Of a stretch of 64,000 nt of DNA, positions 1 through 64,000 are shown piece by piece. The notes beneath the pieces were generated by a model. That model ran no database searches. It was not told where the DNA came from and was given only the letters and a program-made list of their open reading frames with translations. Position 1 is the stretch's first letter; the number at the start of each line of letters is the position of its first letter. This DNA is from Bacilli bacterium (GTDB taxonomy: Bacteria; Bacillota_I; Bacilli_A; RF39; UBA660), in assembly GCA_017542065.1 (NCBI GenBank), contig JAFXXX010000007.1, forward strand, positions 2,182-66,181, given 5' to 3'. Both the position numbers and the translations under genes were made by a program.

Positions 1-490
1 TGATTGGGCAGAACATTACGAAAAAATGAGTGATTTTATTTTAAATTCATATAAAATATTAAAAGATAATAATATTGGTGAAGAAAAAGTATCTGAACAA
101 ATAGAAATGTTTTTAAATCAAACATTTAAATACCATAGCTGTGGAGCTGTAGGGTTAAATCAAATAACAGTAAAACCAAATGGTGATGTATGTATATGCC
201 AAGGTGATTCTAGATCACAAAATAATATTGTTGGAAACATTGTTACTGATAATATAATAGATATATTAAATAATCCTATAAATGATTATTGGCTTAATAT
301 GTATACAATAGATAAGGAAGAATGTAAGTATTGTCCTGCTATTTCAATATGTGGTGGTGGATGTCCATTGCAGGCTGAAGCATTATTTGGAAATAGAACT
401 GATATAGATGAGGCTTCTTGTATATATTATAAAAAATTATTTGAGTGGTTGATAAAACAATACTTTTATGTTACAATAGAAAACGATTAA
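1..490 (+). CDS. Radical SAM/SPASM-domain protein, C-terminal fragment. The 5' end lies outside the window and there is no in-frame stop upstream of position 26.
   Basis: The translation contains C-x(n)-G-x4-C followed by CKYCPAISICGGGCP, which is the C-x2-C-x5-C-x3-C SPASM auxiliary Fe-S cluster motif. The reading frame stays open back to nucleotide 2. Confidence 0.6.
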   Translation, partial: DWAEHYEKMSDFILNSYKILKDNNIGEEKVSEQIEMFLNQTFKYHSCGAVGLNQITVKPNGDVCICQGDSRSQNNIVGNIVTDNIIDILNNPINDYWLNMYTIDKEECKYCPAISICGGGCPLQAEALFGNRTDIDEASCIYYKKLFEWLIKQYFYVTIEND

Positions 491-510
491 GAAAGGAAGG
501 CCGATTTATC

Positions 511-678
511 ATGATTTTAGCTGATAAACTAAAAGCTTTAGGTAAGTTAAAAAAAGATAAACATGTTGTTGCAAATCAATGTACTTGCAGTAACTGTAAT
601 TGCAATTGCAATTGTAGAATGTCTTTTGATAACAACTTAGGAAATTTGGCAAAAAAATACAGAAAAAACCTAGCTTAA
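511..678 (+). CDS. Small Cys-rich peptide, 55 aa: MILADKLKALGKLKKDKHVVANQCTCSNCNCNCNCRMSFDNNLGNLAKKYRKNLA. Candidate RiPP precursor. Not present in the ORF track.
   Basis: ATG at 511 is preceded by GGAAGG at 495-500. The stop is 676-678 and a rho-independent terminator follows. The peptide has a Lys-rich amphipathic N-terminus and then a C-T-C-S-N-C-N-C-N-C-N-C core. It sits 20 nt downstream of the SPASM maturase fragment. Confidence 0.45.
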   Translation: MILADKLKALGKLKKDKHVVANQCTCSNCNCNCNCRMSFDNNLGNLAKKYRKNLA

Positions 679-684
679 TTATGA

Positions 685-709
685 AAAAGCTTATTCATTA
701 AGCTTTTTT
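685..709 (+). terminator. Rho-independent terminator
   Basis: aaaagctta-ttcat-taagctttt hairpin followed by a T-run. Confidence 0.7.
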
Positions 710-737
710 CTTTCTTCAGGGTATTAACAATATGAAT

Positions 738-763
738 AAAGCGTTGATTTACAACGCTTTTTT
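738..763 (+). terminator. Second rho-independent terminator
   Basis: aaagcgttg-attta-caacgcttt hairpin followed by TTTTG. Confidence 0.65.
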
Positions 764-787
764 GTTATCAAAAAATTAAAAAAAGTG

Positions 788-816
788 TTGCAAAATAAGA
801 AAAAATATTATACAAT
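788..816 (+). promoter_or_regulatory. Sigma-A type promoter for the tRNA operon
   Basis: TTGCAA (788-793), 17-nt spacer, TACAAT (811-816). Confidence 0.45.
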
Positions 817-845
817 TAAGTAGTCCAATGCAAATTGGCGCACGT

Positions 846-934
846 GCTTTAGTGGCGGAATTGGTAGACGCACAGGACTTAAAATCCTGCGTGAGTCAAA
901 TCACGTGCCGGTTCAAGTCCGGCCTGAAGCACCA
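846..934 (+). tRNA. tRNA-Leu(TAA), class II with long variable arm
   Basis: Cloverleaf read by eye. Anticodon loop is cuUAAaa. T-arm is GGTTCAAGTCC. Acceptor is gctttag/ctgaagc with an encoded CCA. Confidence 0.85.
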
Positions 935-940
935 CTTAAT

Positions 941-1033
941 GGAGAAGTACCCAAGTCTGGCTGAAGGGACCGGTCTTGAAAACCGGGAGGTCGGGTAACC
1001 GGCGCAGGGGTTCGAATCCCTTCTTCTCCGCCA
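941..1033 (+). tRNA. tRNA-Ser(TGA), class II
   Basis: Acceptor is ggagaag/cttctcc. Anticodon loop is cuUGAaa. Long variable arm. T-arm is GGTTCGAATCC. CCA is encoded. Confidence 0.85.
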
Positions 1034-1052
1034 TTTAAAATATTTGTTATAT

Positions 1053-1129
1053 CGCGGGGTGGAGCAGTCTGGAAGCTCGTCGGGCTCATAACCCGAAGGT
1101 CGTTGGTTCAAATCCAACCCCCGCAACCA
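1053..1129 (+). tRNA. Initiator tRNA-fMet(CAT)
   Basis: There is a C1xA72 mismatch (cgcgggg / ccccgca). Three consecutive G-C pairs sit in the anticodon stem (tcgggCTCATAAcccga). The anticodon is CAT. Confidence 0.85.
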
Positions 1130-1132
1130 ATT

Positions 1133-1208
1133 GGTTCCGTGGTGTAGTGGTTAACACGTCTGCCTGTCACGCAGAAGATCGAGGGTTCAAGTCCCTTCGG
1201 AACCGCCA
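1133..1208 (+). tRNA. tRNA-Asp(GTC)
   Basis: Acceptor is ggttccg/cggaacc. Anticodon loop is cuGTCac. CCA is encoded. Confidence 0.85.
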
Positions 1209-1219
1209 TTTTTTTATGT

Positions 1220-1295
1220 GGCTCTATAGCTCAGTAGGTAGAGCACAGGACTGAAAATCCTGGTGTCGGTGGTTCGATCCCACCTGGAGCCACCA
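1220..1295 (+). tRNA. tRNA-Phe(GAA)
   Basis: ggctctaTAGCTCAGTAGGTAGAGC with anticodon loop cuGAAaa. T-arm is GGTTCGATCC. CCA is encoded. Confidence 0.85.
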
Positions 1296-1305
1296 TTTTA
1301 ATAAT

Positions 1306-1328
1306 AAACTAGGGTATCCTAGTTTTTT
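1306..1328 (+). terminator. Terminator of the tRNA operon
   Basis: aaactagg-gtat-cctagttt hairpin followed by TTTTT. Confidence 0.7.
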
Positions 1329-1363
1329 ATTTGTTATGATATAATTTATTTAGAGGTATTTAT

Positions 1364-2122
1364 ATGGATAGTAAAGATTTTATTAAAATAAATAAAGATG
1401 GATGGAATACACTTATTAGAAATGGTAAACCATTTTCTAATACAATACTTCCTGAATATGGACCATTCTTAAAAAGAAATGAAGATGATATTAAGCTAAT
1501 GGATGTATCAGGAAAGAAAGTATTAGATTTTGGATGTGGTGAAGGAGAATCATTAGAGTATTTACTTAATAAAGGTGCTAGTGAAATATGGGGAATAGAT
1601 ATTTCAGAAGAGCAAATAAATAAAGCAAAAGAAAGATTCCCTATGTTTAGTGATAATTTTATTGTGTCTCCAATGGAAGATGATATAGATTTACCAAATA
1701 ATTATTTTGATTATATTATTTCTATATTTAGTATTGGTTATACATCAGATTTAGAAAAGACATTTAGTAATGCATATAAATTATTAAATGATAATGGTGA
1801 ACTAATAATAAGTTGGACTCACCCTTTCTATTACTGCCTTGATATAGAAGATAATAAAGTAGTAGTTAATAAATCATATTTTGATGAAAACAGTGAATTA
1901 ATTACTAAAGGACCAGATAAAGTTTCACTTGCTCAAAAGAATCTAATGATTTCAACATTTATTAATACTGGTATTAAAACAGGTTTTTATGTTGATACTA
2001 TGCTTGAAGAAGAAACTATTCCTAAAGAGGATGTAAATGGATATGTTAGTTCATTCTGGAGAAAAGAGAAAACTAGTAACTGTCCAAGTACTTTAATACT
2101 AAGATTTAAAAAACTAAAATAA
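1364..2122 (+). CDS. Class I SAM-dependent methyltransferase (small-molecule type)
   Basis: Motif I VLDFGCGEG, followed by acidic post-I and post-II motifs. 252 aa. Confidence 0.7.
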   Translation: MDSKDFIKINKDGWNTLIRNGKPFSNTILPEYGPFLKRNEDDIKLMDVSGKKVLDFGCGEGESLEYLLNKGASEIWGIDISEEQINKAKERFPMFSDNFIVSPMEDDIDLPNNYFDYIISIFSIGYTSDLEKTFSNAYKLLNDNGELIISWTHPFYYCLDIEDNKVVVNKSYFDENSELITKGPDKVSLAQKNLMISTFINTGIKTGFYVDTMLEEETIPKEDVNGYVSSFWRKEKTSNCPSTLILRFKKLK

Positions 2123-2199
2123 GTAGTAATACTTATTTTTTCTTGCTTTATTATCAATATAGTATATAATATATAGCATATTTCAAAGGGGATGAAATT

Positions 2200-2700
2200 A
2201 TGCCAACTGAACAAGAAATACATAATATGTTTATACCTAATATTGAGAATTCCATGAGAGATGTAAGAATGGCTAGAATGCTTTTTATAACTAAGAATGG
2301 TAAATTACATGCTGGAATCGCAGAACAATACATTGATAAAATGTCATATTATGTTAGTTTTTGCAGAGAAGATGCAAAAACATGGTCTGAAGATTTAAGA
2401 ACAATGGTATACTGTACAGGACATGAAGAAGTTAATGATTCTGATGTGGAAGGTTTCCTAAAAGCATTTGAACTTGCAGGTCAAATAATGGAAGCAAATT
2501 CAAAGGGCGTAAGCAGATTGAAAATAAGAAAGATTTTAGAGTCTCAAAATATTGATGATGAGAGTTTAAAAAATCTATCAGTTGTTTTAGATAGATATGC
2601 TGAATATGGTCTTCCTGCTGAAGTATTTACTATTGGTGATGCTTTAATAAAAACCCTTAAAGCTAAGAAAGATAAAGAAAAACAAGAAAAGCAGTCATAA
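2200..2700 (+). CDS. Hypothetical protein, 166 aa
   Basis: Long ORF with a terminator hairpin at 2690-2712. No recognisable motif. Confidence 0.5.
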   Translation: MPTEQEIHNMFIPNIENSMRDVRMARMLFITKNGKLHAGIAEQYIDKMSYYVSFCREDAKTWSEDLRTMVYCTGHEEVNDSDVEGFLKAFELAGQIMEANSKGVSRLKIRKILESQNIDDESLKNLSVVLDRYAEYGLPAEVFTIGDALIKTLKAKKDKEKQEKQS

Positions 2701-2768
2701 GACTGTTTTTTGTTTGACAATAAAGCTTTAAAAATGATAAAATATACTCACTTTTAGGAGAAATAAAC

Positions 2769-3377
2769 ATGGGAAATAATACAAGAATATTTGTTAGTTT
2801 TGAAGGTGTTGTAGCAAATAATACAAAATTTAGAAAAGAAATAATTGAATCATTACCTTCAGAAGTTCGTGTGGCATATAAAAGTGGCATTGCAAGGAAT
2901 GAACAAGATTATTTAGAAAAAATAAATTGGTATAAAGAATATAAGAGATTAATAAACAAGGATTCTATGAGAGTTTTAGTTGGCTGTAGAGAAATGATCC
3001 CTGTAAGTAGATGTATATGTGAAGCTGAAAAGAAAGCAATTCAAAGAATTCTAGAAGAAAAGGGATATACTGATGAATTATATTCTATTATGTTAAAGAA
3101 AAGTGAATTTGAATTAACTGATAAAGAAGCTCCTGAACAACGTATTGAAGATATTTCACAAGGTGTGTTTGCTGTTACAGAAAATGCATTAGTTCATACA
3201 GATAAAAAAGTGTTGAGCAGTTGGTATCTTCATGGTGGAAAAGCATTTCAATTTGATCCATATGGTAAAGAAGATATCAGCACTTTAGAATCATCTGATG
3301 GGAAATCTGTTGTTAAGGTAGTTAAAACTCTTAGAATGGTTCCTATGGCGTTAGGTATATATAAAAGCAAAAAGTAG
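2769..3377 (+). CDS. Hypothetical protein, 202 aa
   Basis: Long ORF. A terminator hairpin (agtaggca/tgcctact followed by T-run) lies at 3370-3395. No recognisable motif. Confidence 0.5.
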   Translation: MGNNTRIFVSFEGVVANNTKFRKEIIESLPSEVRVAYKSGIARNEQDYLEKINWYKEYKRLINKDSMRVLVGCREMIPVSRCICEAEKKAIQRILEEKGYTDELYSIMLKKSEFELTDKEAPEQRIEDISQGVFAVTENALVHTDKKVLSSWYLHGGKAFQFDPYGKEDISTLESSDGKSVVKVVKTLRMVPMALGIYKSKK

Positions 3378-3447
3378 GCATTGCCTACTTTTTTATTGTT
3401 AAAAACCTGTTTTTGTTATATAATAATATATGTTTTAAAAAAACGGG

Positions 3448-5409
3448 GTGGTAATTTTGAAACTATTAGATAGTGAAATTAAGTGTGAAAAAGAATATCT
3501 TTCTACTGTGGAAAGTATTTTAAATGACGAAATTACTGAAATGACTGATGACGTTCAAAAGAAGATGTCAGAAGTTAATGATATTAAAAGACAAATATAT
3601 GAAGAAAAGAATGATGATTCTTTATATGATCAAGATGCTATTAGAAATGTATATGCTGTTGAATCTAGAGTAGATCAAATTAATAAAAAGATTGATAAGA
3701 TTGAATTATATAAAAGAGCAGCTTCTATACCATATTTTGGAAAGATTACATGTGATTTTAATAGTGATAAAGAAAATGTTTATATCGGTATAACATCTGT
3801 TGAAAAAGATAATAATTTCTATGTATATGATTGGAGAAGTCCTATTGCATCTTTATTCTATAATTATGAACTTGGTGAAGCTTCATATAAGATAGATACT
3901 AAAGAGATTAAATGTAATATTGATAGAAAAATACAATTTAAAATTAAAGATGGAGAACTTGTTAGATGTTTTGATTCATCTATTAATATAGATGATGAAT
4001 ATCTTCAAGAGATGTTATCTAATACTAATGATAAAAAGTTAACTAATATTATTAGTACTATTCAAAAAGAACAAAACTTAATTATTAGAAATGTCGATGA
4101 TAAAAATTTATTAGTTCAAGGAACTGCTGGTTCTGGTAAAACAGTAGTGGCTCTTCATAGAATTGCTTATCTTCTTTATAGAGATGCTAAACTTGAATCT
4201 AAGAATATATTAATTATTTCACCAAATGAAATATTCTCTGATTATATATCAGATGTTCTTCCTGAACTTGGCGAAAAGAATACTAAATGTTTTACTTTAA
4301 CTAGCTATTTAGAGAGTTATTTAAATTCATATAAGATTGAACCTTATGTTAAATATATTTCTAGGATAGAAGATGGAGACTCTAAAGATATATCAAAGAA
4401 ATTAAATGTTTCTAAAGAGTTAAAAAGATTTGTCAAGAAGTATTATGGTTCATTTAACTTTACTAGAAAATTTACTATAGGAACAGAAACATTCTATGCC
4501 AGAGATATTAATTATATGTTTAATGAAAAATATAAGAGATTATGCATTAAAGATAGATTTAGAAGAATAGCAGAATTTATCTGTGATAACCTAGGTGTTA
4601 AGAATAAAGAATTCTATAACAAAGTTAAAAACTATTTAATTAGTAATAGTAATGTAAGTTTAGATGTATATGAAATATATAAAGAATTCTTAGAATCTCA
4701 AAACTTATCTTCATTCTTAATAGATAATGAAGTTATTAAATATGAAGATGTAATGAATATACTTAATTTATATTTCTATGTTATTGGAGTTAAGAAAGAT
4801 TTATCTTTAAAACATGTTGTTATAGATGAAGCTCAAGATTATACATTAAGTGAAATAGATGTTATTAAGAAGATGTTCCCAGAAGCATCATTTACTATAC
4901 TTGGTGATGATAATCAAAATATTAACTCATTTGATAAGAGTAAAATAATTGATTACAGTGAATTATTTAAATCATATAAATATATTGAATTAAATAAAAC
5001 ATATAGATCTACTGAGAAGATAGTAGAGTATTCAAATAAAATTCTTGGTCTTGATAATGTATGTGCTGTTAGAAATACTTTAGGAGACGATGTAGAAGTA
5101 ATTAAACTATCTATTGATAACTTAAAGAAATGTATTAAGAATTCTAAATATAAGAAAACTGCGATTATTACAGATAATATGACTAAAGCAAGAAACCTAT
5201 ATAAAGAATTAAATGATAAAGATATTCAGTTAATAGATTTTGATACAGATACATTTGATAAGAATATATTTATTATTCCTTCTTATTTATCTAAAGGATT
5301 AGAGTTTGAATATGTAATTATATACAAAGAAGATGAATATAAGAATAAGAATTTATATTATGTATCATGTACTAGAGCGCAACAAAAATTAACAATATTA
5401 GAAAAATAA
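3448..5409 (+). CDS. helD: HelD-like DNA helicase IV, a UvrD/Rep superfamily 1 helicase with a HelD-type N-terminal domain. The start is GTG at 3448 or TTG at 3457.
   Basis: Walker A GTAGSGKT and Walker B VVIDEAQDY are present, with a C-terminal SF1 motif (YVSCTRAQQKL). The N-terminal VYDWRSPIASLFYNYE motif is typical of HelD. Confidence 0.7.
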   Translation: MVILKLLDSEIKCEKEYLSTVESILNDEITEMTDDVQKKMSEVNDIKRQIYEEKNDDSLYDQDAIRNVYAVESRVDQINKKIDKIELYKRAASIPYFGKITCDFNSDKENVYIGITSVEKDNNFYVYDWRSPIASLFYNYELGEASYKIDTKEIKCNIDRKIQFKIKDGELVRCFDSSINIDDEYLQEMLSNTNDKKLTNIISTIQKEQNLIIRNVDDKNLLVQGTAGSGKTVVALHRIAYLLYRDAKLESKNILIISPNEIFSDYISDVLPELGEKNTKCFTLTSYLESYLNSYKIEPYVKYISRIEDGDSKDISKKLNVSKELKRFVKKYYGSFNFTRKFTIGTETFYARDINYMFNEKYKRLCIKDRFRRIAEFICDNLGVKNKEFYNKVKNYLISNSNVSLDVYEIYKEFLESQNLSSFLIDNEVIKYEDVMNILNLYFYVIGVKKDLSLKHVVIDEAQDYTLSEIDVIKKMFPEASFTILGDDNQNINSFDKSKIIDYSELFKSYKYIELNKTYRSTEKIVEYSNKILGLDNVCAVRNTLGDDVEVIKLSIDNLKKCIKNSKYKKTAIITDNMTKARNLYKELNDKDIQLIDFDTDTFDKNIFIIPSYLSKGLEFEYVIIYKEDEYKNKNLYYVSCTRAQQKLTILEK

Positions 5410-5410
5410 A

Positions 5411-5439
5411 AGATAGACTATTGTCTATCTCTTTTTTTT
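5411..5439. terminator. Bidirectional terminator between helD (+) and the 5418-5807 gene (-)
   Basis: agatagac-tatt-gtctatct hairpin with a T-run of 8 on the plus strand and an A-run upstream. Confidence 0.65.
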
Positions 5440-5807
5440 GGTATTAAATATCTTTTTGCTTTTGCTATTATAGATTCTTTAGGAGCAAATCTTGGATTTT
5501 TAATATACAGTGGATTACCATTTTTTTCCTTAAACAAAATATTAGAATAAGTATAATCTAATCCATGTTTAGTAATATTGATTGCTATATCAAAACCATC
5601 AGTTCTAGCACTAATCATAGTTACAGATCCACGTTCTAATCCAAATATATTGCATTCTACTTGTTCTTCTTTTCTAGCAATATATAAACAATCATTTTTA
5701 TTATCATAGTATAAACTACATTTTAAACTAGCTAAAGCATTCTTTATATCGAAATCATCTTTGATTTTACGCATTATAATTTGCTCTTTGTTTTCTTTTA
5801 AACCCAT
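5418..5807 (-). CDS. Hypothetical protein, about 129 aa. A TTG start at 5825 is the alternative.
   Basis: ATG at 5807 is preceded by AAGGTGA. No recognisable domain. Confidence 0.45.
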   Translation of the reverse strand: MGLKENKEQIIMRKIKDDFDIKNALASLKCSLYYDNKNDCLYIARKEEQVECNIFGLERGSVTMISARTDGFDIAINITKHGLDYTYSNILFKEKNGNPLYIKNPRFAPKESIIAKAKRYLIPKKRDRQ

Positions 5808-5908
5808 ACCGTCACCTTGATACAATTTATTATATCAAATTTTATAAAAAACACTATATTTTTTTTCTAAAATATAGTATACTTATTTATAGAAAGGAGA
5901 TAGGGAAT

Positions 5909-6343
5909 ATGTATTCAAATGGTTATTATAATGGTTACGGAACTACTTCTGCTTATACTTCAGGAGCTGCTGCTGCTACTGGTTTAGCTGCAGGACTTGT
6001 AATTTTCTACATTTTAGAATATATTCTTCTATTTGCTTGGATTATTCTTTATTTCGTCGGAATGTGGAAAACATTCGTTAAGATGGGTCATAAAGGATAC
6101 TTTGCATTAATCGAAGGATATAATGAAGTATTATTATTAGAAGCTGCTAACATGCCACTTTGGAACTACTTCATGATGATGATCCCAATTTATGGTATCG
6201 TTGTTATGATTAAACGTGGTATCGTAATCGCTAATAAATTTGGTAAGTCTACAGCAATCGGAGTTTTACTTGGTATTCCTGTAACTACACCAATAGCATT
6301 TATGATTCTTGGATTCTCTAAAGATGCTAAATATAAAGGCTAA
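5909..6343 (+). CDS. Small membrane protein, DUF5684-like
   Basis: Gly/Ala/Tyr-rich N-terminus followed by three or four hydrophobic helices. The GMWK(T)F..G.KG....IEGYNE signature resembles DUF5684 membrane proteins; this is from memory. Confidence 0.5.
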   Translation: MYSNGYYNGYGTTSAYTSGAAAATGLAAGLVIFYILEYILLFAWIILYFVGMWKTFVKMGHKGYFALIEGYNEVLLLEAANMPLWNYFMMMIPIYGIVVMIKRGIVIANKFGKSTAIGVLLGIPVTTPIAFMILGFSKDAKYKG

Positions 6344-6403
6344 TTTAATTAGTCTTTTTATTTTACTTGTAATTCCTACTAAAATGGTATAGAATATATT
6401 TGG

Positions 6404-6805
6404 GTGATGAAAATGAGAATATCTTCGAAAGGAAAGTATGCTTTAGAATTAATGGTTTATTTAGGTAGAAACTATGGAAAAGGTAGTATTTCTATTAGTG
6501 AAATAACTGGTGATTCTTTTTCTATTAAGTATATGGAAAAGATAGCAGGTTTACTTAATAAAGCAGGATTAATTAAAAGTGAAAGAGGAGTAGAAGGTGG
6601 TTATAAGTTAGTTAAAGATCCATCTGAATATTCTATATTTGAAATACTTAATGCTGTTGAAGATAATCTAGCACCTATTAAGTGTGTATTAGATGATGAT
6701 GCATGCAAAATAAAAATTACTTGTAAGACTTATCCTATATGGGATGAGTTATATGAAATAGAAGCTAAGTTTCTAAAAGATAAGAAACTTACAGATATTC
6801 TATAG
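6404..6805 (+). CDS. Rrf2-family transcriptional regulator, IscR-like
   Basis: The N-terminal wHTH (KGKYALELMVYL...ISISEI) is typical of Rrf2. The C-terminus carries three Cys spaced C-x6-C-x5-C (KCVLDDDACKIKITC), like the IscR Fe-S ligands. It lies directly upstream of sufCBD. Confidence 0.75.
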   Translation: MMKMRISSKGKYALELMVYLGRNYGKGSISISEITGDSFSIKYMEKIAGLLNKAGLIKSERGVEGGYKLVKDPSEYSIFEILNAVEDNLAPIKCVLDDDACKIKITCKTYPIWDELYEIEAKFLKDKKLTDIL

Positions 6806-6813
6806 GAGGTTAT

Positions 6814-7551
6814 ATGGAATTACTTAAAATTGATAATATTCATACTATTGCATCAGATGATGAAGATATGAATATATTAAAGGGACTTAATTTAACTATT
6901 AATACAGGTGAAATACATGTTATTATGGGTCCTAATGGAGCAGGTAAATCTACACTTGCTAATACTATATTAAATAGTCCTAAATATATAGTTAAAGAGG
7001 GTAATATATATTTTGAAGGACAAAATATAAATGATTTAAAAACTAACGAAAGAGCAAACTTAGGTATATTTATGTCATTTCAATCTCCAATCGAAATACC
7101 TGGTATATCAGTATCTAATTTTATTAAAAGTGCTCTTAATACTAAAGGAAAGGTTCAATTATATGAATATATAAAAGAACTAGAATCTACTATGGATGAG
7201 TTAAGTATTGATAAAGATAAAGAACATAGAGATTTAAATGTTGGTTTTTCTGGTGGAGAAAAGAAAAAGAATGAAATATTACAAATGTTAATGTTAAAAC
7301 CTAAATTAGCTATACTAGATGAAATAGATTCAGGTCTAGATATAGATGCTATTAAAGTAGTTGCTAAAGGTATTAACATGTATAAGAATGATGATAATGC
7401 AATACTTATGATTACTCATTCATCTAGAATACTAGAAGAACTAGATAACTATATAGTTCACGTTTTAGTAAACGGTAAAATAGTTGATACTGGTGATAAA
7501 TCTTTAGTTAAAGAAATAGAAGAAAACGGTTATAAAAAGTATTTAGGATAG
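6814..7551 (+). CDS. sufC: Fe-S cluster assembly ATPase SufC
   Basis: Walker A GPNGAGKST, ABC signature FSGGEKKK, Walker B ILDEIDSGLD. Confidence 0.9.
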   Translation: MELLKIDNIHTIASDDEDMNILKGLNLTINTGEIHVIMGPNGAGKSTLANTILNSPKYIVKEGNIYFEGQNINDLKTNERANLGIFMSFQSPIEIPGISVSNFIKSALNTKGKVQLYEYIKELESTMDELSIDKDKEHRDLNVGFSGGEKKKNEILQMLMLKPKLAILDEIDSGLDIDAIKVVAKGINMYKNDDNAILMITHSSRILEELDNYIVHVLVNGKIVDTGDKSLVKEIEENGYKKYLG

Positions 7552-7560
7552 GAGGTAACT

Positions 7561-8955
7561 ATGAAAACACGTGTTGAAGAAGCAAACAAAAACATATATG
7601 ACATAGTTACTGAAAACGAAACTGAGAAGACCGTTTTAGGTTTAACAGAGGAATCTATTAGAGAAATATCTAAATATAAAAATGAACCTGATTGGATCTT
7701 AGATATTAGATTAAAAGCTTTAAAGTGTTTTAATGAAGCTAAAGATCCTACATGGGGACCAGATTTATCAGATTTAGATTTATCTAAGATAAATACATAT
7801 GTTAAACCAAAAACTAATATGTCAGATAAATGGGAAGATGTACCAGAAAATATCAAAGATATATTTGATAAACTAGGTATTCCAGAAGCTGAAAAGAAGT
7901 CTTTATCTGGAGCATCTGCTCAGTTTGATAGTGAAGTAGTATATCATAATGTTAATCATAAATTAGAAGGAACAGGAGCTATTTATTTAGACTTTGATAG
8001 TGCTATTAAAAAGTATCCTGAGCTAATAAAGGAATACTTTACTAAAGCAGTACCACTTAATGATCATAAATATATATCTTTACATTACGCATTATTTTCT
8101 GGTGGTTCTTTTGTTTATATTCCAAAAGGAGTAAAACTAGAGTTTCCTCTTCAATCATATTTTAGACTTAATTCAAAGGGTAGTGGCCAGTTTGAACATA
8201 CCCTAATAATAGTAGATGAAGATGCTTCTTTAGAGTTTATTGAAGGATGTTCTGCTCCTGGATATAACTCAAATAATCTTCATGCAGGATGCGTTGAATT
8301 ATTTGTTAAGAAGAATGGTTTTCTTAGATTTTCTACTATTGAAAACTGGTCTAAGAATATGTATAACTTAAACACTAAGAAATGCTTTGTAGAAGAAAAT
8401 GGAAAAATAGAATGGGTAATGGGTTCATTTGGTTCTAAGATATCTATGCTATATCCAATGAATATATTAAATGGTAGAGGAGCTCAATGTGAATTTACTG
8501 GTATATCATTTGCAGGTAAAGGACAAAACTTAGATACAGGTATTAAAGTAATTCATAATGCTCCAAATACATCTTGTACAGTTAATTCTAAATCAATTTC
8601 AAAAGATGGAGGAATATGTACATTTAGATCTAATGTATTTGTAAGTAAGAATGCTAAAAATACTAAAGTAGTATTTGATTGTGCTTCACTAATGCTTGAT
8701 TCAGAATCTAGAAGTGATACTATTCCAGTAGATAGAATAGAGAATAATGATACAATTTATTCACATGAAGCATCTATTGGCAAGATAGGCGAAGAAGAAA
8801 TCTTCTATATAATGTCTAGAGGATTCTCTGAAGATGAAGCAAAGTCTTTAATAGTTAGAGGTTTTGCAGAACCAATATCAAAGAGTTTTCCTGTGGAATA
8901 TGCAGTAGAAATGAATAGATTAATAGATCTAGAGTTAGAGGGGGCGATAGGATGA
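7561..8955 (+). CDS. sufB: Fe-S cluster assembly protein SufB
   Basis: 464 aa. Conserved SufB core (GAIYLDFDSA...FVYIPKGV...HNAPNTSCT). Confidence 0.9.
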   Translation: MKTRVEEANKNIYDIVTENETEKTVLGLTEESIREISKYKNEPDWILDIRLKALKCFNEAKDPTWGPDLSDLDLSKINTYVKPKTNMSDKWEDVPENIKDIFDKLGIPEAEKKSLSGASAQFDSEVVYHNVNHKLEGTGAIYLDFDSAIKKYPELIKEYFTKAVPLNDHKYISLHYALFSGGSFVYIPKGVKLEFPLQSYFRLNSKGSGQFEHTLIIVDEDASLEFIEGCSAPGYNSNNLHAGCVELFVKKNGFLRFSTIENWSKNMYNLNTKKCFVEENGKIEWVMGSFGSKISMLYPMNILNGRGAQCEFTGISFAGKGQNLDTGIKVIHNAPNTSCTVNSKSISKDGGICTFRSNVFVSKNAKNTKVVFDCASLMLDSESRSDTIPVDRIENNDTIYSHEASIGKIGEEEIFYIMSRGFSEDEAKSLIVRGFAEPISKSFPVEYAVEMNRLIDLELEGAIG

Positions 8956-9929
8956 AATACATATTAAATGAGACTCCTATTAGGACTACTAATAGTTTTA
9001 GAATGAATAATATTACATTAGATTTAGAATTACCAACTTCCACTTCGTTTAAATCATTTAATGGTTATGAAGGTATTAGATATGAATATGATAAAGAAAT
9101 AAAAAGTCCTCTAGGATTTACTACTAAAGGGACTTATGCTTACATAGATATAAATAAGAGTAAAGATATTACTCTTGAATGTAATTCAGGTATTATCTGT
9201 AATACTATTATTAATGTAGATAAGAATATAGATACTACTATTACAATTAAATATACTGGGGATAACTATAATATTCAAAATATAATAGTTAATGCTTCAG
9301 AGAATAGTAACATAACAATGAATTATATTAATATGTCTAATGCTATTTCCTTAATCAGTTTTGAAAACAAAGTAGAGGCAAATAGTACGGTAACACATAA
9401 TCTATATGACTTAAGTGGAAACATAAGAGTATATAAATATAATAGTGATAATGCTGGTGACAATTCATCTAGTTATTTAAATAATATTTATTTAGCTGAT
9501 AATCAAGAGATGCTTGATATGAACTATTATATTAGTCATAGAGGTAAATCATCTAATAGTAATATAAATGTAGTTGGTTTACTTGATGGAGAAGCTAAGA
9601 AGTCATTTAAAGGAACAATAGACTTTATTGAAGGATGCTCTAAATCAGTGGGAAAAGAAAAAGAAGAATCTATATGCTTATCTGATAAAGCAGTATCATC
9701 TTCTATGCCAGTTTTATTATGTCATGAAGAAGACGTTGAAGGTGCTCATGGAGTAGCTAACGGAAAAATAGATGAAGATACTTTATTCTATATTGAGAGT
9801 AGAGGTCTAAATAAAGAAGAATCTATAAACTTGATACTTCAATCTAAATTTAATAAATATATTGAATTAATTAAAGATGAAAGTATTAAAGAAGAAATTT
9901 GGAATTATATAAATAAAAGAGGTCAATAA
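8952..9929 (+). CDS. sufD: SufD-like Fe-S assembly protein (SufB/SufD family)
   Basis: The C-terminal beta-helix region is similar to SufB/D (FKGTIDFIEGCSKS...HGVANGKIDEDTLFYIESRG). The start overlaps the sufB stop. Confidence 0.75.
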   Translation: MKYILNETPIRTTNSFRMNNITLDLELPTSTSFKSFNGYEGIRYEYDKEIKSPLGFTTKGTYAYIDINKSKDITLECNSGIICNTIINVDKNIDTTITIKYTGDNYNIQNIIVNASENSNITMNYINMSNAISLISFENKVEANSTVTHNLYDLSGNIRVYKYNSDNAGDNSSSYLNNIYLADNQEMLDMNYYISHRGKSSNSNINVVGLLDGEAKKSFKGTIDFIEGCSKSVGKEKEESICLSDKAVSSSMPVLLCHEEDVEGAHGVANGKIDEDTLFYIESRGLNKEESINLILQSKFNKYIELIKDESIKEEIWNYINKRGQ

Positions 9930-9939
9930 TGACCTCTTT

Positions 9940-10578
9940 TTAAAACGTTAATTTAATTCTTTTACCTTTAATTTCGATAAAACCTTCTTCTTTTAAATAA
10001 CTTAGTTCTCTACTCATAGCAGATCTATCAACTCCAAGATAATCTGCTAGAGCCATGAAACTAAATGGTAAATAAATGTTATTTGAACCGCTTTTAGTTT
10101 TAGCAATAGAGAAGTATTCTAGTAATCTATTTCTAATAGTCTTCTTTGTTAGTATTTGTATTCTTTCATTCTTTTCGTTTAATTTATCGTTAATAATTAA
10201 GAATAAATTTTTAATGAATTGGTTGTAATAACCTTTTTCATTTTCACCAAATTCTTGTATTTGTTCTAAATCAAAGAATACTATTTTAGTTTCTTCTTTA
10301 ACTAATACTTCATATTCAGAATCTTGTACGTAAATAGTTTTAATACTTAAAATATCATCTTCATATAACTCATCTATTATTAAACTAGTTCCATTAAGAT
10401 TCTTTTTTATGATTTGTACATATCCACTAATAATAATACCAAGAGAGTTTCTATCCATTAACATCTTAGATAAATCTTCCCCCTTATTATAAGACATAAT
10501 ATGAGTATGGAATGCTTGAAATAACTTATATTTATTCTTTTCAGAAATTTTATCAAAAGGTTTTACCATGTTCGTCAA
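9940..10578 (-). CDS. Crp/Fnr-family transcriptional regulator
   Basis: N-terminal cNMP-binding-like beta-barrel and C-terminal HTH (LADYLGVDRSAMSRELSYLKEEG). Divergent from nrdD. Confidence 0.75.
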   Translation of the reverse strand: MTNMVKPFDKISEKNKYKLFQAFHTHIMSYNKGEDLSKMLMDRNSLGIIISGYVQIIKKNLNGTSLIIDELYEDDILSIKTIYVQDSEYEVLVKEETKIVFFDLEQIQEFGENEKGYYNQFIKNLFLIINDKLNEKNERIQILTKKTIRNRLLEYFSIAKTKSGSNNIYLPFSFMALADYLGVDRSAMSRELSYLKEEGFIEIKGKRIKLTF

Positions 10579-10680
10579 CTCCTATGTAAAATTTTATCAT
10601 ATTTTGCATTTTGTTGCAACTGCAACATATCTACTAAATATGAAATATGGTAAAATAATTATAATGTGGGGAGGATAACT

Positions 10681-12870
10681 ATGAAGATTATTAAAAGAGA
10701 TGGACATATTGTTGATTATTGCCCAGAAAAAATTGAAATAGCTATTAGTAAAGCTAATGCTGATGTTCCTGAAGAAGATAGAGTTTCAGAAGCACAAATT
10801 AAGAATATTATTAAATATATTGAAGGTCTTAAAAAGAAAAGAATGTTAGTTGAAGACATTCAAGATATTATAGAAATGAGATTAATGGCTTTAGGTAAGT
10901 ATTCTTTAGCTAAAGCATATATTACATATAGATATACAAGAGAGTTAGTTAGAAGAAGTAATACAACAGATAAATCTATTAAAGAATTAATTAATGGTGA
11001 GAATGAGTATTGGAATACTGAAAACTCACATAAGAATGCTATGGTAGTTACTACTCAAAGAGATTACTTAGCAGGTGTTACATCTACAGATATTACAAGA
11101 AGATTCCTTTTAACTGAAGATATAGTTAAAGCTCATGATGAAGGTATTATTCATTTCCATGATGCTGATTACTTTGCACAAAATGCTCTTCACAACTGTG
11201 ATTTAATTAACTTAGATGATATGCTTCAAAATGGAACAGTATTAAATGGAATAATGATTGAAAAACCACATAAGTTTTTAACTGCTATGACTATAGCTAC
11301 TCAAATAATTTTAGTAGTTACAGGTAGTCAATATGGTGGTTGTACTATTTCACTTACTCACTTAGCTCCATTTGTTAGATTAAGTTATAAAAAATATTTA
11401 AAGAAATATAAAGATAGAGGACTTTCTAAAGAAGACTGTGAAAAGTTTGCTAAAGAAGATACTAAAAAAGAAATATCTGATGGTGTACAAACATTCCAAT
11501 ATCAAGTTAACTCTATGGATAATATAAATGGTCAAATACCATTCCTAAGTGTAAATATGTATTTAGGTGAAACTGATGAATATAAAGAAGAACTTGCTAT
11601 GATAATAGAAGAATTCTTAAATCAAAGATTACTTGGAATGAAAAATGAACAAGGTGTTTATATTACTCCTGCATTCCCTAAATTATTATATGTTTTAGAA
11701 GAAGATAATATTCATCCAAAGAGTAAATATTATTATTTAACTAAATTAGCAGCTAAATGTACTGCTAAAAGAATGGTTCCAGATTATATATCTGAAAAAG
11801 TAATGAAAGAACTTAAGAAAAATGAACTTGGAGATGGTGAATGCTATCCATGTATGGGATGTAGATCATTCTTAACTCCTGATAGATCTATTAGTTTAGG
11901 TAATATAGCTAATGCTAAAAACTATGTTGAAGGTAAAGGTAAATATTATGGTAGATTTAACCAAGGTGTTGTTACTCTTAATTTACCAGATGTTGCTTTA
12001 TCCTCAGGAAAAGATATGGATCTTTTCTGGAAAATATTTGATGAGAGATTAGAGTTATGTCATAGAGCTCTTCAAATAAGACATAAAAGATTATCTAGAG
12101 CTACTTCTGATGTTGCACCAATTCTATGGCAACATGGAGCATTAGCAAGACTTGAAAAAGGTGAAAGTATTCATGAACTATTACATCATGGATATTCAAC
12201 TATTTCTCTTGGTTATGCTGGATTATATGAATGTGTAAAATATATGACTGGTCATTCTCATACTGATAATGGTGAAGGTAAAGAATTTGGTTTACAAGTT
12301 ATGAGACATATGAATGATATGTGTAAAAAATGGAGAGAAGAAGAGGATATAGATTATTCTGTTTATGGAACTCCTATTGAATCTACTACTTATAAGTTTG
12401 CTAAATGCTTAAGAGAAAGATTTGGTAAGATTAAAGGTATTACTGATAGAGATTATATTACTAATTCATATCATGTACCTGTATTTGAAGAAATAGATGC
12501 ATTTACTAAATTAAAACTAGAAAGCGAATTCCAACAATTATCTCCAGGAGGAGCTATTTCATATGTTGAAACTCCAAATCTTGAAAATAACTTAGATGTA
12601 GTAATGAATTTAATTGAGTTTATTTATGATAATATTATGTATGCTGAATTAAATACTAAGTCTGATTATTGTGGAGCATGTGGATATACTGGTGAAATCT
12701 TAATTGATGATAATCTAGAATGGTATTGTCCTCAATGTGGTAATAGAGACCATAATACACTTAATGTTGCTAGAAGAACTTGTGGTTATATAGGTAATAA
12801 TTTCTGGAATAAAGGAAGAACCCAAGAAATAAAAGAAAGAGTAATGCACGTAGATAATAAGGAAGCATAA
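10681..12870 (+). CDS. nrdD: Anaerobic ribonucleoside-triphosphate reductase NrdD. The ORF track starts at an upstream GTG at 10666; ATG at 10681 is preferred.
   Basis: ATG follows GGGGAGG. N-terminal ATP-cone. C-terminal Zn ribbon CGACGY...CPQCG and glycine-radical motif RTCGYIG. Confidence 0.9.
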   Translation: MKIIKRDGHIVDYCPEKIEIAISKANADVPEEDRVSEAQIKNIIKYIEGLKKKRMLVEDIQDIIEMRLMALGKYSLAKAYITYRYTRELVRRSNTTDKSIKELINGENEYWNTENSHKNAMVVTTQRDYLAGVTSTDITRRFLLTEDIVKAHDEGIIHFHDADYFAQNALHNCDLINLDDMLQNGTVLNGIMIEKPHKFLTAMTIATQIILVVTGSQYGGCTISLTHLAPFVRLSYKKYLKKYKDRGLSKEDCEKFAKEDTKKEISDGVQTFQYQVNSMDNINGQIPFLSVNMYLGETDEYKEELAMIIEEFLNQRLLGMKNEQGVYITPAFPKLLYVLEEDNIHPKSKYYYLTKLAAKCTAKRMVPDYISEKVMKELKKNELGDGECYPCMGCRSFLTPDRSISLGNIANAKNYVEGKGKYYGRFNQGVVTLNLPDVALSSGKDMDLFWKIFDERLELCHRALQIRHKRLSRATSDVAPILWQHGALARLEKGESIHELLHHGYSTISLGYAGLYECVKYMTGHSHTDNGEGKEFGLQVMRHMNDMCKKWREEEDIDYSVYGTPIESTTYKFAKCLRERFGKIKGITDRDYITNSYHVPVFEEIDAFTKLKLESEFQQLSPGGAISYVETPNLENNLDVVMNLIEFIYDNIMYAELNTKSDYCGACGYTGEILIDDNLEWYCPQCGNRDHNTLNVARRTCGYIGNNFWNKGRTQEIKERVMHVDNKEA

Positions 12871-13370
12871 TGAGATACAATAGAATAAGAAAAATGGATA
12901 TTTCAAATGGTCCTGGTATTAGGGTATCCATTTTTATGCAAGGTTGTGAGTTTCATTGTAAAGATTGTTTTAATCCTGAAACATGGGATTTTAAATGTGG
13001 AGAAGAATTTACTGATGAAACTATAGAAAAAGTATTAGATTTATGTAACCAAGATCATATAGTAGGTCTAACAATACTAGGAGGAGAACCAATGCATCCA
13101 GTTAATATTGAAGGAACTACTAAGCTTGCTAAAGAATTTAAAAAAAGATTTCCTAGGAAATCTTTGTGGGTTTGGACAGGATTCCTATATGAAGGAATAA
13201 AAGATAAAGAAGTTTTTAATTATATAGATGTCCTAGTAGATGGACAATTTAAAACTGAGTTATTTTCACCAAAACTTAGATGGAAAGGTTCATCTAATCA
13301 AAGAGTAATAGATATTAAAGAAACTATTAAAAACGGTAAAATAATAGAGTATAAAGATGAGGAATACTAA
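12870..13370 (+). CDS. nrdG: Anaerobic ribonucleotide reductase activating protein NrdG (radical SAM)
   Basis: CEFHCKDCFNP radical-SAM cluster motif. The start overlaps the nrdD stop. Confidence 0.9.
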   Translation: MRYNRIRKMDISNGPGIRVSIFMQGCEFHCKDCFNPETWDFKCGEEFTDETIEKVLDLCNQDHIVGLTILGGEPMHPVNIEGTTKLAKEFKKRFPRKSLWVWTGFLYEGIKDKEVFNYIDVLVDGQFKTELFSPKLRWKGSSNQRVIDIKETIKNGKIIEYKDEEY

Positions 13371-13386
13371 TAGTATTCCTTTTTTG
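13360..13386 (+). terminator. Terminator after nrdG
   Basis: ggaatacta/tagtattcc hairpin followed by TTTTT. Confidence 0.6.
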
Positions 13387-13456
13387 TATACATAGTGTAT
13401 TTAAAATTGTATTTGAATAAATACTTTGATAAAATATAAGAAAGGAGATATAAAAT

Positions 13457-13726
13457 ATGGAACAAGATATTTATACAAATCAAGATCCTCTAGAAATAGA
13501 GATGGAAGCTGAAGACGGAGAAAAAGTTAGAGTTAAAATAGTTAGAATGTTTGAAGATAGTGGTAAAACATATGTAGTAGCAGACAACATGGATAATGAA
13601 GAAGAAGCATATATTTTACAAATTATTCCTCATGATGATGGTGATGAATTAGTTAGTATTGAATCTGAAGAAGAATTTAATAGATTAGCTAAGGTAGTAG
13701 AAAGCTTAGAGGACGAAGAAGAATAA
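13457..13726 (+). CDS. DUF1292 (YrzB/UPF0473) family acidic protein
   Basis: 89 aa, Glu/Asp-rich, EDGE...YVVAD...YILQIIP..DGDEL pattern. Confidence 0.6.
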   Translation: MEQDIYTNQDPLEIEMEAEDGEKVRVKIVRMFEDSGKTYVVADNMDNEEEAYILQIIPHDDGDELVSIESEEEFNRLAKVVESLEDEEE

Positions 13727-13750
13727 AGACTCAGGTCTTTATTTTTTTTA
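13725..13750 (+). terminator. Rho-independent terminator
   Basis: aagac-tcag-gtctt hairpin followed by tattttttt. Confidence 0.55.
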
Positions 13751-13758
13751 GAAATATG

Positions 13759-13788
13759 TTGACATATAAAAAAATCTTATGTTATAAT
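13759..13788 (+). promoter_or_regulatory. Near-consensus sigma-A promoter for tRNA-Ala
   Basis: TTGACA (13759-64), 18-nt spacer, TATAAT (13783-88). Confidence 0.55.
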
Positions 13789-13807
13789 TTACTTGCTTGT
13801 TTGAAAT

Positions 13808-13883
13808 GGGCCCTTAGCTCAGCTGGTAGAGCATCTCGCTTGCACCGAGAAGGTCAGGAGTTCGAACCCCCTAGGGTCCACCA
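13808..13883 (+). tRNA. tRNA-Ala(TGC)
   Basis: The acceptor gggccct/agggtcc carries the G3:U70 Ala identity pair. Anticodon loop is cuUGCac. CCA is encoded. Confidence 0.85.
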
Positions 13884-13894
13884 TTTGAAATGTA

Positions 13895-13917
13895 AAGAAC
13901 CGTATGGTTCTTTTTTT
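13895..13917 (+). terminator. Terminator after tRNA-Ala
   Basis: aagaacc-gtat-ggttctt hairpin followed by TTTTT. Confidence 0.7.
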
Positions 13918-13957
13918 ATTTTCTATATACATGTTATAATTATATTAGGTGATAGTA

Positions 13958-14434
13958 ATGAACGAATTTATGGATGTTGCAATTGATTTATCAGATGATA
14001 ATTTTGATAAGAACTATGGAGGCCCTTTTGGATCTTGTGTAGTTAAAGATGGAAAGATAATTGGGAAGGGTATTAATAGAGTTATTAAAGATAATGATCC
14101 GACTGCTCATGCAGAAGTAATAGCTATTAGGAATGCATGTAAAACTCTTGGAACACATGATTTAACTGGATGTGAAATATATACATCATGTTATCCTTGT
14201 CCTATGTGTTTATCTGCCATAATATGGGCTAATATTAAAAAAGTATATTATGCTAATACTAAAGAAGATGCAGCTGATATAGGTTTTAGAGATGACTTTA
14301 TATATGATTATTTAGAAAAGTTAACTAATAATATTCAAGATAAATCTGTTTTAAATTTAAAATCTATGAATAGAGAAGATGCTTTAGAAGTCTTTAAAAG
14401 ATATGAAGAAGATAAAGATAAAATAGTTTACTAA
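13958..14434 (+). CDS. CMP/dCMP-type zinc deaminase, guanine deaminase (GuaD)-like. The ORF track has a GTG at 13949.
   Basis: HAE...PCxxC zinc-binding motifs (HAEVIAIRNAC, CYPCPMC). ATG at 13958 follows AGGTGA. Confidence 0.75.
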   Translation: MNEFMDVAIDLSDDNFDKNYGGPFGSCVVKDGKIIGKGINRVIKDNDPTAHAEVIAIRNACKTLGTHDLTGCEIYTSCYPCPMCLSAIIWANIKKVYYANTKEDAADIGFRDDFIYDYLEKLTNNIQDKSVLNLKSMNREDALEVFKRYEEDKDKIVY

Positions 14435-14473
14435 AACTATTCTATAGTGTATAATTTAGTTAGGTGATAGTAT

Positions 14474-14794
14474 ATGCAATATTGGATGCAATATTTAGTT
14501 ATAGGTTTTATACTTATATTTATATTATTAATAGTTTTAAAAGCTACTAAAAAAGATTTCCATGTAGAAGCTAATAAATTAGTAGATTATCTAGGTGGTA
14601 AAGATAATATTATTAGTATGGAAGTTAATATGTCTAGATTTAAAGTAACACTTAGAGATGTTTCTATAGTAAATAAAGAAGGCATACAAAAGATGGGTGC
14701 TAAAGGAATAGTAGAAATTGATAATCAATTAAAAATAATTCTTGGACCTAATGCTAAACAACTAGAAAAATATATAGATGATTTAAAAAAATAA
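14474..14794 (+). CDS. Membrane-anchored PTS EIIB(Glc)-like domain protein. The catalytic Cys is replaced by Asn.
   Basis: One N-terminal TM helix. The following domain aligns with EIIB-Glc (LVxxLGGKDNI....C-I-T-R-L-R-V..DVS), but the corresponding position here reads N-M-S-R-F-K-V. Confidence 0.55.
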   Translation: MQYWMQYLVIGFILIFILLIVLKATKKDFHVEANKLVDYLGGKDNIISMEVNMSRFKVTLRDVSIVNKEGIQKMGAKGIVEIDNQLKIILGPNAKQLEKYIDDLKK

Positions 14795-14822
14795 AAATAC
14801 ATCAAATGATGTATTTTTTATT
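14795..14822. terminator. Bidirectional terminator
   Basis: atacatc-aaat-gatgtat hairpin flanked by A-runs and T-runs. It lies between convergent genes. Confidence 0.6.
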
Positions 14823-15168
14823 TTATTATTTTTTCTAGTATTACATATACTAAACTAAAACTATATGAGAATCCATTTAATAATAATGATAACTTATATG
14901 GACCTATAATACTTTTATTTAGTTTCTTAAAGTATGTTCCTTCGATTAATACTATAAATACTTCTAGAATAGGTACTATTCCGTAAAATACAATAGTATT
15001 ATTCATATAATTATATAATATACTAACAATTATATTTAGAGGAACATTAGTTAATATATTTATTAAAGTAATCTTTAATAAATCTTTACCTCTAATACCT
15101 AATACTAAAGAAATAATTAATTCAATTAATAAAGTTAATAATAAACTTTCTAATATACTATTTAGCAT
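14818..15168 (-). CDS. Hypothetical polytopic membrane protein, 116 aa
   Basis: Three or four hydrophobic helices. Its ATG overlaps the end of small peptide P1 and it has no Shine-Dalgarno site of its own, which suggests translational coupling. Confidence 0.55.
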   Translation of the reverse strand: MLNSILESLLLTLLIELIISLVLGIRGKDLLKITLINILTNVPLNIIVSILYNYMNNTIVFYGIVPILEVFIVLIEGTYFKKLNKSIIGPYKLSLLLNGFSYSFSLVYVILEKIIK

Positions 15169-15283
15169 GTTTCATTTTTATAATTAGAGTTACTAATACT
15201 CCTACAACTAATACTATAGCAACAGATATAATTATTGCTGGTACTACTGGAGTAGTAGATGGTCTTGCGATATCTAAAAACAT
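15158..15283 (-). CDS. Small hydrophobic peptide P1, 41 aa: MFLDIARPSTTPVVPAIIISVAIVLVVGVLVTLIIKMKHAK. Not in the ORF track.
   Basis: A minus-strand ATG is preceded by AGGAGGATAAAT. It has a single predicted TM helix and a basic C-terminus. It is paralogous to P3. Confidence 0.5.
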   Translation of the reverse strand: MFLDIARPSTTPVVPAIIISVAIVLVVGVLVTLIIKMKHAK

Positions 15284-15285
15284 AT

Positions 15286-15381
15286 TTATCCTCCTATTTC
15301 TATTAATAATAATAATAATGTAATTAAAACTGGAATTACTATAACTATTACTACAGCTGTAATTACAATAACTAAAATCAT
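15286..15381 (-). CDS. Small hydrophobic peptide P2, 31 aa: MILVIVITAVVIVIVIPVLITLLLLLIEIGG. Not in the ORF track.
   Basis: A minus-strand ATG is preceded by AGGAGAATAAAT. Its TAA stop lies within the Shine-Dalgarno and start region of P1. Confidence 0.45.
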   Translation of the reverse strand: MILVIVITAVVIVIVIPVLITLLLLLIEIGG

Positions 15382-15391
15382 ATTTATTCTC

Positions 15392-15556
15392 CTATTTTTT
15401 CATATTTTTTCTTATTAATAATGTAACTAAAACTGCAATTACTAAAACTAATACTACAGATGTAATTATAATAATTAAAGTTTTAGGATCCCCGTCATTA
15501 ACAGTAGGTGTAGTTCTTGGAAAATCTGGATCTACAACGTCTAAAAATCTAAACAT
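15392..15556 (-). CDS. Small hydrophobic peptide P3, 54 aa: MFRFLDVVDPDFPRTTPTVNDGDPKTLIIIITSVVLVLVIAVLVTLLIRKNMKK. Not in the ORF track.
   Basis: A minus-strand ATG is preceded by AAGGAGG with a 5-nt spacer. That Shine-Dalgarno site overlaps the TAA stop of the upstream MFS gene. The P3 stop TAG overlaps the Shine-Dalgarno site of P2. Confidence 0.5.
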   Translation of the reverse strand: MFRFLDVVDPDFPRTTPTVNDGDPKTLIIIITSVVLVLVIAVLVTLLIRKNMKK

Positions 15557-15566
15557 AAATACCTCC

Positions 15567-16583
15567 TTATTTTTCTATCTTTACTAATATTATTGTACAA
15601 AGAATTGTTAAAATAGTAAATACTATACCATTTATGAGTAGTGAATCAATTGTAAATAAGAATGCTGGTAAGGCTCCTACAAATAAACCTATAGTAGTTA
15701 ATCCGAATGCTATACCAGGACTCTTTTTAAGTCTTGATACTAATAATGCTAAAGTAACAGGCATAGTCATACTAAATAACATTATTCCAATTAATGATAG
15801 GTACATATTATGGTTACCAAATAGTAGAAAAGGTAATGCCAATACAGTACTAACTATTGATGCAATCTTTATATTTGTTTTATCTATTAAAAGACCTCCT
15901 AAAGCTTTACCAATACCCATAAAACAAAATAATAATATTGATTGTAATACGGTTTTATTCCATCCAGTAGGAATACCATAACTAGAATATGATCTAACTG
16001 CTACTACAAATACAGCTAATATAATTAATAGAGTAGTATTAACTTTAGTATTATCATATGAATATTCTTCAAGTTTATAGTCTTCATCTTTTCTAAATCT
16101 ATATGCTATTACTGTAATTAATAAAGCAATTACATTAACAAGCATTATTAGTAATACACTTACATTGTTTTGATATAGAAGTCTACCTGTTATTATTCCA
16201 AAGGCTCCTCCTGCAACAAATAAACTACTTGGAAACATTTTGCCTTTAGAAGTTCTAAGTGTACTTTCTGCTCCTTCTACATGCACTAATGCATTACCAA
16301 TAGTAAGTAAAGTAAATATAACATATACTGGTAAATTAAACTTTAAACTAATAAGAGCAAATAAAGTTAAAACAAGTCCAATAGCACCAATATTAACTTT
16401 TCTATACTTATCACTAAATGCTCCAATTAAACCTTGTGGAACAAATGCAAATAAATCATACATTAATGCAATTACAGGAAACATATTACTACTTGTATAA
16501 GCTGCTAATGTATAAAAGCATGTTACTTCTAATATAAAGTGAACTAAACAAAATAATATTCCTATTAAATATCCTTTTTTCAT
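15567..16583 (-). CDS. MFS transporter, 12 TM. The start is taken at MKKGYLIG, with AGAGG 7 nt upstream.
   Basis: Hydrophobicity pattern of a 12-helix MFS. GxLaDrxGrkxxl-like motif FSDKYRKV between TM2 and TM3. Confidence 0.75.
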   Translation of the reverse strand: MKKGYLIGILFCLVHFILEVTCFYTLAAYTSSNMFPVIALMYDLFAFVPQGLIGAFSDKYRKVNIGAIGLVLTLFALISLKFNLPVYVIFTLLTIGNALVHVEGAESTLRTSKGKMFPSSLFVAGGAFGIITGRLLYQNNVSVLLIMLVNVIALLITVIAYRFRKDEDYKLEEYSYDNTKVNTTLLIILAVFVVAVRSYSSYGIPTGWNKTVLQSILLFCFMGIGKALGGLLIDKTNIKIASIVSTVLALPFLLFGNHNMYLSLIGIMLFSMTMPVTLALLVSRLKKSPGIAFGLTTIGLFVGALPAFLFTIDSLLINGIVFTILTILCTIILVKIEK

Positions 16584-16620
16584 ATTATTACCTCTAATAT
16601 AATTATAACAAAAAAATACA

Positions 16621-17478
16621 TCATTTAGATGTATTTTTAATTTTGTATACATTTATAGATGGAATACTATTTAATCTAAATTTAAAAGTATCAGAGCCAA
16701 ATCCATTACTTATATATAGATTAGTATCATTAGTCTTATAATGACCTTTATAATACATTTTAGAACCCTTTTTAAGTAGTAATCTATCTATTCCATGAAT
16801 ATTTATTTGATTATATAATGAATGACCTGCAAATACATAATTATAGTTTAAATGATCTATCTTATCCATAGTATCTGGAGTATGCATTATATTAATCTTA
16901 AATCCATCATAATGAATATCATCTAAGAAAGTTAATCTAGAATTATATTTAATACCACTAATTAATATAGAATCCGCATCTTCATTATATAGTATTTTAT
17001 AATCATCGTTTAATGATACAAATCCAGCATTAGCCATTAAAGTATCATAACTTTCAAACTTAGTATCATTATCACCACTAACATAGTATTTACCATACTT
17101 AGCTTTTATCTTAGATAATTCTTCTTCTAATTCATTAATAGCTTTCTCATCTAAAGAAGTTTCTTCATATACAAGGTCTCCTGTATATATAACTATATCT
17201 CCTTTTTTATCATTAATAGTATTAACAATCTTTTTTACAGATTCTATATCAGTAGTACTACCATATAGTATATCAGTAAAATGAACTATCTTTAATGTTC
17301 CAAAAGATTTATTAAGATTATTATCTTCAATATTTATTTCATTTACTAACATAAAACTAGGTTCTATAAATCTACCATAAACAATAATAAATGAAATAAT
17401 TACTATAAGTATGAATATAAATATTCTAAGCTTATGACTTTTTTTCTCTTCTAATTCTTCTTCTATTCTTTTTTTCAT
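16621..17478 (-). CDS. Membrane-anchored metallophosphoesterase (calcineurin-like, YkuE-type)
   Basis: N-terminal TM helix. Motifs FTDILYG...GDLV...GDND...GHSL/H. Confidence 0.75.
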   Translation of the reverse strand: MKKRIEEELEEKKSHKLRIFIFILIVIISFIIVYGRFIEPSFMLVNEINIEDNNLNKSFGTLKIVHFTDILYGSTTDIESVKKIVNTINDKKGDIVIYTGDLVYEETSLDEKAINELEEELSKIKAKYGKYYVSGDNDTKFESYDTLMANAGFVSLNDDYKILYNEDADSILISGIKYNSRLTFLDDIHYDGFKINIMHTPDTMDKIDHLNYNYVFAGHSLYNQINIHGIDRLLLKKGSKMYYKGHYKTNDTNLYISNGFGSDTFKFRLNSIPSINVYKIKNTSK

Positions 17479-17479
17479 A

Positions 17480-18178
17480 TTAACCCCTCATTACTAATTG
17501 TAATATAAGTAATATAGTATTATGCATTAAATGAAATTGTATTGTAGCAAATATATTGTCTGTTTTAATATATATATAACCAAATGATAATCCTACTACC
17601 ATATATGGTATACCCATTAAAATATCATGAAATGATGCATCTAAAGTTACTACATGTACTAACCCAAATATAATTGCACTAATTAAAATATATGCTATTT
17701 TAACTATTTTATCATTACCCATAATTATTTTTCTTATACATTTTCTAAATAAAATTTCCTCTACAAAAGGTGCATATAAAATAGTAGATATAGTCATATA
17801 AACAGGTAATCTTTTAATTAACTCTCTAACTAATTCTTCATTTGCACTAGTACTCATATTAGTTATTTTAGATAATACTACATTAAGTACTCCCATAACT
17901 AATACAGAACCAATAAATAATCCTACATATTTAAAGAACCATTTTCCTTTATTATTAATAAACTCTTTAAACTCTTTTATTAATTCATTTTTATATATTA
18001 AAAATAATACTCCCATGAATAATAGATCTACTACTATTAAAACTATATTTAATGGTATAGGACTTAAATTATCAATATCTATATTACATAAGTTAAGTAT
18101 TTCACTAATTAATGGACTAAATAAAAAATATAATAGGAATGCTAAAAGTGCTATAAATATATCTTTATATTTTTTCAT
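17480..18178 (-). CDS. CPBP-family intramembrane glutamic endopeptidase (CAAX protease/Abi)
   Basis: The motifs EEILFRK and FGLVH, plus a later H, form the CPBP signature. The protein is polytopic. Confidence 0.8.
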   Translation of the reverse strand: MKKYKDIFIALLAFLLYFLFSPLISEILNLCNIDIDNLSPIPLNIVLIVVDLLFMGVLFLIYKNELIKEFKEFINNKGKWFFKYVGLFIGSVLVMGVLNVVLSKITNMSTSANEELVRELIKRLPVYMTISTILYAPFVEEILFRKCIRKIIMGNDKIVKIAYILISAIIFGLVHVVTLDASFHDILMGIPYMVVGLSFGYIYIKTDNIFATIQFHLMHNTILLILQLVMRG

Positions 18179-18237
18179 AAGTACCTACTTTCATATCTAA
18201 TTATATCATTTTTCCTTATATTATTAAACAAAAAGTG

Positions 18238-18266
18238 TTTACATTATGTATATTCTTTGCTATAAT
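18238..18266 (+). promoter_or_regulatory. Promoter of the rimP-nusA-infB operon
   Basis: TTTACA, 17-nt spacer, TATAAT. A leader hairpin (agagtgagg-tgat-cctcactct) lies at 18285-18306. Confidence 0.5.
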
Positions 18267-18327
18267 CATTTGTAACAACGAAGAAGAGTGAGGTGATCCT
18301 CACTCTTTAATATTGTATGGAGGAAAT

Positions 18328-18573
18328 ATGCTAGAAAAGGTTAAAAGTCTAATTGAAGAACCATTATCAAAAGAAAACATTGAAGTAGTTAGTGTTACTT
18401 TTGAAGATATTGATGGAGCAAAAAATTTAGTTATAGTAATTGATACTAAACCATATGTTGATTTAAATACTTGTGTTAAGGCAACTCATATTATTAATCC
18501 TATTCTTGATGAAGCGGATTTAATTGAAGAAAGTTACATACTTAATGTATGTTCGAAGGGAGAAGATGAATAA
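18328..18573 (+). CDS. rimP: Ribosome maturation factor RimP, N-terminal domain only (about 81 aa). The ORF track begins at TTG 18313.
   Basis: N-domain similarity (EPLSKENIEVVSVTFEDIDGAKNLVIVIDTKPYVDLNTCVKATHIINPILD). The stop overlaps the nusA ATG (TAATG). Confidence 0.7.
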   Translation: MLEKVKSLIEEPLSKENIEVVSVTFEDIDGAKNLVIVIDTKPYVDLNTCVKATHIINPILDEADLIEESYILNVCSKGEDE

Positions 18574-19682
18574 TGAATGGTAAAGAATTATTAAAAGCAT
18601 TAGCAGTTCTATCTGAAGAAAAAGGTTTATCAGAAGATGAATTATTATCTTATACTGAAGCTGCTTTAAATGCTGCTTATAAAAGAGAATATAATGCTAC
18701 TAATAGTAAAGTAGTTATTGATAAGAATACTGGAGATATTAAAGTATTTTCTTATAAAAAGATAGTTGAAGAAATTAATCCAGAGGAAGATGAAGATTCA
18801 CAAGTATTATTAGAAGAACTTGGTGATAATAAAGAAGGATTAAAAGTTGGAGACGAAATAGAAGAAGAGGTTACTCCTAAAGATTTTGGTAGAGTAGCTG
18901 CTGGAGCCGCAAAACAAGTATTAGTACAAAAAGTTAGAGAAGCTGAAAGAGAAAGTATCATGGAAGAATTCAAAGATAAAGAAGGAGAATTACTTGTTGG
19001 TACATTATCTAGAGAAGATGTTTCTAATTATTATGTAGATCTTGGTAAAGCACATGGAATACTTCCAAAGAAAGAAATTATTCCTGGTGAAGAACTTACT
19101 ATGGGTTCATCTATAAAAGTATATGTTACTAAGATTGAAGAAGGACAAAAAGGTGGTCCTGTTATATTCTTATCTAGAACTCATTATGGCTTTGTTAAGA
19201 GATTATTAGAAGTTGAAATACCAGAATTATCAGATGGTATAGTAATGCTTTATTCTATAGCTAGAGATCCAGGATCAAGAAGTAAGATAGCTGTTTATTC
19301 AGAAAATGATAAAGTAGATGCTATTGGAGCTTGTATTGGTGAAAAAGGTATTAGAATTAATAATATTTCTAAAGAATTAAATGGTGAAAAAATAGACGTT
19401 GTTAAATATGATACTGATTTAGTTCAATTTATTAAAAATGCATTAAGTCCTGCAAAAGAAGTTGAAGTATATATTGTTGATAAAAAGGATAAGAGAGCTA
19501 TTGCAGTAGCTGAAGGAGATAATCTTTCACTAGCAATTGGTAAAAAGGGACAAAATGTTAAATTAGCAGCTAGACTTACTAAATGTAAGATTGATGTTAT
19601 GACTAAAGAGCAAGTAGAAGAAGAAGGAATTAACCTTTATAAATACTACGAAGTAGAGGAAGAAGAATCTACTGAAGAATAA
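18573..19682 (+). CDS. nusA: Transcription termination/antitermination factor NusA
   Basis: Has the N-terminal domain, an S1 domain and tandem KH domains. Canonical position after rimP. Confidence 0.95.
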   Translation: MNGKELLKALAVLSEEKGLSEDELLSYTEAALNAAYKREYNATNSKVVIDKNTGDIKVFSYKKIVEEINPEEDEDSQVLLEELGDNKEGLKVGDEIEEEVTPKDFGRVAAGAAKQVLVQKVREAERESIMEEFKDKEGELLVGTLSREDVSNYYVDLGKAHGILPKKEIIPGEELTMGSSIKVYVTKIEEGQKGGPVIFLSRTHYGFVKRLLEVEIPELSDGIVMLYSIARDPGSRSKIAVYSENDKVDAIGACIGEKGIRINNISKELNGEKIDVVKYDTDLVQFIKNALSPAKEVEVYIVDKKDKRAIAVAEGDNLSLAIGKKGQNVKLAARLTKCKIDVMTKEQVEEEGINLYKYYEVEEEESTEE

Positions 19683-19692
19683 GGAGGTAACA

Positions 19693-19950
19693 ATGAAGAA
19701 AGTGCCACTTAGAACTTGTGTAATAACAAGAGAAAAACTAGAAAAGAAAGATCTAGTTAGAGTAGTTAAGAATAACGAAGGGGAAGTTTTCGTTGATGAG
19801 ACTGGAAGAGCTAATGGTAGAGGAGCTTATATCAAAAAAGATTTAGAAGTACTTGATAAAGCAATTAAGACTGGTGCTCTTGAAAGACATTTAGAATGTA
19901 AAATACCTAACGAGATATATGATGAATTAAAAAATATTATAGAAGGGTAG
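19693..19950 (+). CDS. ylxR: YlxR/DUF448 RNA-binding protein
   Basis: MKKVPLRTCVITREK...GRGAYI motif. Located between nusA and infB. Confidence 0.8.
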   Translation: MKKVPLRTCVITREKLEKKDLVRVVKNNEGEVFVDETGRANGRGAYIKKDLEVLDKAIKTGALERHLECKIPNEIYDELKNIIEG

Positions 19951-22112
19951 TGATTATTATGATGAGCGTAAAAGAATATGCTTTAGATATTAATAGATCA
20001 GTTGAAGAAATAATTAAGAAAGCAAATGAACTTGGATACACTGTTAGTAATGAAGATGATATCTTAAGTGAAGATGCTGTTATAGACTTAGATACTGTTT
20101 TAACTATGAATAATGCTGAAGAAGTAGAACCTGATGAAGAAAAAGTATACATGGAAGAAAACAGTGAAGAAAAAGACTACGAATTAGAAGATGAATTAGA
20201 TGATAAAGCTGAAGTATTAGCTAGTGCCTCAAATCTTAAATTTAAAGATGAAGGAAAAGTTCAAAAAGTTAAGAAGAAAGCTGTTGAACAAGAAGATATT
20301 AGTGCTAAGAAAAAAGCTATGTATAAAAATAAAACTAAACTTCAAGAAAATGTTGGATCAGCTGATGATAACACTATAGTTTATGAAGAAAATATGACTG
20401 TTAGTACTCTAGCTGAAAAGTTAAATGTTCCAGCAGTAGAAATCATTAAGAAATTAATGAGTCTTGGAGTAATGGCAAGTTTAAATAATACAGTTAGTTT
20501 TGATGATGCAGAACTTGTTTGTATAGATTACGATAAAACACTTAAGAGTTTTGAATCACAAGATATAACTAACTTTGAAAAATTAGAAATAACTGATGAT
20601 GCAAAAGATCTAGAATTAAGAGCTCCTGTAATAACTATTATGGGACACGTTGACCATGGTAAAACTTCATTATTAGACTATATTAGAAATAGTTCTATTA
20701 TTGAAGGAGAATTTGGTGGAATCACTCAACATATTGGAGCTTACCAAATAGATCATAATGGTAAAAAATTAACATTTATAGATACTCCTGGACATGCTGC
20801 ATTTACAGAAATGAGAGCAAGAGGAGCTTCTATTACAGATATAGTTATTATTATAGTAGCTGCTGATGATGGTGTTATGCCTCAAACAATTGAAGCTATA
20901 GACCATGCTAAAGCTGCTAATGTACCTATAGTAGTAGCAGTTAATAAAATAGATAAACCAGATGCTAATCCAGAAAGAGTAATCGAAGAAGTATCTAAAC
21001 AAGGTTTAATTCCAGAAGCTTGGGGTGGAGATACTGTTTATGTACCTATATCTGCTAAGACTGGTGAAGGAGTAGATAAACTTCTTGAAAATATTGAATT
21101 AATTGCAGAAGTAAGAGAATTAAAAGCTAATCCAAATAGATATGCTTTAGGTACAGTTCTAGAATCTAGACTAGATAAAAACTATGGACCAACAGCTACA
21201 TTATTAGTTCAAAATGGAACACTTAGAATTGGTGACCCAGTAGTAGTTGGTACTTCATTTGGTAGAGTTAGAACTCTTAAAAATGATTTAGGAAATGAAA
21301 TAGTTGAAGCTTTACCTTCTACTCCAGTAGAGGTAACAGGACTATCTGATGTTCCTACAGCAGGTGATAGATTTATGGCTTACTCAAACGAAAAAGAAGC
21401 TAAAGCTATCGCTGAAAATAGAAAAGAAAAAGAAAAACTTAAGAAAGATAAATCTGGTTCTGCAGTTTCTTTAGATGATATCTTTAATAGAATTAAAGAA
21501 GGTGCTAAAGAAATCAATGTTGTTTTAAAAACAGACGTTAATGGTACTGAAGAAGCAGTTAAGAATGCTTTAACTAAAGTTAAAGTTGAAGATGTTTCAG
21601 TTAATGTAATAAGAAGTGGTGTAGGAGCTATTACTGAAAGTGATATAGTTCTAGCTTCAGCATCTGATGCTATAGTAATTGGTTTCAATGTTAGACCTGA
21701 TACTAAAGTAACTGAAATAGCTAAATCTTATGGTGTTGATATTAGATTATATAACGTAATTTATAAACTAGTTGAAGAACTAGAAGACGCTATGAAGGGT
21801 ATGCTTGATCCAGAATATGAAGAAGTAGTTATTGGATCTGCTAAAGTGCTTCAATTATTTAAGTTCTCTAAAGTTGGAACTATCGCAGGTTCTAAAGTAG
21901 ATACAGGCGTTATTAAGAGTAATGCTAAAGCTAGACTTATTCGTGATGGTGTAGTTGTATACGATGGAGAAATAAATAGTTTACAAAGAGAAAAAGATAA
22001 TGTTAAAGAAGTTAAGAAAGGTTTCGAATGTGGTATTACACTTGAAAACTATTCTGATATTAAAGTAAATGATGTAATCGAAGCATATGAAATGCAAGAG
22101 GTAAAAAGATAA
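19950..22112 (+). CDS. infB: Translation initiation factor IF-2. The likely start is ATG at 19959; the ORF track begins at a GTG that overlaps the ylxR stop.
   Basis: G-domain motifs [14 protein letters not shown] and NKID. The C-terminal beta-barrel domains are present. Confidence 0.95.
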
Positions 22113-22453
22113 TGAGTATACATACTAAAAGATTAGAAGGTATGCTTATTAGAGAAATAAGTGATATTCTTATGACTGAAGCTAAAGATGAAGATCTAAA
22201 GTTTGTTACAATTACTTCTATGAACTTAGCTAATGATTTATCATATGCTAAAGTATACTTTCAAACATTAAATGAAGATAAAGAAAAAATAACTAAAGAA
22301 TTAAATGATGCATCTGGCTTTATTAGAGCAATTCTTAAAAAAAGAAAACTAGATATTAGAATTATGCCAGAACTTAAATTCATCTATGATGATTCAATGG
22401 AATATGGTAATAATATTGATAGTTTAATAGACAAAATAAAAAAAGAAGATTAA
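22112..22453 (+). CDS. rbfA: Ribosome-binding factor A
   Basis: 113 aa with KH-like fold motifs. The start overlaps the infB stop. Confidence 0.9.
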   Translation: MSIHTKRLEGMLIREISDILMTEAKDEDLKFVTITSMNLANDLSYAKVYFQTLNEDKEKITKELNDASGFIRAILKKRKLDIRIMPELKFIYDDSMEYGNNIDSLIDKIKKED

Positions 22454-22468
22454 ATCTTCTTTTTTTTA
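22443..22468. terminator. Bidirectional terminator after rbfA
   Basis: aagaagat-taa-atcttctt hairpin followed by a T-run of 8. Confidence 0.7.
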
Positions 22469-23020
22469 TTACTCAAATACTCTTACTATTGCTTTAATAT
22501 TCTTTTTAAATATAAATACTTCAATTATATCTACAATTGCAAATAATATAAATGATATACCAAGCATAAATATAGTAATATTACTAATTGATAAATAAAC
22601 AATTAGATATAAACCAATTACTATAGTTGCTAAAGATAATACATAAGTTGGAACCCAAGCTTTATTATTAGTATCTTTTAATGCTAAACTCATTCTAAGT
22701 TTAAATGTAGAACTGATAATAAACCAAAGACCAATTATAATTGGTAATACAATCATAGATTCTCTATTAATAGCAATTATTACACCAAGTATTATAGATA
22801 ATAAACCAGATGTAAATCCGTCAAAGAAATAAAATGGTTTAAATGCTTTATAATCATCAATCATATTAGCACCACCATAGAAAATGAATATACCTGCTGT
22901 TATTAAAGCTAATCTATCAATTTTATTATTTCTAAGAATAAACATAGTTATTCCAAGAATTATAAACCAGACTGAAGTTATAAATGAAATATTCATCATT
23001 TTAGAGAATTTGCTCTTCAT
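22469..23020 (-). CDS. HdeD/DUF308-family membrane protein
   Basis: 183 aa with six hydrophobic helices arranged as the paired repeats typical of DUF308. Confidence 0.55.
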   Translation of the reverse strand: MKSKFSKMMNISFITSVWFIILGITMFILRNNKIDRLALITAGIFIFYGGANMIDDYKAFKPFYFFDGFTSGLLSIILGVIIAINRESMIVLPIIIGLWFIISSTFKLRMSLALKDTNNKAWVPTYVLSLATIVIGLYLIVYLSISNITIFMLGISFILFAIVDIIEVFIFKKNIKAIVRVFE

Positions 23021-23102
23021 ACAATCCCCTCCTATTATATTTTAATTTTATTAAAAAATATTTTAAAAGTCAATGGTAGTTCTCTTGTAAAGAGTTAATA
23101 AA

Positions 23103-24575
23103 ATGTATATGAGTAATACATATTTAGATCACAATTATTATTTAAATAATAGAAAAAGATTTAATATATTTTTTAATATATATTTAAGGTATAAGATAGA
23201 TAAGAATAATGAATTATTTATTAAAAATAATATCAAGTTTTTAGATGATAAATTAAACTATTATCAAAAGAAATCTATTTTAATAGATGATAATATTCTT
23301 TTAGTAGCAGGAGCAGGTTCAGGTAAAACTACTACTATTATTAATAAGATTAATTATCTTATCGAAGATAAACATATAAATGGGAAAGATATTCTTTGTT
23401 TATCATTTACTAGTAATACTGTGGAAGAATTAAAAAAGAAGATTAAATATGATATAGATATTTATACATTTCATAAATTAGCATTAGAGTTATTAAATGA
23501 TCATAATATTTATTATGGTATATCATCTGATTATCTAGAGTATATTATCAATGAATTAACATATAAATATGATTTAGATTATATTAGGAAAGTTATACTT
23601 TCATTTATTAATATGTATAAACAAAAAAATATTCATGATAATAAATTACAAAGATTATCTAATAAGAATAATTTATTAAAGTTAATAAATGAAATATATA
23701 TTATTTATCAAAATGAATTAAACTCCCAAGGTTTACTAGATTTTAATGATATGATTAATAAGTGCATAAATGTAATAAATGATAAGGGACTAAAGAGATT
23801 TTATAAATATATAATCATTGATGAATACCAAGATATTTCATTTGAAAGATATAAGTTAATAAAAACAATTAAGGATATTTGTAATAGTAAAGTATTTGCA
23901 GTCGGTGATGATTATCAATCTATATATGCTTTTTCTGGTTCTGATATTAATATGTTTTTATATTTTAAAAAATACTTTGGATATTCAAAAATAATTAAAC
24001 TAAGACATACTTATAGAAATAGTTTAGAATTATCTAATGTTTCAACAAGATTTATCTTAAAAAATCTTAAACAAACAAGAAAAAGAATAATATCAGATAA
24101 ACATAATTCTAAACCAATAAAGATTATCTATTACAACCATAACGAAGATATTCTTTTAAAAAGATTTCTTGATACGGTAAATACTGATATAACAATTCTT
24201 ATCAGAAATAATAAAGATATTAACAGTATTAAATGTCCAGAAATTGATATTACTTCAGAAGAAATAGTATATAAAGGTAAACATATTAAATATATGACTG
24301 TTCATAAGTCTAAAGGATTAGAATTTGAAAATGTAGTTATATTAAATATGGAAGATTCATATCTTGGATTTCCAAATAAAATGAAAAATCATAAGATATT
24401 TAAATATATAAACGTTAAAGATAATTCTATATTTGAAGAGAGAAGACTCTTTTATGTAGCACTTACTAGATCTAAAAATAATGTATATCTTTTTACTAAT
24501 AAAAATAAGCCATCTATATTTGTTAGAGAACTCTTATTAGATAGTAAAAAGTATATTGAATTTATTTCTTTATAA
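23103..24575 (+). CDS. UvrD/Rep-family superfamily 1 helicase, short form of 490 aa
   Basis: Walker A AGAGSGKTT, Walker B IIDEYQD, motif III VGDDYQSIY, motif VI VALTRSK. Confidence 0.75.
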   Translation: MYMSNTYLDHNYYLNNRKRFNIFFNIYLRYKIDKNNELFIKNNIKFLDDKLNYYQKKSILIDDNILLVAGAGSGKTTTIINKINYLIEDKHINGKDILCLSFTSNTVEELKKKIKYDIDIYTFHKLALELLNDHNIYYGISSDYLEYIINELTYKYDLDYIRKVILSFINMYKQKNIHDNKLQRLSNKNNLLKLINEIYIIYQNELNSQGLLDFNDMINKCINVINDKGLKRFYKYIIIDEYQDISFERYKLIKTIKDICNSKVFAVGDDYQSIYAFSGSDINMFLYFKKYFGYSKIIKLRHTYRNSLELSNVSTRFILKNLKQTRKRIISDKHNSKPIKIIYYNHNEDILLKRFLDTVNTDITILIRNNKDINSIKCPEIDITSEEIVYKGKHIKYMTVHKSKGLEFENVVILNMEDSYLGFPNKMKNHKIFKYINVKDNSIFEERRLFYVALTRSKNNVYLFTNKNKPSIFVRELLLDSKKYIEFISL

Positions 24576-24600
24576 ATGGTATAATTAACTTGGTGATAGT

Positions 24601-25548
24601 ATGGATAATTTAAAGAAATGCGTGCTTATACACAATAGTAAAAGTGGAATTGGAGTAAATAAAATTCCATATGAAAGAGTTATGGATATTGCATATTCTT
24701 ATGGGTATTCCATGATTATAGAAAAAACTAGAAGAAAAGGACATGCTGCTGATTTAGTAAGAGAATTACCCGATGATGTAGATTTAGTTATAGCTGCTGG
24801 TGGAGATGGAACATTTAATGAAGCCGTTACTGGTAATCTTCAAAGAAAGAAGAAACTAGTATTATCACATCTTCCTATAGGAACTACTAATGATGTTGGA
24901 ACTATGTATGGTTTTTCTAAGAATATAGAAGTAGACCTTGAATGGATCTTTACAGGTGTTAAGAAAAATATAGATGTTATTATGGTTAATGGAACTCCAT
25001 TTGTTTATTGTGCAGCCTATGGAAATCTAGTAAATATTTCATATGAGACTCCAAGAAAACTAAAAGAGTTTTTAGGAAGAATAGGATACTTTTTATTTGC
25101 TACTAAGGAAATAAATGAAGAAATCAAAACTAATCATTTAAAGATTACTCAAAATGGTAAAACACATGAAGGTGATTATTCATTTATGTTTATTACTAAT
25201 AGTTCTAGAGTAGCAGGTGTTAATAATTTATATCCTGATGCTAAACTTGATGATAATAAATTTGAAGTACTTCTTTGTAAATTAACTTCTAAACCTGCTA
25301 TAGTTAAATCATTATTCTATTTAAAGAATACAAATGATTTAAATAATATTCCTGGATGTGAATATTATAGATTATCAGAATTAACTATAGAGTTTGAAAA
25401 TACACCAAGTAAGTCTTGGGGTGTTGATGGTGAAGAATTAAAATCAAAAGAAAAAGTATTCCATTTTACTGTTAATAAAGATTTATATGCTGTACTACCA
25501 GAATATAATGTTAATAAATTATTTATAGAAACAAAAGATAATGAATAG
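24601..25548 (+). CDS. dagK: Diacylglycerol kinase-family lipid kinase (DagK/YegS-like)
   Basis: DAGK catalytic motif VIAAGGDGTFNE. Confidence 0.8.
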   Translation: MDNLKKCVLIHNSKSGIGVNKIPYERVMDIAYSYGYSMIIEKTRRKGHAADLVRELPDDVDLVIAAGGDGTFNEAVTGNLQRKKKLVLSHLPIGTTNDVGTMYGFSKNIEVDLEWIFTGVKKNIDVIMVNGTPFVYCAAYGNLVNISYETPRKLKEFLGRIGYFLFATKEINEEIKTNHLKITQNGKTHEGDYSFMFITNSSRVAGVNNLYPDAKLDDNKFEVLLCKLTSKPAIVKSLFYLKNTNDLNNIPGCEYYRLSELTIEFENTPSKSWGVDGEELKSKEKVFHFTVNKDLYAVLPEYNVNKLFIETKDNE

Positions 25549-25559
25549 AAGGTGATGAT

Positions 25560-27860
25560 ATGAATTTAACTAATTACGATTTAGTTATTACTAGTAATTC
25601 TAATAAAAAAAGAATTCTAAGAAAACTAAATGAAGAGAAAAAATTAGTTAATGTTAAATTCATGTCATTAGATGAACTTCTAAGTTCATTATCTTTTTCT
25701 TTTGACCAAAAATCTATTTATCATGTTATGAAACAATATGATATTAAATATGATAATGCTAAGGTTTATTTAGATAATATTAGATATGTATCTGATAAAC
25801 TTAATAACGATAAGATGAATAAGTTAAGAGAAATAAAAGAACTTGTTAAAGATGATTTAATCATTGATGATGATTTTAAAAAATATATTAAAGATAAAAA
25901 AGTATGTATATATGGTTATGATTACATAACTAATTATCAAAAGAGTGTTATAGAAGGTATTAATTATAAGGTAGTTAATAATCCTGTGGATAGTAATTCT
26001 CATAATATTTATGGGTTTAATAAAATAGATGATGAAATAGTATTTGTTTTATCAAGTATTAATAGATTAATTAGAGATGGAATAGATATTAACAAGATTA
26101 AGCTAATAAATGTAACAGATGATTATTTATTTAGATTAAAATTTATTTCAAATTTATTTAATATAAGAATTAATTTTAATGAAAGTAAAACTATCTATGA
26201 AACATTAGAGTTTAATAATTTACTTAATAGTTATACACAAGATATTGAATTAAAAAGTAATAACAAAGATATTCTAAATAGATTTGTATCTATAGTTAAT
26301 AAGTATAGTTTTATTGATGATAAAGATGAACAAATATCTATGATTATTAATGAAGCTAAAAACTCTAAAATAAACTCTGATGAATATGAAAATTCTGTGG
26401 ATATTATTAATATTTCTGAATTAGAAGACGATGAGTATGGTTTCTATTTAGGATTCACTGAAGAATCAGCATACATTAAATATAAAGATGAAGATTTCTT
26501 TAGTGATAAAGAAAAGAAGATTCTTGGATTTGAGACTTCTGATGAATTAAATAAGATTATGAAAGAGAATCTAATTAAGTCTATTAAGTCTGCTAAGAAC
26601 TTAACAATTACATATTCATTAGCATCAACATTTAATATATATTATCCATCTAGCTTAATAGATGAACTAGGTTATGTTGTAATTAAAGATGAAAAGTATG
26701 ATTATGCTTGTTCAAATTTATATAACAGTTTACTTCTATATAAAGATATAGATAAATATATTAAATATGGAGATATTACATCAGAACTTGAATTATTATT
26801 CTCTAATTATGAATATAGTGATCCATTTGATAATTCGTTCAAAGGAATTAATTCAAATAAATTAATTAAATATATTGATAACTTATCACTTAGTTATTCA
26901 TCACTTAATAAGTATTATGAATGCAAGTTTAAATATTACTTAGAAAATATATTGAAGATAACTGAGGATGAAGAAACTAATGCGATTGTTATTGGAAATT
27001 TATTCCATGAAGTATTATCTAAGATGAGTAATCCTTCATTTGATTTTGATAAAGAATATGAAGAATCAACTAAAGAATTAGAAATGACTAATAAAGATAA
27101 ATTCTTTATTAATAAATTAAAAGAAGAATTAAGATTTGTAATTAATACTATAAATAAACAATATAAATATATGTCATTTGATAAGTCTATCGAAGAAGAA
27201 AGAGTAGCTATCAATTTTGATAAAACTATTAAGATTACATTTAAAGGATTCATTGATAAAGCTCTTTATAAAGAAGAAGATGGAAAAATATATATGATAA
27301 TTATTGATTACAAGACAGGTGATACTAAACTTGATTTAAATAATAATTATTATGGATTAAATCTTCAATTACCTGTATATCTATATTTATCAGATCATAT
27401 TAATAATTTAGATAATGTTGAGGTACTTGGCTTCTATATTCAAAGAATATTAAATGGCGTAATTACTCAGGATAAGAATAAGAAACTTGATGATATTAGA
27501 AAAGAGAATTTAAAACTTCAAGGTTATACTATTTCAAATACTGAAAAGACTAAATTAGTAGATAGTAGTTATGAAAAAAGTGAAATAATTAAATCTTTAG
27601 GTTTAACTCAATCAGGTAGTTTCTATTCATATTCAAAAGTATTATCTGAAGTAGAAATGAATAACTTAAAGACTCTAGTTGAATCAAAAATAAATGAAAT
27701 GATTGAAGGAATATTATCTGCATCATTTGAAATTGATCCAAAGAAATTAGATGATGAAGATATGTCATGTAAGTATTGTAAATATAAAGATATATGCTTT
27801 AAAAAAGAAAAAGATTATAAGAAATTAGATAAAAAAGATTATAAAGAATTTTTAAATTAG
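25560..27860 (+). CDS. addB: AddB/RexB-type helicase-nuclease subunit. Nuclease and Fe-S domains are present, with no Walker A motif.
   Basis: RecB-family nuclease motif IIDYKTGD. C-terminal Cys cluster CKYCKYKDIC. Located immediately upstream of addA. Confidence 0.75.
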   Translation: MNLTNYDLVITSNSNKKRILRKLNEEKKLVNVKFMSLDELLSSLSFSFDQKSIYHVMKQYDIKYDNAKVYLDNIRYVSDKLNNDKMNKLREIKELVKDDLIIDDDFKKYIKDKKVCIYGYDYITNYQKSVIEGINYKVVNNPVDSNSHNIYGFNKIDDEIVFVLSSINRLIRDGIDINKIKLINVTDDYLFRLKFISNLFNIRINFNESKTIYETLEFNNLLNSYTQDIELKSNNKDILNRFVSIVNKYSFIDDKDEQISMIINEAKNSKINSDEYENSVDIINISELEDDEYGFYLGFTEESAYIKYKDEDFFSDKEKKILGFETSDELNKIMKENLIKSIKSAKNLTITYSLASTFNIYYPSSLIDELGYVVIKDEKYDYACSNLYNSLLLYKDIDKYIKYGDITSELELLFSNYEYSDPFDNSFKGINSNKLIKYIDNLSLSYSSLNKYYECKFKYYLENILKITEDEETNAIVIGNLFHEVLSKMSNPSFDFDKEYEESTKELEMTNKDKFFINKLKEELRFVINTINKQYKYMSFDKSIEEERVAINFDKTIKITFKGFIDKALYKEEDGKIYMIIIDYKTGDTKLDLNNNYYGLNLQLPVYLYLSDHINNLDNVEVLGFYIQRILNGVITQDKNKKLDDIRKENLKLQGYTISNTEKTKLVDSSYEKSEIIKSLGLTQSGSFYSYSKVLSEVEMNNLKTLVESKINEMIEGILSASFEIDPKKLDDEDMSCKYCKYKDICFKKEKDYKKLDKKDYKEFLN

Positions 27861-27872
27861 GAGGTGATTATT

Positions 27873-30800
27873 ATGCCAGTATGGACAGATGAACAATTAT
27901 CTGCGATTAATGAAGAAAACAAAAATATTATTGTATCTGCAGGAGCAGGCTCAGGTAAGACTGCTGTTTTAACTACGCGTGTTATTAGAAAAATAAAAGC
28001 TGGCACAAGAATCAATGAACTTCTAATTCTAACATTTACTAATATGGCAGCTAAAGAGATGAAAGAAAGAATAAAGAGTAAATTAAAAGATGAAGGATTA
28101 ATGGATGAATATAATTTAATTGATTCATCTTATATAACTACTTTTGATAGTTTCTCTTTAACTGTAGTTAAAAAGTATCATTACTTGATGGATGTTAGCA
28201 AAAATATAAATGTATTAGATAATTCAGTTTTATTAATTAAACAAAAAGAAATATTAGAAAAAATATTTGATGAATTATATGAAAAAGAAGATGAAGACTT
28301 TATTCATTTAATAAATGATTTTTGTATGAAGGATGATAAAAATATTTCAAAACTAATATTAGATCTATCATCTAAACTAGATTTAATTCCTGATAAAAAA
28401 TCATTTTTAAATAGTTATTTAGATAACTATTATACTGAGGATAATTATAAGAGATTAACTGATTCATATATAAGTATTATACACAGTAAATTAGAAGCGT
28501 TAGGGAACTTCTTAGAAGAAATCTCATATCAATGTGAACCAGAAAAGTATGAAGAAGTTTTAGGACATTATAGTAATCTACTTATTGCTTCATCTTATGA
28601 AGATATAAGAGTTAAAGCTGCATTTAAAACACCTAGTATAAGTGGTCTTAGTGAAGAAGCAAAAACTATTAAAACTAAGATTAATGATTGTTGTAATGAA
28701 ATCAAAGAACTATGTTCTTATAACACTATAGATGAAATGATTGATGAAATTAAGAATACATATTCTTATGTTAAATCAATTATTAGTATTATCTTAAAAC
28801 TTGATGAAGAAATAGATAAATACAAATTTGAAAATGATTTATATACTTTTAATGATATAGAAAAATTAGCTATTAGAATTGTTAAAGAAAATCCTGATGT
28901 AAGAGAAGAATTAAAAAATAGCTTTAAAGAAATAATGATAGATGAGTATCAAGATACTAATAATCTTCAAGAAGAATTTATTTCTTTAATTGAAAATAAT
29001 AATGTATATATGGTTGGAGATATTAAACAATCTATATATAGATTTAGAAATGCTAATCCAAATATATTTAGAAATAAATATGAAAGATATAAAGATAATA
29101 ATGGTGGAATGAAAATTGATTTAAATAAAAACTTTAGATCAAGAGAAGAAACTCTAACTAATATTAATTTAATATTTAATCTAGTAATGGATAATATATT
29201 TGGTGGTACTAATTATTTAGAAAACCAATTAATGTTTGGTAATAAATTATATTCTGAAAATAGATTAGATAATCAAAATAATAATTTTGAAATATATAAT
29301 TATGATTATAAAAAAGAACTTGGATTTAAGAGAGAAGAATATGAAGCATTTATTATTGCTAAAGATATTAAATCTAAAGTTGATTCTAAATATCAAATAT
29401 TTGATAAAGATAATAATATACTTAGAGATGCTGAATATAAAGACTTTGTTATTTTAATGGATAGAGGTACTACCTTTAATACATATAAAAAGATATTTAA
29501 TTATTTAAATATTCCATTAGATATTTATAAAGATGATGAAATAAATGATGATGAATTATTTATTATAATTAAGAATATTATTTCATTATTAATTAGTATT
29601 AAAAATAATAATTATGATAATTCATTTAAACATGCATATATTTCATTAATAAGAAGTTTCTTATATGAATATGATGATGAAAAGATATTTGATTTAATTA
29701 AAGAAAATACATATAAAGATGATATCTCATTTATTACATTAAAAGAGATATCTAATGAAATAGATTACTTACCAGTAAGTGATATTCTAGATTTAATAGT
29801 AGATAGATTTGATATTATTAATAAACTTACTAGAGTAGGTAATATAGATAATTTACTTACCACTTTAGAGTATATAATTAACTATTCTAAATCTATTAAA
29901 GATAATAATATTTTATACTTCAATGAATACTTAGATAGTTTATTAGAAGAAAAATTAACTATTACTATTAGTTCTAAGAAAGAAGATAGTAACTCAGTTA
30001 AACTAATGACTATTCATAAATCTAAAGGACTTGAATACAATATCTGTTATTATGCTGGATTATATCCTAAGTTTAATCTAGGAGACTTAAGTGAAAAAAT
30101 AATATACGATGATGAATTTGGAATATGCACTTCAGTATTTAACGAGGGATTAAAAGATACAATAGTTAAATTATTAATTAAAGATAGATATATTAAAGAA
30201 GAAATATCTGAAAGAATTAGATTATTCTATGTTGCATTAACTAGAGCAAAAGAAAAGATGATTTTATTATGTGATATGAATGGTGATGAAGAGAATAATA
30301 ACTATAATAACGGAATAGTTAAAGATGAAATAAGAAGTTCTTATAGATCTTTCCAAGATATATTATCTTCAATATCATTTAGTTTAAAAGATTATATTAA
30401 AAATATTAATATTGAAGAATATAACTTAACTAAAGCCTATGAAATAGGTATTAGTAAAAAGATTAATATACCTAAATCAAATGAAAAGATTAATGTATCT
30501 GAGGTGGAAGATACTTCAAGTTTAATAACTAAAGAAAAAGCATCTAAAGACCCTGTTATTCATACTAAAGAAGAAATAGAATTAATGGAATATGGTACTA
30601 AGATGCATAAGATATTTGAATATGAAAGCTTTAATAATCCACAAGATAAACATGTAATTGATTTCTTAAATACATATGGATATAAAAATGAATCCACAGT
30701 ATATAAAGAACTTGAATTCACATATGAAAAAGAAGGTAAAGAAATTAATGGTGTTATAGACCTATTAATTGAATATAATGATCATATAGATATTATTGAT

Positions 30801-30941
30801 TATAAACTTAGTAATATAGATGATTCTGCATATATTAAGCAATTAAAAGAGTATAAAGAGTATATATCTACTATTAAAGATAAACCTATAAATATTTATT
30901 TATATTCAATAAATAGCAATAAATGTGATATAATCGAATAA
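27873..30941 (+). CDS. addA: ATP-dependent helicase/nuclease subunit AddA. The ORF track begins at GTG 27864.
   Basis: UvrD-type motifs GAGSGKT and IDEYQDT. C-terminal RecB nuclease motif (IIDYK). The Shine-Dalgarno site GGAGGTGA precedes ATG 27873. Confidence 0.9.
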   Translation: MPVWTDEQLSAINEENKNIIVSAGAGSGKTAVLTTRVIRKIKAGTRINELLILTFTNMAAKEMKERIKSKLKDEGLMDEYNLIDSSYITTFDSFSLTVVKKYHYLMDVSKNINVLDNSVLLIKQKEILEKIFDELYEKEDEDFIHLINDFCMKDDKNISKLILDLSSKLDLIPDKKSFLNSYLDNYYTEDNYKRLTDSYISIIHSKLEALGNFLEEISYQCEPEKYEEVLGHYSNLLIASSYEDIRVKAAFKTPSISGLSEEAKTIKTKINDCCNEIKELCSYNTIDEMIDEIKNTYSYVKSIISIILKLDEEIDKYKFENDLYTFNDIEKLAIRIVKENPDVREELKNSFKEIMIDEYQDTNNLQEEFISLIENNNVYMVGDIKQSIYRFRNANPNIFRNKYERYKDNNGGMKIDLNKNFRSREETLTNINLIFNLVMDNIFGGTNYLENQLMFGNKLYSENRLDNQNNNFEIYNYDYKKELGFKREEYEAFIIAKDIKSKVDSKYQIFDKDNNILRDAEYKDFVILMDRGTTFNTYKKIFNYLNIPLDIYKDDEINDDELFIIIKNIISLLISIKNNNYDNSFKHAYISLIRSFLYEYDDEKIFDLIKENTYKDDISFITLKEISNEIDYLPVSDILDLIVDRFDIINKLTRVGNIDNLLTTLEYIINYSKSIKDNNILYFNEYLDSLLEEKLTITISSKKEDSNSVKLMTIHKSKGLEYNICYYAGLYPKFNLGDLSEKIIYDDEFGICTSVFNEGLKDTIVKLLIKDRYIKEEISERIRLFYVALTRAKEKMILLCDMNGDEENNNYNNGIVKDEIRSSYRSFQDILSSISFSLKDYIKNINIEEYNLTKAYEIGISKKINIPKSNEKINVSEVEDTSSLITKEKASKDPVIHTKEEIELMEYGTKMHKIFEYESFNNPQDKHVIDFLNTYGYKNESTVYKELEFTYEKEGKEINGVIDLLIEYNDHIDIIDYKLSNIDDSAYIKQLKEYKEYISTIKDKPINIYLYSINSNKCDIIE

Positions 30942-30954
30942 AGAGGTGAAACCT

Positions 30955-31554
30955 ATGAATAAAAATATATTAGATTTTTATATGATAGCTAACAAATTAA
31001 AAGATATAGTTAGAACAGGATGGATTGAACTTGGTGTTGAAAGAGATAGAGTAGAATCTGTAGCAGAACATGTTTATGGAACTCTAGTTTTAGCTTTAGC
31101 GCTAGATAGTGAATATAAACTTGATTTAGATTTACTAAAAGTATTTAAAATGTTAATTATTAAAGAATTAGAAAAAGTAAATCTAAATAACTTTACTCCA
31201 AGAGAATATCCAACTAAGGAAGAAAAGAAGAGATTAGCATTAGAAACTATTTCTAATACTTTATCTAGTTTATCTTCTAAAGATGAATTATTAGAAATAT
31301 ATGAAGAATATTCTAATAAAGAAAATAAAGAAGCTATATTTACATATAAACTTAGTAAAATTGAATCAGATATTCAAGTTAAGATATATGATTTAGATGG
31401 ATGTATAAGTATAGAAAAAGCTAAAGAAGATGTATCTTATTATGAAGAACCAGTTGAAATTAAGAATGCTTCAGATGGCTGGATTAAATTTAATAGAAGA
31501 TTCTATAATGATGAACTATTTAGTAGTTTATCTAAAGATATTGAAGAATTATAA
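30955..31554 (+). CDS. HD-domain phosphohydrolase, YfbR-like 5'-deoxynucleotidase family
   Basis: RTGW...ESVAEHVYGT HD motif region. ATG follows AGAGGTGA. Confidence 0.65.
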   Translation: MNKNILDFYMIANKLKDIVRTGWIELGVERDRVESVAEHVYGTLVLALALDSEYKLDLDLLKVFKMLIIKELEKVNLNNFTPREYPTKEEKKRLALETISNTLSSLSSKDELLEIYEEYSNKENKEAIFTYKLSKIESDIQVKIYDLDGCISIEKAKEDVSYYEEPVEIKNASDGWIKFNRRFYNDELFSSLSKDIEEL

Positions 31555-31569
31555 TTCTTGTGTTAAAAT
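31541..31569 (+). promoter_or_regulatory. Promoter for the gltX T-box leader
   Basis: TTGAAG, 17-nt spacer, TG-n-TAAAAT. Confidence 0.4.
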
Positions 31570-31574
31570 ACACG

Positions 31575-31775
31575 TATAAAAACGAGGAAGAAGAATAGTA
31601 AAATAAATAAATACGTAGAGAGCTTATGGTTGGTGAAAATAAGTTATTATATTTATTTGAAGAAACTTTGGAGTTTATTCGCTGATTAGCGTTACAATCA
31701 AAAAGAGCATAGAAATATCTATGAAGTAGGGTGGTACCGCTTAATTAGTCCCTACATCGTAGGTATTTTTTTCGT
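31575..31775 (+). ncRNA. T-box riboswitch leader (tRNA-Glu sensing) controlling gltX
   Basis: Conserved T-box sequence AGGGTGGTACCGC at 31728-31740. The gtaggg/ccctac antiterminator competes with the ccctac-atc-gtagg terminator, which is followed by TATTTTTTT. The candidate specifier is GAA then A at 31672-31675, in a ttgaaGAAAc context after the distal ggttggtgaaaat platform. Confidence 0.75.
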
Positions 31776-31793
31776 TTTAAAGGAGGAATAAAA

Positions 31794-33452
31794 ATGACAA
31801 ATAAAGAATATGCAGATTTTCTTTTACCAGGTGTTGAGCATACTTGGGAAGATTATGAAAAGATGTACCCTGAAAGAGATTTACCTGAGGGAGCAATAGT
31901 TACTAGATATGCACCTAGTCCTACTGGATTTGTTCATATAGGGGCTTTACTAGTATCATTTCTTTGTTCTAGATTTGCTAAACAAACAGGAGGAGTAAAT
32001 TTCTTAAGAATAGAAGATACTGATCAAGAAAGAAGTATTGAAAATGGTGTATCATCTATTATTAATAGTTTAAAAGACTTTGGAGTAACATTTGATGAAG
32101 GACCCATTTCTGAAACTGAGGAAAATGGTAATTATGGTCCTTATACTCAAACAAAAAGAAAAGAAATATATCAAGCATTTGCTAAAAAATTAATTGAAGA
32201 AGATAAAGCTTATGCATCTTTCTTATCTAAAGAAGAACTTGAAGAAATAAGAGCTAGACAATCTGCGTCTAAAGAAAGACTAGGTATTTATGGTAGATAT
32301 GCTAAAGATAGAAACCTATCGAAAGAAGAGGTTATTCAAAGAATTAATAATGGTGAAAGTTATATTATTAGAATTAAATCACCAGGTAATTTCTTTAATA
32401 AGATAAAAGTTAATGACTTAATTAAAGGTACTTTAGAAATGCCTGAAAATGATATAGATGAAGTTATCATTAAGAGTGATGGTATTCCTACATATCACTT
32501 TGCTCATGCAGTAGATGATCATTTAATGAGAACTACACATGTTATTAGAGGTGATGAATGGTTATCATCTTTACCAAAACATATTCAATTATTTGAAATG
32601 TTAGGATTTAAACCAGTTAAGTATGCACATATTGCACCACTTACTAAAAATGATAATGGAACTATTAGAAAATTAAGTAAAAGAAAAGATCCAGAAGCAT
32701 CAGTAGATTACTTTACAAATGCTGGAGTTCCTAAAGAAGCTATTATGCTTTATTTAGCTACTGTAGCAAATTCTAACTTTGAAGGTTGGTTAGATCAAAA
32801 CCCAAATGGTAATCTAGATGATTTTAAATTTGAATTTAAGAAATGTTCTGCATCTTCTGGTTCATTATTTGATTTACCTAAGTTATATAATATTTCTAAA
32901 AACTATATTAGTAGACTTACTAAAGAAGAAGTATATAATGGTGCACTAGAATATGCTTCTAGATTTGATTCAGAATTATGTGAGATATTAGAAAAATATC
33001 CTGAATATTCAAAAGCAATATTTAATATTGAAAGAGAACAAAAGAAACCAAGAAAGGACTATGAAAAATATTCTGATGTTAAAGGTCAAATTTGGTATAT
33101 GTATGATGAATTGTTTGCTAAATATAAAGACGAAAATGGATATGATTATCAATCTATAACAGATAAAGATGAAATAAGAAATATTATTAATACATATATT
33201 GATAAATATTATGATGAAAATGATGATAAAGATACTTGGTTTAGTAAGATTCAAAGTCTTTGTGATGAACTGGGTTACGCATCAAACATGAAAGATTATA
33301 AAGAAAATCCTGATAACTATAAAGGAAATGTTGCAGATGTTTCTACTGTTATTAGAGTATCTTTAACAACTAGATCTATGACACCAGATTTATATGAATT
33401 ATTAAAGTTAATTGGTAAAGAAAAAATCAAAGAAAGATTTAACTTAATCTAA
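31794..33452 (+). CDS. gltX: Glutamate--tRNA ligase
   Basis: HIGH-like PSPTGFVHIGALL. KMSKS-like KLSKRK. Preceded by a T-box leader with a Glu specifier. Confidence 0.85.
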   Translation: MTNKEYADFLLPGVEHTWEDYEKMYPERDLPEGAIVTRYAPSPTGFVHIGALLVSFLCSRFAKQTGGVNFLRIEDTDQERSIENGVSSIINSLKDFGVTFDEGPISETEENGNYGPYTQTKRKEIYQAFAKKLIEEDKAYASFLSKEELEEIRARQSASKERLGIYGRYAKDRNLSKEEVIQRINNGESYIIRIKSPGNFFNKIKVNDLIKGTLEMPENDIDEVIIKSDGIPTYHFAHAVDDHLMRTTHVIRGDEWLSSLPKHIQLFEMLGFKPVKYAHIAPLTKNDNGTIRKLSKRKDPEASVDYFTNAGVPKEAIMLYLATVANSNFEGWLDQNPNGNLDDFKFEFKKCSASSGSLFDLPKLYNISKNYISRLTKEEVYNGALEYASRFDSELCEILEKYPEYSKAIFNIEREQKKPRKDYEKYSDVKGQIWYMYDELFAKYKDENGYDYQSITDKDEIRNIINTYIDKYYDENDDKDTWFSKIQSLCDELGYASNMKDYKENPDNYKGNVADVSTVIRVSLTTRSMTPDLYELLKLIGKEKIKERFNLI

Positions 33453-33485
33453 TATATATGTTATACTTAAAGTAGGAGGAACAAT

Positions 33486-33995
33486 ATGGAAGAAGTAGTA
33501 TTTAATAAATCAAGATTAAAACCAGATGAAATAACTGAGGTTTTAGATAAAGCTAGAATTGTTCTTAGAAATACTAGTGGAGAATTTGTACTTTGTAGAT
33601 TTAATAGAGTTTACTTTTTACCAGGAGGTAAAATGGAACAAGGTGAAACTCCAAAAGATACAATTATTAGAGAAGTTAAAGAAGAAACTAATATAGATGT
33701 AGTTTTAGATAGTGAAGAACCATTCTTATTAGTTAAGAATTATTTAAGAGATTATGATATAGTAGATGGAACTATTCAAAATAGATTAGTTAATACTTAT
33801 TATTTTACAGGTGTTACTAGTTCAGATGATATAGAATATTTTCATCAAACTAAACTAGAAAAACAAGATAGTTTAAGAGGTTTCTTTATTGATAAAGAAG
33901 AAGCTATTGAATTATTAAAAGAATATAATGAAGAAGATGAAAAAGCTAAATATTTAGCTATTGAAACTCTAGAAGTATTAAATAGATGTAAATAG
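33486..33995 (+). CDS. NUDIX hydrolase
   Basis: Nudix box GGKMEQGETPKDTIIREVKEETNI. Confidence 0.8.
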   Translation: MEEVVFNKSRLKPDEITEVLDKARIVLRNTSGEFVLCRFNRVYFLPGGKMEQGETPKDTIIREVKEETNIDVVLDSEEPFLLVKNYLRDYDIVDGTIQNRLVNTYYFTGVTSSDDIEYFHQTKLEKQDSLRGFFIDKEEAIELLKEYNEEDEKAKYLAIETLEVLNRCK

Positions 33996-34006
33996 GAGGT
34001 ATTATT

Positions 34007-34522
34007 ATGGAAAAATATAATATTGAAAAATTAGCTAATGATTTTTTAACTAGGTATCCTTTAACTGTAGCATGGAGAATATCTCAACATGCAAAAGTAA
34101 TGGAAAAACATTTAAATCCAGATGAAGAAATATTCTATTTATTTGTTGCACAAAAGAATCCTAATCCATTTGATATTTTTTCAACATGTATAGTAGCTTT
34201 AACAAATAAAAGAATTATGGTTGCACAAAAGAGAGTAATATTTGGATATAATTTAAAATCAATTACTCCAGATTTATTTAATGACTTTTCTATTTATAAA
34301 GGAATTATATTTGGTAAAACATATATAGATACTGTTAAAGAATTTATAGCACTTTCTAATATTGATCCAAAAGCATTACCTGAAATAGAAACAAATCTAT
34401 CAGAATACTTACTTCGTATTAAAGAAAAATATGGTAAGAAGGGTGATTATTCAGAAGCTGAAGAAACAACTCTATCTTATAGCTTTGATCAAGACGAAGA
34501 AAAACCATACAAAGATGAATAA
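34007..34522 (+). CDS. Bacterial PH-domain (YdbS/YdbT-like) protein
   Basis: Short hydrophobic stretch followed by an LTNKRIMV..QK motif typical of bPH_2 domains. Low certainty. Confidence 0.45.
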   Translation: MEKYNIEKLANDFLTRYPLTVAWRISQHAKVMEKHLNPDEEIFYLFVAQKNPNPFDIFSTCIVALTNKRIMVAQKRVIFGYNLKSITPDLFNDFSIYKGIIFGKTYIDTVKEFIALSNIDPKALPEIETNLSEYLLRIKEKYGKKGDYSEAEETTLSYSFDQDEEKPYKDE

Positions 34523-34569
34523 AAATTGTTGTATTTAAACAATTCTTTTGGTATAATTAAACATGCGAT

Positions 34570-34643
34570 GGACCTATAGCCAAGTGGTAAGGCACGGGAC
34601 TGCAACTCCCTGATCGTTGGTTCAAATCCGACTAGGTCCTCCA
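34570..34643 (+). tRNA. tRNA-Cys(GCA)
   Basis: ggacctaTAGCCAAGTGGTAAGGC. Anticodon loop is cuGCAac. T-arm is GGTTCAAATCC. CCA is encoded. Confidence 0.85.
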
Positions 34644-34652
34644 TGTTATTTT

Positions 34653-34727
34653 GCAGGTGTAGTACAACGGTTAGTACGTGGCCTTGCCAAGGCTGAGACG
34701 GGAGTTCGATTCTCCTCACTTGCTCCA
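34653..34727 (+). tRNA. tRNA-Gly(GCC)
   Basis: Acceptor is gcaggtg/cacttgc. Anticodon loop is uuGCCaa. T-arm is GGAGTTCGATTCTCC. CCA is encoded. Confidence 0.85.
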
Positions 34728-34737
34728 TTTGTTAATT

Positions 34738-34763
34738 AATCGAACTTGTAGTTCGATTTTTTT
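34738..34763 (+). terminator. Terminator after the tRNA-Cys/Gly pair
   Basis: aatcgaact/agttcgatt hairpin followed by TTTTT. Confidence 0.7.
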
Positions 34764-34774
34764 GTGGCAAAATA

Positions 34775-34802
34775 AAAAGTCAGATAATTCTGACTTTTTT
34801 TA
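34775..34802. terminator. Second, bidirectional terminator
   Basis: aagtcaga-taat-tctgactt hairpin. It is flanked by an A-run and a T-run, so it also serves the convergent 34800-35690 gene. Confidence 0.7.
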
Positions 34803-35690
34803 CCATAATTTAGGGTTTACTCTAGATTTACCTAAATTATATTTTTTTGTTAATGCTTTATAAGTATCTGATTTAATTAATGATTCTGTTTTTTCAACTA
34901 GATCATCTTTTAATGGATCTCCTAAACCTTCACATGGTAAAACTCTATCTCCAGCTATTGGAAGCATAATAGAGTTAAGAACTGTATAAATTGGTTCTTG
35001 ATAATGTTTAAATAATAGAGTATGAGTTGTATCATCTACCATTTTCATATTTCCATTTTCATCTTTCTCACATAATTCTGAATGCCCAACTAATCCATAT
35101 AAAGTTTTTCCATTATAATCAAATTTTATATATGTATCTGAATCAATATCTAATACAGAAACTTTTCCGGTTAATAATAAACTAACAAAGAAAGGATCAA
35201 TCATATCTAGTGCATAAAGAGTTTGCCAAATAGAATATCCACTAAAACTTTGTATATTTAGTTCTTCTGTACTATGAGATTTATCTAGTTTTCTATATAC
35301 TTCGTGTGGAGTAGAAGTAAATACATCTTTTGTAGGAACTGTATACATAAATGAATCCATTACATTTTTATTAAACCATTTAGCATATTCATCTTTATCA
35401 TCAATTTTTTTTCTTAAGTCTCTAAACCCATGGATTCTATAAATTCCATCTCTATGATTTGCTATTAATCTAGCAATAGTATTCTTTTGTTCAGTTGTAA
35501 GTAATCTTGATTTCATATTAACTCTAAGAATACCGTTTTCATCAACTTTTATAATTCTTCCTAATTGTTCATCATTTTTTATGGTGTTACGTATTTGCCA
35601 CCAAACAAATCTATCAATTGCTCTATATTCCCATAGATTATCATCATATTTTTCTTCACATTTTAATTCAAAAATACTCATGTTATTCAC
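34800..35690 (-). CDS. Hypothetical protein, 296 aa, no recognisable domain
   Basis: Long ORF with a terminator at its 3' end and its own upstream intergenic region. Confidence 0.5.
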   Translation of the reverse strand: MNNMSIFELKCEEKYDDNLWEYRAIDRFVWWQIRNTIKNDEQLGRIIKVDENGILRVNMKSRLLTTEQKNTIARLIANHRDGIYRIHGFRDLRKKIDDKDEYAKWFNKNVMDSFMYTVPTKDVFTSTPHEVYRKLDKSHSTEELNIQSFSGYSIWQTLYALDMIDPFFVSLLLTGKVSVLDIDSDTYIKFDYNGKTLYGLVGHSELCEKDENGNMKMVDDTTHTLLFKHYQEPIYTVLNSIMLPIAGDRVLPCEGLGDPLKDDLVEKTESLIKSDTYKALTKKYNLGKSRVNPKLW

Positions 35691-35804
35691 CTCAAAATTT
35701 AATTCTTATTATATCATAAAAGTAACTCCAGTCAATGTAAATTAAATGGTCATAAAACTTTTTTTATTTTTATGGTATAATTAAAGTATAATTAGGAGGG
35801 TATT

Positions 35805-37172
35805 ATGATTGAATTTGAAACAGACTCAAGAATAATTAAACCAGGTCAAACATTTGTAGCTATTGATGGATTTACTGTTGATGGACATAGTTTTATTCCT
35901 GGAGCAATAGAGAAGGGTGCTACTAAAGTAATAGGAGAAAAAGACGTTGAATGTTCTGTTCCTTATGAAAAAGTAGCAAGCACTAAAGAATTTTTAAAGG
36001 AACAATTAGTAGAAAAGTATTCAAAAGAATTTGAAGATTTACATGTAATAGGTGTAACAGGTACTAACGGTAAAACAACTACTTGTTATTTAACTTATCA
36101 ATTCTTAAATAAGCTTGGATTAAAAGCAGCTTATATTGGAACTATAGGTTTTTATTATGAAGACTATAAAAGAGAACTTCCAAATACTACACCAGATATT
36201 TTATCTGTATATAAGTTATTTATGGAAGCTAAAGAACATGGTTGTAAATATATAGTTATGGAAGTAAGTTCTCATTCGCTTGAAGAAGAGAGAATAGCAG
36301 GTATTAAATTTGATGTAACTGCATTTACAAATCTTACTCAAGATCACTTAGATTTCCACAAGACTATGGAAAACTATTTAAATGCTAAATTAAAAATATT
36401 TAATTATTTAAAAGATGATGGTGTAATGATTGTTAATAATGATGATTCTTATGCTAGTAACTTTATTAATGAAAAATCAGTTACTCTTGGTTATAAAGAA
36501 GATTCTGATTTAAGAATTAAGAATGCTAATTATACACCAATGAATACAACAATTGACTTTACTAAAGAAGGTAAAGATTATACAGTAGTTACTAATTTAA
36601 CATCTAAATTTAATGTATATAACTATTTAACTTGTTATTACATTTTAAATAAACTTGGTATTGATGATGAAAAGATAATTGAAACTACTAAAGATATTTT
36701 TCCTCCAAAAGGAAGATGTGAAATAATTAAAGTTAATAAAGGAGTAGCAGTTATAGACTATGCTCATACTCCTGATGCTGTAGAAAAAGTTATAAATTCA
36801 TTTAATGAACTTAAACAAAATAGAGTAATAACTATTGTTGGTTGTGGTGGAGATAGAGATAGAACTAAAAGACCTATCATGGGAGATATTGCTTGTAAAT
36901 TAAGTGATCATGTTATATTTACAAATGATAATCCTAGAACAGAAGATCCTAATCAAATAATGAATGATATAGTTAAAGATTTAAAATATAATAATTATGA
37001 AATAATATTTGATAGAGTAGAAGCTATTCATAAAGCAATAGATGATATGGAAGATAATGATATTATCTTAATACTTGGTAAAGGTCACGAAGACTATCAA
37101 ATAATTGGTCATGAAAAGAGACATTATGATGACCATGAAACAGTTCAAAAGTGGATTGAAGAACATAAATAG
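35805..37172 (+). CDS. murE: UDP-N-acetylmuramoyl-L-alanyl-D-glutamate--(L-lysine or meso-DAP) ligase MurE
   Basis: Mur ligase ATP-binding motif [11 protein letters not shown]-terminal DNPR motif (TNDNPRTED). Confidence 0.9.
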
Positions 37173-37183
37173 TGAGGTATAAA

Positions 37184-37732
37184 ATGGATTACGGAAAATT
37201 AAAAGGAACTAAAACTGAAGAAAATTTAAAGGCTGCTTTTGCAGGTGAATCACAAGCTAGAAATAAATATACATATTATGCATCAAAAGCTAAAAAAGAT
37301 GGTTATGAACAAATAGCCGCTATCTTTGAAGAAACAGCAGGTAATGAAAAAGAACATGCTAAATTATGGTTTAAATATTTGCATAATGGAGAAGTTCCTA
37401 CTACTGTGGATAATTTAAAAGATGCTGCTGATGGCGAAAACTATGAATGGACAGATATGTATGAACAATTTGCAAAAGATGCAGAAGAAGAAGGCTTTGA
37501 AGAACTTGCTATTAAATTTAGACAAGTAGGAGAAATAGAAAAGCATCACGAAGAAAGATATAGAAAACTTCTTAAGAATATAGATGATCAAGTAGTATTC
37601 TCTAAAGATGAAGATAAGATTTGGATTTGTAGAAACTGTGGACATATTGTTATTGGTAAATATGCTCCTGAAGTATGTCCAGTATGTAATCATCCACAAA
37701 GCTACTTTGAAGTAAAAGCAGAAAATTATTAA
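37184..37732 (+). CDS. rbr: Rubrerythrin. The ORF track begins at GTG 37172.
   Basis: Diiron ferritin-like domain with E..EH motifs. C-terminal rubredoxin-like CRNCG...CPVC. ATG 37184 follows GTGAGG. Confidence 0.9.
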
Positions 37733-37737
37733 AATAA

Positions 37738-37764
37738 AAAAACTAGTCAATGACTAGTTTTTCT
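37738..37764. terminator. Bidirectional palindromic terminator
   Basis: aaaaaACTAGTCAATGACTAGTtttt between convergent rbr (+) and the SPFH gene (-). Confidence 0.7.
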
Positions 37765-38554
37765 TTGCATTTTTTACTGCTTCTACTACTTTTTTAGCAT
37801 CAGTTCCTTCGAATGCTCTAAGCACTTCGATAGGGACAGCAAATATAATTGTATTAGATTGATCTGAAGATAAATCATTAAGAGTTGATAGAGTTCTTAA
37901 ATGAAGTGCACCAGGTGCAGCACTTAGAACTGTTGCAGCTTTAGCTAAGTTATCAGCGGCTTCTTTTTCACCACGAGATTTAGTAATAACAGCTTCTTTT
38001 TCTCTTTCAGCTTCAGCAACTTTAGCAATTACTCTTTGCATCTCATCAGGAAGTTTAATGTCTTTTAATTCAACATTTTCAACTTTGATTCCCCATGGAT
38101 CTGTTGCTTCATCAATTACATTACAGATTTCAGTAGAAATTTTATCTCTTTCAGATAGTAATTCATCAAGTGAAACAGCACCAACTGCGTTACGCATAGT
38201 TGTTTGAGCTAATTGTCCAACAGCATATTGATATCTTTCAACTGCTAAGATAGCTTTAGATGCATCAAATACTTTATAGTAAATAACTGCATTTATTCTA
38301 ATAGATACATTATCTTTAGTAATAGCATCTTGTTCTGGAACGTCAACAGCTTTAGTTCTAATATCTACTTTCTTATAAGATTCAAAAATAGGTAGAACTA
38401 TTTTCCAACCAGGTGTCATTATTTTCTTGAATTTACCAAATCTAAATTTGATACCTCTTTCATATTCTGAAATTTGTTTAATTGAGATTAGTAAAATAAA
38501 TAATACAAATATTATTACACCTACTACAAATATCATAAACTCCTCCTTTAGCAA
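37754..38554 (-). CDS. SPFH/Band-7 (stomatin/prohibitin-like) membrane protein
   Basis: N-terminal TM helix followed by an SPFH domain and a coiled-coil. Ala/Glu-rich C-terminus. Confidence 0.85.
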   Translation of the reverse strand: MLKEEFMIFVVGVIIFVLFILLISIKQISEYERGIKFRFGKFKKIMTPGWKIVLPIFESYKKVDIRTKAVDVPEQDAITKDNVSIRINAVIYYKVFDASKAILAVERYQYAVGQLAQTTMRNAVGAVSLDELLSERDKISTEICNVIDEATDPWGIKVENVELKDIKLPDEMQRVIAKVAEAEREKEAVITKSRGEKEAADNLAKAATVLSAAPGALHLRTLSTLNDLSSDQSNTIIFAVPIEVLRAFEGTDAKKVVEAVKNAKKN

Positions 38555-38589
38555 ATATTATATATTATTTTAATTTGTGGGTCAATATC

Positions 38590-38616
38590 ATTAAAAAAGC
38601 AGGCTAATGGCCTGCT
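38590..38616 (-). terminator. Terminator of the 38604-39818 gene
   Basis: agcaggc-cattA-gcctgct hairpin on the minus strand followed by TTTTTT. It overlaps the stop codon. Confidence 0.6.
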
Positions 38617-39818
38617 TTCATCCCCATTGGAGGTGGATCATCATCTGGTATTATATTTTTCATTGCCCAGCTTAATATTTCTCCTCTTAATTCTTCAGGA
38701 ATATCTTTATGAGATAATTTTTGTTCTAATATTTTATATTCAAATTCATATAATTTATTATGTAATGCATAATCAACTAATTCTTTTAATTGTGCTTTTG
38801 TTCCTTGTTGTCCACCAGCCATAACATTTTGATCAATACATAATGCTTCATATAATTTATTTAATTTTTCTATTCTTTCAGTATTATCTTCGCTTGATTC
38901 ATTAAATTCTTTTAATCTAGATCTTCTGTCAGTTAATAACTCAGTAATAGATTTTTTATTACCATCTTTATTAAATGATACCTGTAATATTGGCATTTCA
39001 TCTAATACCTCAGGATGTTTTTTAACATAGAAACAAACTGCATTATCCATTGATCTTAAATGAGATGCGTTGTCACCAAATACATTAAGTGATGATGTTA
39101 GAGCTTCCTCATATTTTTCTATACGTCTATTAATAGCATCTTGATTATACTTTTTGTATAAATCAGGAGCAAATGTTTTTAAAAACTCCATAGCAGCCTT
39201 TAATCCAACAATTTCAGCATGGTTCTCTTTATATAATTTAGCATAATTATTATCATAAAATTCTGGATCAACACGCCTTGTAATTGATTCATAAGCTTGT
39301 ACATATATTGATAGTCTAGGACTTAATAAACCACAATGTATTCCATTTTTGTATATAACATTATTTTGCACTGCATGAGCAACTTCATGAGGTATCATTT
39401 GCATACCTCTTAAGAATACATTTAAATCACCTGAACATAGTTTTTCAACTACTCTTGGTGAGTAATATAGTGTATGTAGGTCATTATTTCTAATACAGTC
39501 AGCACTACCATTTGAATTATATTCTTTTTTATGTTCTTCATATTCTTCTTCATTAAGAATTTTAATAGTAACATTTTGCTTAATTCCACTTAATAGTGCA
39601 TATCGTCTACTAAAAAAATTAATAATAAATTTTGCTTCTTCTTCCGTAAAGTGATTAGCTCTAAACTTCATAAGATGCTTAGTAGTCATAGCAAATAAAA
39701 ATTCGTCTACTTTATCACCAGGAATATACTCATGAGAAAAACAATACTCAATACATTGAGCAAATGATTCAACATTAGGACTGTTTTTAAATGATTGATA
39801 TATTTCTTCTTTACACAT
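38604..39818 (-). CDS. Hypothetical protein, 404 aa, with an HExxH motif (putative zinc metallopeptidase-like)
   Basis: HEVAH at the centre of the protein. No other recognisable family features. Pro-rich C-terminus DDDPPPMGMKAGH. Confidence 0.5.
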   Translation of the reverse strand: MCKEEIYQSFKNSPNVESFAQCIEYCFSHEYIPGDKVDEFLFAMTTKHLMKFRANHFTEEEAKFIINFFSRRYALLSGIKQNVTIKILNEEEYEEHKKEYNSNGSADCIRNNDLHTLYYSPRVVEKLCSGDLNVFLRGMQMIPHEVAHAVQNNVIYKNGIHCGLLSPRLSIYVQAYESITRRVDPEFYDNNYAKLYKENHAEIVGLKAAMEFLKTFAPDLYKKYNQDAINRRIEKYEEALTSSLNVFGDNASHLRSMDNAVCFYVKKHPEVLDEMPILQVSFNKDGNKKSITELLTDRRSRLKEFNESSEDNTERIEKLNKLYEALCIDQNVMAGGQQGTKAQLKELVDYALHNKLYEFEYKILEQKLSHKDIPEELRGEILSWAMKNIIPDDDPPPMGMKAGH

Positions 39819-39839
39819 GTTATCACCTAGTTTAATATT

Positions 39840-39868
39840 ATCACAAATACATGATAATAAAAAGCAGA
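39840..39868 (-). terminator. Terminator of ssb
   Basis: aagcagat-gtcta-atctgctt hairpin followed by TTTTTA on the minus strand. Confidence 0.6.
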
Positions 39869-40204
39869 TTAGACATCTGCTTTATCTTTTTTACTTGATA
39901 GGAAAGTTATCTTTTCAGCAATTACTTCAGTAATATATTTCTTTTCTTCTTCTTTTTCAAAGACTCTAGTTTCAACTCTTCCTTTAACTCCTAGAAGATC
40001 TCCTTTATGACAGTATTCAGATGCATTTTCTGCAATACCATTCCATAATTTGCAATCAATGAAATCTGATTCATATTCACCATTACTATTCTTATAGTTT
40101 CTTGGAACAGCTAAAGTAATATTAGTATATTTATGACCTCCTTCAGATTCTTTGATTTCTGGATTCTTAACAAGTCTTCCAATAATAACAATTTGATTTA
40201 ACAT
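39869..40204 (-). CDS. ssb: Single-stranded DNA-binding protein paralog (SsbB-like, lacks the acidic C-terminal tail). The start is taken at MLNQ; the ORF track begins at TTG 40222.
   Basis: OB-fold SSB signature (IVIIGRLVKNPE...GE..SDFIDCKLWNGIAEN...KGDLLGVKGRV). No DDDIPF tail. AAGGAG lies 8 nt before the ATG. Confidence 0.7.
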   Translation of the reverse strand: MLNQIVIIGRLVKNPEIKESEGGHKYTNITLAVPRNYKNSNGEYESDFIDCKLWNGIAENASEYCHKGDLLGVKGRVETRVFEKEEEKKYITEVIAEKITFLSSKKDKADV

Positions 40205-40417
40205 AATCTTTTCTCCTTTCAAGCAAGTATTTTATTTATTTAGAAATTATTATCAAATGAAGAAAAGAGAGTAGTGGAACAACTAATCTAATCAAAAATC
40301 CGTTTTTGCCTTACTAAAAAAACTTTTTGAAATTAATAACAGGTTAATGTGTTAAATTTTGCAGTTTAAAAACTTTTTTAAATTTTATTGTGTTATAATA
40401 ATTTTGGAGGTAATAAA

Positions 40418-40978
40418 ATGAAGAAATTTTTAACAGGTTTATTAATAGTTTCTATGGTTGTTATCTTAGCTGGTTGTGGTGCTAAAAAGAATAATGCAAA
40501 ACCTGAAGAAGAAAAGATCAAAGGAAACTGCAAAGTATTTGAGTGTATTAAAAATATTGAAGTTACAGATTCATTAGAAACTGTAAATGAAAAAATGGGA
40601 TTTGATGGAAAGAAAGATAAGGATACTGATAACTACTCAATTTATGTTTGGGAAGTTACTAAGGATTCTAAAGTTACAATTCAATTCAATAACGGTGGTA
40701 AATCAAATATTACAATTGAATTTGATAAAGAAAAGATTGCTAATAGTAAATTAGATTTATCTAATTCAGCTGATATTAAAACTACTGTTCAAAAAGGTGA
40801 AATGACTTTAGATAAGTTTAATGAAATGGTAGGTAATGTAGAAGGTACTCTAGTTGAAAAAAGTGCATACAGTAAGAAATACTTATGGTATGGAGCACCT
40901 GATAATTACCTATACGGAACATTCTCAAATACATCAAATAAATGTACATTTATTTCTGGTAGAACACCACAAAAATAA
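40418..40978 (+). CDS. Lipoprotein. The ORF track begins at 40388.
   Basis: MKKFLTGLLIVSMVVILAGC signal peptide with an LAGC lipobox. GGAGG 8 nt upstream of ATG 40418. Confidence 0.7.
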   Translation: MKKFLTGLLIVSMVVILAGCGAKKNNAKPEEEKIKGNCKVFECIKNIEVTDSLETVNEKMGFDGKKDKDTDNYSIYVWEVTKDSKVTIQFNNGGKSNITIEFDKEKIANSKLDLSNSADIKTTVQKGEMTLDKFNEMVGNVEGTLVEKSAYSKKYLWYGAPDNYLYGTFSNTSNKCTFISGRTPQK

Positions 40979-41004
40979 AAGAAGCTATTTAGCTTCTTTT
41001 TTAT
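40979..41004. terminator. Bidirectional terminator
   Basis: agaagcta-tt-tagcttct hairpin followed by a T-run. It lies between convergent genes. Confidence 0.6.
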
Positions 41005-42070
41005 TTACATATTTTATCCAGTATTCTTCAAATGTTAGATTCTCTTTATGCATTTTAGTGGCTACATCTATACCAACATATCTTATATGCCATGGTTCTT
41101 CTGCAAAACCTGTTAAATCAACATTGTCTTCATAGTATCTAAAAATAAATCCATATTTATATGCATATTGCATAAGCCAATTATATTCAGGATCTCCTTT
41201 TTCAATTAGATATCCATTAGATATATCTATAGCAGTTCCAAGTTCATGTTCTGAGAATCCTGCTCTTGCAGCATATAAGCTTGCTTTATCATATCCATTT
41301 TCATATACATAATTATTATAAATAGTTTTTTGTAGTTTAAATGATCTATAAGCAGTATCTGCATATATTTCTAAATCTTCTTTATTAGCATCATCAACCA
41401 TTTTTTTAAATTGTTCATAAGCTTCACTTCTTAGTTGTAATTGTCCATAGTAGTTATTAGCATAATCATCACTCATATCTACTAAATCATCTGGAATATA
41501 ATCTTCATTTAAATATCTATGTTTATTTATGAAAGCAGTTAATGAATTTGGATCAGTTTCTTCAACAGTATCTGAATAATTATCTTTATCTAAATCAAGA
41601 GTAACTCTAAGAATTGTTCTATCAATATCTTCATTATCGCTTCTTTCATTCATATATCTATCATAATTCTTATAATCAAATAATTTATTATTAAGCATTT
41701 TTTCTAAATCTTTATCATATTTAGAATTAATTAAAGATTTAGTATCTCCCATCTTAAAATTAAGTAAGATATATTCGATTGTTTTTGGTTTATAACCTTT
41801 ATTACTTAAACTAATAATATAATCATCAGTATAACTATTCATTCCTTTTTTCTCTAGTTTAGGCATAAACTCTTTTACTTCTTTTCTTTCAAATTTAGCA
41901 TCAAATAAAGCGTTTAATACATCAGTATTTTTATGATACTTAATATATAAAGGTGCATTAATAATCTTAACTCTAAATATAATAACAAGCGGAGCAATAA
42001 TTAAAAGAGCAATTATAACTCTAGCTATTATACGTCTAAGTTTATAGTTAGGTTTCCTTTTCTTATTCAT
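40985..42070 (-). CDS. Membrane-anchored peptidase M15B, VanY-type D-Ala-D-Ala carboxypeptidase-like
   Basis: N-terminal TM helix. SEHELGTAIDIS and EPWHIRYVG motifs typical of VanY/M15. Confidence 0.8.
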   Translation of the reverse strand: MNKKRKPNYKLRRIIARVIIALLIIAPLVIIFRVKIINAPLYIKYHKNTDVLNALFDAKFERKEVKEFMPKLEKKGMNSYTDDYIISLSNKGYKPKTIEYILLNFKMGDTKSLINSKYDKDLEKMLNNKLFDYKNYDRYMNERSDNEDIDRTILRVTLDLDKDNYSDTVEETDPNSLTAFINKHRYLNEDYIPDDLVDMSDDYANNYYGQLQLRSEAYEQFKKMVDDANKEDLEIYADTAYRSFKLQKTIYNNYVYENGYDKASLYAARAGFSEHELGTAIDISNGYLIEKGDPEYNWLMQYAYKYGFIFRYYEDNVDLTGFAEEPWHIRYVGIDVATKMHKENLTFEEYWIKYVNKKEAK

Positions 42071-42118
42071 ATGCTTACCTCTAATTAAATTATATCACTA
42101 AATAAAATAAAAACTAGT

Positions 42119-42424
42119 TTATAAACTAGTTTTTGACAATTCTATTATCAAATCATAATTATCATCAGTAGCCATTATATTCTTATGTTCTTCATGACAT
42201 TTTTCACATTTATATAATATCTTGTATGTATCTTTAAACTTTTCTATTCCAACAGGTTTAAGTAATCCCTTACAAATATTAGCTCTATCACCAGGATTAA
42301 TATCTACATGTTTAGAATATAAACAAAAAGGGCAATGATCTCTTGCAGTATATTCTAATTTTTCTACTTTTTTACCACAGTTTTCACATACAAAACTTTC
42401 ATCAATCATATTAAATCTTTTCAT
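42119..42424 (-). CDS. RNHCP-domain zinc-ribbon protein
   Basis: CENCG...ARDHCPFC...CEKCHEEH: two zinc-ribbon Cys pairs with the R-x-H-C-P signature. Confidence 0.65.
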   Translation of the reverse strand: MKRFNMIDESFVCENCGKKVEKLEYTARDHCPFCLYSKHVDINPGDRANICKGLLKPVGIEKFKDTYKILYKCEKCHEEHKNIMATDDNYDLIIELSKTSL

Positions 42425-42509
42425 ATAAAACCTCTAACAAAATTATATCATAAATGCTTTAATTATAATAAAAAAAATGATATAATTATTATGATATGTG
42501 GGTGAAAAA

Positions 42510-43232
42510 ATGGAAGCAAATTTTGTTATAAATGACTTTGAAGGACCATTAGATCTTTTACTTCATTTAATTAAGACATCTAAGATGGATATTTATGATA
42601 TAAAAATTGAAGAAATAACAGCACAATATCTAGATTTTATAAATAGAATGAATGAATTAAATCTTGATGTAGCTTCAGAGTATTTAGTAATGGCTTCTGA
42701 ACTTACATTAATAAAATCTAAGATGCTTCTTCCAAGGCAAGATGAAGAAGAAGAGGAAGAAGATCCAAGAGAGAATCTAGTTAATAGATTAATTGAATAT
42801 CAAAAATATAAAGATATGATAGATGAATTTAAATCTTTAGAAAGAGATAGAAAAGATATCTTTACTAAAGATCCTATGAATCTATATGAATATAGTGATC
42901 CAATCAAAAATGATGGAGATATTACATTAGATAACTTAGTAGAAGCTTTAAATAGATTCTTACAAAGAAAAGAAGATGAAAAGCCTCTTGAAACTAAGAT
43001 TGCTAGAAAAGAAATATTAGTTACAGATAGAACTAATGAAATTAGAAGTTTACTTAAAAAGAAAAAGAAAGTTTCTTTCTTTGATTTATTTGAAGTAAAA
43101 ACTAAAGAATATGTAGTAGTTACTTTCTTATCTATTTTAGAAATGGCTAAAAAGGGAGAAATAGTTATTACACAAGAAAATAATTTTAATAATATAACAG
43201 TTAATATTAAAGAAGGTGAAGAACTTGATTAG
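42510..43232 (+). CDS. scpA: Segregation and condensation protein A. The ORF track begins at GTG 42498.
   Basis: N-terminal FEGPLDLLLHLI and C-terminal winged-helix region typical of ScpA. Confidence 0.9.
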   Translation: MEANFVINDFEGPLDLLLHLIKTSKMDIYDIKIEEITAQYLDFINRMNELNLDVASEYLVMASELTLIKSKMLLPRQDEEEEEEDPRENLVNRLIEYQKYKDMIDEFKSLERDRKDIFTKDPMNLYEYSDPIKNDGDITLDNLVEALNRFLQRKEDEKPLETKIARKEILVTDRTNEIRSLLKKKKKVSFFDLFEVKTKEYVVVTFLSILEMAKKGEIVITQENNFNNITVNIKEGEELD

Positions 43233-43782
43233 TGCTTTAGAAAGTATATTATTCGCTGTAGGTGAAGAAGGATTAAAACTTGAAGAAATAGAAGGTATAC
43301 TAGAACTTAATGAAGAAGATACATTAAAACTTATAGATGAATTAAAAGATGAGTATAGTAAAAAAGAAAGAGGACTAGATATTAAAGTTCTTGGAAATTC
43401 TTATAAACTAGTTACTAAAGAAGATAATTTAAAATACTTAAAGAAGATATCTTTAGAAGTTAGTAATAACTTATCTGAAGCTGCTTTAGAAACATTAGCT
43501 ATTATTGCTTATAATGAACCAATTACCAGAATTCAAATAGATGAACTAAGAGGAGTTAATTCTTCTCAAATGGTTAGAAATTTAATTGCTAAGGGACTAA
43601 TTATGAATGCTGGTAAATCAGATCTTCCAGGAAGACCTAATTTATATAAGACTACAGATTATTTCTTAGATTATTTTAATTTGCCTGATTTATCTAAATT
43701 ACCAGAAATAGATACTAGTGATATAGAAATATTAGATGATAAAGATTTATATGAATCTAAATATACAGAAATAGAAGAATAA
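43216..43782 (+). CDS. scpB: Segregation and condensation protein B
   Basis: ScpB signature (LESILFAVGE..L), tandem winged helices. Overlaps the end of scpA. Confidence 0.9.
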   Translation: MKNLISALESILFAVGEEGLKLEEIEGILELNEEDTLKLIDELKDEYSKKERGLDIKVLGNSYKLVTKEDNLKYLKKISLEVSNNLSEAALETLAIIAYNEPITRIQIDELRGVNSSQMVRNLIAKGLIMNAGKSDLPGRPNLYKTTDYFLDYFNLPDLSKLPEIDTSDIEILDDKDLYESKYTEIEE

Positions 43783-43795
43783 AAGGGAGGCCTCT

Positions 43796-45463
43796 ATGGG
43801 AAAAATGAAAAAAAGTTCCTTTAAACAAGGAGCCTTTATAGCTACATTTGCGATTATTTTAACTAAGATAATTGGTATTATTTATGTTGTTCCCTTTTAT
43901 AAAGTTATAGGAGAACAAGGTGGAGCTTTATATGGATATGCATATACTATATATGCAACATTTTTATCTATTTCTACTGTAGGTATTCCACTTGCTATTT
44001 CAAAACTTGTAAGTGAATATAATGCACTTGGTTATTATCATACAAGAGAAAGAGTATATAAACAAGGAAGAAGAGTAATAATGGCATTTGCTATTGTTAT
44101 ATTTGCTTTACTATTTATTTTTGCTGAACCTATAGCAAAAATGATAATAGGAGACATTGAAGGTGGAAATACTATTGAAGATATAGTATATGTTATTAGA
44201 GTTATAGCAACTGCTATATTAGTTATTCCGTCACTTTCAGTATCTAGAGGATACTTACAAGGTAATAAATACATGACTGAGTCATCACTTAGCCAAGTTA
44301 TAGAACAATTATTTAGAGTGGCCATAGTAGTATTTGGTAGTTATCTTGCTATGAAGCTATCTCATGATGTTAGAACATCTGTTGCTGTAGCTTGTTTTGG
44401 TGCTACTATTGGTGGATTATTTGCATTCTTCTATTTAAGAATAAAAATTAAAACTAATAAAGATATATTCTTAGTAAATCAAAAACAAAAAGAAGAAGAA
44501 AAGAAGATTACTACTAAAGAAATATGGATTAAAATTATTAAATATGCAGTTCCATTTATATTAATAGATGCAGTAGGTAATGCTTGTGCACTTATTAACA
44601 TGTTTACTGTAGTTAAGATCCTCGTTAATCATACAGGATATACAATCGCGAAAGCTGAAACAGTTATGGGAGTATTAACTACTTGGGGTGTTAAATTAAA
44701 CCAAATTATTATTGCAATAGCTACTGGACTAGTAACTAGTTTACTTCCACATATTACATCTAGTTATGTTAAAAATGATATGGATTCAGTTAGAAAAAGA
44801 GTTAATTAAGCATATACAATTTTATTATATTTTGGTGTTCCAATGACTATTGGATTATCATTTTTAGCAAAACCAGTTTGGGAAGTATTCTATCAAAATC
44901 ATGGACTTGCTGCATCAGTATTTAGTGTATTTATATTTGCTGCTATAGCATCTTCTTTATACACTATTACACTTATAATTATGCAATCAGTTAATAAATA
45001 TAAAGTTGTATTTATTGCTCTTGGAGTAGAACTTATCTTAAAAGCAGGATTACAATATCCACTTATGGTATGTGCTTATAAATTAGGACTTCCTCCATAT
45101 GTAGGTACTATTTCAGGAACACTTATTTCACTTTCTGCAACATATATTATTTCAATTATATATATGATAAAAGTTATGAAGATAAGTATGAAAGATACAT
45201 TCAAAGGATTATTCTGGATACTATTTGGATCTGGAGCAATGCTTGCAAGTTTATTTATATTAAGAATATTTATAGATACTGTTCCAACATCTAGAACTAA
45301 TGCAATTATTATAATTGTTATTTATGCTTTAGTAGGTGGACTAGTATACTTTATATTCACATATAAACCATTATTTAAAACAGTTATAGCTAAAGAATTA
45401 ATGGGTAAAATTAAAAAAATATTTAAAAAATCAGGGGATAAGAATGAGATTAAGAAACAATAA
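43796..45463 (+). pseudogene. MOP-superfamily lipid-linked oligosaccharide flippase (MurJ/Wzx/SpoVB/YtgP-like), interrupted by one in-frame TAA at 44807-44809. The ORF track shows it as two ORFs, 43796-44809 and 44843-45463, in the same frame.
   Basis: Both halves are in frame 2. The translation reads ...DMDSVRKRVN*AYTILLYFGVPMTIGLSFLAKPVW... across the stop, continuous through a conserved transmembrane region. Together the halves give about 14 TM helices, typical of PST/MurJ proteins. Confidence 0.6.
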
Positions 45464-46070
45464 GAATGCTAAAGATATTATTAATAATTCTAAGTATGTA
45501 GTTTTAAATCCAGAAGAACAAATCTCTTCTTGGAGTAAACTATTTTGTAATAAGAATCCAATACACATAGAAATAGGTATGGGTAAAGGGGACTTCATTA
45601 TTGGAATGGCTAAATTACATCCTAAAATTAATTTTATTGGAATAGAAATGTATGATAGTGTTTTAATGCATGCTGTTAAAAAATTAGATGAGTTAGAACT
45701 TCCTAATTTAAAACTAATTAGAATGGATGCTAATGATATAGATAAAGTTTTTAAAAAAGAAATATCTTTAATATATTTAAACTTTTCTGATCCATGGCCT
45801 AAAAATAGAAATGCAAAAAGAAGATTAACTCATGAAAGATTATTATCTAAATATGATAATATCTTTAAAAAAGATAAAGTAATATTTATGAAAACAGATA
45901 ATATTAAATTATTTGCTTTCTCTATAGAATCTCTATCTAATTATGGTTATACATTAAAAAATGTTACTTTAGATCTTCATTCAGAAGACATTGAAAATGT
46001 AGAAACTGAATATGAAAAGAAATTTAGTTCTAAAGGAATTAGAATTAATAGATTAGAGGCTTATAAATAA
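45444..46070 (+). CDS. trmB: tRNA (guanine46-N7)-methyltransferase TrmB
   Basis: Conserved TrmB motifs (IEIGMGKG, IGIE, NFSDPWPK). Confidence 0.9.
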   Translation: MRLRNNKNAKDIINNSKYVVLNPEEQISSWSKLFCNKNPIHIEIGMGKGDFIIGMAKLHPKINFIGIEMYDSVLMHAVKKLDELELPNLKLIRMDANDIDKVFKKEISLIYLNFSDPWPKNRNAKRRLTHERLLSKYDNIFKKDKVIFMKTDNIKLFAFSIESLSNYGYTLKNVTLDLHSEDIENVETEYEKKFSSKGIRINRLEAYK

Positions 46071-46127
46071 AACACTTTAAAAATTCTTTAATTTTTGATA
46101 TAATAAAAGAACAAAGTAGGTAAGAAA

Positions 46128-46814
46128 ATGAAATTAAAAAAGATTATTTTATTACTATTATGTGTAACAGTTTTAAGTGGTTGTTCTATTGTTAGAATTA
46201 ACACTAAAAACTATAATGCAAATATAAATAATGTATTAAAAAGAAAAAATTATAAAGTTAATACTAACTCTATTGGTTATCAATATTATTTGCTTAATGG
46301 TATAACTAAAAAAGAGGGCAATGAGTTTAATCAAGTGCTTAGAAGTGCTAATGGAACTTATTATATGTATGTAGATCTTGTTAGTTATTATCATAAAACA
46401 AGTAAAGATTATACTGCTAGTAAAAAAGCATATATTTCAGAACCTATCAATTATAAAAATAATACTGGTTATTTAGAAGTAATTGATAAGAAAGATTATT
46501 ACTATGTTAAAGCTATGTATAATTATTCTAAAATAGAAGCTCATGTTAGTAAGAAAAAACTAGATGATGCTTTACCTGAAATATTTTATACTTTGTCTTC
46601 TGTAAAATATAATGATACAATTATAGAAGATATACTTGGTAGTGAAAAATATGATTTAAGTGAAAACAAAGAGTATAACTTATTTAATATAAATAATGAT
46701 GCTGGTGGTAGTAATTATCTAGAAGAAGTAAAAAAATACGATGTGTATGATGCTGAAGAAGATGCACATAGTTTAATAGAGCATATCGAAGTTGATGCAA
46801 AAGCTGAAGACTAA
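46128..46814 (+). CDS. Lipoprotein of unknown function
   Basis: MKLKKIILLLLCVTVLSGCS signal peptide with an LSGC lipobox. Confidence 0.7.
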   Translation: MKLKKIILLLLCVTVLSGCSIVRINTKNYNANINNVLKRKNYKVNTNSIGYQYYLLNGITKKEGNEFNQVLRSANGTYYMYVDLVSYYHKTSKDYTASKKAYISEPINYKNNTGYLEVIDKKDYYYVKAMYNYSKIEAHVSKKKLDDALPEIFYTLSSVKYNDTIIEDILGSEKYDLSENKEYNLFNINNDAGGSNYLEEVKKYDVYDAEEDAHSLIEHIEVDAKAED

Positions 46815-46823
46815 GGAGGACAT

Positions 46824-47624
46824 ATGGGATTTTTTGATAAAGTAAAAGATTTCTTTTATGAAGATGAAGATGGCGAAGAAACAGATGTAGTTTTAAAACC
46901 TGATAAACCTAAAAGAGAAAATATCTTCAAAGTAAAAGAAAAGAAAGAAGAATTTAAAAGAGAACCTGTTGAGGAAAAAACTCAAAAAATAGATATCGAA
47001 TACGAAGAAGAAAAAACAAATTCTGATCTTAGTGAAAGAGAACTATTTAGAGCAGAAAGAACATTTAATTTTCCTGTTGATGTAGATGATGAAGAGGAAG
47101 AAACAACAAGTGGATTTACTGAACAAGAAAAAGATGAATACTTTGGACCTACATCAAGACTTAGATTTGATGAACCATCTAAAAGAGAATCAGATGATGA
47201 ACCTAAAACTAGATTTAGACCAAGTCCTGTTATTTCTCCAGTATATGGTATTCTAGATAAAGATTATAATGTTGATGATGTTGAAGAAATTAACAAAGGT
47301 GATGATCATAGTCTTAATAAAAAAATAAGTGATTATGATACTGTTAGAAATAAAGCTTATAAAGAAATGGATGAAGAATTAGAAAAAACTTTAAATGAAA
47401 GAAAATCTATATTTTATAATCTAGAAGAAAAAGAAGAAGATGTTGCTATTTCTTATGGTGAAGAAAATCAAGAAGCTAAAGAAGTAGAAATACCTGAAAC
47501 AAGAGTAAAGAAAAATAAAAAAGTAGTTGAAGAATCAGAAGAAGATATTAAAACTGATACTAGCGAATTATTTAACTTACTTGATAATGTAACAACTGAT
47601 GAATATGATGACGATGATGAATAA
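46824..47624 (+). CDS. Highly acidic hypothetical protein, 266 aa, co-transcribed with the lipoprotein
   Basis: The start lies 9 nt after the upstream stop, following GGAGGA. N-terminus is MGFFDKVKDFFYEDEDGEE. The rest is a Glu/Asp/Lys-rich low-complexity sequence. Confidence 0.55.
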   Translation: MGFFDKVKDFFYEDEDGEETDVVLKPDKPKRENIFKVKEKKEEFKREPVEEKTQKIDIEYEEEKTNSDLSERELFRAERTFNFPVDVDDEEEETTSGFTEQEKDEYFGPTSRLRFDEPSKRESDDEPKTRFRPSPVISPVYGILDKDYNVDDVEEINKGDDHSLNKKISDYDTVRNKAYKEMDEELEKTLNERKSIFYNLEEKEEDVAISYGEENQEAKEVEIPETRVKKNKKVVEESEEDIKTDTSELFNLLDNVTTDEYDDDDE

Positions 47625-47627
47625 TCA

Positions 47628-47656
47628 TTGACATAGTATATTTATTATATTAAAAT
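47628..47656 (+). promoter_or_regulatory. Promoter of the tyrS T-box leader
   Basis: TTGACA, 17-nt spacer, TAAAAT. Confidence 0.5.
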
Positions 47657-47662
47657 ACATTT

Positions 47663-47868
47663 AATTAATGGTGATTAACAACAAAGTAGTATTTTATTTG
47701 AAACATAGAGATATAGGTACGGTGGAAACTTATACAAGTAAAATATGAAGATACATTGTTATGAATTAAAACGAAGATTCGCGTTAAGAATTAAAGAGCA
47801 TAGAAGATATCTATGAAGTAGGGTGGTACCGCTAGAATTAGTCCCTACATCATAGGTATTTTTTGTTT
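47663..47868 (+). ncRNA. T-box riboswitch leader (tRNA-Tyr sensing) controlling tyrS
   Basis: Has an AGTA box and an AGAGA/GA K-turn region. Distal platform GGTACGGTGGAAAC. The specifier is UAC then A at 47733-47736. T-box AGGGTGGTACCGC at 47819-47832. Terminator followed by TATTTTTTG. Confidence 0.75.
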
Positions 47869-47883
47869 TATAGGAGGTAAAAA

Positions 47884-49116
47884 ATGAAATTATATGAGGA
47901 TTTAATGTACAGAGGTTTAATAAAAGACGTTGCTTCAGAAGATTTAGAAAAAGTTTTAGATGGAGAACCAATTGCATTTTATTGGGGAACTGATCCTACT
48001 GCAGATAGTTTACATTTAGGACATTATTCTAGTTTAGTAACTGCTAAGAGACTTGCTAAAGCTGGACATCATCCAATACTATTAGTTGGTGGTGCAACAG
48101 GTTTAATTGGAGACCCAAGACCAACTGCAGAAAGAGAAATTATTTCTAAAGAAATTATTGATGGTAACGTTGAAAGTATTAAGAAACAAGTATTAGATAT
48201 ATTTGATGGTAATGCTGAAATAGTTAATAACTACGATTGGTTTAAAGATATTTCTTGGATAGACTTTTTAAGAGATATTGGTAAATATATTAATGTTAAC
48301 TATATGCTTGCTAAAGATATTATTAACAGAAGACTAGAAACAGGTATTACATTTACTGAGTTTGCATATACTTTAATGCAAGGATATGATTATTTATATC
48401 TTAATGAAACTAAGAATGTAACTTTAGAATGTGCTGGTTCTGATCAATGGGGTAATATTACTACTGGTGTAGATTTAATTAGTAAGAAATTAGGTAAGAC
48501 TGTTAATGCATTTACTATGCCTTTAATAGTAGATTCCACAGGAAAGAAATTTGGTAAGAGTGAAGGTAATGCTTTATGGCTTGATGAAAATAAAACTTCA
48601 AGTTATGAATTATATCAATATTTAATAAATACTGATGATGCTAAAGTTGAAGAATATTTAAAAGTATTTACATTCCTTTCAAAAGAAGAAATAGAAGATA
48701 CTATGTCTAAACATAATGCTGCTCCTGAACAAAGAATTGCTCAAAAGGAATTAGCAAGGGCAATAATTACTGATCTTCATGGAGAGGAAAGTTTTAATAA
48801 AGCACTTAAAATAACTGAAGCTTTATTTAGTGGAGATATAAAATCACTTAATGAAGATGAATTAAAAGATGCATTAAATGGCGTTGATACATCTAATATT
48901 TCAGAAGATGTAAATATAGTAGATATGTTAGTTAATACTGGTATTCTTTCTAGTAAGAGAGAAGCTAGAGAATTCTTAACTAATGGGTCTATTAGTTTAA
49001 ATGGAGAAAGAATTACTGACCTTGAACTTACAATTACTAAAGATACTTGTTTATATAACAAATACTTAGTTGTTAGAAGAGGTAAGAAAAAATATCATTT
49101 AGTTATATTTGAATAA
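47884..49116 (+). CDS. tyrS: Tyrosine--tRNA ligase
   Basis: HIGH motif HLGHY. KMSKS-like KFGKS. C-terminal S4 domain. Confidence 0.95.
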   Translation: MKLYEDLMYRGLIKDVASEDLEKVLDGEPIAFYWGTDPTADSLHLGHYSSLVTAKRLAKAGHHPILLVGGATGLIGDPRPTAEREIISKEIIDGNVESIKKQVLDIFDGNAEIVNNYDWFKDISWIDFLRDIGKYINVNYMLAKDIINRRLETGITFTEFAYTLMQGYDYLYLNETKNVTLECAGSDQWGNITTGVDLISKKLGKTVNAFTMPLIVDSTGKKFGKSEGNALWLDENKTSSYELYQYLINTDDAKVEEYLKVFTFLSKEEIEDTMSKHNAAPEQRIAQKELARAIITDLHGEESFNKALKITEALFSGDIKSLNEDELKDALNGVDTSNISEDVNIVDMLVNTGILSSKREAREFLTNGSISLNGERITDLELTITKDTCLYNKYLVVRRGKKKYHLVIFE

Positions 49117-49120
49117 TAAA

Positions 49121-49146
49121 AAAACTAGTCAATTGACTAGTTTTTA
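49121..49146. terminator. Bidirectional palindromic terminator between tyrS (+) and rpsD (-)
   Basis: aaaaACTAGTCAATTGACTAGTttttt, almost identical to the hairpin at 37738-37764. Confidence 0.7.
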
Positions 49147-49149
49147 TTA

Positions 49150-49749
49150 TTATCTATTATAGAATTCAACGATAAATGCTTCGTTAATATCAGCACTTAA
49201 TTCATTTCTTTCTGGATATCTAACATAAGTTCCTTCAAAGTTTTTCTTATCAAAAGTAACATATTCAGGAATACTGTTAACAGCTTCTAATGAAGCAAGT
49301 ATAGCTTTATGATCTCTTGAAGCTTCTCTTACAGAAATCTTATCTCCAGGTTTTACATTGTATGATGGAATATCAACTCTTTTTCCATTAACAAGAATAT
49401 GACCATGGTTAACAATTTGTCTAGCTGCTCTTCTTGTAGTAGCTAATCCCATTCTATAAACTACGTTATCTAATCTAGATTCTAGAAGTTTTAAGAAGTT
49501 TTCACCATGAATACCTTCCATCTTACCAGCTTTTAAGAATAAAGTGTGGAATTGTTTTTCATTCATTCCATAAGTAAATCTAACTTTTTGTTTTTCTGTT
49601 AATTGAGCAGAGTAGTTAGATGGTTTAATTCTATCTTGACCATGAGCACCAGGTCTATATGGTCTTTTAGCTAAATCTTTACCATTTTCTAATGTTGAAT
49701 AAGAAACTCTTCTACTTTTCTTATAAGCAGATCCAGTATATCTTGACAT
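49150..49749 (-). CDS. rpsD: 30S ribosomal protein S4
   Basis: 199 aa, unmistakable S4 sequence (MSRYTGS...S4 domain). Confidence 0.95.
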
Positions 49750-49910
49750 AAATTTTTCCTCCTTTACTTATATTTCAAACTTAAGTAAGACCTTATATAT
49801 AAAGGGTGTATGTTTTAATACTTTCATATGTGCGCTTTAGAGGAACATATTACTCATAAAACTATAGTAACATAGCACGTTATATACATAAAATCAGCAC
49901 AATTTGTTTG
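49750..49910 (-). promoter_or_regulatory. rpsD 5' leader (candidate S4 autoregulatory element)
   Basis: A leader of about 160 nt lies between the predicted promoter and AAGGAGG-ATG. By analogy to B. subtilis rpsD autoregulation, S4 may bind it; this was not verified structurally. Confidence 0.35.
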
Positions 49911-49917
49911 CATGTAT

Positions 49918-49946
49918 AATAATACCTAAAAATAAGGGAATAGTCA
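49918..49946 (-). promoter_or_regulatory. rpsD promoter
   Basis: On the minus strand: TTGACT, 17-nt spacer, TATTAT. Confidence 0.45.
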
Positions 49947-49959
49947 ACATTTTTTTAAA

Positions 49960-49994
49960 AACTATATAATTTTACATCTTCCTGTGATATAATG
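49960..49994 (+). promoter_or_regulatory. ezrA promoter (extended -10)
   Basis: TG-a-TATAAT at 49985-49993. Confidence 0.3.
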
Positions 49995-50021
49995 TTATAT
50001 ATATAATATGGAGGAGTATAA

Positions 50022-51737
50022 ATGAAAGATATATTACTATATGTTACAGTTTATATAGTTGTTATTTCTATTCTTGTAGGTATCTTTTTACTTAAAAATG
50101 CTAGAAGAAAAAAGAAACTAAAAGATAAAATATCTGAACTAGAAAAAGAAAAAAATCTTGTTATAAGTGCTCCTATATTAAGTGAACTTGGTAAAGTAGA
50201 ATCTTTAGTTAAAGATGATAAATTAAAAGTTAAATATACAGAGTGGCAAGATAAATTTGAAAACATAAGAAAAAATGAACTTCCAAAAATATCTGATATG
50301 ATTTTGGATGCTGATGGATTATTAGAAAAGAAAAGCTATAAAGAATTAAGAGCAAAACTAGTAGAAATAGAATTAGATATATATAGATTAAAAGAGAGAA
50401 CTAATTCTATTCTTACTGAAATACAAGGATTAACTCTTAGTGAAGAAAAGAATAGAGAAAGAATAGTAGAACTTAAATCTAAATATAGAGAAATAAAGTC
50501 AGAATATGAAAAGAATAAAGAATCTTATGGTTCTGTTACTAATCAAATAGATCTTGAATTTGAAAGTATTGAAAAAAGATTTTCTGAATTTGAGATTGCT
50601 ATGGATAATAAAGATTATGATGAAATTAACTATATAGTTAAGGGTATAGATGAAATGATTGATCATGCTGATTATGTTGTTAAAGAAATACCTGCAATCA
50701 TAATTATGTGTAATGAACTTATTCCTAACAAGATTTCTGATATATCTAATTTATATATAGAAATGACTAGAAATATGTATCAACTAGATTATTTAAATGT
50801 TGAATATAATATTGAAGAAACTAATAAGAAATTAAAAGATATAACTGATAGAGTTAAAGTTCTTAACTTGGAAGACGTAGTATTTGAACTTAAAACAATA
50901 CTTAATTATTTTGATTCGCTTTATACTGATTTTGAAAATGAAAAGATGTCTAAAAAGAAATTTGACTCTAATATGAAATCATTTAAGACTAAACTTACTA
51001 AAACAGATAAAGTAGTTAAGAATATTAAATCTCAAATTAATGAACTTAAAACTAATTATGAACTTTCTACTGAAAATATAGAAAGAATAGAAATAATTGA
51101 TAAAGAAGTAACTAATATTAAAAATAGTTATAATGAATTAACTGATTATAGTAAGAATCATACATTCCCATATACTAAGTTAATAAAGGAATTAGATTTA
51201 CTTATTATTAAATTATCTAAGATAGATGAAAATCTAGATTATGATGTACATACTATTGGTAGTATGAAAGATGATGAAGCTAGAGCTAGAGAACAATTAG
51301 ATAATATTAAAAAGTTAATTAAGAAAACAAAGAATAGAATTAGATGTTATAACATACCTGTTATACCTAATAATTATTATGTTGAATTAAATGATGCTAA
51401 TGATGCAATCAAAGAAATTAATAAAGAATTAAATAGAAAACCTATTACTATAGAAGTACTAAATATTAGAGTAGATACTGCTAGAGACTTAGCATTTAAA
51501 GTATATAATACTGTTAATAGTTTAATTAAGTCTGTTATGATGGCAGAAGAAACTATGGTTTATGGTAATAGATATAGAGGTATTAAATCTCAAGTAGATC
51601 AAGGTTTAGATAAAGCAGAGAGTTTATTTATGGAAGGTGAATATAAGAAGTCACTTGAATTAACTATGAACTCTATTGAGTATATTGAACCTGGTATACA
51701 TAATAAATTATTAAAAGTTTTTGAAGAAAAAGAATAG
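50022..51737 (+). CDS. ezrA: Septation ring formation regulator EzrA
   Basis: N-terminal TM anchor followed by long coiled-coils. Divergent from rpsD, as in B. subtilis. Confidence 0.85.
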   Translation: MKDILLYVTVYIVVISILVGIFLLKNARRKKKLKDKISELEKEKNLVISAPILSELGKVESLVKDDKLKVKYTEWQDKFENIRKNELPKISDMILDADGLLEKKSYKELRAKLVEIELDIYRLKERTNSILTEIQGLTLSEEKNRERIVELKSKYREIKSEYEKNKESYGSVTNQIDLEFESIEKRFSEFEIAMDNKDYDEINYIVKGIDEMIDHADYVVKEIPAIIIMCNELIPNKISDISNLYIEMTRNMYQLDYLNVEYNIEETNKKLKDITDRVKVLNLEDVVFELKTILNYFDSLYTDFENEKMSKKKFDSNMKSFKTKLTKTDKVVKNIKSQINELKTNYELSTENIERIEIIDKEVTNIKNSYNELTDYSKNHTFPYTKLIKELDLLIIKLSKIDENLDYDVHTIGSMKDDEARAREQLDNIKKLIKKTKNRIRCYNIPVIPNNYYVELNDANDAIKEINKELNRKPITIEVLNIRVDTARDLAFKVYNTVNSLIKSVMMAEETMVYGNRYRGIKSQVDQGLDKAESLFMEGEYKKSLELTMNSIEYIEPGIHNKLLKVFEEKE

Positions 51738-51763
51738 TCTAAAGACTAGAAAGGGGAAATAAT

Positions 51764-53581
51764 ATGGAAAGTACTATTATTGCGATATGTGCGTTAATAT
51801 TTTTGATTATTATAATGATAGTCTTTTTCACTAAGCCTAAACAAAGAAAAGTAGAAAATTCATTATTTACTGCTTTACTTATTACTAATCTAATAGGTTT
51901 ACTTTCACAACTTGCAATATATTATGTTGGTTCTTACTTTCCAGATTTCTCTGAAAGTATAATATACATATATATTTTAAAAGTATTATTCTTAGTATAT
52001 TTTGCATTTGAAGTAATATTTGGATTATATGTATGGGCTATATCATTTGATGTAAATACTAAAGAAAATGTTAGTTTTAAAAGAAGACAAACTATAGCAT
52101 ATTTAATAATATCTGGAATTATATCTGTTGTTATGTTCTTTTCACCAATGGATATAGAAGTAATTAATGGATATTATTATCCAACAGGAGCATCATTCTT
52201 TGTAATGTTTGTTGGAATGCTTGTTGGAACAGTATTTATGATATATTGTTTATTTAGAAATTATAAGAGAGTTAAATCATCAAAATATTTACCTTTATTT
52301 GCATATGTTATTTTATCTGCAGCAGGTATAATATCACAAATGATTAATCCTACTTATTTACTTATTGCTCCATTTGAAACATTAGTTATTACTCTTATGT
52401 ACTTTACAATAGAGAATCCTGATATGAGAATGGTAGAAGAACTAAAAAAAGCAAAAGAAGAAGCTGAGAAAGCTAATAATGCTAAATCAGAATTCTTAAA
52501 TTCTATGTCACATGAAATTAGAACTCCACTTAACTCAATAGTAGGTTTATCAGAAGATATTAGAAGTTATTCTGATGTACTTCCTCAAGGAGTTAAAGAA
52601 GATGCTAAAGACTTAGTTGATGCATCTACTTCATTACTTGAAGTAGTAGATAATATATTAGATATTAATAAGATTGAGTCATCAAGTATAAACTTAGTAG
52701 AAACACCTTACTTATTTAAAGATGAAATGATTAAATTATGTAAGTTAAATGCTATTAAGGCATCTGGTAAACCAATTAAATTTAATGTTGAATTTCAACA
52801 AGGTCTTCCTTATGAATTAATAGGAGACAGAGTAAATGTTAAAGAAATAGTTAATAATTTACTTAGTAATGCATTTAAGTATACTAATGAAGGACAAATA
52901 AAATTAACTGTTAAATACTCTATTAATAATGATATATGTAATTTAATAATGATGGTATCTGATACAGGTATTGGTATTTCTAAAGAAGATCAAGAAAAAC
53001 TATTTAGTGCATCTATAAAAGAAGATGGAAGAGTAGATAGTGATACTGTTGGACTTTCTGTTACTAAGAAATTAGTTGATGCTATGAAAGGTAGAATTAG
53101 TGTTAGAAGTAATCTTGGAGAAGGTTCTATATTTATGGTAGAAATACCTCAAAGAATTAGTAAGATTACTGCTCCTGAAAAAGAAGAAGTACTAGTAGTT
53201 CCTGATAATGATCTATTTAAGGGTAAAAAAGTATTAATAGTAGATGATAATAAATTAAATATTAAAGTTGCTGAAAAAGCATTAACATTCTTAGAAGTTA
53301 GTTCTGAATGTGCACATAGTGCTAAAGAAGCTTTAGATATGATAGCTACTAATAATTATGATTTAGTATTAATGGATATTATGATGCCTGAAATTAGTGG
53401 TGATAAATGTTTATTAACTATGAAAGAAAGAGGATACAGTGTTCCTGTTATAGCTTTAACAGCAGATGCAGTATCCGGAGCTAAAGAAAAATATTTATCT
53501 ATTGGTTTTGATGATTATATTGCTAAACCATTTACTAAAGACGAAATAAAAGAGAAACTAACTAAGATATTTAAAAATTAA
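51764..53581 (+). CDS. Hybrid sensor histidine kinase / response regulator, with a polytopic membrane N-terminus plus HisKA, HATPase and REC domains
   Basis: Six or seven TM helices. H-box [13 protein letters not shown]1 and G2 boxes. The C-terminal receiver carries DD...D (LIVDDN...MDIMMP). Confidence 0.8.
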
Positions 53582-53681
53582 CATTAGTTAGTTTTTTTTA
53601 GTAAAAACTTTTAAAATTTAAAATAATTTGCTATAATTACTTATACGTGTTTCTGTTTTAAATTTTAAGAAAGGAGAAAAA

Positions 53682-55328
53682 ATGAGTAAAATTAAAATAT
53701 TTAGTCTCGGAGGACTAAATGAAAACGGTAAGAATATGTATGTTGTAGATGTTAACAACGACATATTTATATTTGATGCGGGTTTAAAATATGCTAATGA
53801 AAAGATGCTTGGAGTAGATTATATTATTCCAGACTATAATTTTATAAAAGAAAATAAAAAGAATATAAAGGGTATTTTTATTACTCATGGTCATGATGAA
53901 AACATGGGTGCTTTAGTAGATATAATTACTGAAGTTAAGGATATTGATGTTTATTCTTGTAAATTTACTTGTGACATTATTAGAAGAGAATTAGAGGAAG
54001 CTGGTCTTAAGTTTGATAACTTACATGAAATAGAACCTCATAAAGTAATTAACTTTGGAAAGAATAGTGTATTTCCAGTTAGTTTAACACATTCTATTCC
54101 TGATAATGTTGGTTATGTTTTAAATACCGAAGATGGTGCGATTGTTTATACTGGAAACTATGTATTTGATTCTAGTGTACAAGGTTGTTATAAAACTGAT
54201 ATAGGTAAACTTGCTTATATAGGTAAACAAGGAGTTTTATGTTTATTAAATGAATCTGTATATGCAGATAGACCTGGATATACAGTTCCAAAGAATAGAA
54301 TGTCTGAAACTATTAGAGAACTCTTTATGCATAATGAAGGAAGAATAATAGTAACAGTATTTTCTGCACATATTAATAGAATTCAAGAATTATTAACAGA
54401 AATAGAATCTACTCAAAGAAGAGTAGTAATAATGGGAAAAAGATTACAACAATTAATTAATTATGTAATTGATAATGGATATGTAACATTTAACAAAGAT
54501 AGAATAGGAACACTTAATAACATATCTGATAAAGATGCTGTAATACTTATTTCAAATGAAAATGAAAAACCATTTGTTAACTTAGAAAGAATTGTAAATG
54601 GTTATGATAAATATATTAAAATATTACCTACAGATACAGTATTTTATTTAGATCCAGTATCTGTTAATAATGAAAGAATGGCTATTAAAATGAGTGAAGA
54701 AATAGCTAAATTAGGTTCTAAAGTAGTATCTCTTTCATCTAAAGAGTACTTACTTAATCATGCTTCTATAGAAGACATTAAATTAATGATTAACTTAATG
54801 AATCCAAAATATTATTTTCCAGTTTCTGGTGAATATAGACATATGGTTTGTAATGCAGATGTTGCATATAGTATGGATATTCCAAGAGAGAATATTATAT
54901 TAAAACAAAACGGTGATGTTGCTATATTTGAAAATGGAAACTTAACTAACGAAACTGAAAAAATATCTATAAATGAATTACTAATAGACGGTAATTCCAC
55001 TAAAGATATTGGAGAACTTGTTTTAAAAGATAGAGAAATGCTTAGTGAAAACGGTATAGTAATTGTATGTGCTACACTAGACAAAAAAACTAGAAAGATT
55101 TTAGCAGGTCCTGAAATATTAACTAGAGGATTTATATACGTTAAAGATAACATAGAGTTTATTAATCAAATTAAAGATATGTCATTAGAAATAATTAATA
55201 AAAATATATCTAATAACTATGTTGATTATAGTAAGATTAAACAAGACTTAAGAGATGTTCTTGGATCATTTTTCTATAATGAAACTGAATGTAAACCAAT
55301 GGTTATTACATTAATTAACGAAATATAG
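53682..55328 (+). CDS. rnj: Ribonuclease J
   Basis: Metallo-beta-lactamase HGHDEN motif, beta-CASP and C-terminal domains. 548 aa. Confidence 0.9.
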   Translation: MSKIKIFSLGGLNENGKNMYVVDVNNDIFIFDAGLKYANEKMLGVDYIIPDYNFIKENKKNIKGIFITHGHDENMGALVDIITEVKDIDVYSCKFTCDIIRRELEEAGLKFDNLHEIEPHKVINFGKNSVFPVSLTHSIPDNVGYVLNTEDGAIVYTGNYVFDSSVQGCYKTDIGKLAYIGKQGVLCLLNESVYADRPGYTVPKNRMSETIRELFMHNEGRIIVTVFSAHINRIQELLTEIESTQRRVVIMGKRLQQLINYVIDNGYVTFNKDRIGTLNNISDKDAVILISNENEKPFVNLERIVNGYDKYIKILPTDTVFYLDPVSVNNERMAIKMSEEIAKLGSKVVSLSSKEYLLNHASIEDIKLMINLMNPKYYFPVSGEYRHMVCNADVAYSMDIPRENIILKQNGDVAIFENGNLTNETEKISINELLIDGNSTKDIGELVLKDREMLSENGIVIVCATLDKKTRKILAGPEILTRGFIYVKDNIEFINQIKDMSLEIINKNISNNYVDYSKIKQDLRDVLGSFFYNETECKPMVITLINEI

Positions 55329-55338
55329 GGGGATTAAA

Positions 55339-56214
55339 ATGAAACTATATCAAGATTGGGAAAAGTTAAGTAAAATGTATCCTGATAGACAACCGGGATG
55401 GAATAATTTTCGAAGCTATTTAATGCAAAGCTATATAAATGGTGAAGAGATCGAGGGCATAGATGAATTAGAAAATGACCCTGATTTTATGATGAATGCT
55501 ATTTTTGCATGTGTTCCAAGTGATAAATATGATTATGCTGCCATTATGAATTTATGTGGTGATGATGCTATTAAAAGTTATTTTGTTATGGATACTTGTC
55601 TTAAAAGATTTTATAGTAGACCTGAAGTAATAGCTAAAGCATGTAAGAAATATATAAGTTTAAATGAAACAAAAAATCATATAACAGATTATATGAATAC
55701 TCAAACAACTGAAATTTTAGTTAGAACTATTAGTGAAATAAGAAATGATAAAAATCATATTGAAGATCATTTAGAAGATTTAAATGAACTAGGTGAAATA
55801 TTAAAAACTAGATTTGATTATATTTTAGGATTATATAATCTTATGATTCAAGAAGGTAAATCACCATTTACATTTTTAGCTGAACATTATGAAAATAATA
55901 GACATATATTACCATTTATAGCAGATAGAATTCTTAGTGATATTCTTAATACATCTACAGCAGATATTAAACTATGTTCTATAGCTAGTGAATCAGAGGA
56001 AATGGATAAGTTATTGCCTAAAGCAATAAGCTTTGTCATGTCTTTTGATAAAGGATATAGTGATTATGTTTGTGCAAATGCTGTTTGTTATAACAAAATG
56101 GAAAAACGTTTAAGAGAAGAACTAATCAGAAGAGCAATTTTTATGAAATACGAAAAAAGCAATATGCTTAAGAATCGTGATATAGATAGAATGATAATTG
56201 TAAAGAAACCATAG
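55339..56214 (+). CDS. Hypothetical protein, 291 aa
   Basis: Long ORF beginning 11 nt after the rnj stop. Terminator at 56218-56244. No recognisable domain. Confidence 0.5.
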   Translation: MKLYQDWEKLSKMYPDRQPGWNNFRSYLMQSYINGEEIEGIDELENDPDFMMNAIFACVPSDKYDYAAIMNLCGDDAIKSYFVMDTCLKRFYSRPEVIAKACKKYISLNETKNHITDYMNTQTTEILVRTISEIRNDKNHIEDHLEDLNELGEILKTRFDYILGLYNLMIQEGKSPFTFLAEHYENNRHILPFIADRILSDILNTSTADIKLCSIASESEEMDKLLPKAISFVMSFDKGYSDYVCANAVCYNKMEKRLREELIRRAIFMKYEKSNMLKNRDIDRMIIVKKP

Positions 56215-56217
56215 AAA

Positions 56218-56244
56218 ATAGTGCAATAAGCACTATTTTTTTTA
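56218..56244 (+). terminator. Rho-independent terminator
   Basis: atagtgc-aataa-gcactat hairpin followed by a T-run of 8. Confidence 0.7.
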
Positions 56245-56284
56245 TTTTTATGATATAATAAAGATGATAATGCGAGGTGCTTAT

Positions 56285-58504
56285 ATGGCAAAGAGAGGAA
56301 GACCTAGAAAAGTTACACATAGAAGAAGACGTAAGAATAGTAATCTAATATTTTATGTATTAGGTTTCTTATTTATGGCTATTGGTGTATTTGGTTTATT
56401 AGGTTATAGAGCAAATATTGTAGGTAAGTTCTGTAAAGGATTTGGTATGCTTTTAATGGGTTCATTTTATTATGTTCCATTAATAGTATTAATTCTTTTA
56501 GGTGGATATATATTTATAAAGAGTAAATTTCCAAAAGTATTTACATTTACTAAATGTGGTATTTATTTAGTTTCTATTGGAGTACTAGCTTTCTTTAACT
56601 TAGAACATTTAACAGATAAGTTAACTATTAAAGAAGAATTAATTAGTGCATGGGAAACATTTAAAATAGCTATGACAGAGGAAACTAGTTTTTCTGGTGG
56701 AGGAATGATTGGAACATTATTCTCTGCAATATTTAATAAATACTGTGGACATATTGGTTCAATTATAGTTATATGCATAATTATATTTATAGGAGCTATT
56801 TTAATAACAGATATTTCTATTACAGATATAATAGATGCAATAAAGAATAAAGTAGTTAAAGACAAAGATAAAAATGGTATACCTGATTCAGATGATGAAG
56901 AAGATGATGATGGTTACCAAGAAGGTGAAGTAGATGATCTTGAAAATAATAAACCTGTTAAGATATCTCTTCATAGTCAAAAAGAGGAAGAAAAAAAAGA
57001 AAATACATCATATGTACCAACTAATAACACTGTTCTTTATAAGAATTATGAACCTCCAATAGTTCATAATATTGATAAAGTACTTAATCCGGTAAAAAGC
57101 ACTAAGGATAAAGTAAAAGAAAACGAATTAGAAATTAAAAAGAATATTCCTCAATTAGAAAAAGTTCTAAGAGAGTTTGAAGTTATTGCTAAGGTTAGAG
57201 AAGTTCACGTTGGACCTACTGTTACTCAATATGAATTAGAAATAAAATCTGGAACTAAGATGAATAAAGTTAAGAATTTATCATCTGAAATAGCATTAGC
57301 TATGGCTGCTAAAGATGTTAGAATTGAAGCTCCTATTCCAGGTAAGAGTACTGTTGGTATAGAAATACCAAATAAAGTTAATTCTGCAGTACCATTTAGA
57401 GAGATTATTGATTCATTTCCTAATGAAAAAGCTCCTAATAAATTATTAGTTGCTTTAGGTAAAGATATAATGGGAACTCCAAGATATTGTGAGATTAATA
57501 AAACTCCTCACTTATTAGTAGCAGGTGCAACAGGTTCTGGTAAATCAGTATGTGTTAACTGTATTATTGGTTCTATACTTATGAGAGCTAAACCAGATGA
57601 AGTTAAACTTGTTATGATAGACCCTAAGAAAGTAGAATTAACTGGTTATAATGGTATTCCACATTTATTAATGCCGGTTGTAACTGATCCAAGAAAGGCA
57701 TCTATAGCTTTACAAAGAATAGTTGCTGAAATGGAAGATAGATATAAATTATTTGAAGAACATTCTGTTAAGAATATAGAAATGTATAATGCTATGCTTG
57801 AAAAGAAGAATGCTAAGATGGCAGAAGAATCTCAATATCCATTACTACCATATATAGTAGTAGTAATCGATGAATTAGCTGACCTTATGGTTGTTGCTAG
57901 AAAAGAAGTTGAAGATTCTATCATGAGAATAACTCAAATGGCTAGAGCTGCTGGTATTCATTTAATAGTAGCTACTCAAAGACCATCTACAGATGTTATT
58001 ACAGGTGTTATTAAAGCTAATATTCCATCTAGAATATCATTTGCAGTTTCTTCACAAATAGATTCAAGAACTATTCTTGATATGGCTGGAGCAGAAAAGC
58101 TTATTGGTAAAGGTGATATGTTATTCTTACCAATGGGTGAAAGTATTCCACAAAGAATTCAAGGTGCATTTATAGATGAAACTGAAACTGAAAAATTAGT
58201 TGATTATTGTTGTAAACAACATAAAGCTCAATATGATGAAAAATTTGATTTAGATAAAGCTCCACAAGGTGGTAGTGGTAATCTAGGAGCAGCTGATGTA
58301 GATAATGATGATCCATTATATAATGATGCTGTAGAGTTTGTATGTAAGACTAAAAAAGCTTCTGCTTCTTTACTTCAAAGAAGATTTAAGATTGGTTATA
58401 ATAGAGCTGCTAATCTTATTGATAAGATGGAAGAAAGAGGAGTAGTTGGACCTGGTCAAGGATCTAAACCTAGAGAAGTTTTAGTTGAATTGGAAGAGGA
58501 ATAA
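56285..58504 (+). CDS. ftsK: DNA translocase FtsK/SpoIIIE. The ORF track begins at 56264.
   Basis: GAGGTG lies before ATG 56285. N-terminal TM helices, an acidic linker, a motor domain with Walker A GATGSGKS, and a C-terminal gamma domain. Confidence 0.9.
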
Positions 58505-58530
58505 AAGATGTAGAAATACATCTTTTTATT
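58504..58530 (+). terminator. Terminator after ftsK
   Basis: aagatgta-gaaa-tacatctt hairpin followed by TTTTAT. Confidence 0.65.
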
Positions 58531-58579
58531 TTACAAAAAATATGATATTATAGTATATGTAAGAATAGGAGGGATTTTT

Positions 58580-60700
58580 ATGGATAATGACGCTAAAAAT
58601 ATATCTGTAGAGAATGACGCCATAGAAATGCCTTTTACTGAAGATACTGGTGATGTATTTGAAGATGCAAAACCAGAAACAGATCCTATTGAAATGCCTT
58701 TTGAAGAAATTACTACAGAAGAAGAAAAACCTACTATCGAAGAAAAGATTGAGGTTCCTAGTGAACCAGTTGTTGAGACTCCTATTGAGACTCCAATTGT
58801 TGAAACTCCAGCTGTTGAAACACCTGTTGAACCTGAGGTGGTAGAACCTGTAGTTGAAGAAACTCCAGTAGTTCCAACAGAAGAAGTAAAAGAAGCTCCT
58901 GTAACAGGACCTATAATAGATGAAAGAATAATTAATAATCCTATTTATAATAAAAAAGTATCTGATAGTCAGGTAGAAGATAGAGTAGGACCTGGTCTAT
59001 CATTATCAGAAAATAGTAATATGATCATTGATGACAGAATTAAAAACAATCCTGCTTATCAAAATGTATCATTTGATAATTCTGATGTTAAAGTTGATGC
59101 CATATCAAATAATAAAGATGTTATTCAAAAAGATAAGAAGAGCGTATTTGGTAAGAATGTATTCTCTTTAAAACATAAATCTATATTACTTCCAGTTATT
59201 GCATTCTTATTTGCAGTTGTACTTGGAATATATTTATTTATATCATCATCACAAGCTAAAACTGTTAATCTAATTAGAATTAGTGAAGCTAATAAAGTTG
59301 GTTATATGGATAGTGATGGTACTATAGTTGTTAAATCTAAATATTTATCTGGAACAGAGTTCTATAATGGATTTGCTATAGTTAAAAATGATAATAATTT
59401 ATACTGTGTATTAAATGGTAAAGGTGCTTTTGAGGTTCCTTGTGGAAACTATACATATATTGGTTTATATGATGGAAAATATATAGCATCTAAAATAACT
59501 AATGGTGGATTAAAACAAGCTTTACTTAATAAAGATTTAGATAATATAACTAAATTTAAATATGATAATATTTCATATATTAATAATGGTATATTTACAT
59601 TTAGAAGAGATGCTACTGTTGGAGTATTAAATAGTGCAGGTAAAGAAATATATAAATTTGAATTAGATGAAGTAGATGATAAGAATATTATCTTAGAAGT
59701 ATCTGATTCTAAATCTAAAAATAAATATGCAAGAATTAAAGTTAATGATTCAACAACTATTGTTAATATAGATACTGGTAAAGAAGTATATAAGTATACT
59801 TTAAATGAAGTAAGTGTTTTAGATAATAATATATTCTCTATTAAAGATCCTGAAAAAGAAAATAATACTTATATTTATATTGAAGATGATGAAGTTAAAT
59901 TTAGTACAAATCAATATAAAGTTATAAGAATAGATGATTATAATTCTAATATTGCATTATGTATTAAGAATAACTCTAAGGTAGATTATATTAACTTAAC
60001 TAATAGCAATATTATTAATAATAATGATAATAATGAATACTATTATAATGATGGAATTGTGTTAGAAAAAACACATGACTTTAACTTAAATACAGATGTA
60101 TATAATATTATTGATTATACTGGTAAGATTGGATCATTTTCTTCAATTAATCCTGTGGATAAATTATTCTATAACGGAATGCTTAAAGTTATAGTTTATG
60201 AAGATAAATATAACTATATAAATACTAAGGGTAAAACTATTAGTAATAAGTCATATGATGTTGCTGATAATTTTGAAGAAAATGGATATGCAGTAGTTGC
60301 AAATAATGAAAAATATGGTATTCTAGATACTAAAGCAAATGAAATAGTTTCACTTAGTTATGCTGGTATTGAACAATTAGATAAAGATCTATATAAAACT
60401 TTAAAAGAAAAATATGATTTAGAGTTATTTGTATTCAAAGCAGATAATAACAAGTTAGGATTTATAACTAATAAGAATAAGGAATATATACCTGCTACTT
60501 ATAACTCATATGAAATGGTTGATAATGATTATCCATTTGTTAAAGTTTATTATGGTTCAGAACCTGTATTATTAAACTTAGTTAATAAAAAAGAGATTAA
60601 TATAGATAATGATAGTAATATTCAAATTAAAGATAATTATGTAATTGTAAATAATAAATACTATAACTATAATGGTAAACTTATTTATTCTGCTAAATAG
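58580..60700 (+). CDS. Membrane-anchored surface protein with an (E-T-P-V/I)-rich repeat region and a WG/KWG-like beta-propeller repeat domain
   Basis: Acidic N-terminus. Repeated ETPIETPIVETPAVETPVEPEVVEP. TM helix (ILLPVIAFLFAVVLGIYLFI). Repeated Y..G.A.V....G...I/V.....Y modules reminiscent of WG-containing repeats. Confidence 0.55.
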   Translation: MDNDAKNISVENDAIEMPFTEDTGDVFEDAKPETDPIEMPFEEITTEEEKPTIEEKIEVPSEPVVETPIETPIVETPAVETPVEPEVVEPVVEETPVVPTEEVKEAPVTGPIIDERIINNPIYNKKVSDSQVEDRVGPGLSLSENSNMIIDDRIKNNPAYQNVSFDNSDVKVDAISNNKDVIQKDKKSVFGKNVFSLKHKSILLPVIAFLFAVVLGIYLFISSSQAKTVNLIRISEANKVGYMDSDGTIVVKSKYLSGTEFYNGFAIVKNDNNLYCVLNGKGAFEVPCGNYTYIGLYDGKYIASKITNGGLKQALLNKDLDNITKFKYDNISYINNGIFTFRRDATVGVLNSAGKEIYKFELDEVDDKNIILEVSDSKSKNKYARIKVNDSTTIVNIDTGKEVYKYTLNEVSVLDNNIFSIKDPEKENNTYIYIEDDEVKFSTNQYKVIRIDDYNSNIALCIKNNSKVDYINLTNSNIINNNDNNEYYYNDGIVLEKTHDFNLNTDVYNIIDYTGKIGSFSSINPVDKLFYNGMLKVIVYEDKYNYINTKGKTISNKSYDVADNFEENGYAVVANNEKYGILDTKANEIVSLSYAGIEQLDKDLYKTLKEKYDLELFVFKADNNKLGFITNKNKEYIPATYNSYEMVDNDYPFVKVYYGSEPVLLNLVNKKEINIDNDSNIQIKDNYVIVNNKYYNYNGKLIYSAK

Positions 60701-60711
60701 AGGGTGGTTTC

Positions 60712-61518
60712 ATGAAAAAGAAATTTATATATTGGGCTATATTAGTAGTACTTATATTTGTGCTAGCATATTTCATTTTTTCATCAAGTTTATTTGATAA
60801 TTTAAGAAATAAAGCTTCTTTATCAGATATAGAGGCTACAACTGTTCTTGATGATGTAAAAACATATGTAACAAATAATATAAATAATTATGATGATGGA
60901 ACTATTATATTTACTAAGAATGATTTATTAGTAAATTCTATTATTAAAGAAGATAGTAATCTAGATGATACTTCTAGAGTATTTGTTACTGTTAATGGTA
61001 GTATGGTAACAGATGCATATATTAAAAACAGAAGTATTAATAATTATTTAATGAATGAAGTAAGTTCAAGTAGTTTTGTTTCAAAAGATAATAGTTATTA
61101 TTACGTAGGGGATAATGCAGATAACTACATTATGTTTAATAATAGCCTATATAGAATAATGAAAGTAAATAGTGATGGTAATCTATTAATAATAAATAAT
61201 GATAAAGAAGATGTTGTTAATAAGAATAAGGTTGATACTTATATTCAAATATTTAAGAATAGAAAGTATTATTCATATATTAAGAATGTCACTTTATTAA
61301 ATATTAGTGATTACAATAATACTATATTAAATAACAAAACATATCTTGAATCTAATTATAAGTATTTTGTTAATACATCTAATGGATATGAAGTAGTTAA
61401 TGCATTAACTGGAAATGATGATGAAGCTGCATTAAAACTAGTTATTGAAATAGATAAAGATGCTTCATATGAAAAAGGTGTAGGAACAATTGTAGATCCA
61501 ATTATAATAAGCGAATAA
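60712..61518 (+). CDS. Hypothetical membrane-anchored protein, 268 aa
   Basis: N-terminal TM helix. Asn/Ser/Tyr-rich extracellular part. Terminator aagcgaa-taat-ttcgctt at 61509-61538. Confidence 0.5.
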   Translation: MKKKFIYWAILVVLIFVLAYFIFSSSLFDNLRNKASLSDIEATTVLDDVKTYVTNNINNYDDGTIIFTKNDLLVNSIIKEDSNLDDTSRVFVTVNGSMVTDAYIKNRSINNYLMNEVSSSSFVSKDNSYYYVGDNADNYIMFNNSLYRIMKVNSDGNLLIINNDKEDVVNKNKVDTYIQIFKNRKYYSYIKNVTLLNISDYNNTILNNKTYLESNYKYFVNTSNGYEVVNALTGNDDEAALKLVIEIDKDASYEKGVGTIVDPIIISE

Positions 61519-61559
61519 TTTCGCTTATTTTTATTTTTGAAAAAAAGTGAAAAAAACGC

Positions 61560-61588
61560 TTGAAATAAAGGAAAAGTAGTGATAAAAT
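61560..61588 (+). promoter_or_regulatory. S10 operon promoter. The leader of about 140 nt runs 61590-61730.
   Basis: TTGAAA, 17-nt spacer, TAAAAT. Long structured-looking leader before AAAGGAGG-ATG. Confidence 0.45.
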
Positions 61589-61730
61589 GAATTATGTGTG
61601 ACTGGCTATGATGTGCAAGGTTGCTGATACACCGGGTTAAGTTGTTAATTAGTAATAAAGCAAATTGACCATTTATCAGGTTTTTGCATTGAGCAAGTCT
61701 ATACAAGATATAGGCGAAAGGAGGCTATTT

Positions 61731-62033
61731 ATGGCAAACAAGATCCAAATCAATCTTAAAGCTTACGAACATAGAGTTATCGATAAAGCTGCTGCAAAGA
61801 TTGTAGAAACTGTTAAAAGAACAGGTGGAGAAGTAAGTGGACCAATTCCACTACCAACTAAGATTGAAAAAGTAACAATCTTAAGAGCTGTTCATAAATA
61901 CAAAGATTCTCGTGAACAATTTGAAATGAGAACTCACAAAAGATTAATTGTCATCAATAACCCAAGTAAAGACACAATCGAGGCACTAACTCGTTTGGAT
62001 TTACCAAGTGGTGTTGAGATAAGTATTAAATAA
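61731..62033 (+). CDS. rpsJ: 30S ribosomal protein S10. The ORF track begins at an upstream artefactual start, 61665.
   Basis: [18 protein letters not shown]..., 100 aa. AAGGAGG is 7 nt upstream. Confidence 0.95.
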
Positions 62034-62061
62034 TTCATTTAAAAATTTATAGGAGGAAAAA

Positions 62062-62880
62062 ATGAGAAAAGGAATCTTAGGTCGTAAGATCGGGATGACT
62101 CAAGTATTTGCTAAAAATGGTAAATTAATTCCAGTTACAGTAATCTCAGTTGAACCAAATTATGTTTCACAAATTAAAACTGTTGAAACTGATGGTTATA
62201 ACGCTGTTCAACTTGCTTACTGTGATGCTAAAGAAAAAAATACATCTAAAGCTGAACTTGGTCATCTAAAGAAAGCAAATGTTTCACCTAAGCGCTTCAT
62301 TAAAGAAATCAGAAATGCTGATGTTAGCGCATACACATTAGGTGGAGAAGTTAAAGCTGACATCTTTACTGTTGGAGAAATGGTAGACGTTTCTGGTATG
62401 AGTAAAGGTAAAGGCTTCCAAGGTGTTATTAAACGCCACAATCAAAGTAGAGGTCCTATGGGACATGGTTCACAATACCACAGAGGTGTTGGATCACTAG
62501 GTACTATGAGACCAATGCGTGTTTTAAAAGGTAAGAAATTACCAGGACATATGGGTTATAAATTAATTACAGTTCAAAACTTAGAAGTAATTGAAATTGA
62601 TTTAGACAAAAATATTATACTTGTTAAAGGTAATGTTCCAGGTCCTAAAAAGTCATTAGTTATTATTAAATCATCTATTAAGCATGAAGGACAAGTTAAC
62701 GAAATGGATGAACTTGTTACTTATGCAGAAGCTACTGTAGAAGAAACTCCAGTTGAAGAAACTGCTTCTGAAGAAGTTACAACTGAAGAAACTCCTGTAG
62801 AAGAAGCTCCAGCTGAAGCTACAGAAGAAGCTGCTGAAGAACCAGCTGCTGAAACTACAGAAGAATCATCACAAGAATAA
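62062..62880 (+). CDS. rplC: 50S ribosomal protein L3 with an unusual acidic C-terminal extension of about 55 aa
   Basis: Canonical L3 up to ...[20 protein letters not shown]. It then continues with [48 protein letters not shown]. Confidence 0.9.
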
Positions 62881-62929
62881 TAGTTAATTAATTTGATAAT
62901 AATGAATGTGATGAAAGGAGGAAATTAAT

Positions 62930-63553
62930 ATGCCTAAGGTAGCACTTTTAAGTTTAAAAGGTGAAAAAGTAAAAGATATAAAACTAAATGACGAAATATT
63001 TGGTATTGAACCAAATAATCAAGTAATGTATGATGCTGTTGTTAGAAAAGGTGCATCATTAAGACAAGGAACACATGCTGTTAAAGACAGAAGTGAAGTT
63101 AGTGGTGGAGGAATCAAACCATGGAGACAAAAAGGAACTGGTAGAGCTAGACAAGGTTCTATTAGAGCTCCACATTGGTATCATGGTGGTGTAGTATTCG
63201 GACCAACTACTGAAAGAAATTATGAAAAGAAACAAAATAGAAAAGAAAGTAGATTAGCTTTAAGATCAGCTTTATCTTATAAATTAAGTAATAAAGCTAT
63301 TACAGTTGTAGAAAAATTTGATGTTAAAGATTCTAAAACTAAAGGATTTATTAAACTACTTAATACTCTTAAGTTAGAAGGTAAAACTTTAGTAGTAGTT
63401 AAAGAATTAACTGATGAATTAATTCTTGCATCTCGTAATTTAAAAGATATTAAAGTTATTGAATCTCATGAAATCAACACTTATGACGTACTTAACTATA
63501 AAAATATAGTTATTACTGAAGAAGCCGTTAAAATGCTTGAGGAGGTACTATAA
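62930..63553 (+). CDS. rplD: 50S ribosomal protein L4
   Basis: 207 aa, canonical L4. Confidence 0.95.
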
Positions 63554-63834
63554 TGATAGGAGATTATAGAGATATTATATTAGCTCCAGTTATTACTGAA
63601 AAAGCTGCTATGATAGCAGAAGCTGGAAATAAAGTAGTTTTCAAAGTTAAACCTAGTGCAAACAAGGTTCAAATTAGACAAGCTATTGAAAAAATATATA
63701 ATGTAAAAGTTACAAATGTAAATACAGTTAACGTTAAACCAAAATCAAAGAGAGTTGGACGTTATACAGGAAAGACTTCAGCTTATAAAAAAGCAATTAT
63801 TACTTTAGCTGAAGGTTCAAAAATTGAATTATAG
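63553..63834 (+). CDS. rplW: 50S ribosomal protein L23
   Basis: 93 aa, canonical L23. The start overlaps the rplD stop. Confidence 0.95.
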
Positions 63835-63847
63835 GAGGTTTTAGGAT

Positions 63848-64000
63848 ATGGCTATTAAACATTTTAGACCAGTAACACCTGGACAAAGAAAGAAAAGCAC
63901 ATTAGTAAACACAGAGCTAACTAAAACTGCTCCTGAAAAAAGTTTACTAAAAGTAGCTAAGAAAAATGCTGGTAGAAATAATACTGGTAAAATAACTGTT
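63848..64000 (+). CDS. rplB: 50S ribosomal protein L2, N-terminal fragment (continues beyond the window)
   Basis: MAIKHFRPVTPGQRKKSTLVNTELTK... is the L2 N-terminus. GGAGG lies upstream. Confidence 0.9.
   Translation, partial: MAIKHFRPVTPGQRKKSTLVNTELTKTAPEKSLLKVAKKNAGRNNTGKITV

Follow-up and report, generated by a model that had tools for sequence, protein, structure and literature searches.

A small radical-SAM operon of uncultured gut Bacilli that probably makes a thioether-type peptide

At the left edge of the 64-kb stretch of DNA analysed here (the window), a truncated maturase gene is followed by a very short cysteine-rich open reading frame (ORF), and the question is whether the two belong together and what they make. 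The locus is a genuine, uncharacterised cassette of the natural-product type and of a familiar general kind, found as a small conserved operon in uncultured gut Bacilli. Window 1-765 holds the 3' part of an operon of three genes, for a 251-aa methyltransferase, a 440-aa maturase and a 55-aa putative precursor peptide. With a probability of roughly 0.6 for the model as a whole, the cassette most likely makes a thioether-type RiPP with N-methylation, a chemistry that we infer; the product would be ranthipeptide- or sactipeptide-like. In ranthipeptides the Cys sulfur is joined to a carbon of the acceptor other than the alpha carbon, and in sactipeptides to the alpha carbon itself.

The operon can be followed leftwards on a public contig (ena:ERZ27256878:k141_1426186) that is 100% identical to window 1-10600. 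The first-pass annotation had placed the N-terminus of the maturase and any upstream partner genes outside the window, and the N-terminus and one such gene are indeed found to the left, the full maturase gene at positions 8658-9980 of this locus (L001). From left to right, the gene for the 251-aa methyltransferase, a 4-nt gap, the maturase gene, a 20-nt gap, the peptide ORF and two terminator-like hairpins follow one another (Table 1), and five tRNA genes lie 3' of the hairpins. The operon is flanked by tRNA gene clusters on both sides in this low-GC host, and in the neighbourhood lie tRNA genes, a methyltransferase gene and one for an S1-domain protein. Genes for quinohemoprotein amine dehydrogenase are absent, and the locus has no immunity gene. 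The peptidase and transporter genes that the first-pass annotation had suggested looking for did not appear: neither a protease nor an exporter is encoded near the cassette.

The transcription unit had been proposed to end in two rho-independent terminators after the peptide gene, and both hairpins do fold, each with its U-run. The consensus terminator scan missed the one at 683-709 because its stem has fewer than three G-C pairs. A further terminator-like match at 594-617 was rejected as merely the palindromic TGTAATTGCAATTGCAATTGT coding repeat. Another methyltransferase, of 252 aa, is encoded at window 1364-2122; it has no relationship to the 251-aa enzyme (E 1.9) and is not kept downstream of the cassette in relatives, and was therefore excluded. 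An origin from a phage was also rejected, as the core motif of the peptide was not found in the viral contig collection.

Table 1. Positions in the window of the features of the cassette
Feature	Position	Strand	Basis
Maturase gene, 3' third (last 162 codons and stop)	2..490	+	translation; remainder left of the window
SPASM auxiliary-cluster region, seven Cys codons	140..421	+	invariance in homologues; CteB alignment
Shine-Dalgarno-like AGGAAGG	494..500	+	read from the sequence; 10 nt ahead of the ATG at 511
Putative precursor-peptide gene, 55 codons, MILADKLKALGKLKKDKHVVANQCTCSNCNCNCNCRMSFDNNLGNLAKKYRKNLA	511..678	+	ORF; gene calls on 16 public contigs; homologues; pN/pS
Core-coding segment ANQCTCSNCNCNCNC	571..615	+	holds the (TGY AAY)n repeat; invariant block
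First terminator-like hairpin and U-run	683..716	+	AT-rich 11-bp stem 683-709; fold -10.2 kcal/mol, z -3.8
Second terminator-like hairpin and T-run	738..766	+	9-bp stem 738-760; terminator scan; -10.7 kcal/mol, z -3.3

Frame 2 of the window can be read from the left edge without interruption up to ...CKYCPAISICGGGCPLQ...ASCIYY...IEND and the stop codon at 488-490. SPASM is a C-terminal domain of about seven Cys, including CX2CX5CX3C, with two auxiliary clusters. The seven Cys codons at 140-142, 197-199, 323-325, 332-334, 350-352, 362-364 and 419-421 correspond to C325, C344, C386, C389, C395, C399 and C418 of the full protein and are invariant across 20 homologues, down to 38% identity; the C-x2-C-x5-C-x3-C motif claimed for the end of the first ORF lies at nt 323-364. 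The SPASM profile (Pfam PF13186) is matched with 29.4 bits (cut-off 21.5) and TIGR04085, by the part of the maturase in the window, with 52 bits (cut-off 27), while the full-length protein scores 68.7 bits with Radical_SAM PF04055 (cut-off 29.5), which places the enzyme in the radical-SAM superfamily and its SPASM subfamily. The leftward extension, proposed as a check, supplied the CxxxCxxC motif, CNLACKYC at residues 92-99 of the 440-aa enzyme, so that the objection that the first ORF might lack a radical-SAM core falls.

The RRE is an N-terminal winged-helix peptide-recognition domain of three strands and three helices. The AF2 model of the maturase (pLDDT 84.9) begins with a beta3-alpha3 domain of this kind (strands 7-11, 16-21 and 28-31; helices 32-39, 45-53 and 63-77), in which residues 1-80 have a pLDDT of about 81-95, and the alignment with the RRE-containing TigE and CteB spans the whole model. 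With this predicted peptide-recognition domain, the maturase would, judged by the model, be of the RRE-dependent RiPP type. In sulfatase maturases (anSME), an eighth ligand Cys is present, all ligands of auxiliary cluster I are Cys, and a cognate sulfatase goes with the enzyme. The present enzyme has seven rather than eight SPASM cysteines, the extra anSME Cys being missing in the alignment; it scores 138.4 bits against a cut-off of 349 (TIGR03942), and none of the listed genes up to 10 kb from the peptide gene in either direction, upstream included, carries a sulfatase domain. The identity as a sulfatase maturase was thus rejected, and the earlier interpretation as a RiPP maturase is upheld overall.

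The short ORF behind the maturase, with its Shine-Dalgarno site, is where the first-pass annotation had put it, and its Cys-rich sequence is as quoted, the core CTCSNCNCNCNC holding six Cys in twelve residues. The ORF is more than a product of chance because it is conserved and is the only one of 25-120 codons with six Cys per 14-residue stretch in all six frames of the window. It had been called unannotated; this holds only in part, as it has been gene-called on 16 public contigs and a relative appears in NCBI MAG records as a hypothetical protein. A 77-aa version starting at the in-frame GTG at 445 was rejected, since relatives carry a stop codon immediately upstream of the Met.

The expected conservation in related genomes is seen in the homologues of the peptide (34 to about 35 clusters), in its selection and in its position after the maturase gene. 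The homologues share an invariant ANQCxC…NC core, the constraint across relatives being ANQCxC(S/N)NC(N/T)C. In the block ANQCTCSNCNC (11 codons, 20 loci) there are synonymous changes only (pN 0, pS 0.64), and pN/pS is 0.36 for the whole peptide and 0.37-0.53 in the regions flanking the Cys run, which are thus under purifying selection too. Judged by these substitutions, the 55-codon ORF is a real gene under strong purifying selection. The core has the pattern C-x-C-x-x-C-x-C-x-C with alternating Asn and contains the overlapping N-x-x-C units N28-C31, N30-C33 and N32-C35; the copy number of (TGY AAY)n varies among species. Besides Cys, which is the most enriched invariant residue, the core keeps Asn, Gln, Thr and Ser unchanged, and Asp, Glu, Val and Ile are absent. 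The residue before the core is small, usually Ala, in nearly all clades. The peptide is strongly basic, has CxC motifs and is Lys-rich in its N-terminal part. The core has a central place in the peptide, and the 20 residues after it form a conserved tail, which is unusual for a core peptide and counts against the proposed model.

The run of Cys and Asn codons, the two terminators and the five tRNA genes that follow could also be read as a leader peptide that attenuates the downstream tRNA operon. This explanation, and likewise that of a chance ORF, was rejected as hardly credible: the peptide is kept in ten clade-A species loci that have no tRNA genes (L012-L019 and L023), the genes downstream of the cassette differ among relatives, and the purifying selection extends into the flanks of the Cys run. 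The linkage of the peptide gene is to the upstream enzyme and not to the genes that follow. It stands directly 3' of the maturase gene in all 13 species-level loci (maturase identity 47-79%), and when loci were collected from metagenomes by the peptide motif alone, the maturase was found upstream in 18 of 20. The peptide is very probably the substrate of the maturase. The other two metagenome contigs carry precise deletions of the maturase gene with the peptide gene intact, an observation that runs against this pairing.

By its profile scores, the cassette belongs to none of the curated families tested. The best curated profiles of the maturase are FibroRumin (186.7 bits), QhpD (162.7), PapB (161.8) and the SCIFF maturase (141.3), and the enzyme reaches half of the cut-off for none of the curated thioether families. 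These four best profiles all stand for formers of thioethers in Cys peptides; the FibroRumin system itself is uncharacterised. FibroRumin is the top curated model of the full-length maturase and the sole curated match of the peptide (E 0.032), but the cassette is not a member because both scores, 186.7 bits for the maturase (TIGR04136) and 14.2 for the peptide (TIGR04135), are far below the cut-offs of 400 and 45. The profile searches suggested for the peptide thus reached no curated family, and a scan of ten diverse relatives of the peptide against the curated peptide families gave none at any cut-off. The literature searched contains no mention of the FibroRumin system or of the peptide string NQCTCSNC.

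PapB/freyrasin and QhpD systems form thioethers from Cys to the beta or gamma carbon of Asp or Glu, several per short Cys-rich segment. The present core differs in having no C-x3-D repeats and neither of these acceptors; the maturase falls short of both families (cut-offs 340 bits for PapB, NF047865, and 453 for QhpD, TIGR03906). The same is true of CcpM / CLI_3235 (129.4 against 500 bits, TIGR04068), whose peptide profile TIGR04065 (cut-off 26) does not match the window peptide and gives 20.1 bits with one relative.

A close comparison is with SCIFF/CteA and its maturase CteB, the clostridial ranthipeptide system of thermocellin. Among solved relatives of the maturase, the thioether-forming CteB comes first by sequence (E 2e-31); both are RRE-radical SAM-SPASM enzymes, and their seven SPASM cysteines align one to one. 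In both systems a Cys-rich peptide of about 50 aa is encoded in a minimal cassette without protease or exporter, which lies in housekeeping surroundings and is lineage-wide rather than sporadic. The present system differs in that its core lies mid-peptide, with alternating Asn and the conserved tail, and that it co-encodes one or two methyltransferases. The SCIFF cut-off for the maturase is 425 bits (TIGR03974), and the peptide has no SCIFF match. In CteB, an iron of auxiliary cluster I is open and binds a substrate Cys (PMC8326336). Asn as an acceptor has a precedent in NxxcB/NxxcA of Streptococcus orisratti, where a thioether links Cys-S to Asn-C-beta (PMC8326336), and N-x-x-C is the unit that overlaps in the present core. 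NxxcA differs in its single ring and its quorum-sensing-regulated locus, whereas the present peptide has several overlapping motifs in species-dependent number; no NxxcB model is among the significant profile matches of the maturase.

The maturase might modify the peptide in another way, by oxidising Cys or Ser to formylglycine, by epimerisation, by C-C or C-O crosslinks that join side chains or by an undescribed reaction at the Asn, Thr or Ser residues alternating with Cys. Foldseek ranks the cyclopropyl synthase TigE first, and anSME, ChlB and SuiB match as well; TigE/TvgB and anSME share the overall fold of the maturase. SPASM enzymes of this fold also yield C-C links, cyclopropanes and formylglycine, which is an observation against thioethers. 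Four of the six positions close to the active site of CteB differ in the maturase, Y143 in place of Phe being conservative and I174, Q345 and G346 not (PMC10288494). The failure to reach any curated thioether family and the invariance of Asn, Gln, Thr and Ser beyond Cys point in the same direction. In the cyclopropyl synthases TvgB/TigE, however, the Tyr of a GYW motif ligates auxiliary cluster I, and the substrates are Val/Ile repeat peptides (PMC10878394); the 440-aa maturase has no GYW motif and the peptide no such repeat, and a cyclopropyl synthase was rejected. As the hallmarks of anSME are missing too, and as the four best profiles and the enrichment of Cys in the core favour thioethers, such other chemistry is considered unlikely, and the balance leans somewhat towards the crosslinks being thioethers.

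Four features lay outside the view of the first-pass annotation: the dedicated upstream methyltransferase, an RlmA-family methyltransferase in most relatives, the lack of protease and exporter genes, and the place of the cassette outside all curated families tested. The upstream methyltransferase, of class I, is conserved in all clade-A loci and belongs to a very narrow family of 54 clusters, all those listed having at least 37% identity (39% to the query by the search table). In more distant relatives a RimI-like GNAT occupies its position. Its AF2 model (pLDDT 91.5) has as best fold match CypM (TM 0.79-0.82, E 1.6e-18), the N-terminal N,N-dimethyltransferase of the linaridin cypemycin, and then the amine N-methyltransferases CcbJ, TylM1, DesVI and NmbA; at 13-14% identity the likeness to CypM is one of fold only. 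Cypemycin begins with a dimethylated Ala, and the present peptide family usually has Ala before the core. To our knowledge, linaridins have no radical-SAM enzyme, unlike the cassette.

RlmA is the N1-methyltransferase of G745/G748 in 23S rRNA. In clade B, in L035 and in 10 species loci of clade A, the gene just ahead of the cassette is for a Zn-ribbon methyltransferase of this family, and it often overlaps the next gene by stop and start codons. These proteins match E. coli RlmA (1P91, E 4.6e-17) and score 132-232 bits, below the RlmA cut-off of 303 (NF008300). The literature searched on radical SAM, RiPP and RlmA together contains no mention of such an arrangement. Together with the housekeeping genes around the cassette loci (tRNA clusters, RNase Y, RecA, metG, gyrA), the lack of exporter, protease and immunity genes, the basic, CxC-containing peptide and the two variants that retain it without the radical-SAM gene, this adjacency would fit a small metal- or Fe-S-binding housekeeping protein of the metallothionein-like CxC kind, acting as partner or cofactor of operon enzymes that work on RNA or the ribosome. 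This is quite improbable: the window genome has no RlmA-like gene upstream of the cassette or anywhere in the 64 kb, the scores of the RlmA-like proteins are low, and genes can stay neighbours by descent without working together. The maturase, moreover, has a predicted RRE-like domain and the make-up of a peptide maturase, and the 251-aa methyltransferase resembles a peptide N-terminal methyltransferase and not an RNA enzyme.

For a thioether-type RiPP with N-methylation, the following course can be proposed. The RRE-like domain would bind the Lys-rich N-terminal part of the peptide. The radical-SAM cluster would then cleave SAM, and the 5'-deoxyadenosyl radical would take a hydrogen from Thr, Ser or Asn of the core (NQCTCSNCNC). 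A core Cys thiolate bound to the free iron in auxiliary cluster I, which would have three Cys ligands like that of CteB, could capture the radical to give an intramolecular thioether. The C-x-C / N-x-x-C ladder might allow this step to recur, in the window copy as many as six times. The methyltransferase would then N-methylate an amine of the product, the likeliest one being the alpha-amine on the conserved Ala ahead of the core, once a protease encoded elsewhere had cut off the N-terminal part; we propose this N-terminal target tentatively and with considerable doubt. Leader removal and export have to be assumed, as neither a protease nor an exporter gene lies close by.

The locus shows no departure from the known logic of radical-SAM RiPPs and is one of many thousands of uncharacterised loci of this class. 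If the model is true, it represents a radical-SAM peptide system that is compact and lineage-wide in uncultured gut Bacilli, outside the curated families and the literature searched. We give a small chance to a bolder reading, in which the product, rather than an exported antibiotic, may be an N-capped, multiply crosslinked micro-protein that stays in the cell, the Bacilli counterpart of the unexplained SCIFF, and/or a ladder of overlapping Cys-Asn/Thr/Ser crosslinks. For the micro-protein, the ancestral fusion to an RlmA-family gene would point to a function at the ribosome or to one as cofactor, redox or metal; in the ladder, the number of rings would follow the (NC)n repeat count. The constrained precursor, the CypM-like methyltransferase and the lack of export and cleavage genes make the three genes a small target for heterologous expression, which, if the model holds, could show new thioether topologies. 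Together with SCIFF, the system could then give a clue to why some anaerobic Firmicutes retain Cys-rich modified peptides without an exporter.

The arrangement that the first-pass annotation had read from the sequence at window 1-765, a truncated radical-SAM/SPASM maturase followed by a 55-aa Cys-rich peptide in a RiPP-like locus, is confirmed. The 55-codon ORF reads exactly as quoted there, the incomplete first ORF scores above the curated cut-offs of PF13186 (SPASM; 29.4 bits, cut-off 21.5) and TIGR04085 (52 bits, cut-off 27), and folding recovers both of the terminators proposed behind the peptide gene. Among the ORFs of 25-120 codons in all frames of the 64 kb window, the peptide ORF stands alone in having such a run of Cys. 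The locus can be described, with a probability of roughly 60%, as a RiPP-type cassette in which thioethers are made in the peptide core and the product is then N-methylated.

The 55-aa product is already called as a gene on 16 contigs of public assemblies. The contig ena:ERZ27256878:k141_1426186 (locus L001) is 100% identical, without gaps, to window 1-10600, and its position 9491 corresponds to window position 1. Leftward extension on this contig brings in the full radical-SAM core of the maturase, CNLACKYC (residues 92-99 of the full-length protein), which the annotation had placed outside the window. The peptidase or transporter genes that it had envisaged as neighbours of the peptide gene did not appear: among the genes listed in the 10 kb to the left and right of it, none has a sulfatase, peptidase or transporter domain. 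Upstream of the maturase lies the gene of a class I SAM methyltransferase (MT251). Sulfatase maturation, considered earlier as the role of the enzyme in partnership with a cognate sulfatase, is excluded. An ABC ATPase about 6 kb downstream of the peptide gene lies in an apparent Suf operon (ABC_tran and SufBD domains). The genes follow one another on L001 in the order MT251, maturase, peptide, and the cassette is therefore a three-gene operon between two tRNA clusters. The loci of the relatives have no tRNA genes, so the presence of tRNA clusters on both sides is specific to the window genome. A second class I methyltransferase (252 aa), immediately behind the downstream tRNA cluster, is unrelated to MT251 (E 1.9) and has no conserved place there in relatives; it was rejected as a cassette member.

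Coordinates of the cassette and of associated features in the window and in homologous loci (L-numbers)
Feature	Position	Strand	Remarks
S1-domain gene	L001		farthest upstream of the elements listed before MT251
Upstream tRNA gene cluster	L001 7318-7740		read directly from sequence only
Terminator-like hairpin, promoter-like elements	L001, between tRNA cluster and MT251		read directly from sequence
MT251 gene	L001 7898-8653		251 aa
Full maturase gene	L001 8658-9980		440 aa; four nt after MT251
Peptide gene	L001 10001-10168
Maturase 3' end	window 2-490	+	frame open from left edge; ends ...ECKYCPAISICGGGCPLQAEALFGNRTDIDEASCIYYKK...IEND, stop
AGGAAGG	window		10 nt before peptide ATG
Peptide ORF	window 511 (ATG)-678	+	55 codons; start 20 nt past maturase stop codon
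Hairpin 1 with U-run	window 683-709		-10.2 kcal/mol, z -3.8
Hairpin 2 with U-run	window 738-760		-10.7 kcal/mol, z -3.3; also matched by terminator scan
tRNA genes Leu, Ser, Met, Asp, Phe	window 846-1295		five genes, downstream of cassette
252-aa methyltransferase	window 1364-2122		rejected as cassette member
Two ORFs after it	window 2200-2700; 2769-3377		166 aa; 202 aa; no Pfam match on record
Further tRNA genes	window 13808-13880; 34570-34724
T-box leader	window 31576-31756		117 bits; upstream of 552-aa ORF 31794-33452
RlmA-like gene, examples	L012 2397-3254; L096 3396-4253; L094 4198-5004; L035 662-1510
Sister-clade genes	L092 4538-4999; 6571-7554; 7767-9470
Maturase-deletion junctions	L100 3860-4000; L107 930-1010		OIEH01001370.1; VOFK01001813.1; compared with L110
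Transposase-like ORF in maturase gene	L017 5454-6740; L019 4824-6113	-	428-429 aa

Anchored on the maturase and using a single genome for each species, a scan yielded 80 loci. In clade A (L012-L019 and L023; maturase 54-79% identical), which comes from uncultured Bacilli MAGs of human, rabbit, chicken and other guts, every locus has a peptide with ANQCTCSNCNC directly downstream of the maturase and MT251 directly upstream. All of these loci also carry, upstream of MT251 and overlapping its gene, a 280-300-aa RlmA-family Zn-ribbon methyltransferase scoring 132-138 bits against the NF008300 cut-off of 303. Clade B (L020, L021, L034; 47-49% identity) combines the RlmA-like gene, the maturase and a peptide (ANCxxCxCSNC...) without MT251. 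In clade C (L022, L024, L026, L027, L037; 37-40% identity) a RimI-like GNAT replaces the methyltransferase, the peptide reads ...YASVCNSCACGGGTGSCNTTCKGCKDK..., and additional genes of no known function follow it. In the sister clade with this GNAT (maturase 37-40% identical; L092, L024, L026, L027, L037) the peptide carries ...ASVCNSCACGGGTGSCNTTCKGCKDK..., and there is an extra 313-327-aa protein starting MIIDTHSHIGN with an amidohydrolase-like HxH; L092 and L022 also encode a 567-aa protein, and neither extra protein has an NCBIfam match. CPR and DPANN relatives have other Cys-rich peptides, located upstream.

Searching with the core as a degenerate DNA motif gave 20 loci in metagenomes; the viral contigs searched did not contain the motif. 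In 18 of the 20 the maturase precedes the peptide gene, to the extent that the contig covers it. The other two (L100 and L107, independent contigs) have lost exactly the maturase ORF, and an intact peptide gene stands straight after MT251; the junction falls within an imperfect microhomology of about 34 nt common to the 5' ends of the maturase (ATGAAATTATCAAATTAT) and peptide (ATGAAATTTCCAAACTAT) genes. Protein P0158 is apparently another fusion product, with the N-terminus of MT251 joined to the peptide. A transposase-like ORF is inserted in the maturase gene twice, at its 3' end in L017, where the peptide gene is displaced by 1.6 kb, and in L019, where the gene is truncated after about 284 codons.

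Linkage and co-conservation give good support to the peptide as the probable substrate of the maturase. An improbable alternative is that it is a small protein with a housekeeping, metal-binding or ribosome-linked role, for which the RlmA-family neighbour in relatives, the housekeeping genes around the locus and the missing exporter can be cited. The RlmA-like proteins of relatives resemble E. coli RlmA (1P91; E 4.6e-17) and may be either housekeeping rRNA enzymes or recruited peptide enzymes. Their gene directly precedes the cassette in most relatives, often overlapping it (132-232 bits, cut-off 303); in the window genome it is absent at the locus and throughout the 64 kb, with a tRNA cluster in its place.

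The peptide family is small and narrow: 5.8 billion protein clusters searched contained 34 that match, and of 1.84 billion representatives compared by profile only 19 matched at E ≤0.001. Eleven family peptides were scored against the curated peptide families, and every one stayed below the cut-offs. Across 29 aligned members A21, N22, Q23, C24, T25, C26, N30 and C31 are invariant, S27, N28, C29, N32 and C33 are nearly so, and the flanks vary. Distant members have A, M, L or V at the position of T25, N at S27 and T at N30. The number of NC units varies between species, giving 4, 5 or 6 Cys, by in-frame 6-nt steps in a TGY-AAY repeat (window 580-615; same site in L012-L023), and the window copy is the longest version seen. 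The 11 codons for ANQCTCSNCNC, compared among 20 distinct loci, differ by synonymous changes alone, which have reached saturation (pS 0.64); pN/pS is 0.53 in the N-terminal and 0.37 in the C-terminal region of the peptide. The small ORF, whose conservation the annotation had left to be checked, thus has homologues with a strongly conserved core and, on this sequence evidence, is a real, constrained gene. That it is an attenuator leader peptide or a chance ORF is contradicted and scarcely credible. A 77-aa GTG-initiated reading was rejected in favour of 55 aa because relatives have a stop codon directly before the Met.

The maturase contains Radical_SAM (68.7 bits), Fer4_12 and SPASM domains. 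Its AlphaFold2 model (pLDDT 84.9, pTM 0.83) begins with a domain of three strands and three helices (pLDDT ~81-95 across residues 1-80) that is predicted to have the layout of RiPP recognition elements, and aligns from end to end with TigE (8VPO), CteB (5WGG/5WHY), anSME, ChlB and SuiB. CteB is the best solved relative by sequence (E 2e-31). The best profiles are those of the maturases of FibroRumin (186.7 bits, cut-off 400), QhpD (162.7, 453), PapB (161.8, 340), SCIFF (141.3, 425), anSME (138.4, 349) and CcpM (129.4, 500). The domain make-up, the modelled RRE layout and these profiles suggest a typical RRE-rSAM-SPASM peptide maturase, with thioether formers as its nearest profiles and lying outside every curated family tested. 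C325, C344, C386, C389, C395, C399 and C418 are invariant in 20 homologues (identity down to 38%), and each pairs in the alignment with one of the seven SPASM Cys in CteB; nothing corresponds to the extra ligand Cys that anSME possesses. Auxiliary cluster I of CteB is held by just three Cys, and a Cys of the substrate binds to its free iron (PMC8326336).

The GYW motif that defines cyclopropyl synthases (PMC10878394) is absent from the 440-aa protein. Six active-site-proximal positions sort sacti- from ranthisynthases, in CteB F112, F152, T186, S210, H363 and Q364 (PMC10288494). Their equivalents by alignment are F100, Y143, I174, S198, Q345 and G346; because two of the six are identical and one is conservative, these positions leave the assignment between the two classes open. 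Some other radical chemistry on the same peptide is possible, if rather unlikely.

The homologues of MT251 form 54 clusters, with none below 37% identity among the matches listed; the most distant stand at 39% in the search table and at 37-44% in alignment. MT251 serves this cassette as a dedicated partner. As modelled by AlphaFold2 (pLDDT 91.5), it best matches CypM (TM 0.79-0.82, E 1.6e-18), the enzyme that N,N-dimethylates the N-terminus of the linaridin cypemycin; the likeness is at the level of the fold (13-14% identity). The next matches, CcbJ, TylM1, DesVI, CalS10 and NmbA, are amine N-methyltransferases, and the sequence matches (ToxA, TylM1, DesVI) agree with the fold. In almost all clades a small residue, usually Ala, stands three residues before the first Cys; the N-terminus of cypemycin is a dimethylated Ala, and clade C has an alpha-amine acetyltransferase-like GNAT in the position of the methyltransferase. 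These observations provide a lead, by analogy and from the model, that MT251 may cap the N-terminus of a cleaved core starting at Ala21.

In the proposed cassette the RRE domain would dock the Lys-rich N-terminal region of the peptide. The maturase would then join core Cys to the Thr, Ser or Asn residues that alternate with them, by a single intramolecular thioether or by several, and MT251 would N-methylate the product; we infer both the bond type and the methylation site. The overlapping N-x-x-C units of the core resemble NxxcA, in which Cys is linked to the C-beta of Asn (PMC8326336).

SCIFF/CteB is the closest system in working principle: it too has a minimal core of two genes and seven Cys in the SPASM domain, is conserved throughout its lineage and comes without an exporter. 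By profile score the uncharacterised FibroRumin system is the closest; the cassette belongs to neither. The paper library searched yielded nothing on FibroRumin, on radical SAM RiPPs with RlmA or on the peptide string. The distinct features of the cassette are the precursor motif and the co-encoded CypM-like and, ancestrally, RlmA-like methyltransferases; the placement of the core in mid-peptide, with a conserved basic tail behind it, also distinguishes it. As a lead the cassette is sound, compact and open to testing, but it is one of very many uncharacterised radical-SAM peptide loci and leaves the known logic of the class so far unbroken.

Follow-up and report, generated by a model that had tools for sequence, protein, structure and literature searches.

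Gene organization of the locus

On the minus strand of the window, by which we mean the whole stretch of 64,000 nucleotides that was analysed, seven ORFs encode a CPBP protease, a metallophosphoesterase, an MFS-fold transporter, three very small proteins (P3, P2 and P1) and a membrane protein, M116 (Table 1). Translation of the ORFs of the window placed all seven exactly where the initial annotation had put them, and the Shine-Dalgarno sites and nested stop and start signals that it described were likewise found exactly in the sequence. The small ORFs had already been called, without names, by the gene callers of public assemblies. In the case of the MFS gene, a longer ORF of 361 aa that overlaps the phosphoesterase gene is also open; the start giving 338 aa is used here, and the Shine-Dalgarno site of the gene is AGAGG. 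Those of the small ORFs read AAGGAGGtatttATG, AGGAGAataaatATG and AGGAGGataaatATG. The translation signals interlock: the stop codon TAA of the MFS gene lies within the Shine-Dalgarno site of P3, the stop codon TAG of P3 lies within that of P2, and the stop codon TAA of P2 lies in the spacer of the P1 Shine-Dalgarno site. The 3' end of P1 overlaps the start of M116 by 11 nt, and M116, which lacks a Shine-Dalgarno site of its own, is probably translationally coupled to P1.

Table 1. Genes and signals of the locus, with their positions in the window.
Feature	Position	Strand	Basis
Promoter-like site before the CPBP gene (TTAATA, 16 nt, TG-TATAAT)	18200..18227	-	Consensus match only
CPBP (Rce1-like) intramembrane glutamic protease, 232 aa	17480..18178	-	Pfam PF02517
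Membrane-anchored metallophosphoesterase (YaeI/LpxG-like), 285 aa	16621..17478	-	Sub-cut-off NCBIfam matches
Hairpin and U7 across the phosphoesterase stop codon	16614..16636	-	Fold energy, z-score
Compact 12-TM MFS-fold transporter, 338 aa, start MKKGYL	15567..16583	-	Predicted fold
P3, 54 aa, predicted single-pass	15392..15556	-	Motif, TM helix and tail
P2, 31 aa, probable remnant of a P3-type gene	15286..15381	-	DNA alignments
P1, 41 aa, single-pass	15158..15283	-	Motif, TM helix and tail
M116, 116 aa, 4-TM protein, new family	14818..15168	-	Homologue alignment, AF2
Terminator hairpin and U-run after the M116 stop codon	14795..14816	-	Fold energy, z-score

The promoter-like site matches the consensus at 10 of 12 positions and has an extended -10 TG. 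A hairpin with an 11-bp stem (AAAAAUACAUC/GAUGUAUUUUU) followed by U7 lies at the stop codon of the phosphoesterase gene (-10.2 kcal/mol, z-score -3.7), and a hairpin with the identical 11-bp stem, also followed by a U-run, lies after the stop codon of M116 (-10.2 kcal/mol, z-score -4.3). The stem has only these two copies in the window, where none is expected by chance, and the hairpins are conserved in close relatives. The first of them, which spans the phosphoesterase stop codon just before the MFS gene, may act as a terminator or attenuator, and it is doubtful that the seven genes form one operon. The terminator after M116 is shared with a convergent PTS EIIB gene.

The CPBP protein matches Pfam PF02517 (Rce1-like) with an E-value of 7e-18 and 65 bits, against a gathering cut-off of 22.4, and the motifs EExxxR, FxxxH and HxxxN are present in its translation as EEILFR, FGLVH and HLMHN, in agreement with the identity first given to it. 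The phosphoesterase matches the NCBIfam models LpxG (2e-22) and YaeI (5e-13), both under their curated cut-offs, and its orthologue in locus L001 (99% MFS identity) matches Pfam Metallophos. Of 80 loci, only 2 have a CPBP gene next to the MFS gene. In 3 of the 80 a relative of the phosphoesterase is present within the locus: those in L001 and L002 immediately precede the MFS gene and share its strand, whereas the third, a weak match in L044, is encoded on the opposite strand about 3.5 kb downstream. These two genes are lineage-specific neighbours, outside the conserved set described below.

A divergent MFS protein and a new four-helix membrane protein

Although Pfam is silent on the 338-aa protein, with zero matches including to the MFS_1 profile, its predicted fold bears out the initial identification as an MFS transporter. 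The AF2 model (pLDDT 92, pTM 0.90) has helices consistent with 12 TM segments in two halves, and a Foldseek search of the PDB returned 236 matches at E<=1e-3, of which the best 50 are all MFS-fold transporters (query-normalised TM-score 0.55-0.74, with many at about 0.7), the bacterial SLC16 homologue 6g9x being among the best. Motif A of the MFS, in the interval between TM2 and TM3, has the consensus G-x-x-x-D-(R/K)-x-G-R-(R/K). Residues 54-66, GAFSDKYRKVNIG, include GAFSDKYRK and, judged by inspection, match it approximately; G54 and D58 are invariant in an alignment of 21 relatives. Just 4 of these 21 relatives reach MFS_1, with a best E-value of 3.5e-6. With 862 homologues found, the protein represents a very divergent MFS subfamily, assigned through its modelled fold.

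M116 is a new family of four-helix membrane proteins, with 2,811 representatives at 50% identity. Neither Pfam nor NCBIfam gave a match at E<=1, and the structure search with its AF2 model (pLDDT 88) gave no specific or informative fold match. The invariant residues are T12, E16, T40-N41, E69, E76, N98 and S101, and the homologue alignment contains no conserved Cys, His or Arg. By the positive-inside rule, M116 is predicted to have both its N-terminus and its C-terminus outside. Fusions of three kinds occur: some members have a motif-like extension at the N-terminus, some carry an additional TM helix with a basic tail and, rarely, M116 is joined to a PBP_like_2 domain. All three are compatible with such a topology and with a role in transport. 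Two known classes of 4-TM protein were considered and rejected: M116 does not show the sequence or profile similarity, with a TM1 glutamate in an SMR context, that would make it an SMR/EmrE-type transporter, and it has no homology to the TRAP and TTT small subunits DctQ and TctB (Pfam and NCBIfam, E<=1), the architecture being analogous only.

The conserved gene set

About 130 related loci were compared, and co-occurrence was counted in 80 genome loci. In the conserved unit, the MFS and M116 genes are accompanied by one to four genes for small single-pass proteins. M116 co-occurs with the MFS gene in 65 of the 80 genome loci, and the pairing was also found when starting from M116. Starting instead from a family of SH3b partner proteins (see below), both genes were present in 16 of the 18 metagenome loci with enough flank, and the other two have no MFS and M116 genes nearby. 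The initial annotation had called for a check on whether the arrangement of small peptides and MFS gene is conserved, and this is the case: a small single-TM ORF is present at -45 to +90 nt of the MFS stop codon in 67 of 76 loci, versus 25 of 461 control gene ends. The small ORFs keep their frames in loci whose MFS identity ranges from 99% to about 45%, and conservation of the set extends over different classes and to MAGs that carry the label Saccharibacteria. It is a widespread and undescribed gene set of gut bacteria.

P1 and P3, minimal members of a class of putative partner proteins

The N-termini of P1 and P3 begin MF(R)FLD. In P3 the motif reads L-D-V-V-D-P and the tail RKNMKK, with a TM helix between them; in P1 the corresponding sequences are L-D-I-A-R-P and KMKHAK, again with a TM helix between; by the positive-inside rule, the N-terminus would be outside and the Lys/Arg tail inside. 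The two had been described as clear paralogs. Their shared motif and family context argue for paralogy, whereas a pairwise BLASTP comparison (43% identity, E-value 1.1) is not significant by itself. P3 orthologues were found in loci L001, L086 and L002. The dN/dS values are 0.13-0.65 for P3 and 0.30-0.91 for P1; among the small ORFs they reach 0.9 in the closest pair and are 0.13-0.45 in more diverged pairs. The frames are maintained with dN/dS below 1, and close relatives have two to four copies. P1 and P3 are genuine, conserved small genes, and the statement that no described family matches the small peptides holds.

P2, on the other hand, had been counted as an independent third peptide, and this view had to be given up: DNA alignments show that it arose by a recent duplication of that stretch of a P3-type gene which codes for the TM helix, and that the copy is truncated at its 5' end and frameshifted at its 3' end. 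Both the outer motif and the basic tail are missing. L001 and L086 (91% MFS identity) do not have P2, whereas L081-L085 do, and it is probably a remnant. Two of the three tiny genes are real.

P1 and P3 belong, as its smallest members, to a conserved class of partner proteins. What defines the class is a C-terminal TM helix with a basic tail and, on the predicted outer face, the motif (A/L)-D-hydrophobic-x-x-P, placed at the N-terminus or close to it. Motif and anchor occur together in 69 of 706 ORFs of the MFS-adjoining region versus 2 of 2,869 elsewhere, and both of the latter abut an MFS gene; among the 262 ORFs of the window, only P1 and P3 have both. Their relatives include anchored surface proteins of 250-720 aa bearing the same signature. 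The larger members have outer domains of the SH3b or cadherin-like type and a signal peptide whose end coincides exactly with the motif. In 29 signal-peptide members the motif begins at a canonical V/A-x-A cleavage site, and Asp is therefore the predicted mature N-terminus. Members lacking a signal peptide have outer N-terminal regions of at least 100 aa. In the minimal members the motif is only 8-20 residues from the TM helix and must therefore act at the membrane surface. The A, D and P of the motif are invariant in the SH3b partner family, the alignment of which shows no consensus directly before the C-terminal TM helix. In many loci a different small protein directly follows the MFS gene; it has no D-x-x-x-P but has K-E-(I/L)-K after the TM helix. 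After the MFS gene, position is more conserved than the sequence of the small protein.

Discussion

Based on the gene linkage, we hold with moderate confidence that the MFS protein and M116 form a membrane complex with P1 and P3 as its accessory or partner proteins, which would modulate transport or tether outer domains. The MFS protein and M116, with its buried Glu, Asn, Thr and Ser residues, would form the membrane core, on which the partners would pack via their own TM helix. Their basic juxtamembrane tail may face, and pair with, an acidic cluster of M116 glutamates at the inner leaflet, and their N-terminal D-x-x-x-P hook would dock on the outer membrane surface. The partners could thereby tune an MFS-type transport activity, or they could tether outer domains to the core, of which P1 and P3 have none and which elsewhere are SH3b, cadherin-like or solute-binding. 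The nested stop and start signals would couple translation from the MFS gene through P3, (P2) and P1 to M116, with P2 a decayed partial duplicate and the CPBP and phosphoesterase genes unrelated neighbours. Of the three options originally put forward for the peptides, small transporter subunits fits best, and the other two, bacteriocin-like peptides and type-I toxins, are not supported (see below). Several observations speak against this reading. The variable copy number and the fast change outside motif and TM helix would be unusual for stoichiometric subunits, and fit "clients" of a machine equally well. The K-E-(I/L)-K proteins that follow the MFS gene in many loci, the non-significant BLASTP comparison of P1 with P3, the two partner-family loci without MFS and M116 genes and the uninformative structure search with M116 also weigh on this side.

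Several known systems offer parallels. In eukaryotes, the MFS transporter MCT1 has the single-pass ancillary subunit basigin or embigin. MFSD1 and GLMP are likewise a eukaryotic MFS transporter and its single-pass ancillary subunit (PMC11252000). As in these systems, an MFS-fold transporter is paired, here by gene linkage, with a single-pass protein of varying outer domain; the partners here, however, have no sequence relation to those of MCT1 and MFSD1, carry an N-terminal D-x-x-x-P and in some cases lack an outer domain, and there is an additional, obligatory 4-TM protein. Proteins of the KdpF type are encoded within the operon of a transporter. Other small proteins that modulate bacterial transporters are AcrZ (acting on AcrB), MgtS, MntS and WatS1 (reviewed in PMC10710835). 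These are single-TM proteins of 30-55 aa, which in known cases bind and tune the transporter, and P1 and P3 resemble them in being single-TM proteins of less than about 60 aa encoded with a transporter, between the MFS and M116 genes. However, the known targets are RND, P-type or other transporters, not an MFS protein with a dedicated 4-TM partner, and none of the modulators has a D-x-x-x-P motif, tandem paralogues or large-domain relatives. The TRAP and TTT systems share with this locus a gene for a small 4-TM protein (DctQ, TctB) beside that of a 12-TM secondary transporter, and they use extracytoplasmic binding proteins, to which the rare M116-PBP_like_2 fusion forms a parallel. Here, by contrast, the large subunit is an MFS protein rather than DctM or TctA, no family resembles M116 in Pfam or profile comparisons, and in place of classical binding proteins the partners are usually bare peptides or TM-anchored proteins of the SH3b or cadherin-like kind.

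A somewhat unlikely alternative to a complex of transporter and partners is a system for sorting, processing or insertion, in which M116, the MFS protein or both would recognise the N-terminal (A/L)-D-x-x-x-P of client proteins and then process, modify, translocate or position them, P1 and P3 being minimal clients of a kind that other sorting signals also have. Each locus has one MFS and one M116 gene per one to five motif-bearing proteins, the core evolves more slowly than these, and their outer domains are very diverse (none, low-complexity spacers, SH3b or cadherin-like). The exact position of the motif at the predicted mature N-terminus of the signal-peptide forms, the need of the long outer regions without signal peptide for some route across the membrane, the two unlinked members of a client family and the three invariant intramembrane glutamates of M116 are all in line with sorting. 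In sortase/LPXTG, exosortase/PEP-CTERM, rhombosortase/GlyGly-CTERM and CPBP-type myxosortase systems, as here, otherwise unrelated surface proteins and mini-proteins have a short conserved signal in common and are encoded next to a protein that crosses the membrane several times; the way in which the partners end, with a TM helix and a basic tail, also resembles such signals. However, the conserved signal is N-terminal here, with none adjoining the C-terminal TM helix, and M116 lacks the catalytic signature of known sortases, exosortases, rhombosortases and CPBP proteases. No known sorting-enzyme family or catalytic residues were seen at the locus, and the NCBIfam sorting-domain models are silent. 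A system of the sortase or exosortase type was rejected on two counts, the missing pre-TM consensus and an M116 whose invariant residues are Thr, Glu, Asn and Ser only. Furthermore, the MFS protein resembles an ordinary transporter with motif A, and in the loci surveyed the clients mostly keep company with the MFS and M116 genes instead of being scattered.

It is very unlikely that the small ORFs encode type-I-toxin-like or selfish toxic membrane peptides, or that they are non-functional, whether arisen by chance or as remnants of a larger gene. The peptides are indeed short and very hydrophobic, P2 is truly decayed, and the highest dN/dS of the closest pair approaches 1. Against this stand the strong Shine-Dalgarno sites, the nested signals that couple the small ORFs to the conserved genes on either side, the conserved outer-face motif beyond the TM helix, the lower dN/dS of the more diverged pairs and the range of MFS identities over which the frames persist. 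A search of positions 14600-18500 against Rfam, which covers known RNA families, gave no match. The decay of one larger gene is excluded, as separate small ORFs are conserved across lineages.

Also very unlikely is a locus for bacteriocin-like or membrane-active peptides, with P1-P3 as exported antimicrobials, the MFS protein as exporter and the CPBP protein for immunity or processing: small, hydrophobic, cationic peptides do lie beside a transporter, and this lineage has a CPBP gene close by, but that gene is rarely linked to the MFS gene and is separated from its block, with the phosphoesterase gene, by the U-run hairpin; P1 and P3 have no double-glycine or Sec leader, and their C-terminal part is a TM helix followed by a Lys/Arg tail of the stop-transfer type; there is no ABC/C39 exporter among the seven ORFs; the same signature is borne by large anchored surface proteins; and the set is conserved from class to class and into Saccharibacteria-labelled MAGs, unlike fast-turnover bacteriocin loci.

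Returning to sorting, an unlikely but far-reaching reading is that the MFS protein and M116 form an unrecognised machine, present in several phyla, that reads an N-terminal Asp-x-x-x-Pro signal in order to process, translocate or position C-terminally anchored surface proteins. The signal would be exposed by signal peptidase or lie a few residues from Met1, and the cargo would comprise SH3b, cadherin-like and low-complexity stalk proteins as well as mini-proteins such as P1 and P3. If true, this machine would constitute a new pathway of protein sorting or tethering in gut Firmicutes and Saccharibacteria.

The conserved gene set

Re-reading of the minus strand bore out the seven closely packed ORFs that the initial annotation had placed at 14818-18178, together with their signals. 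The Shine-Dalgarno sites of the three tiny ORFs P3, P2 and P1 were seen where they had been proposed; the TAA of the MFS gene is part of the P3 site, the TAG of P3 is part of the P2 site, the TAA of P2 falls within the P1 spacer, P1 and the gene for the membrane protein M116 overlap by 11 nt, and the M116 gene has no Shine-Dalgarno site. An Rfam scan of 14600-18500 for riboswitches or small RNAs found none. No EIIC adjoins the plus-strand gene with a PTS EIIB domain that faces M116.

Features of the window: the seven minus-strand ORFs in reading order, followed by hairpins and neighbouring features
Feature	Position	Strand	Basis
CPBP protease, 232 aa	17480-18178	minus	Pfam Rce1-like, 7e-18
Membrane-anchored metallophosphoesterase, 285 aa	16621-17478	minus	NCBIfam LpxG/YaeI-like, under curated cut-offs
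Multi-pass MFS protein, 338 aa	15567-16583	minus	AlphaFold fold match
P3 (54 aa), P2 (31 aa), P1 (41 aa)	between MFS gene and M116	minus	ORF reading
M116, 116 aa, four helices	14818-15168	minus	ORF reading and model
Hairpin, 11-bp stem and U7, spanning the phosphoesterase stop	16614-16636		
Hairpin, second copy of the 11-bp stem, after M116, then a U-run	14795-14816		
106-aa protein convergent with M116, N-terminal TM helix and lone PTS EIIB domain	14474-14794	plus	Pfam, 8.6e-9
tRNA-Ala(UGC) gene, with DUF1292-like and TadA-like deaminase genes on either side	13808-13883	plus	
Spurious ORFs overlapping tRNA-Ala(UGC)	13756-13986		

As a conserved unit, the proposed seven-gene operon did not hold. 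We fetched 80 genome loci containing an MFS relative, whose MAGs carry the labels Bacilli, Erysipelotrichaceae, Ruminococcus, Acutalibacteraceae, other Clostridia and, for six of the loci, Saccharibacteria or Nanosyncoccus, and searched them by tblastn with the window proteins. M116 was a neighbour of the MFS gene in 65 of them, and many of the remaining 15 run on for no more than ~1.3 kb past the end of that gene. The linkage is reciprocal: when M116 relatives were taken as the starting point, an MFS gene together with a small ORF again lay next to them. The CPBP gene was found near the MFS gene in only two of the 80 loci and the phosphoesterase gene in two to three. A neighbour census made in search of a functional link showed the upstream genes to be otherwise heterogeneous, and we therefore rejected the association of these two as lineage-specific; the PrsW and HAD phosphatase genes found upstream in relatives at 71-79% identity were judged incidental. 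Conservation as a unit is limited to the MFS gene, the small gene(s) and M116.

The six Saccharibacteria- or Nanosyncoccus-labelled loci (L029, L030, L047, L048, L064 and L067) lie on contigs that reach 203 kb in length, and their presence suggests inter-phylum transfer or mis-binning. A DUF5684 membrane protein (Pfam) adjoins the MFS-M116 genes at loci L094 (4407-5048) and L096 (2409-2816), and at L033 (7081-7722) the corresponding place is taken by a 213-aa membrane protein that may belong to the same family.

A hairpin with the same stem (AAAAAUACAUC/GAUGUAUUUUU) stands at either end of the MFS-to-M116 block. The two are the sole matches in the 64-kb window, where none is expected by chance, and both are kept in close relatives (L001 and L081-L086). 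Such hairpins may act as paired terminators or mark the ends of a cassette, and the block that they bracket may therefore form its own, separate transcription unit.

The MFS protein and M116

To our knowledge, bacterial MFS transporters are regarded as single-subunit machines. The label "MFS" given in the initial annotation stands by fold, while Pfam gave no verification of it and a PDB sequence-profile search with the family yielded nothing useful. An AlphaFold model from 21 relatives (pLDDT 92) retrieved MFS transporters throughout the top of the list in a PDB structure search (TM-score ~0.7). Since these fold matches are joined by a visible motif-A-like GAFSDKYRK, we conclude that the protein is a compact, very divergent MFS. 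It has 862 detectable homologues, and the dN/dS of its gene is 0.05-0.12.

M116 carries no source annotation, and neither it nor its relatives matched a Pfam or NCBIfam model. The family comprises 2,811 representatives at 50% identity (E<=1e-3), with a dN/dS of ~0.17 and invariant residues in all four helices: T12 and E16 (TM1), T40-N41 (TM2), E69 and E76 (TM3), and N98 and S101 (TM4). M116 is modelled as a bundle of four helices (pLDDT 88), for which structure matches were only generic; homology to EmrE/SMR was considered and rejected, as the protein has no similarity to EmrE. Loops 1 and 3 are rich in K/R, from which we infer that both termini face outward; the polar/acidic cluster would consequently lie mid-membrane and in the inner leaflet. 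The rare M116 fusions fit this N-out/C-out topology: one adds an N-terminal FFADVAVDEP extension, another a fifth TM helix plus the tail NRRKHEKN, and a third a C-terminal PBP_like_2 solute-binding domain (Pfam 1.3e-9).

Variants with the extension or the fifth helix occur at L030 (7250-7699) and in proteins P0401 and P0282; the extension resembles the motif of the partner proteins described below, and the fifth helix with its basic tail resembles their anchor. The PBP_like_2 fusion (L091-L093, 5001-6029; proteins P0382 and P0344) is common in human-microbiome contigs. Its locus has further genes, for an MFS relative (31% identity), for a 90-aa protein in which a signal peptide is combined with ADVIFGP and a TM helix, and for a second, degenerate paralogue of M116.

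Small genes between the MFS gene and M116

In 67 of 76 loci, an ORF encoding one TM helix and a basic tail begins -45 to +90 nt from the MFS stop, as against 25 of 461 other gene ends used as control. Among close relatives of the window, P1/P3-type genes are present in two copies at L001, L086, L087 and L088, in three at L002 and in four at L090, and the copies share the form M-x-x-(F/L)-(L/M/F)-D-(V/I/E)-x-x-P, with linker, TM helix and K/R tail following in that order. Set against the values for the MFS gene and M116, the dN/dS of P3 (0.13-0.65) and P1 (0.30-0.91) shows that the small genes are under constraint yet evolve faster than this core. Pairwise BLASTP of P1/P3 and P2/P3 was uninformative owing to length and composition, and Pfam and NCBIfam scans of the seven ORFs, M116 relatives and large partners gave no match for the P1-P3 peptides. 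Many loci have another small protein directly after the MFS gene, which lacks the motif and conserves K-E-(I/L)-K after the TM helix; it is absent from the window clade and from Ruminococcus-type loci.

P2, which had been counted as a third peptide gene, cannot be ranked with P1 and P3. According to the DNA alignment, P2 duplicates the TM-coding stretch of a P3-type gene; it has lost the N-terminal motif, and in it a 5-nt deletion removes the basic tail and causes read-through of the old stop codon. This partial, frameshifted copy is confined to the window's own strain group, being missing in L001 (99% MFS identity) and L086, and we treat it as a presumed recent remnant.

A signature shared by the proposed partner proteins

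Comparison of the loci widens the P1/P3 motif to (A/L)-D-hydrophobic-x-x-P. We defined the signature as this motif in the first 50 residues plus, after the last TM helix, three or more K/R. Close to the MFS gene, in the region adjoining it, 69 of 706 ORFs carry the signature; elsewhere in the same loci it was found in two of 2,869 ORFs, both abutting the MFS gene. Among the 262 ORFs of the 64-kb window, only P1 and P3 combine both features.

The signature occurs in two forms. Firstly, members without a signal peptide (n = 40) are 41-285 aa long with the Asp at residue 4-16, the longer ones having acidic or Thr/Pro-rich spacers. Secondly, in members with a Sec signal peptide (n = 29) the motif starts exactly at the canonical cleavage site (V/A at -3 in 27, A at -1 in all 29), so that the mature N-terminus is predicted as D-M-G-A-P. 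The latter have 250-720 aa and SH3b repeats, which in relatives at 71-79% identity are replaced by a cadherin-like domain, with DDSGP following the A of the cleavage site; all end in a TM helix and NKKKK. A 92-aa protein at L056 (signal peptide, ADVYVPE, TM helix, NKNKNKK) looks like P3 plus a signal peptide and bridges both forms. An independent metagenome search seeded with a closer subset of the SH3b family recovered MFS and M116 in 16 of the 18 loci with enough upstream sequence.

At L087, L088 and L090 (about 1200-2460), the cadherin-like protein is encoded directly upstream of the MFS gene, preceded by the PrsW protease and HAD phosphatase genes; we count it as a further partner type because its signal peptide ends in HA before DDSGP and its C-terminus has the TM helix and Lys-rich tail. 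Partners at L004, L018, L045, L059 and L078, mostly from Ruminococcus-labelled MAGs, continue beyond the TM helix in long cytoplasmic Pro/Asn/Gln-rich repeat tails, such as YPNQGGYNQNN and PQYPNNGMP.

Discussion

Linkage, gene order and coupled translation argue that P1 and P3 would function together with the MFS protein and M116. In the minimal members the motif lies 8-20 residues from the TM helix, so its target must sit at the outer membrane surface. The reading we favour, to which we give about an even chance, is a hetero-oligomeric transporter in which P1 and P3 would be accessory or tethering partners; a plausible detail is that the partners' basic tails may contact the M116 glutamates. 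The nearest functional analogues, none homologous to the proteins described here, are MCT-basigin and MFSD1-GLMP (PMC11252000), in which an MFS transporter has a single-pass ancillary subunit, the AcrZ-like small-protein modulators of bacteria (PMC10710835), and the small subunits with four TM helices that belong to TRAP and TTT transporters. The literature provided such analogies and no description of the MFS/small-gene/M116 set.

The main rival, which we consider rather unlikely, is a sorting or processing system of which P1 and P3 would be minimal clients: the partners vary in copy number, differ widely in their outer domains and evolve faster, all of which would suit it equally well, but no catalytic signature supports it. 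The conservation pattern and the membrane-anchor architecture speak against two options of the initial annotation, namely a type-I toxin and a bacteriocin with CPBP immunity, the latter being further weakened by the non-conserved CPBP linkage. The conservation pattern also contradicts a decayed larger gene.

We rate the finding as an MFS transporter with dedicated partners, M116 and the motif-bearing proteins lying outside all family models, with a modest chance of a new sorting or tethering pathway. Human-microbiome contigs carry the gene set, as does at least one cultured isolate (Ruminococcaceae bacterium P7), so it is open to experimental testing. The signature, (A/L)-D-hydrophobic-x-x-P with TM helix and basic tail, ties mini-proteins to SH3b and cadherin-like surface proteins. 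A function-testable context would be provided for 116-aa "hypothetical" proteins in ~2,800 clusters, and for many small ORFs that are nameless and family-less in the public records examined here. If the reading is true, the MFS gene of a large gut/rumen clade would always be accompanied by a new 4-TM protein and single-pass signature partners, and a multi-subunit architecture would be added to the best-studied transporter superfamily.
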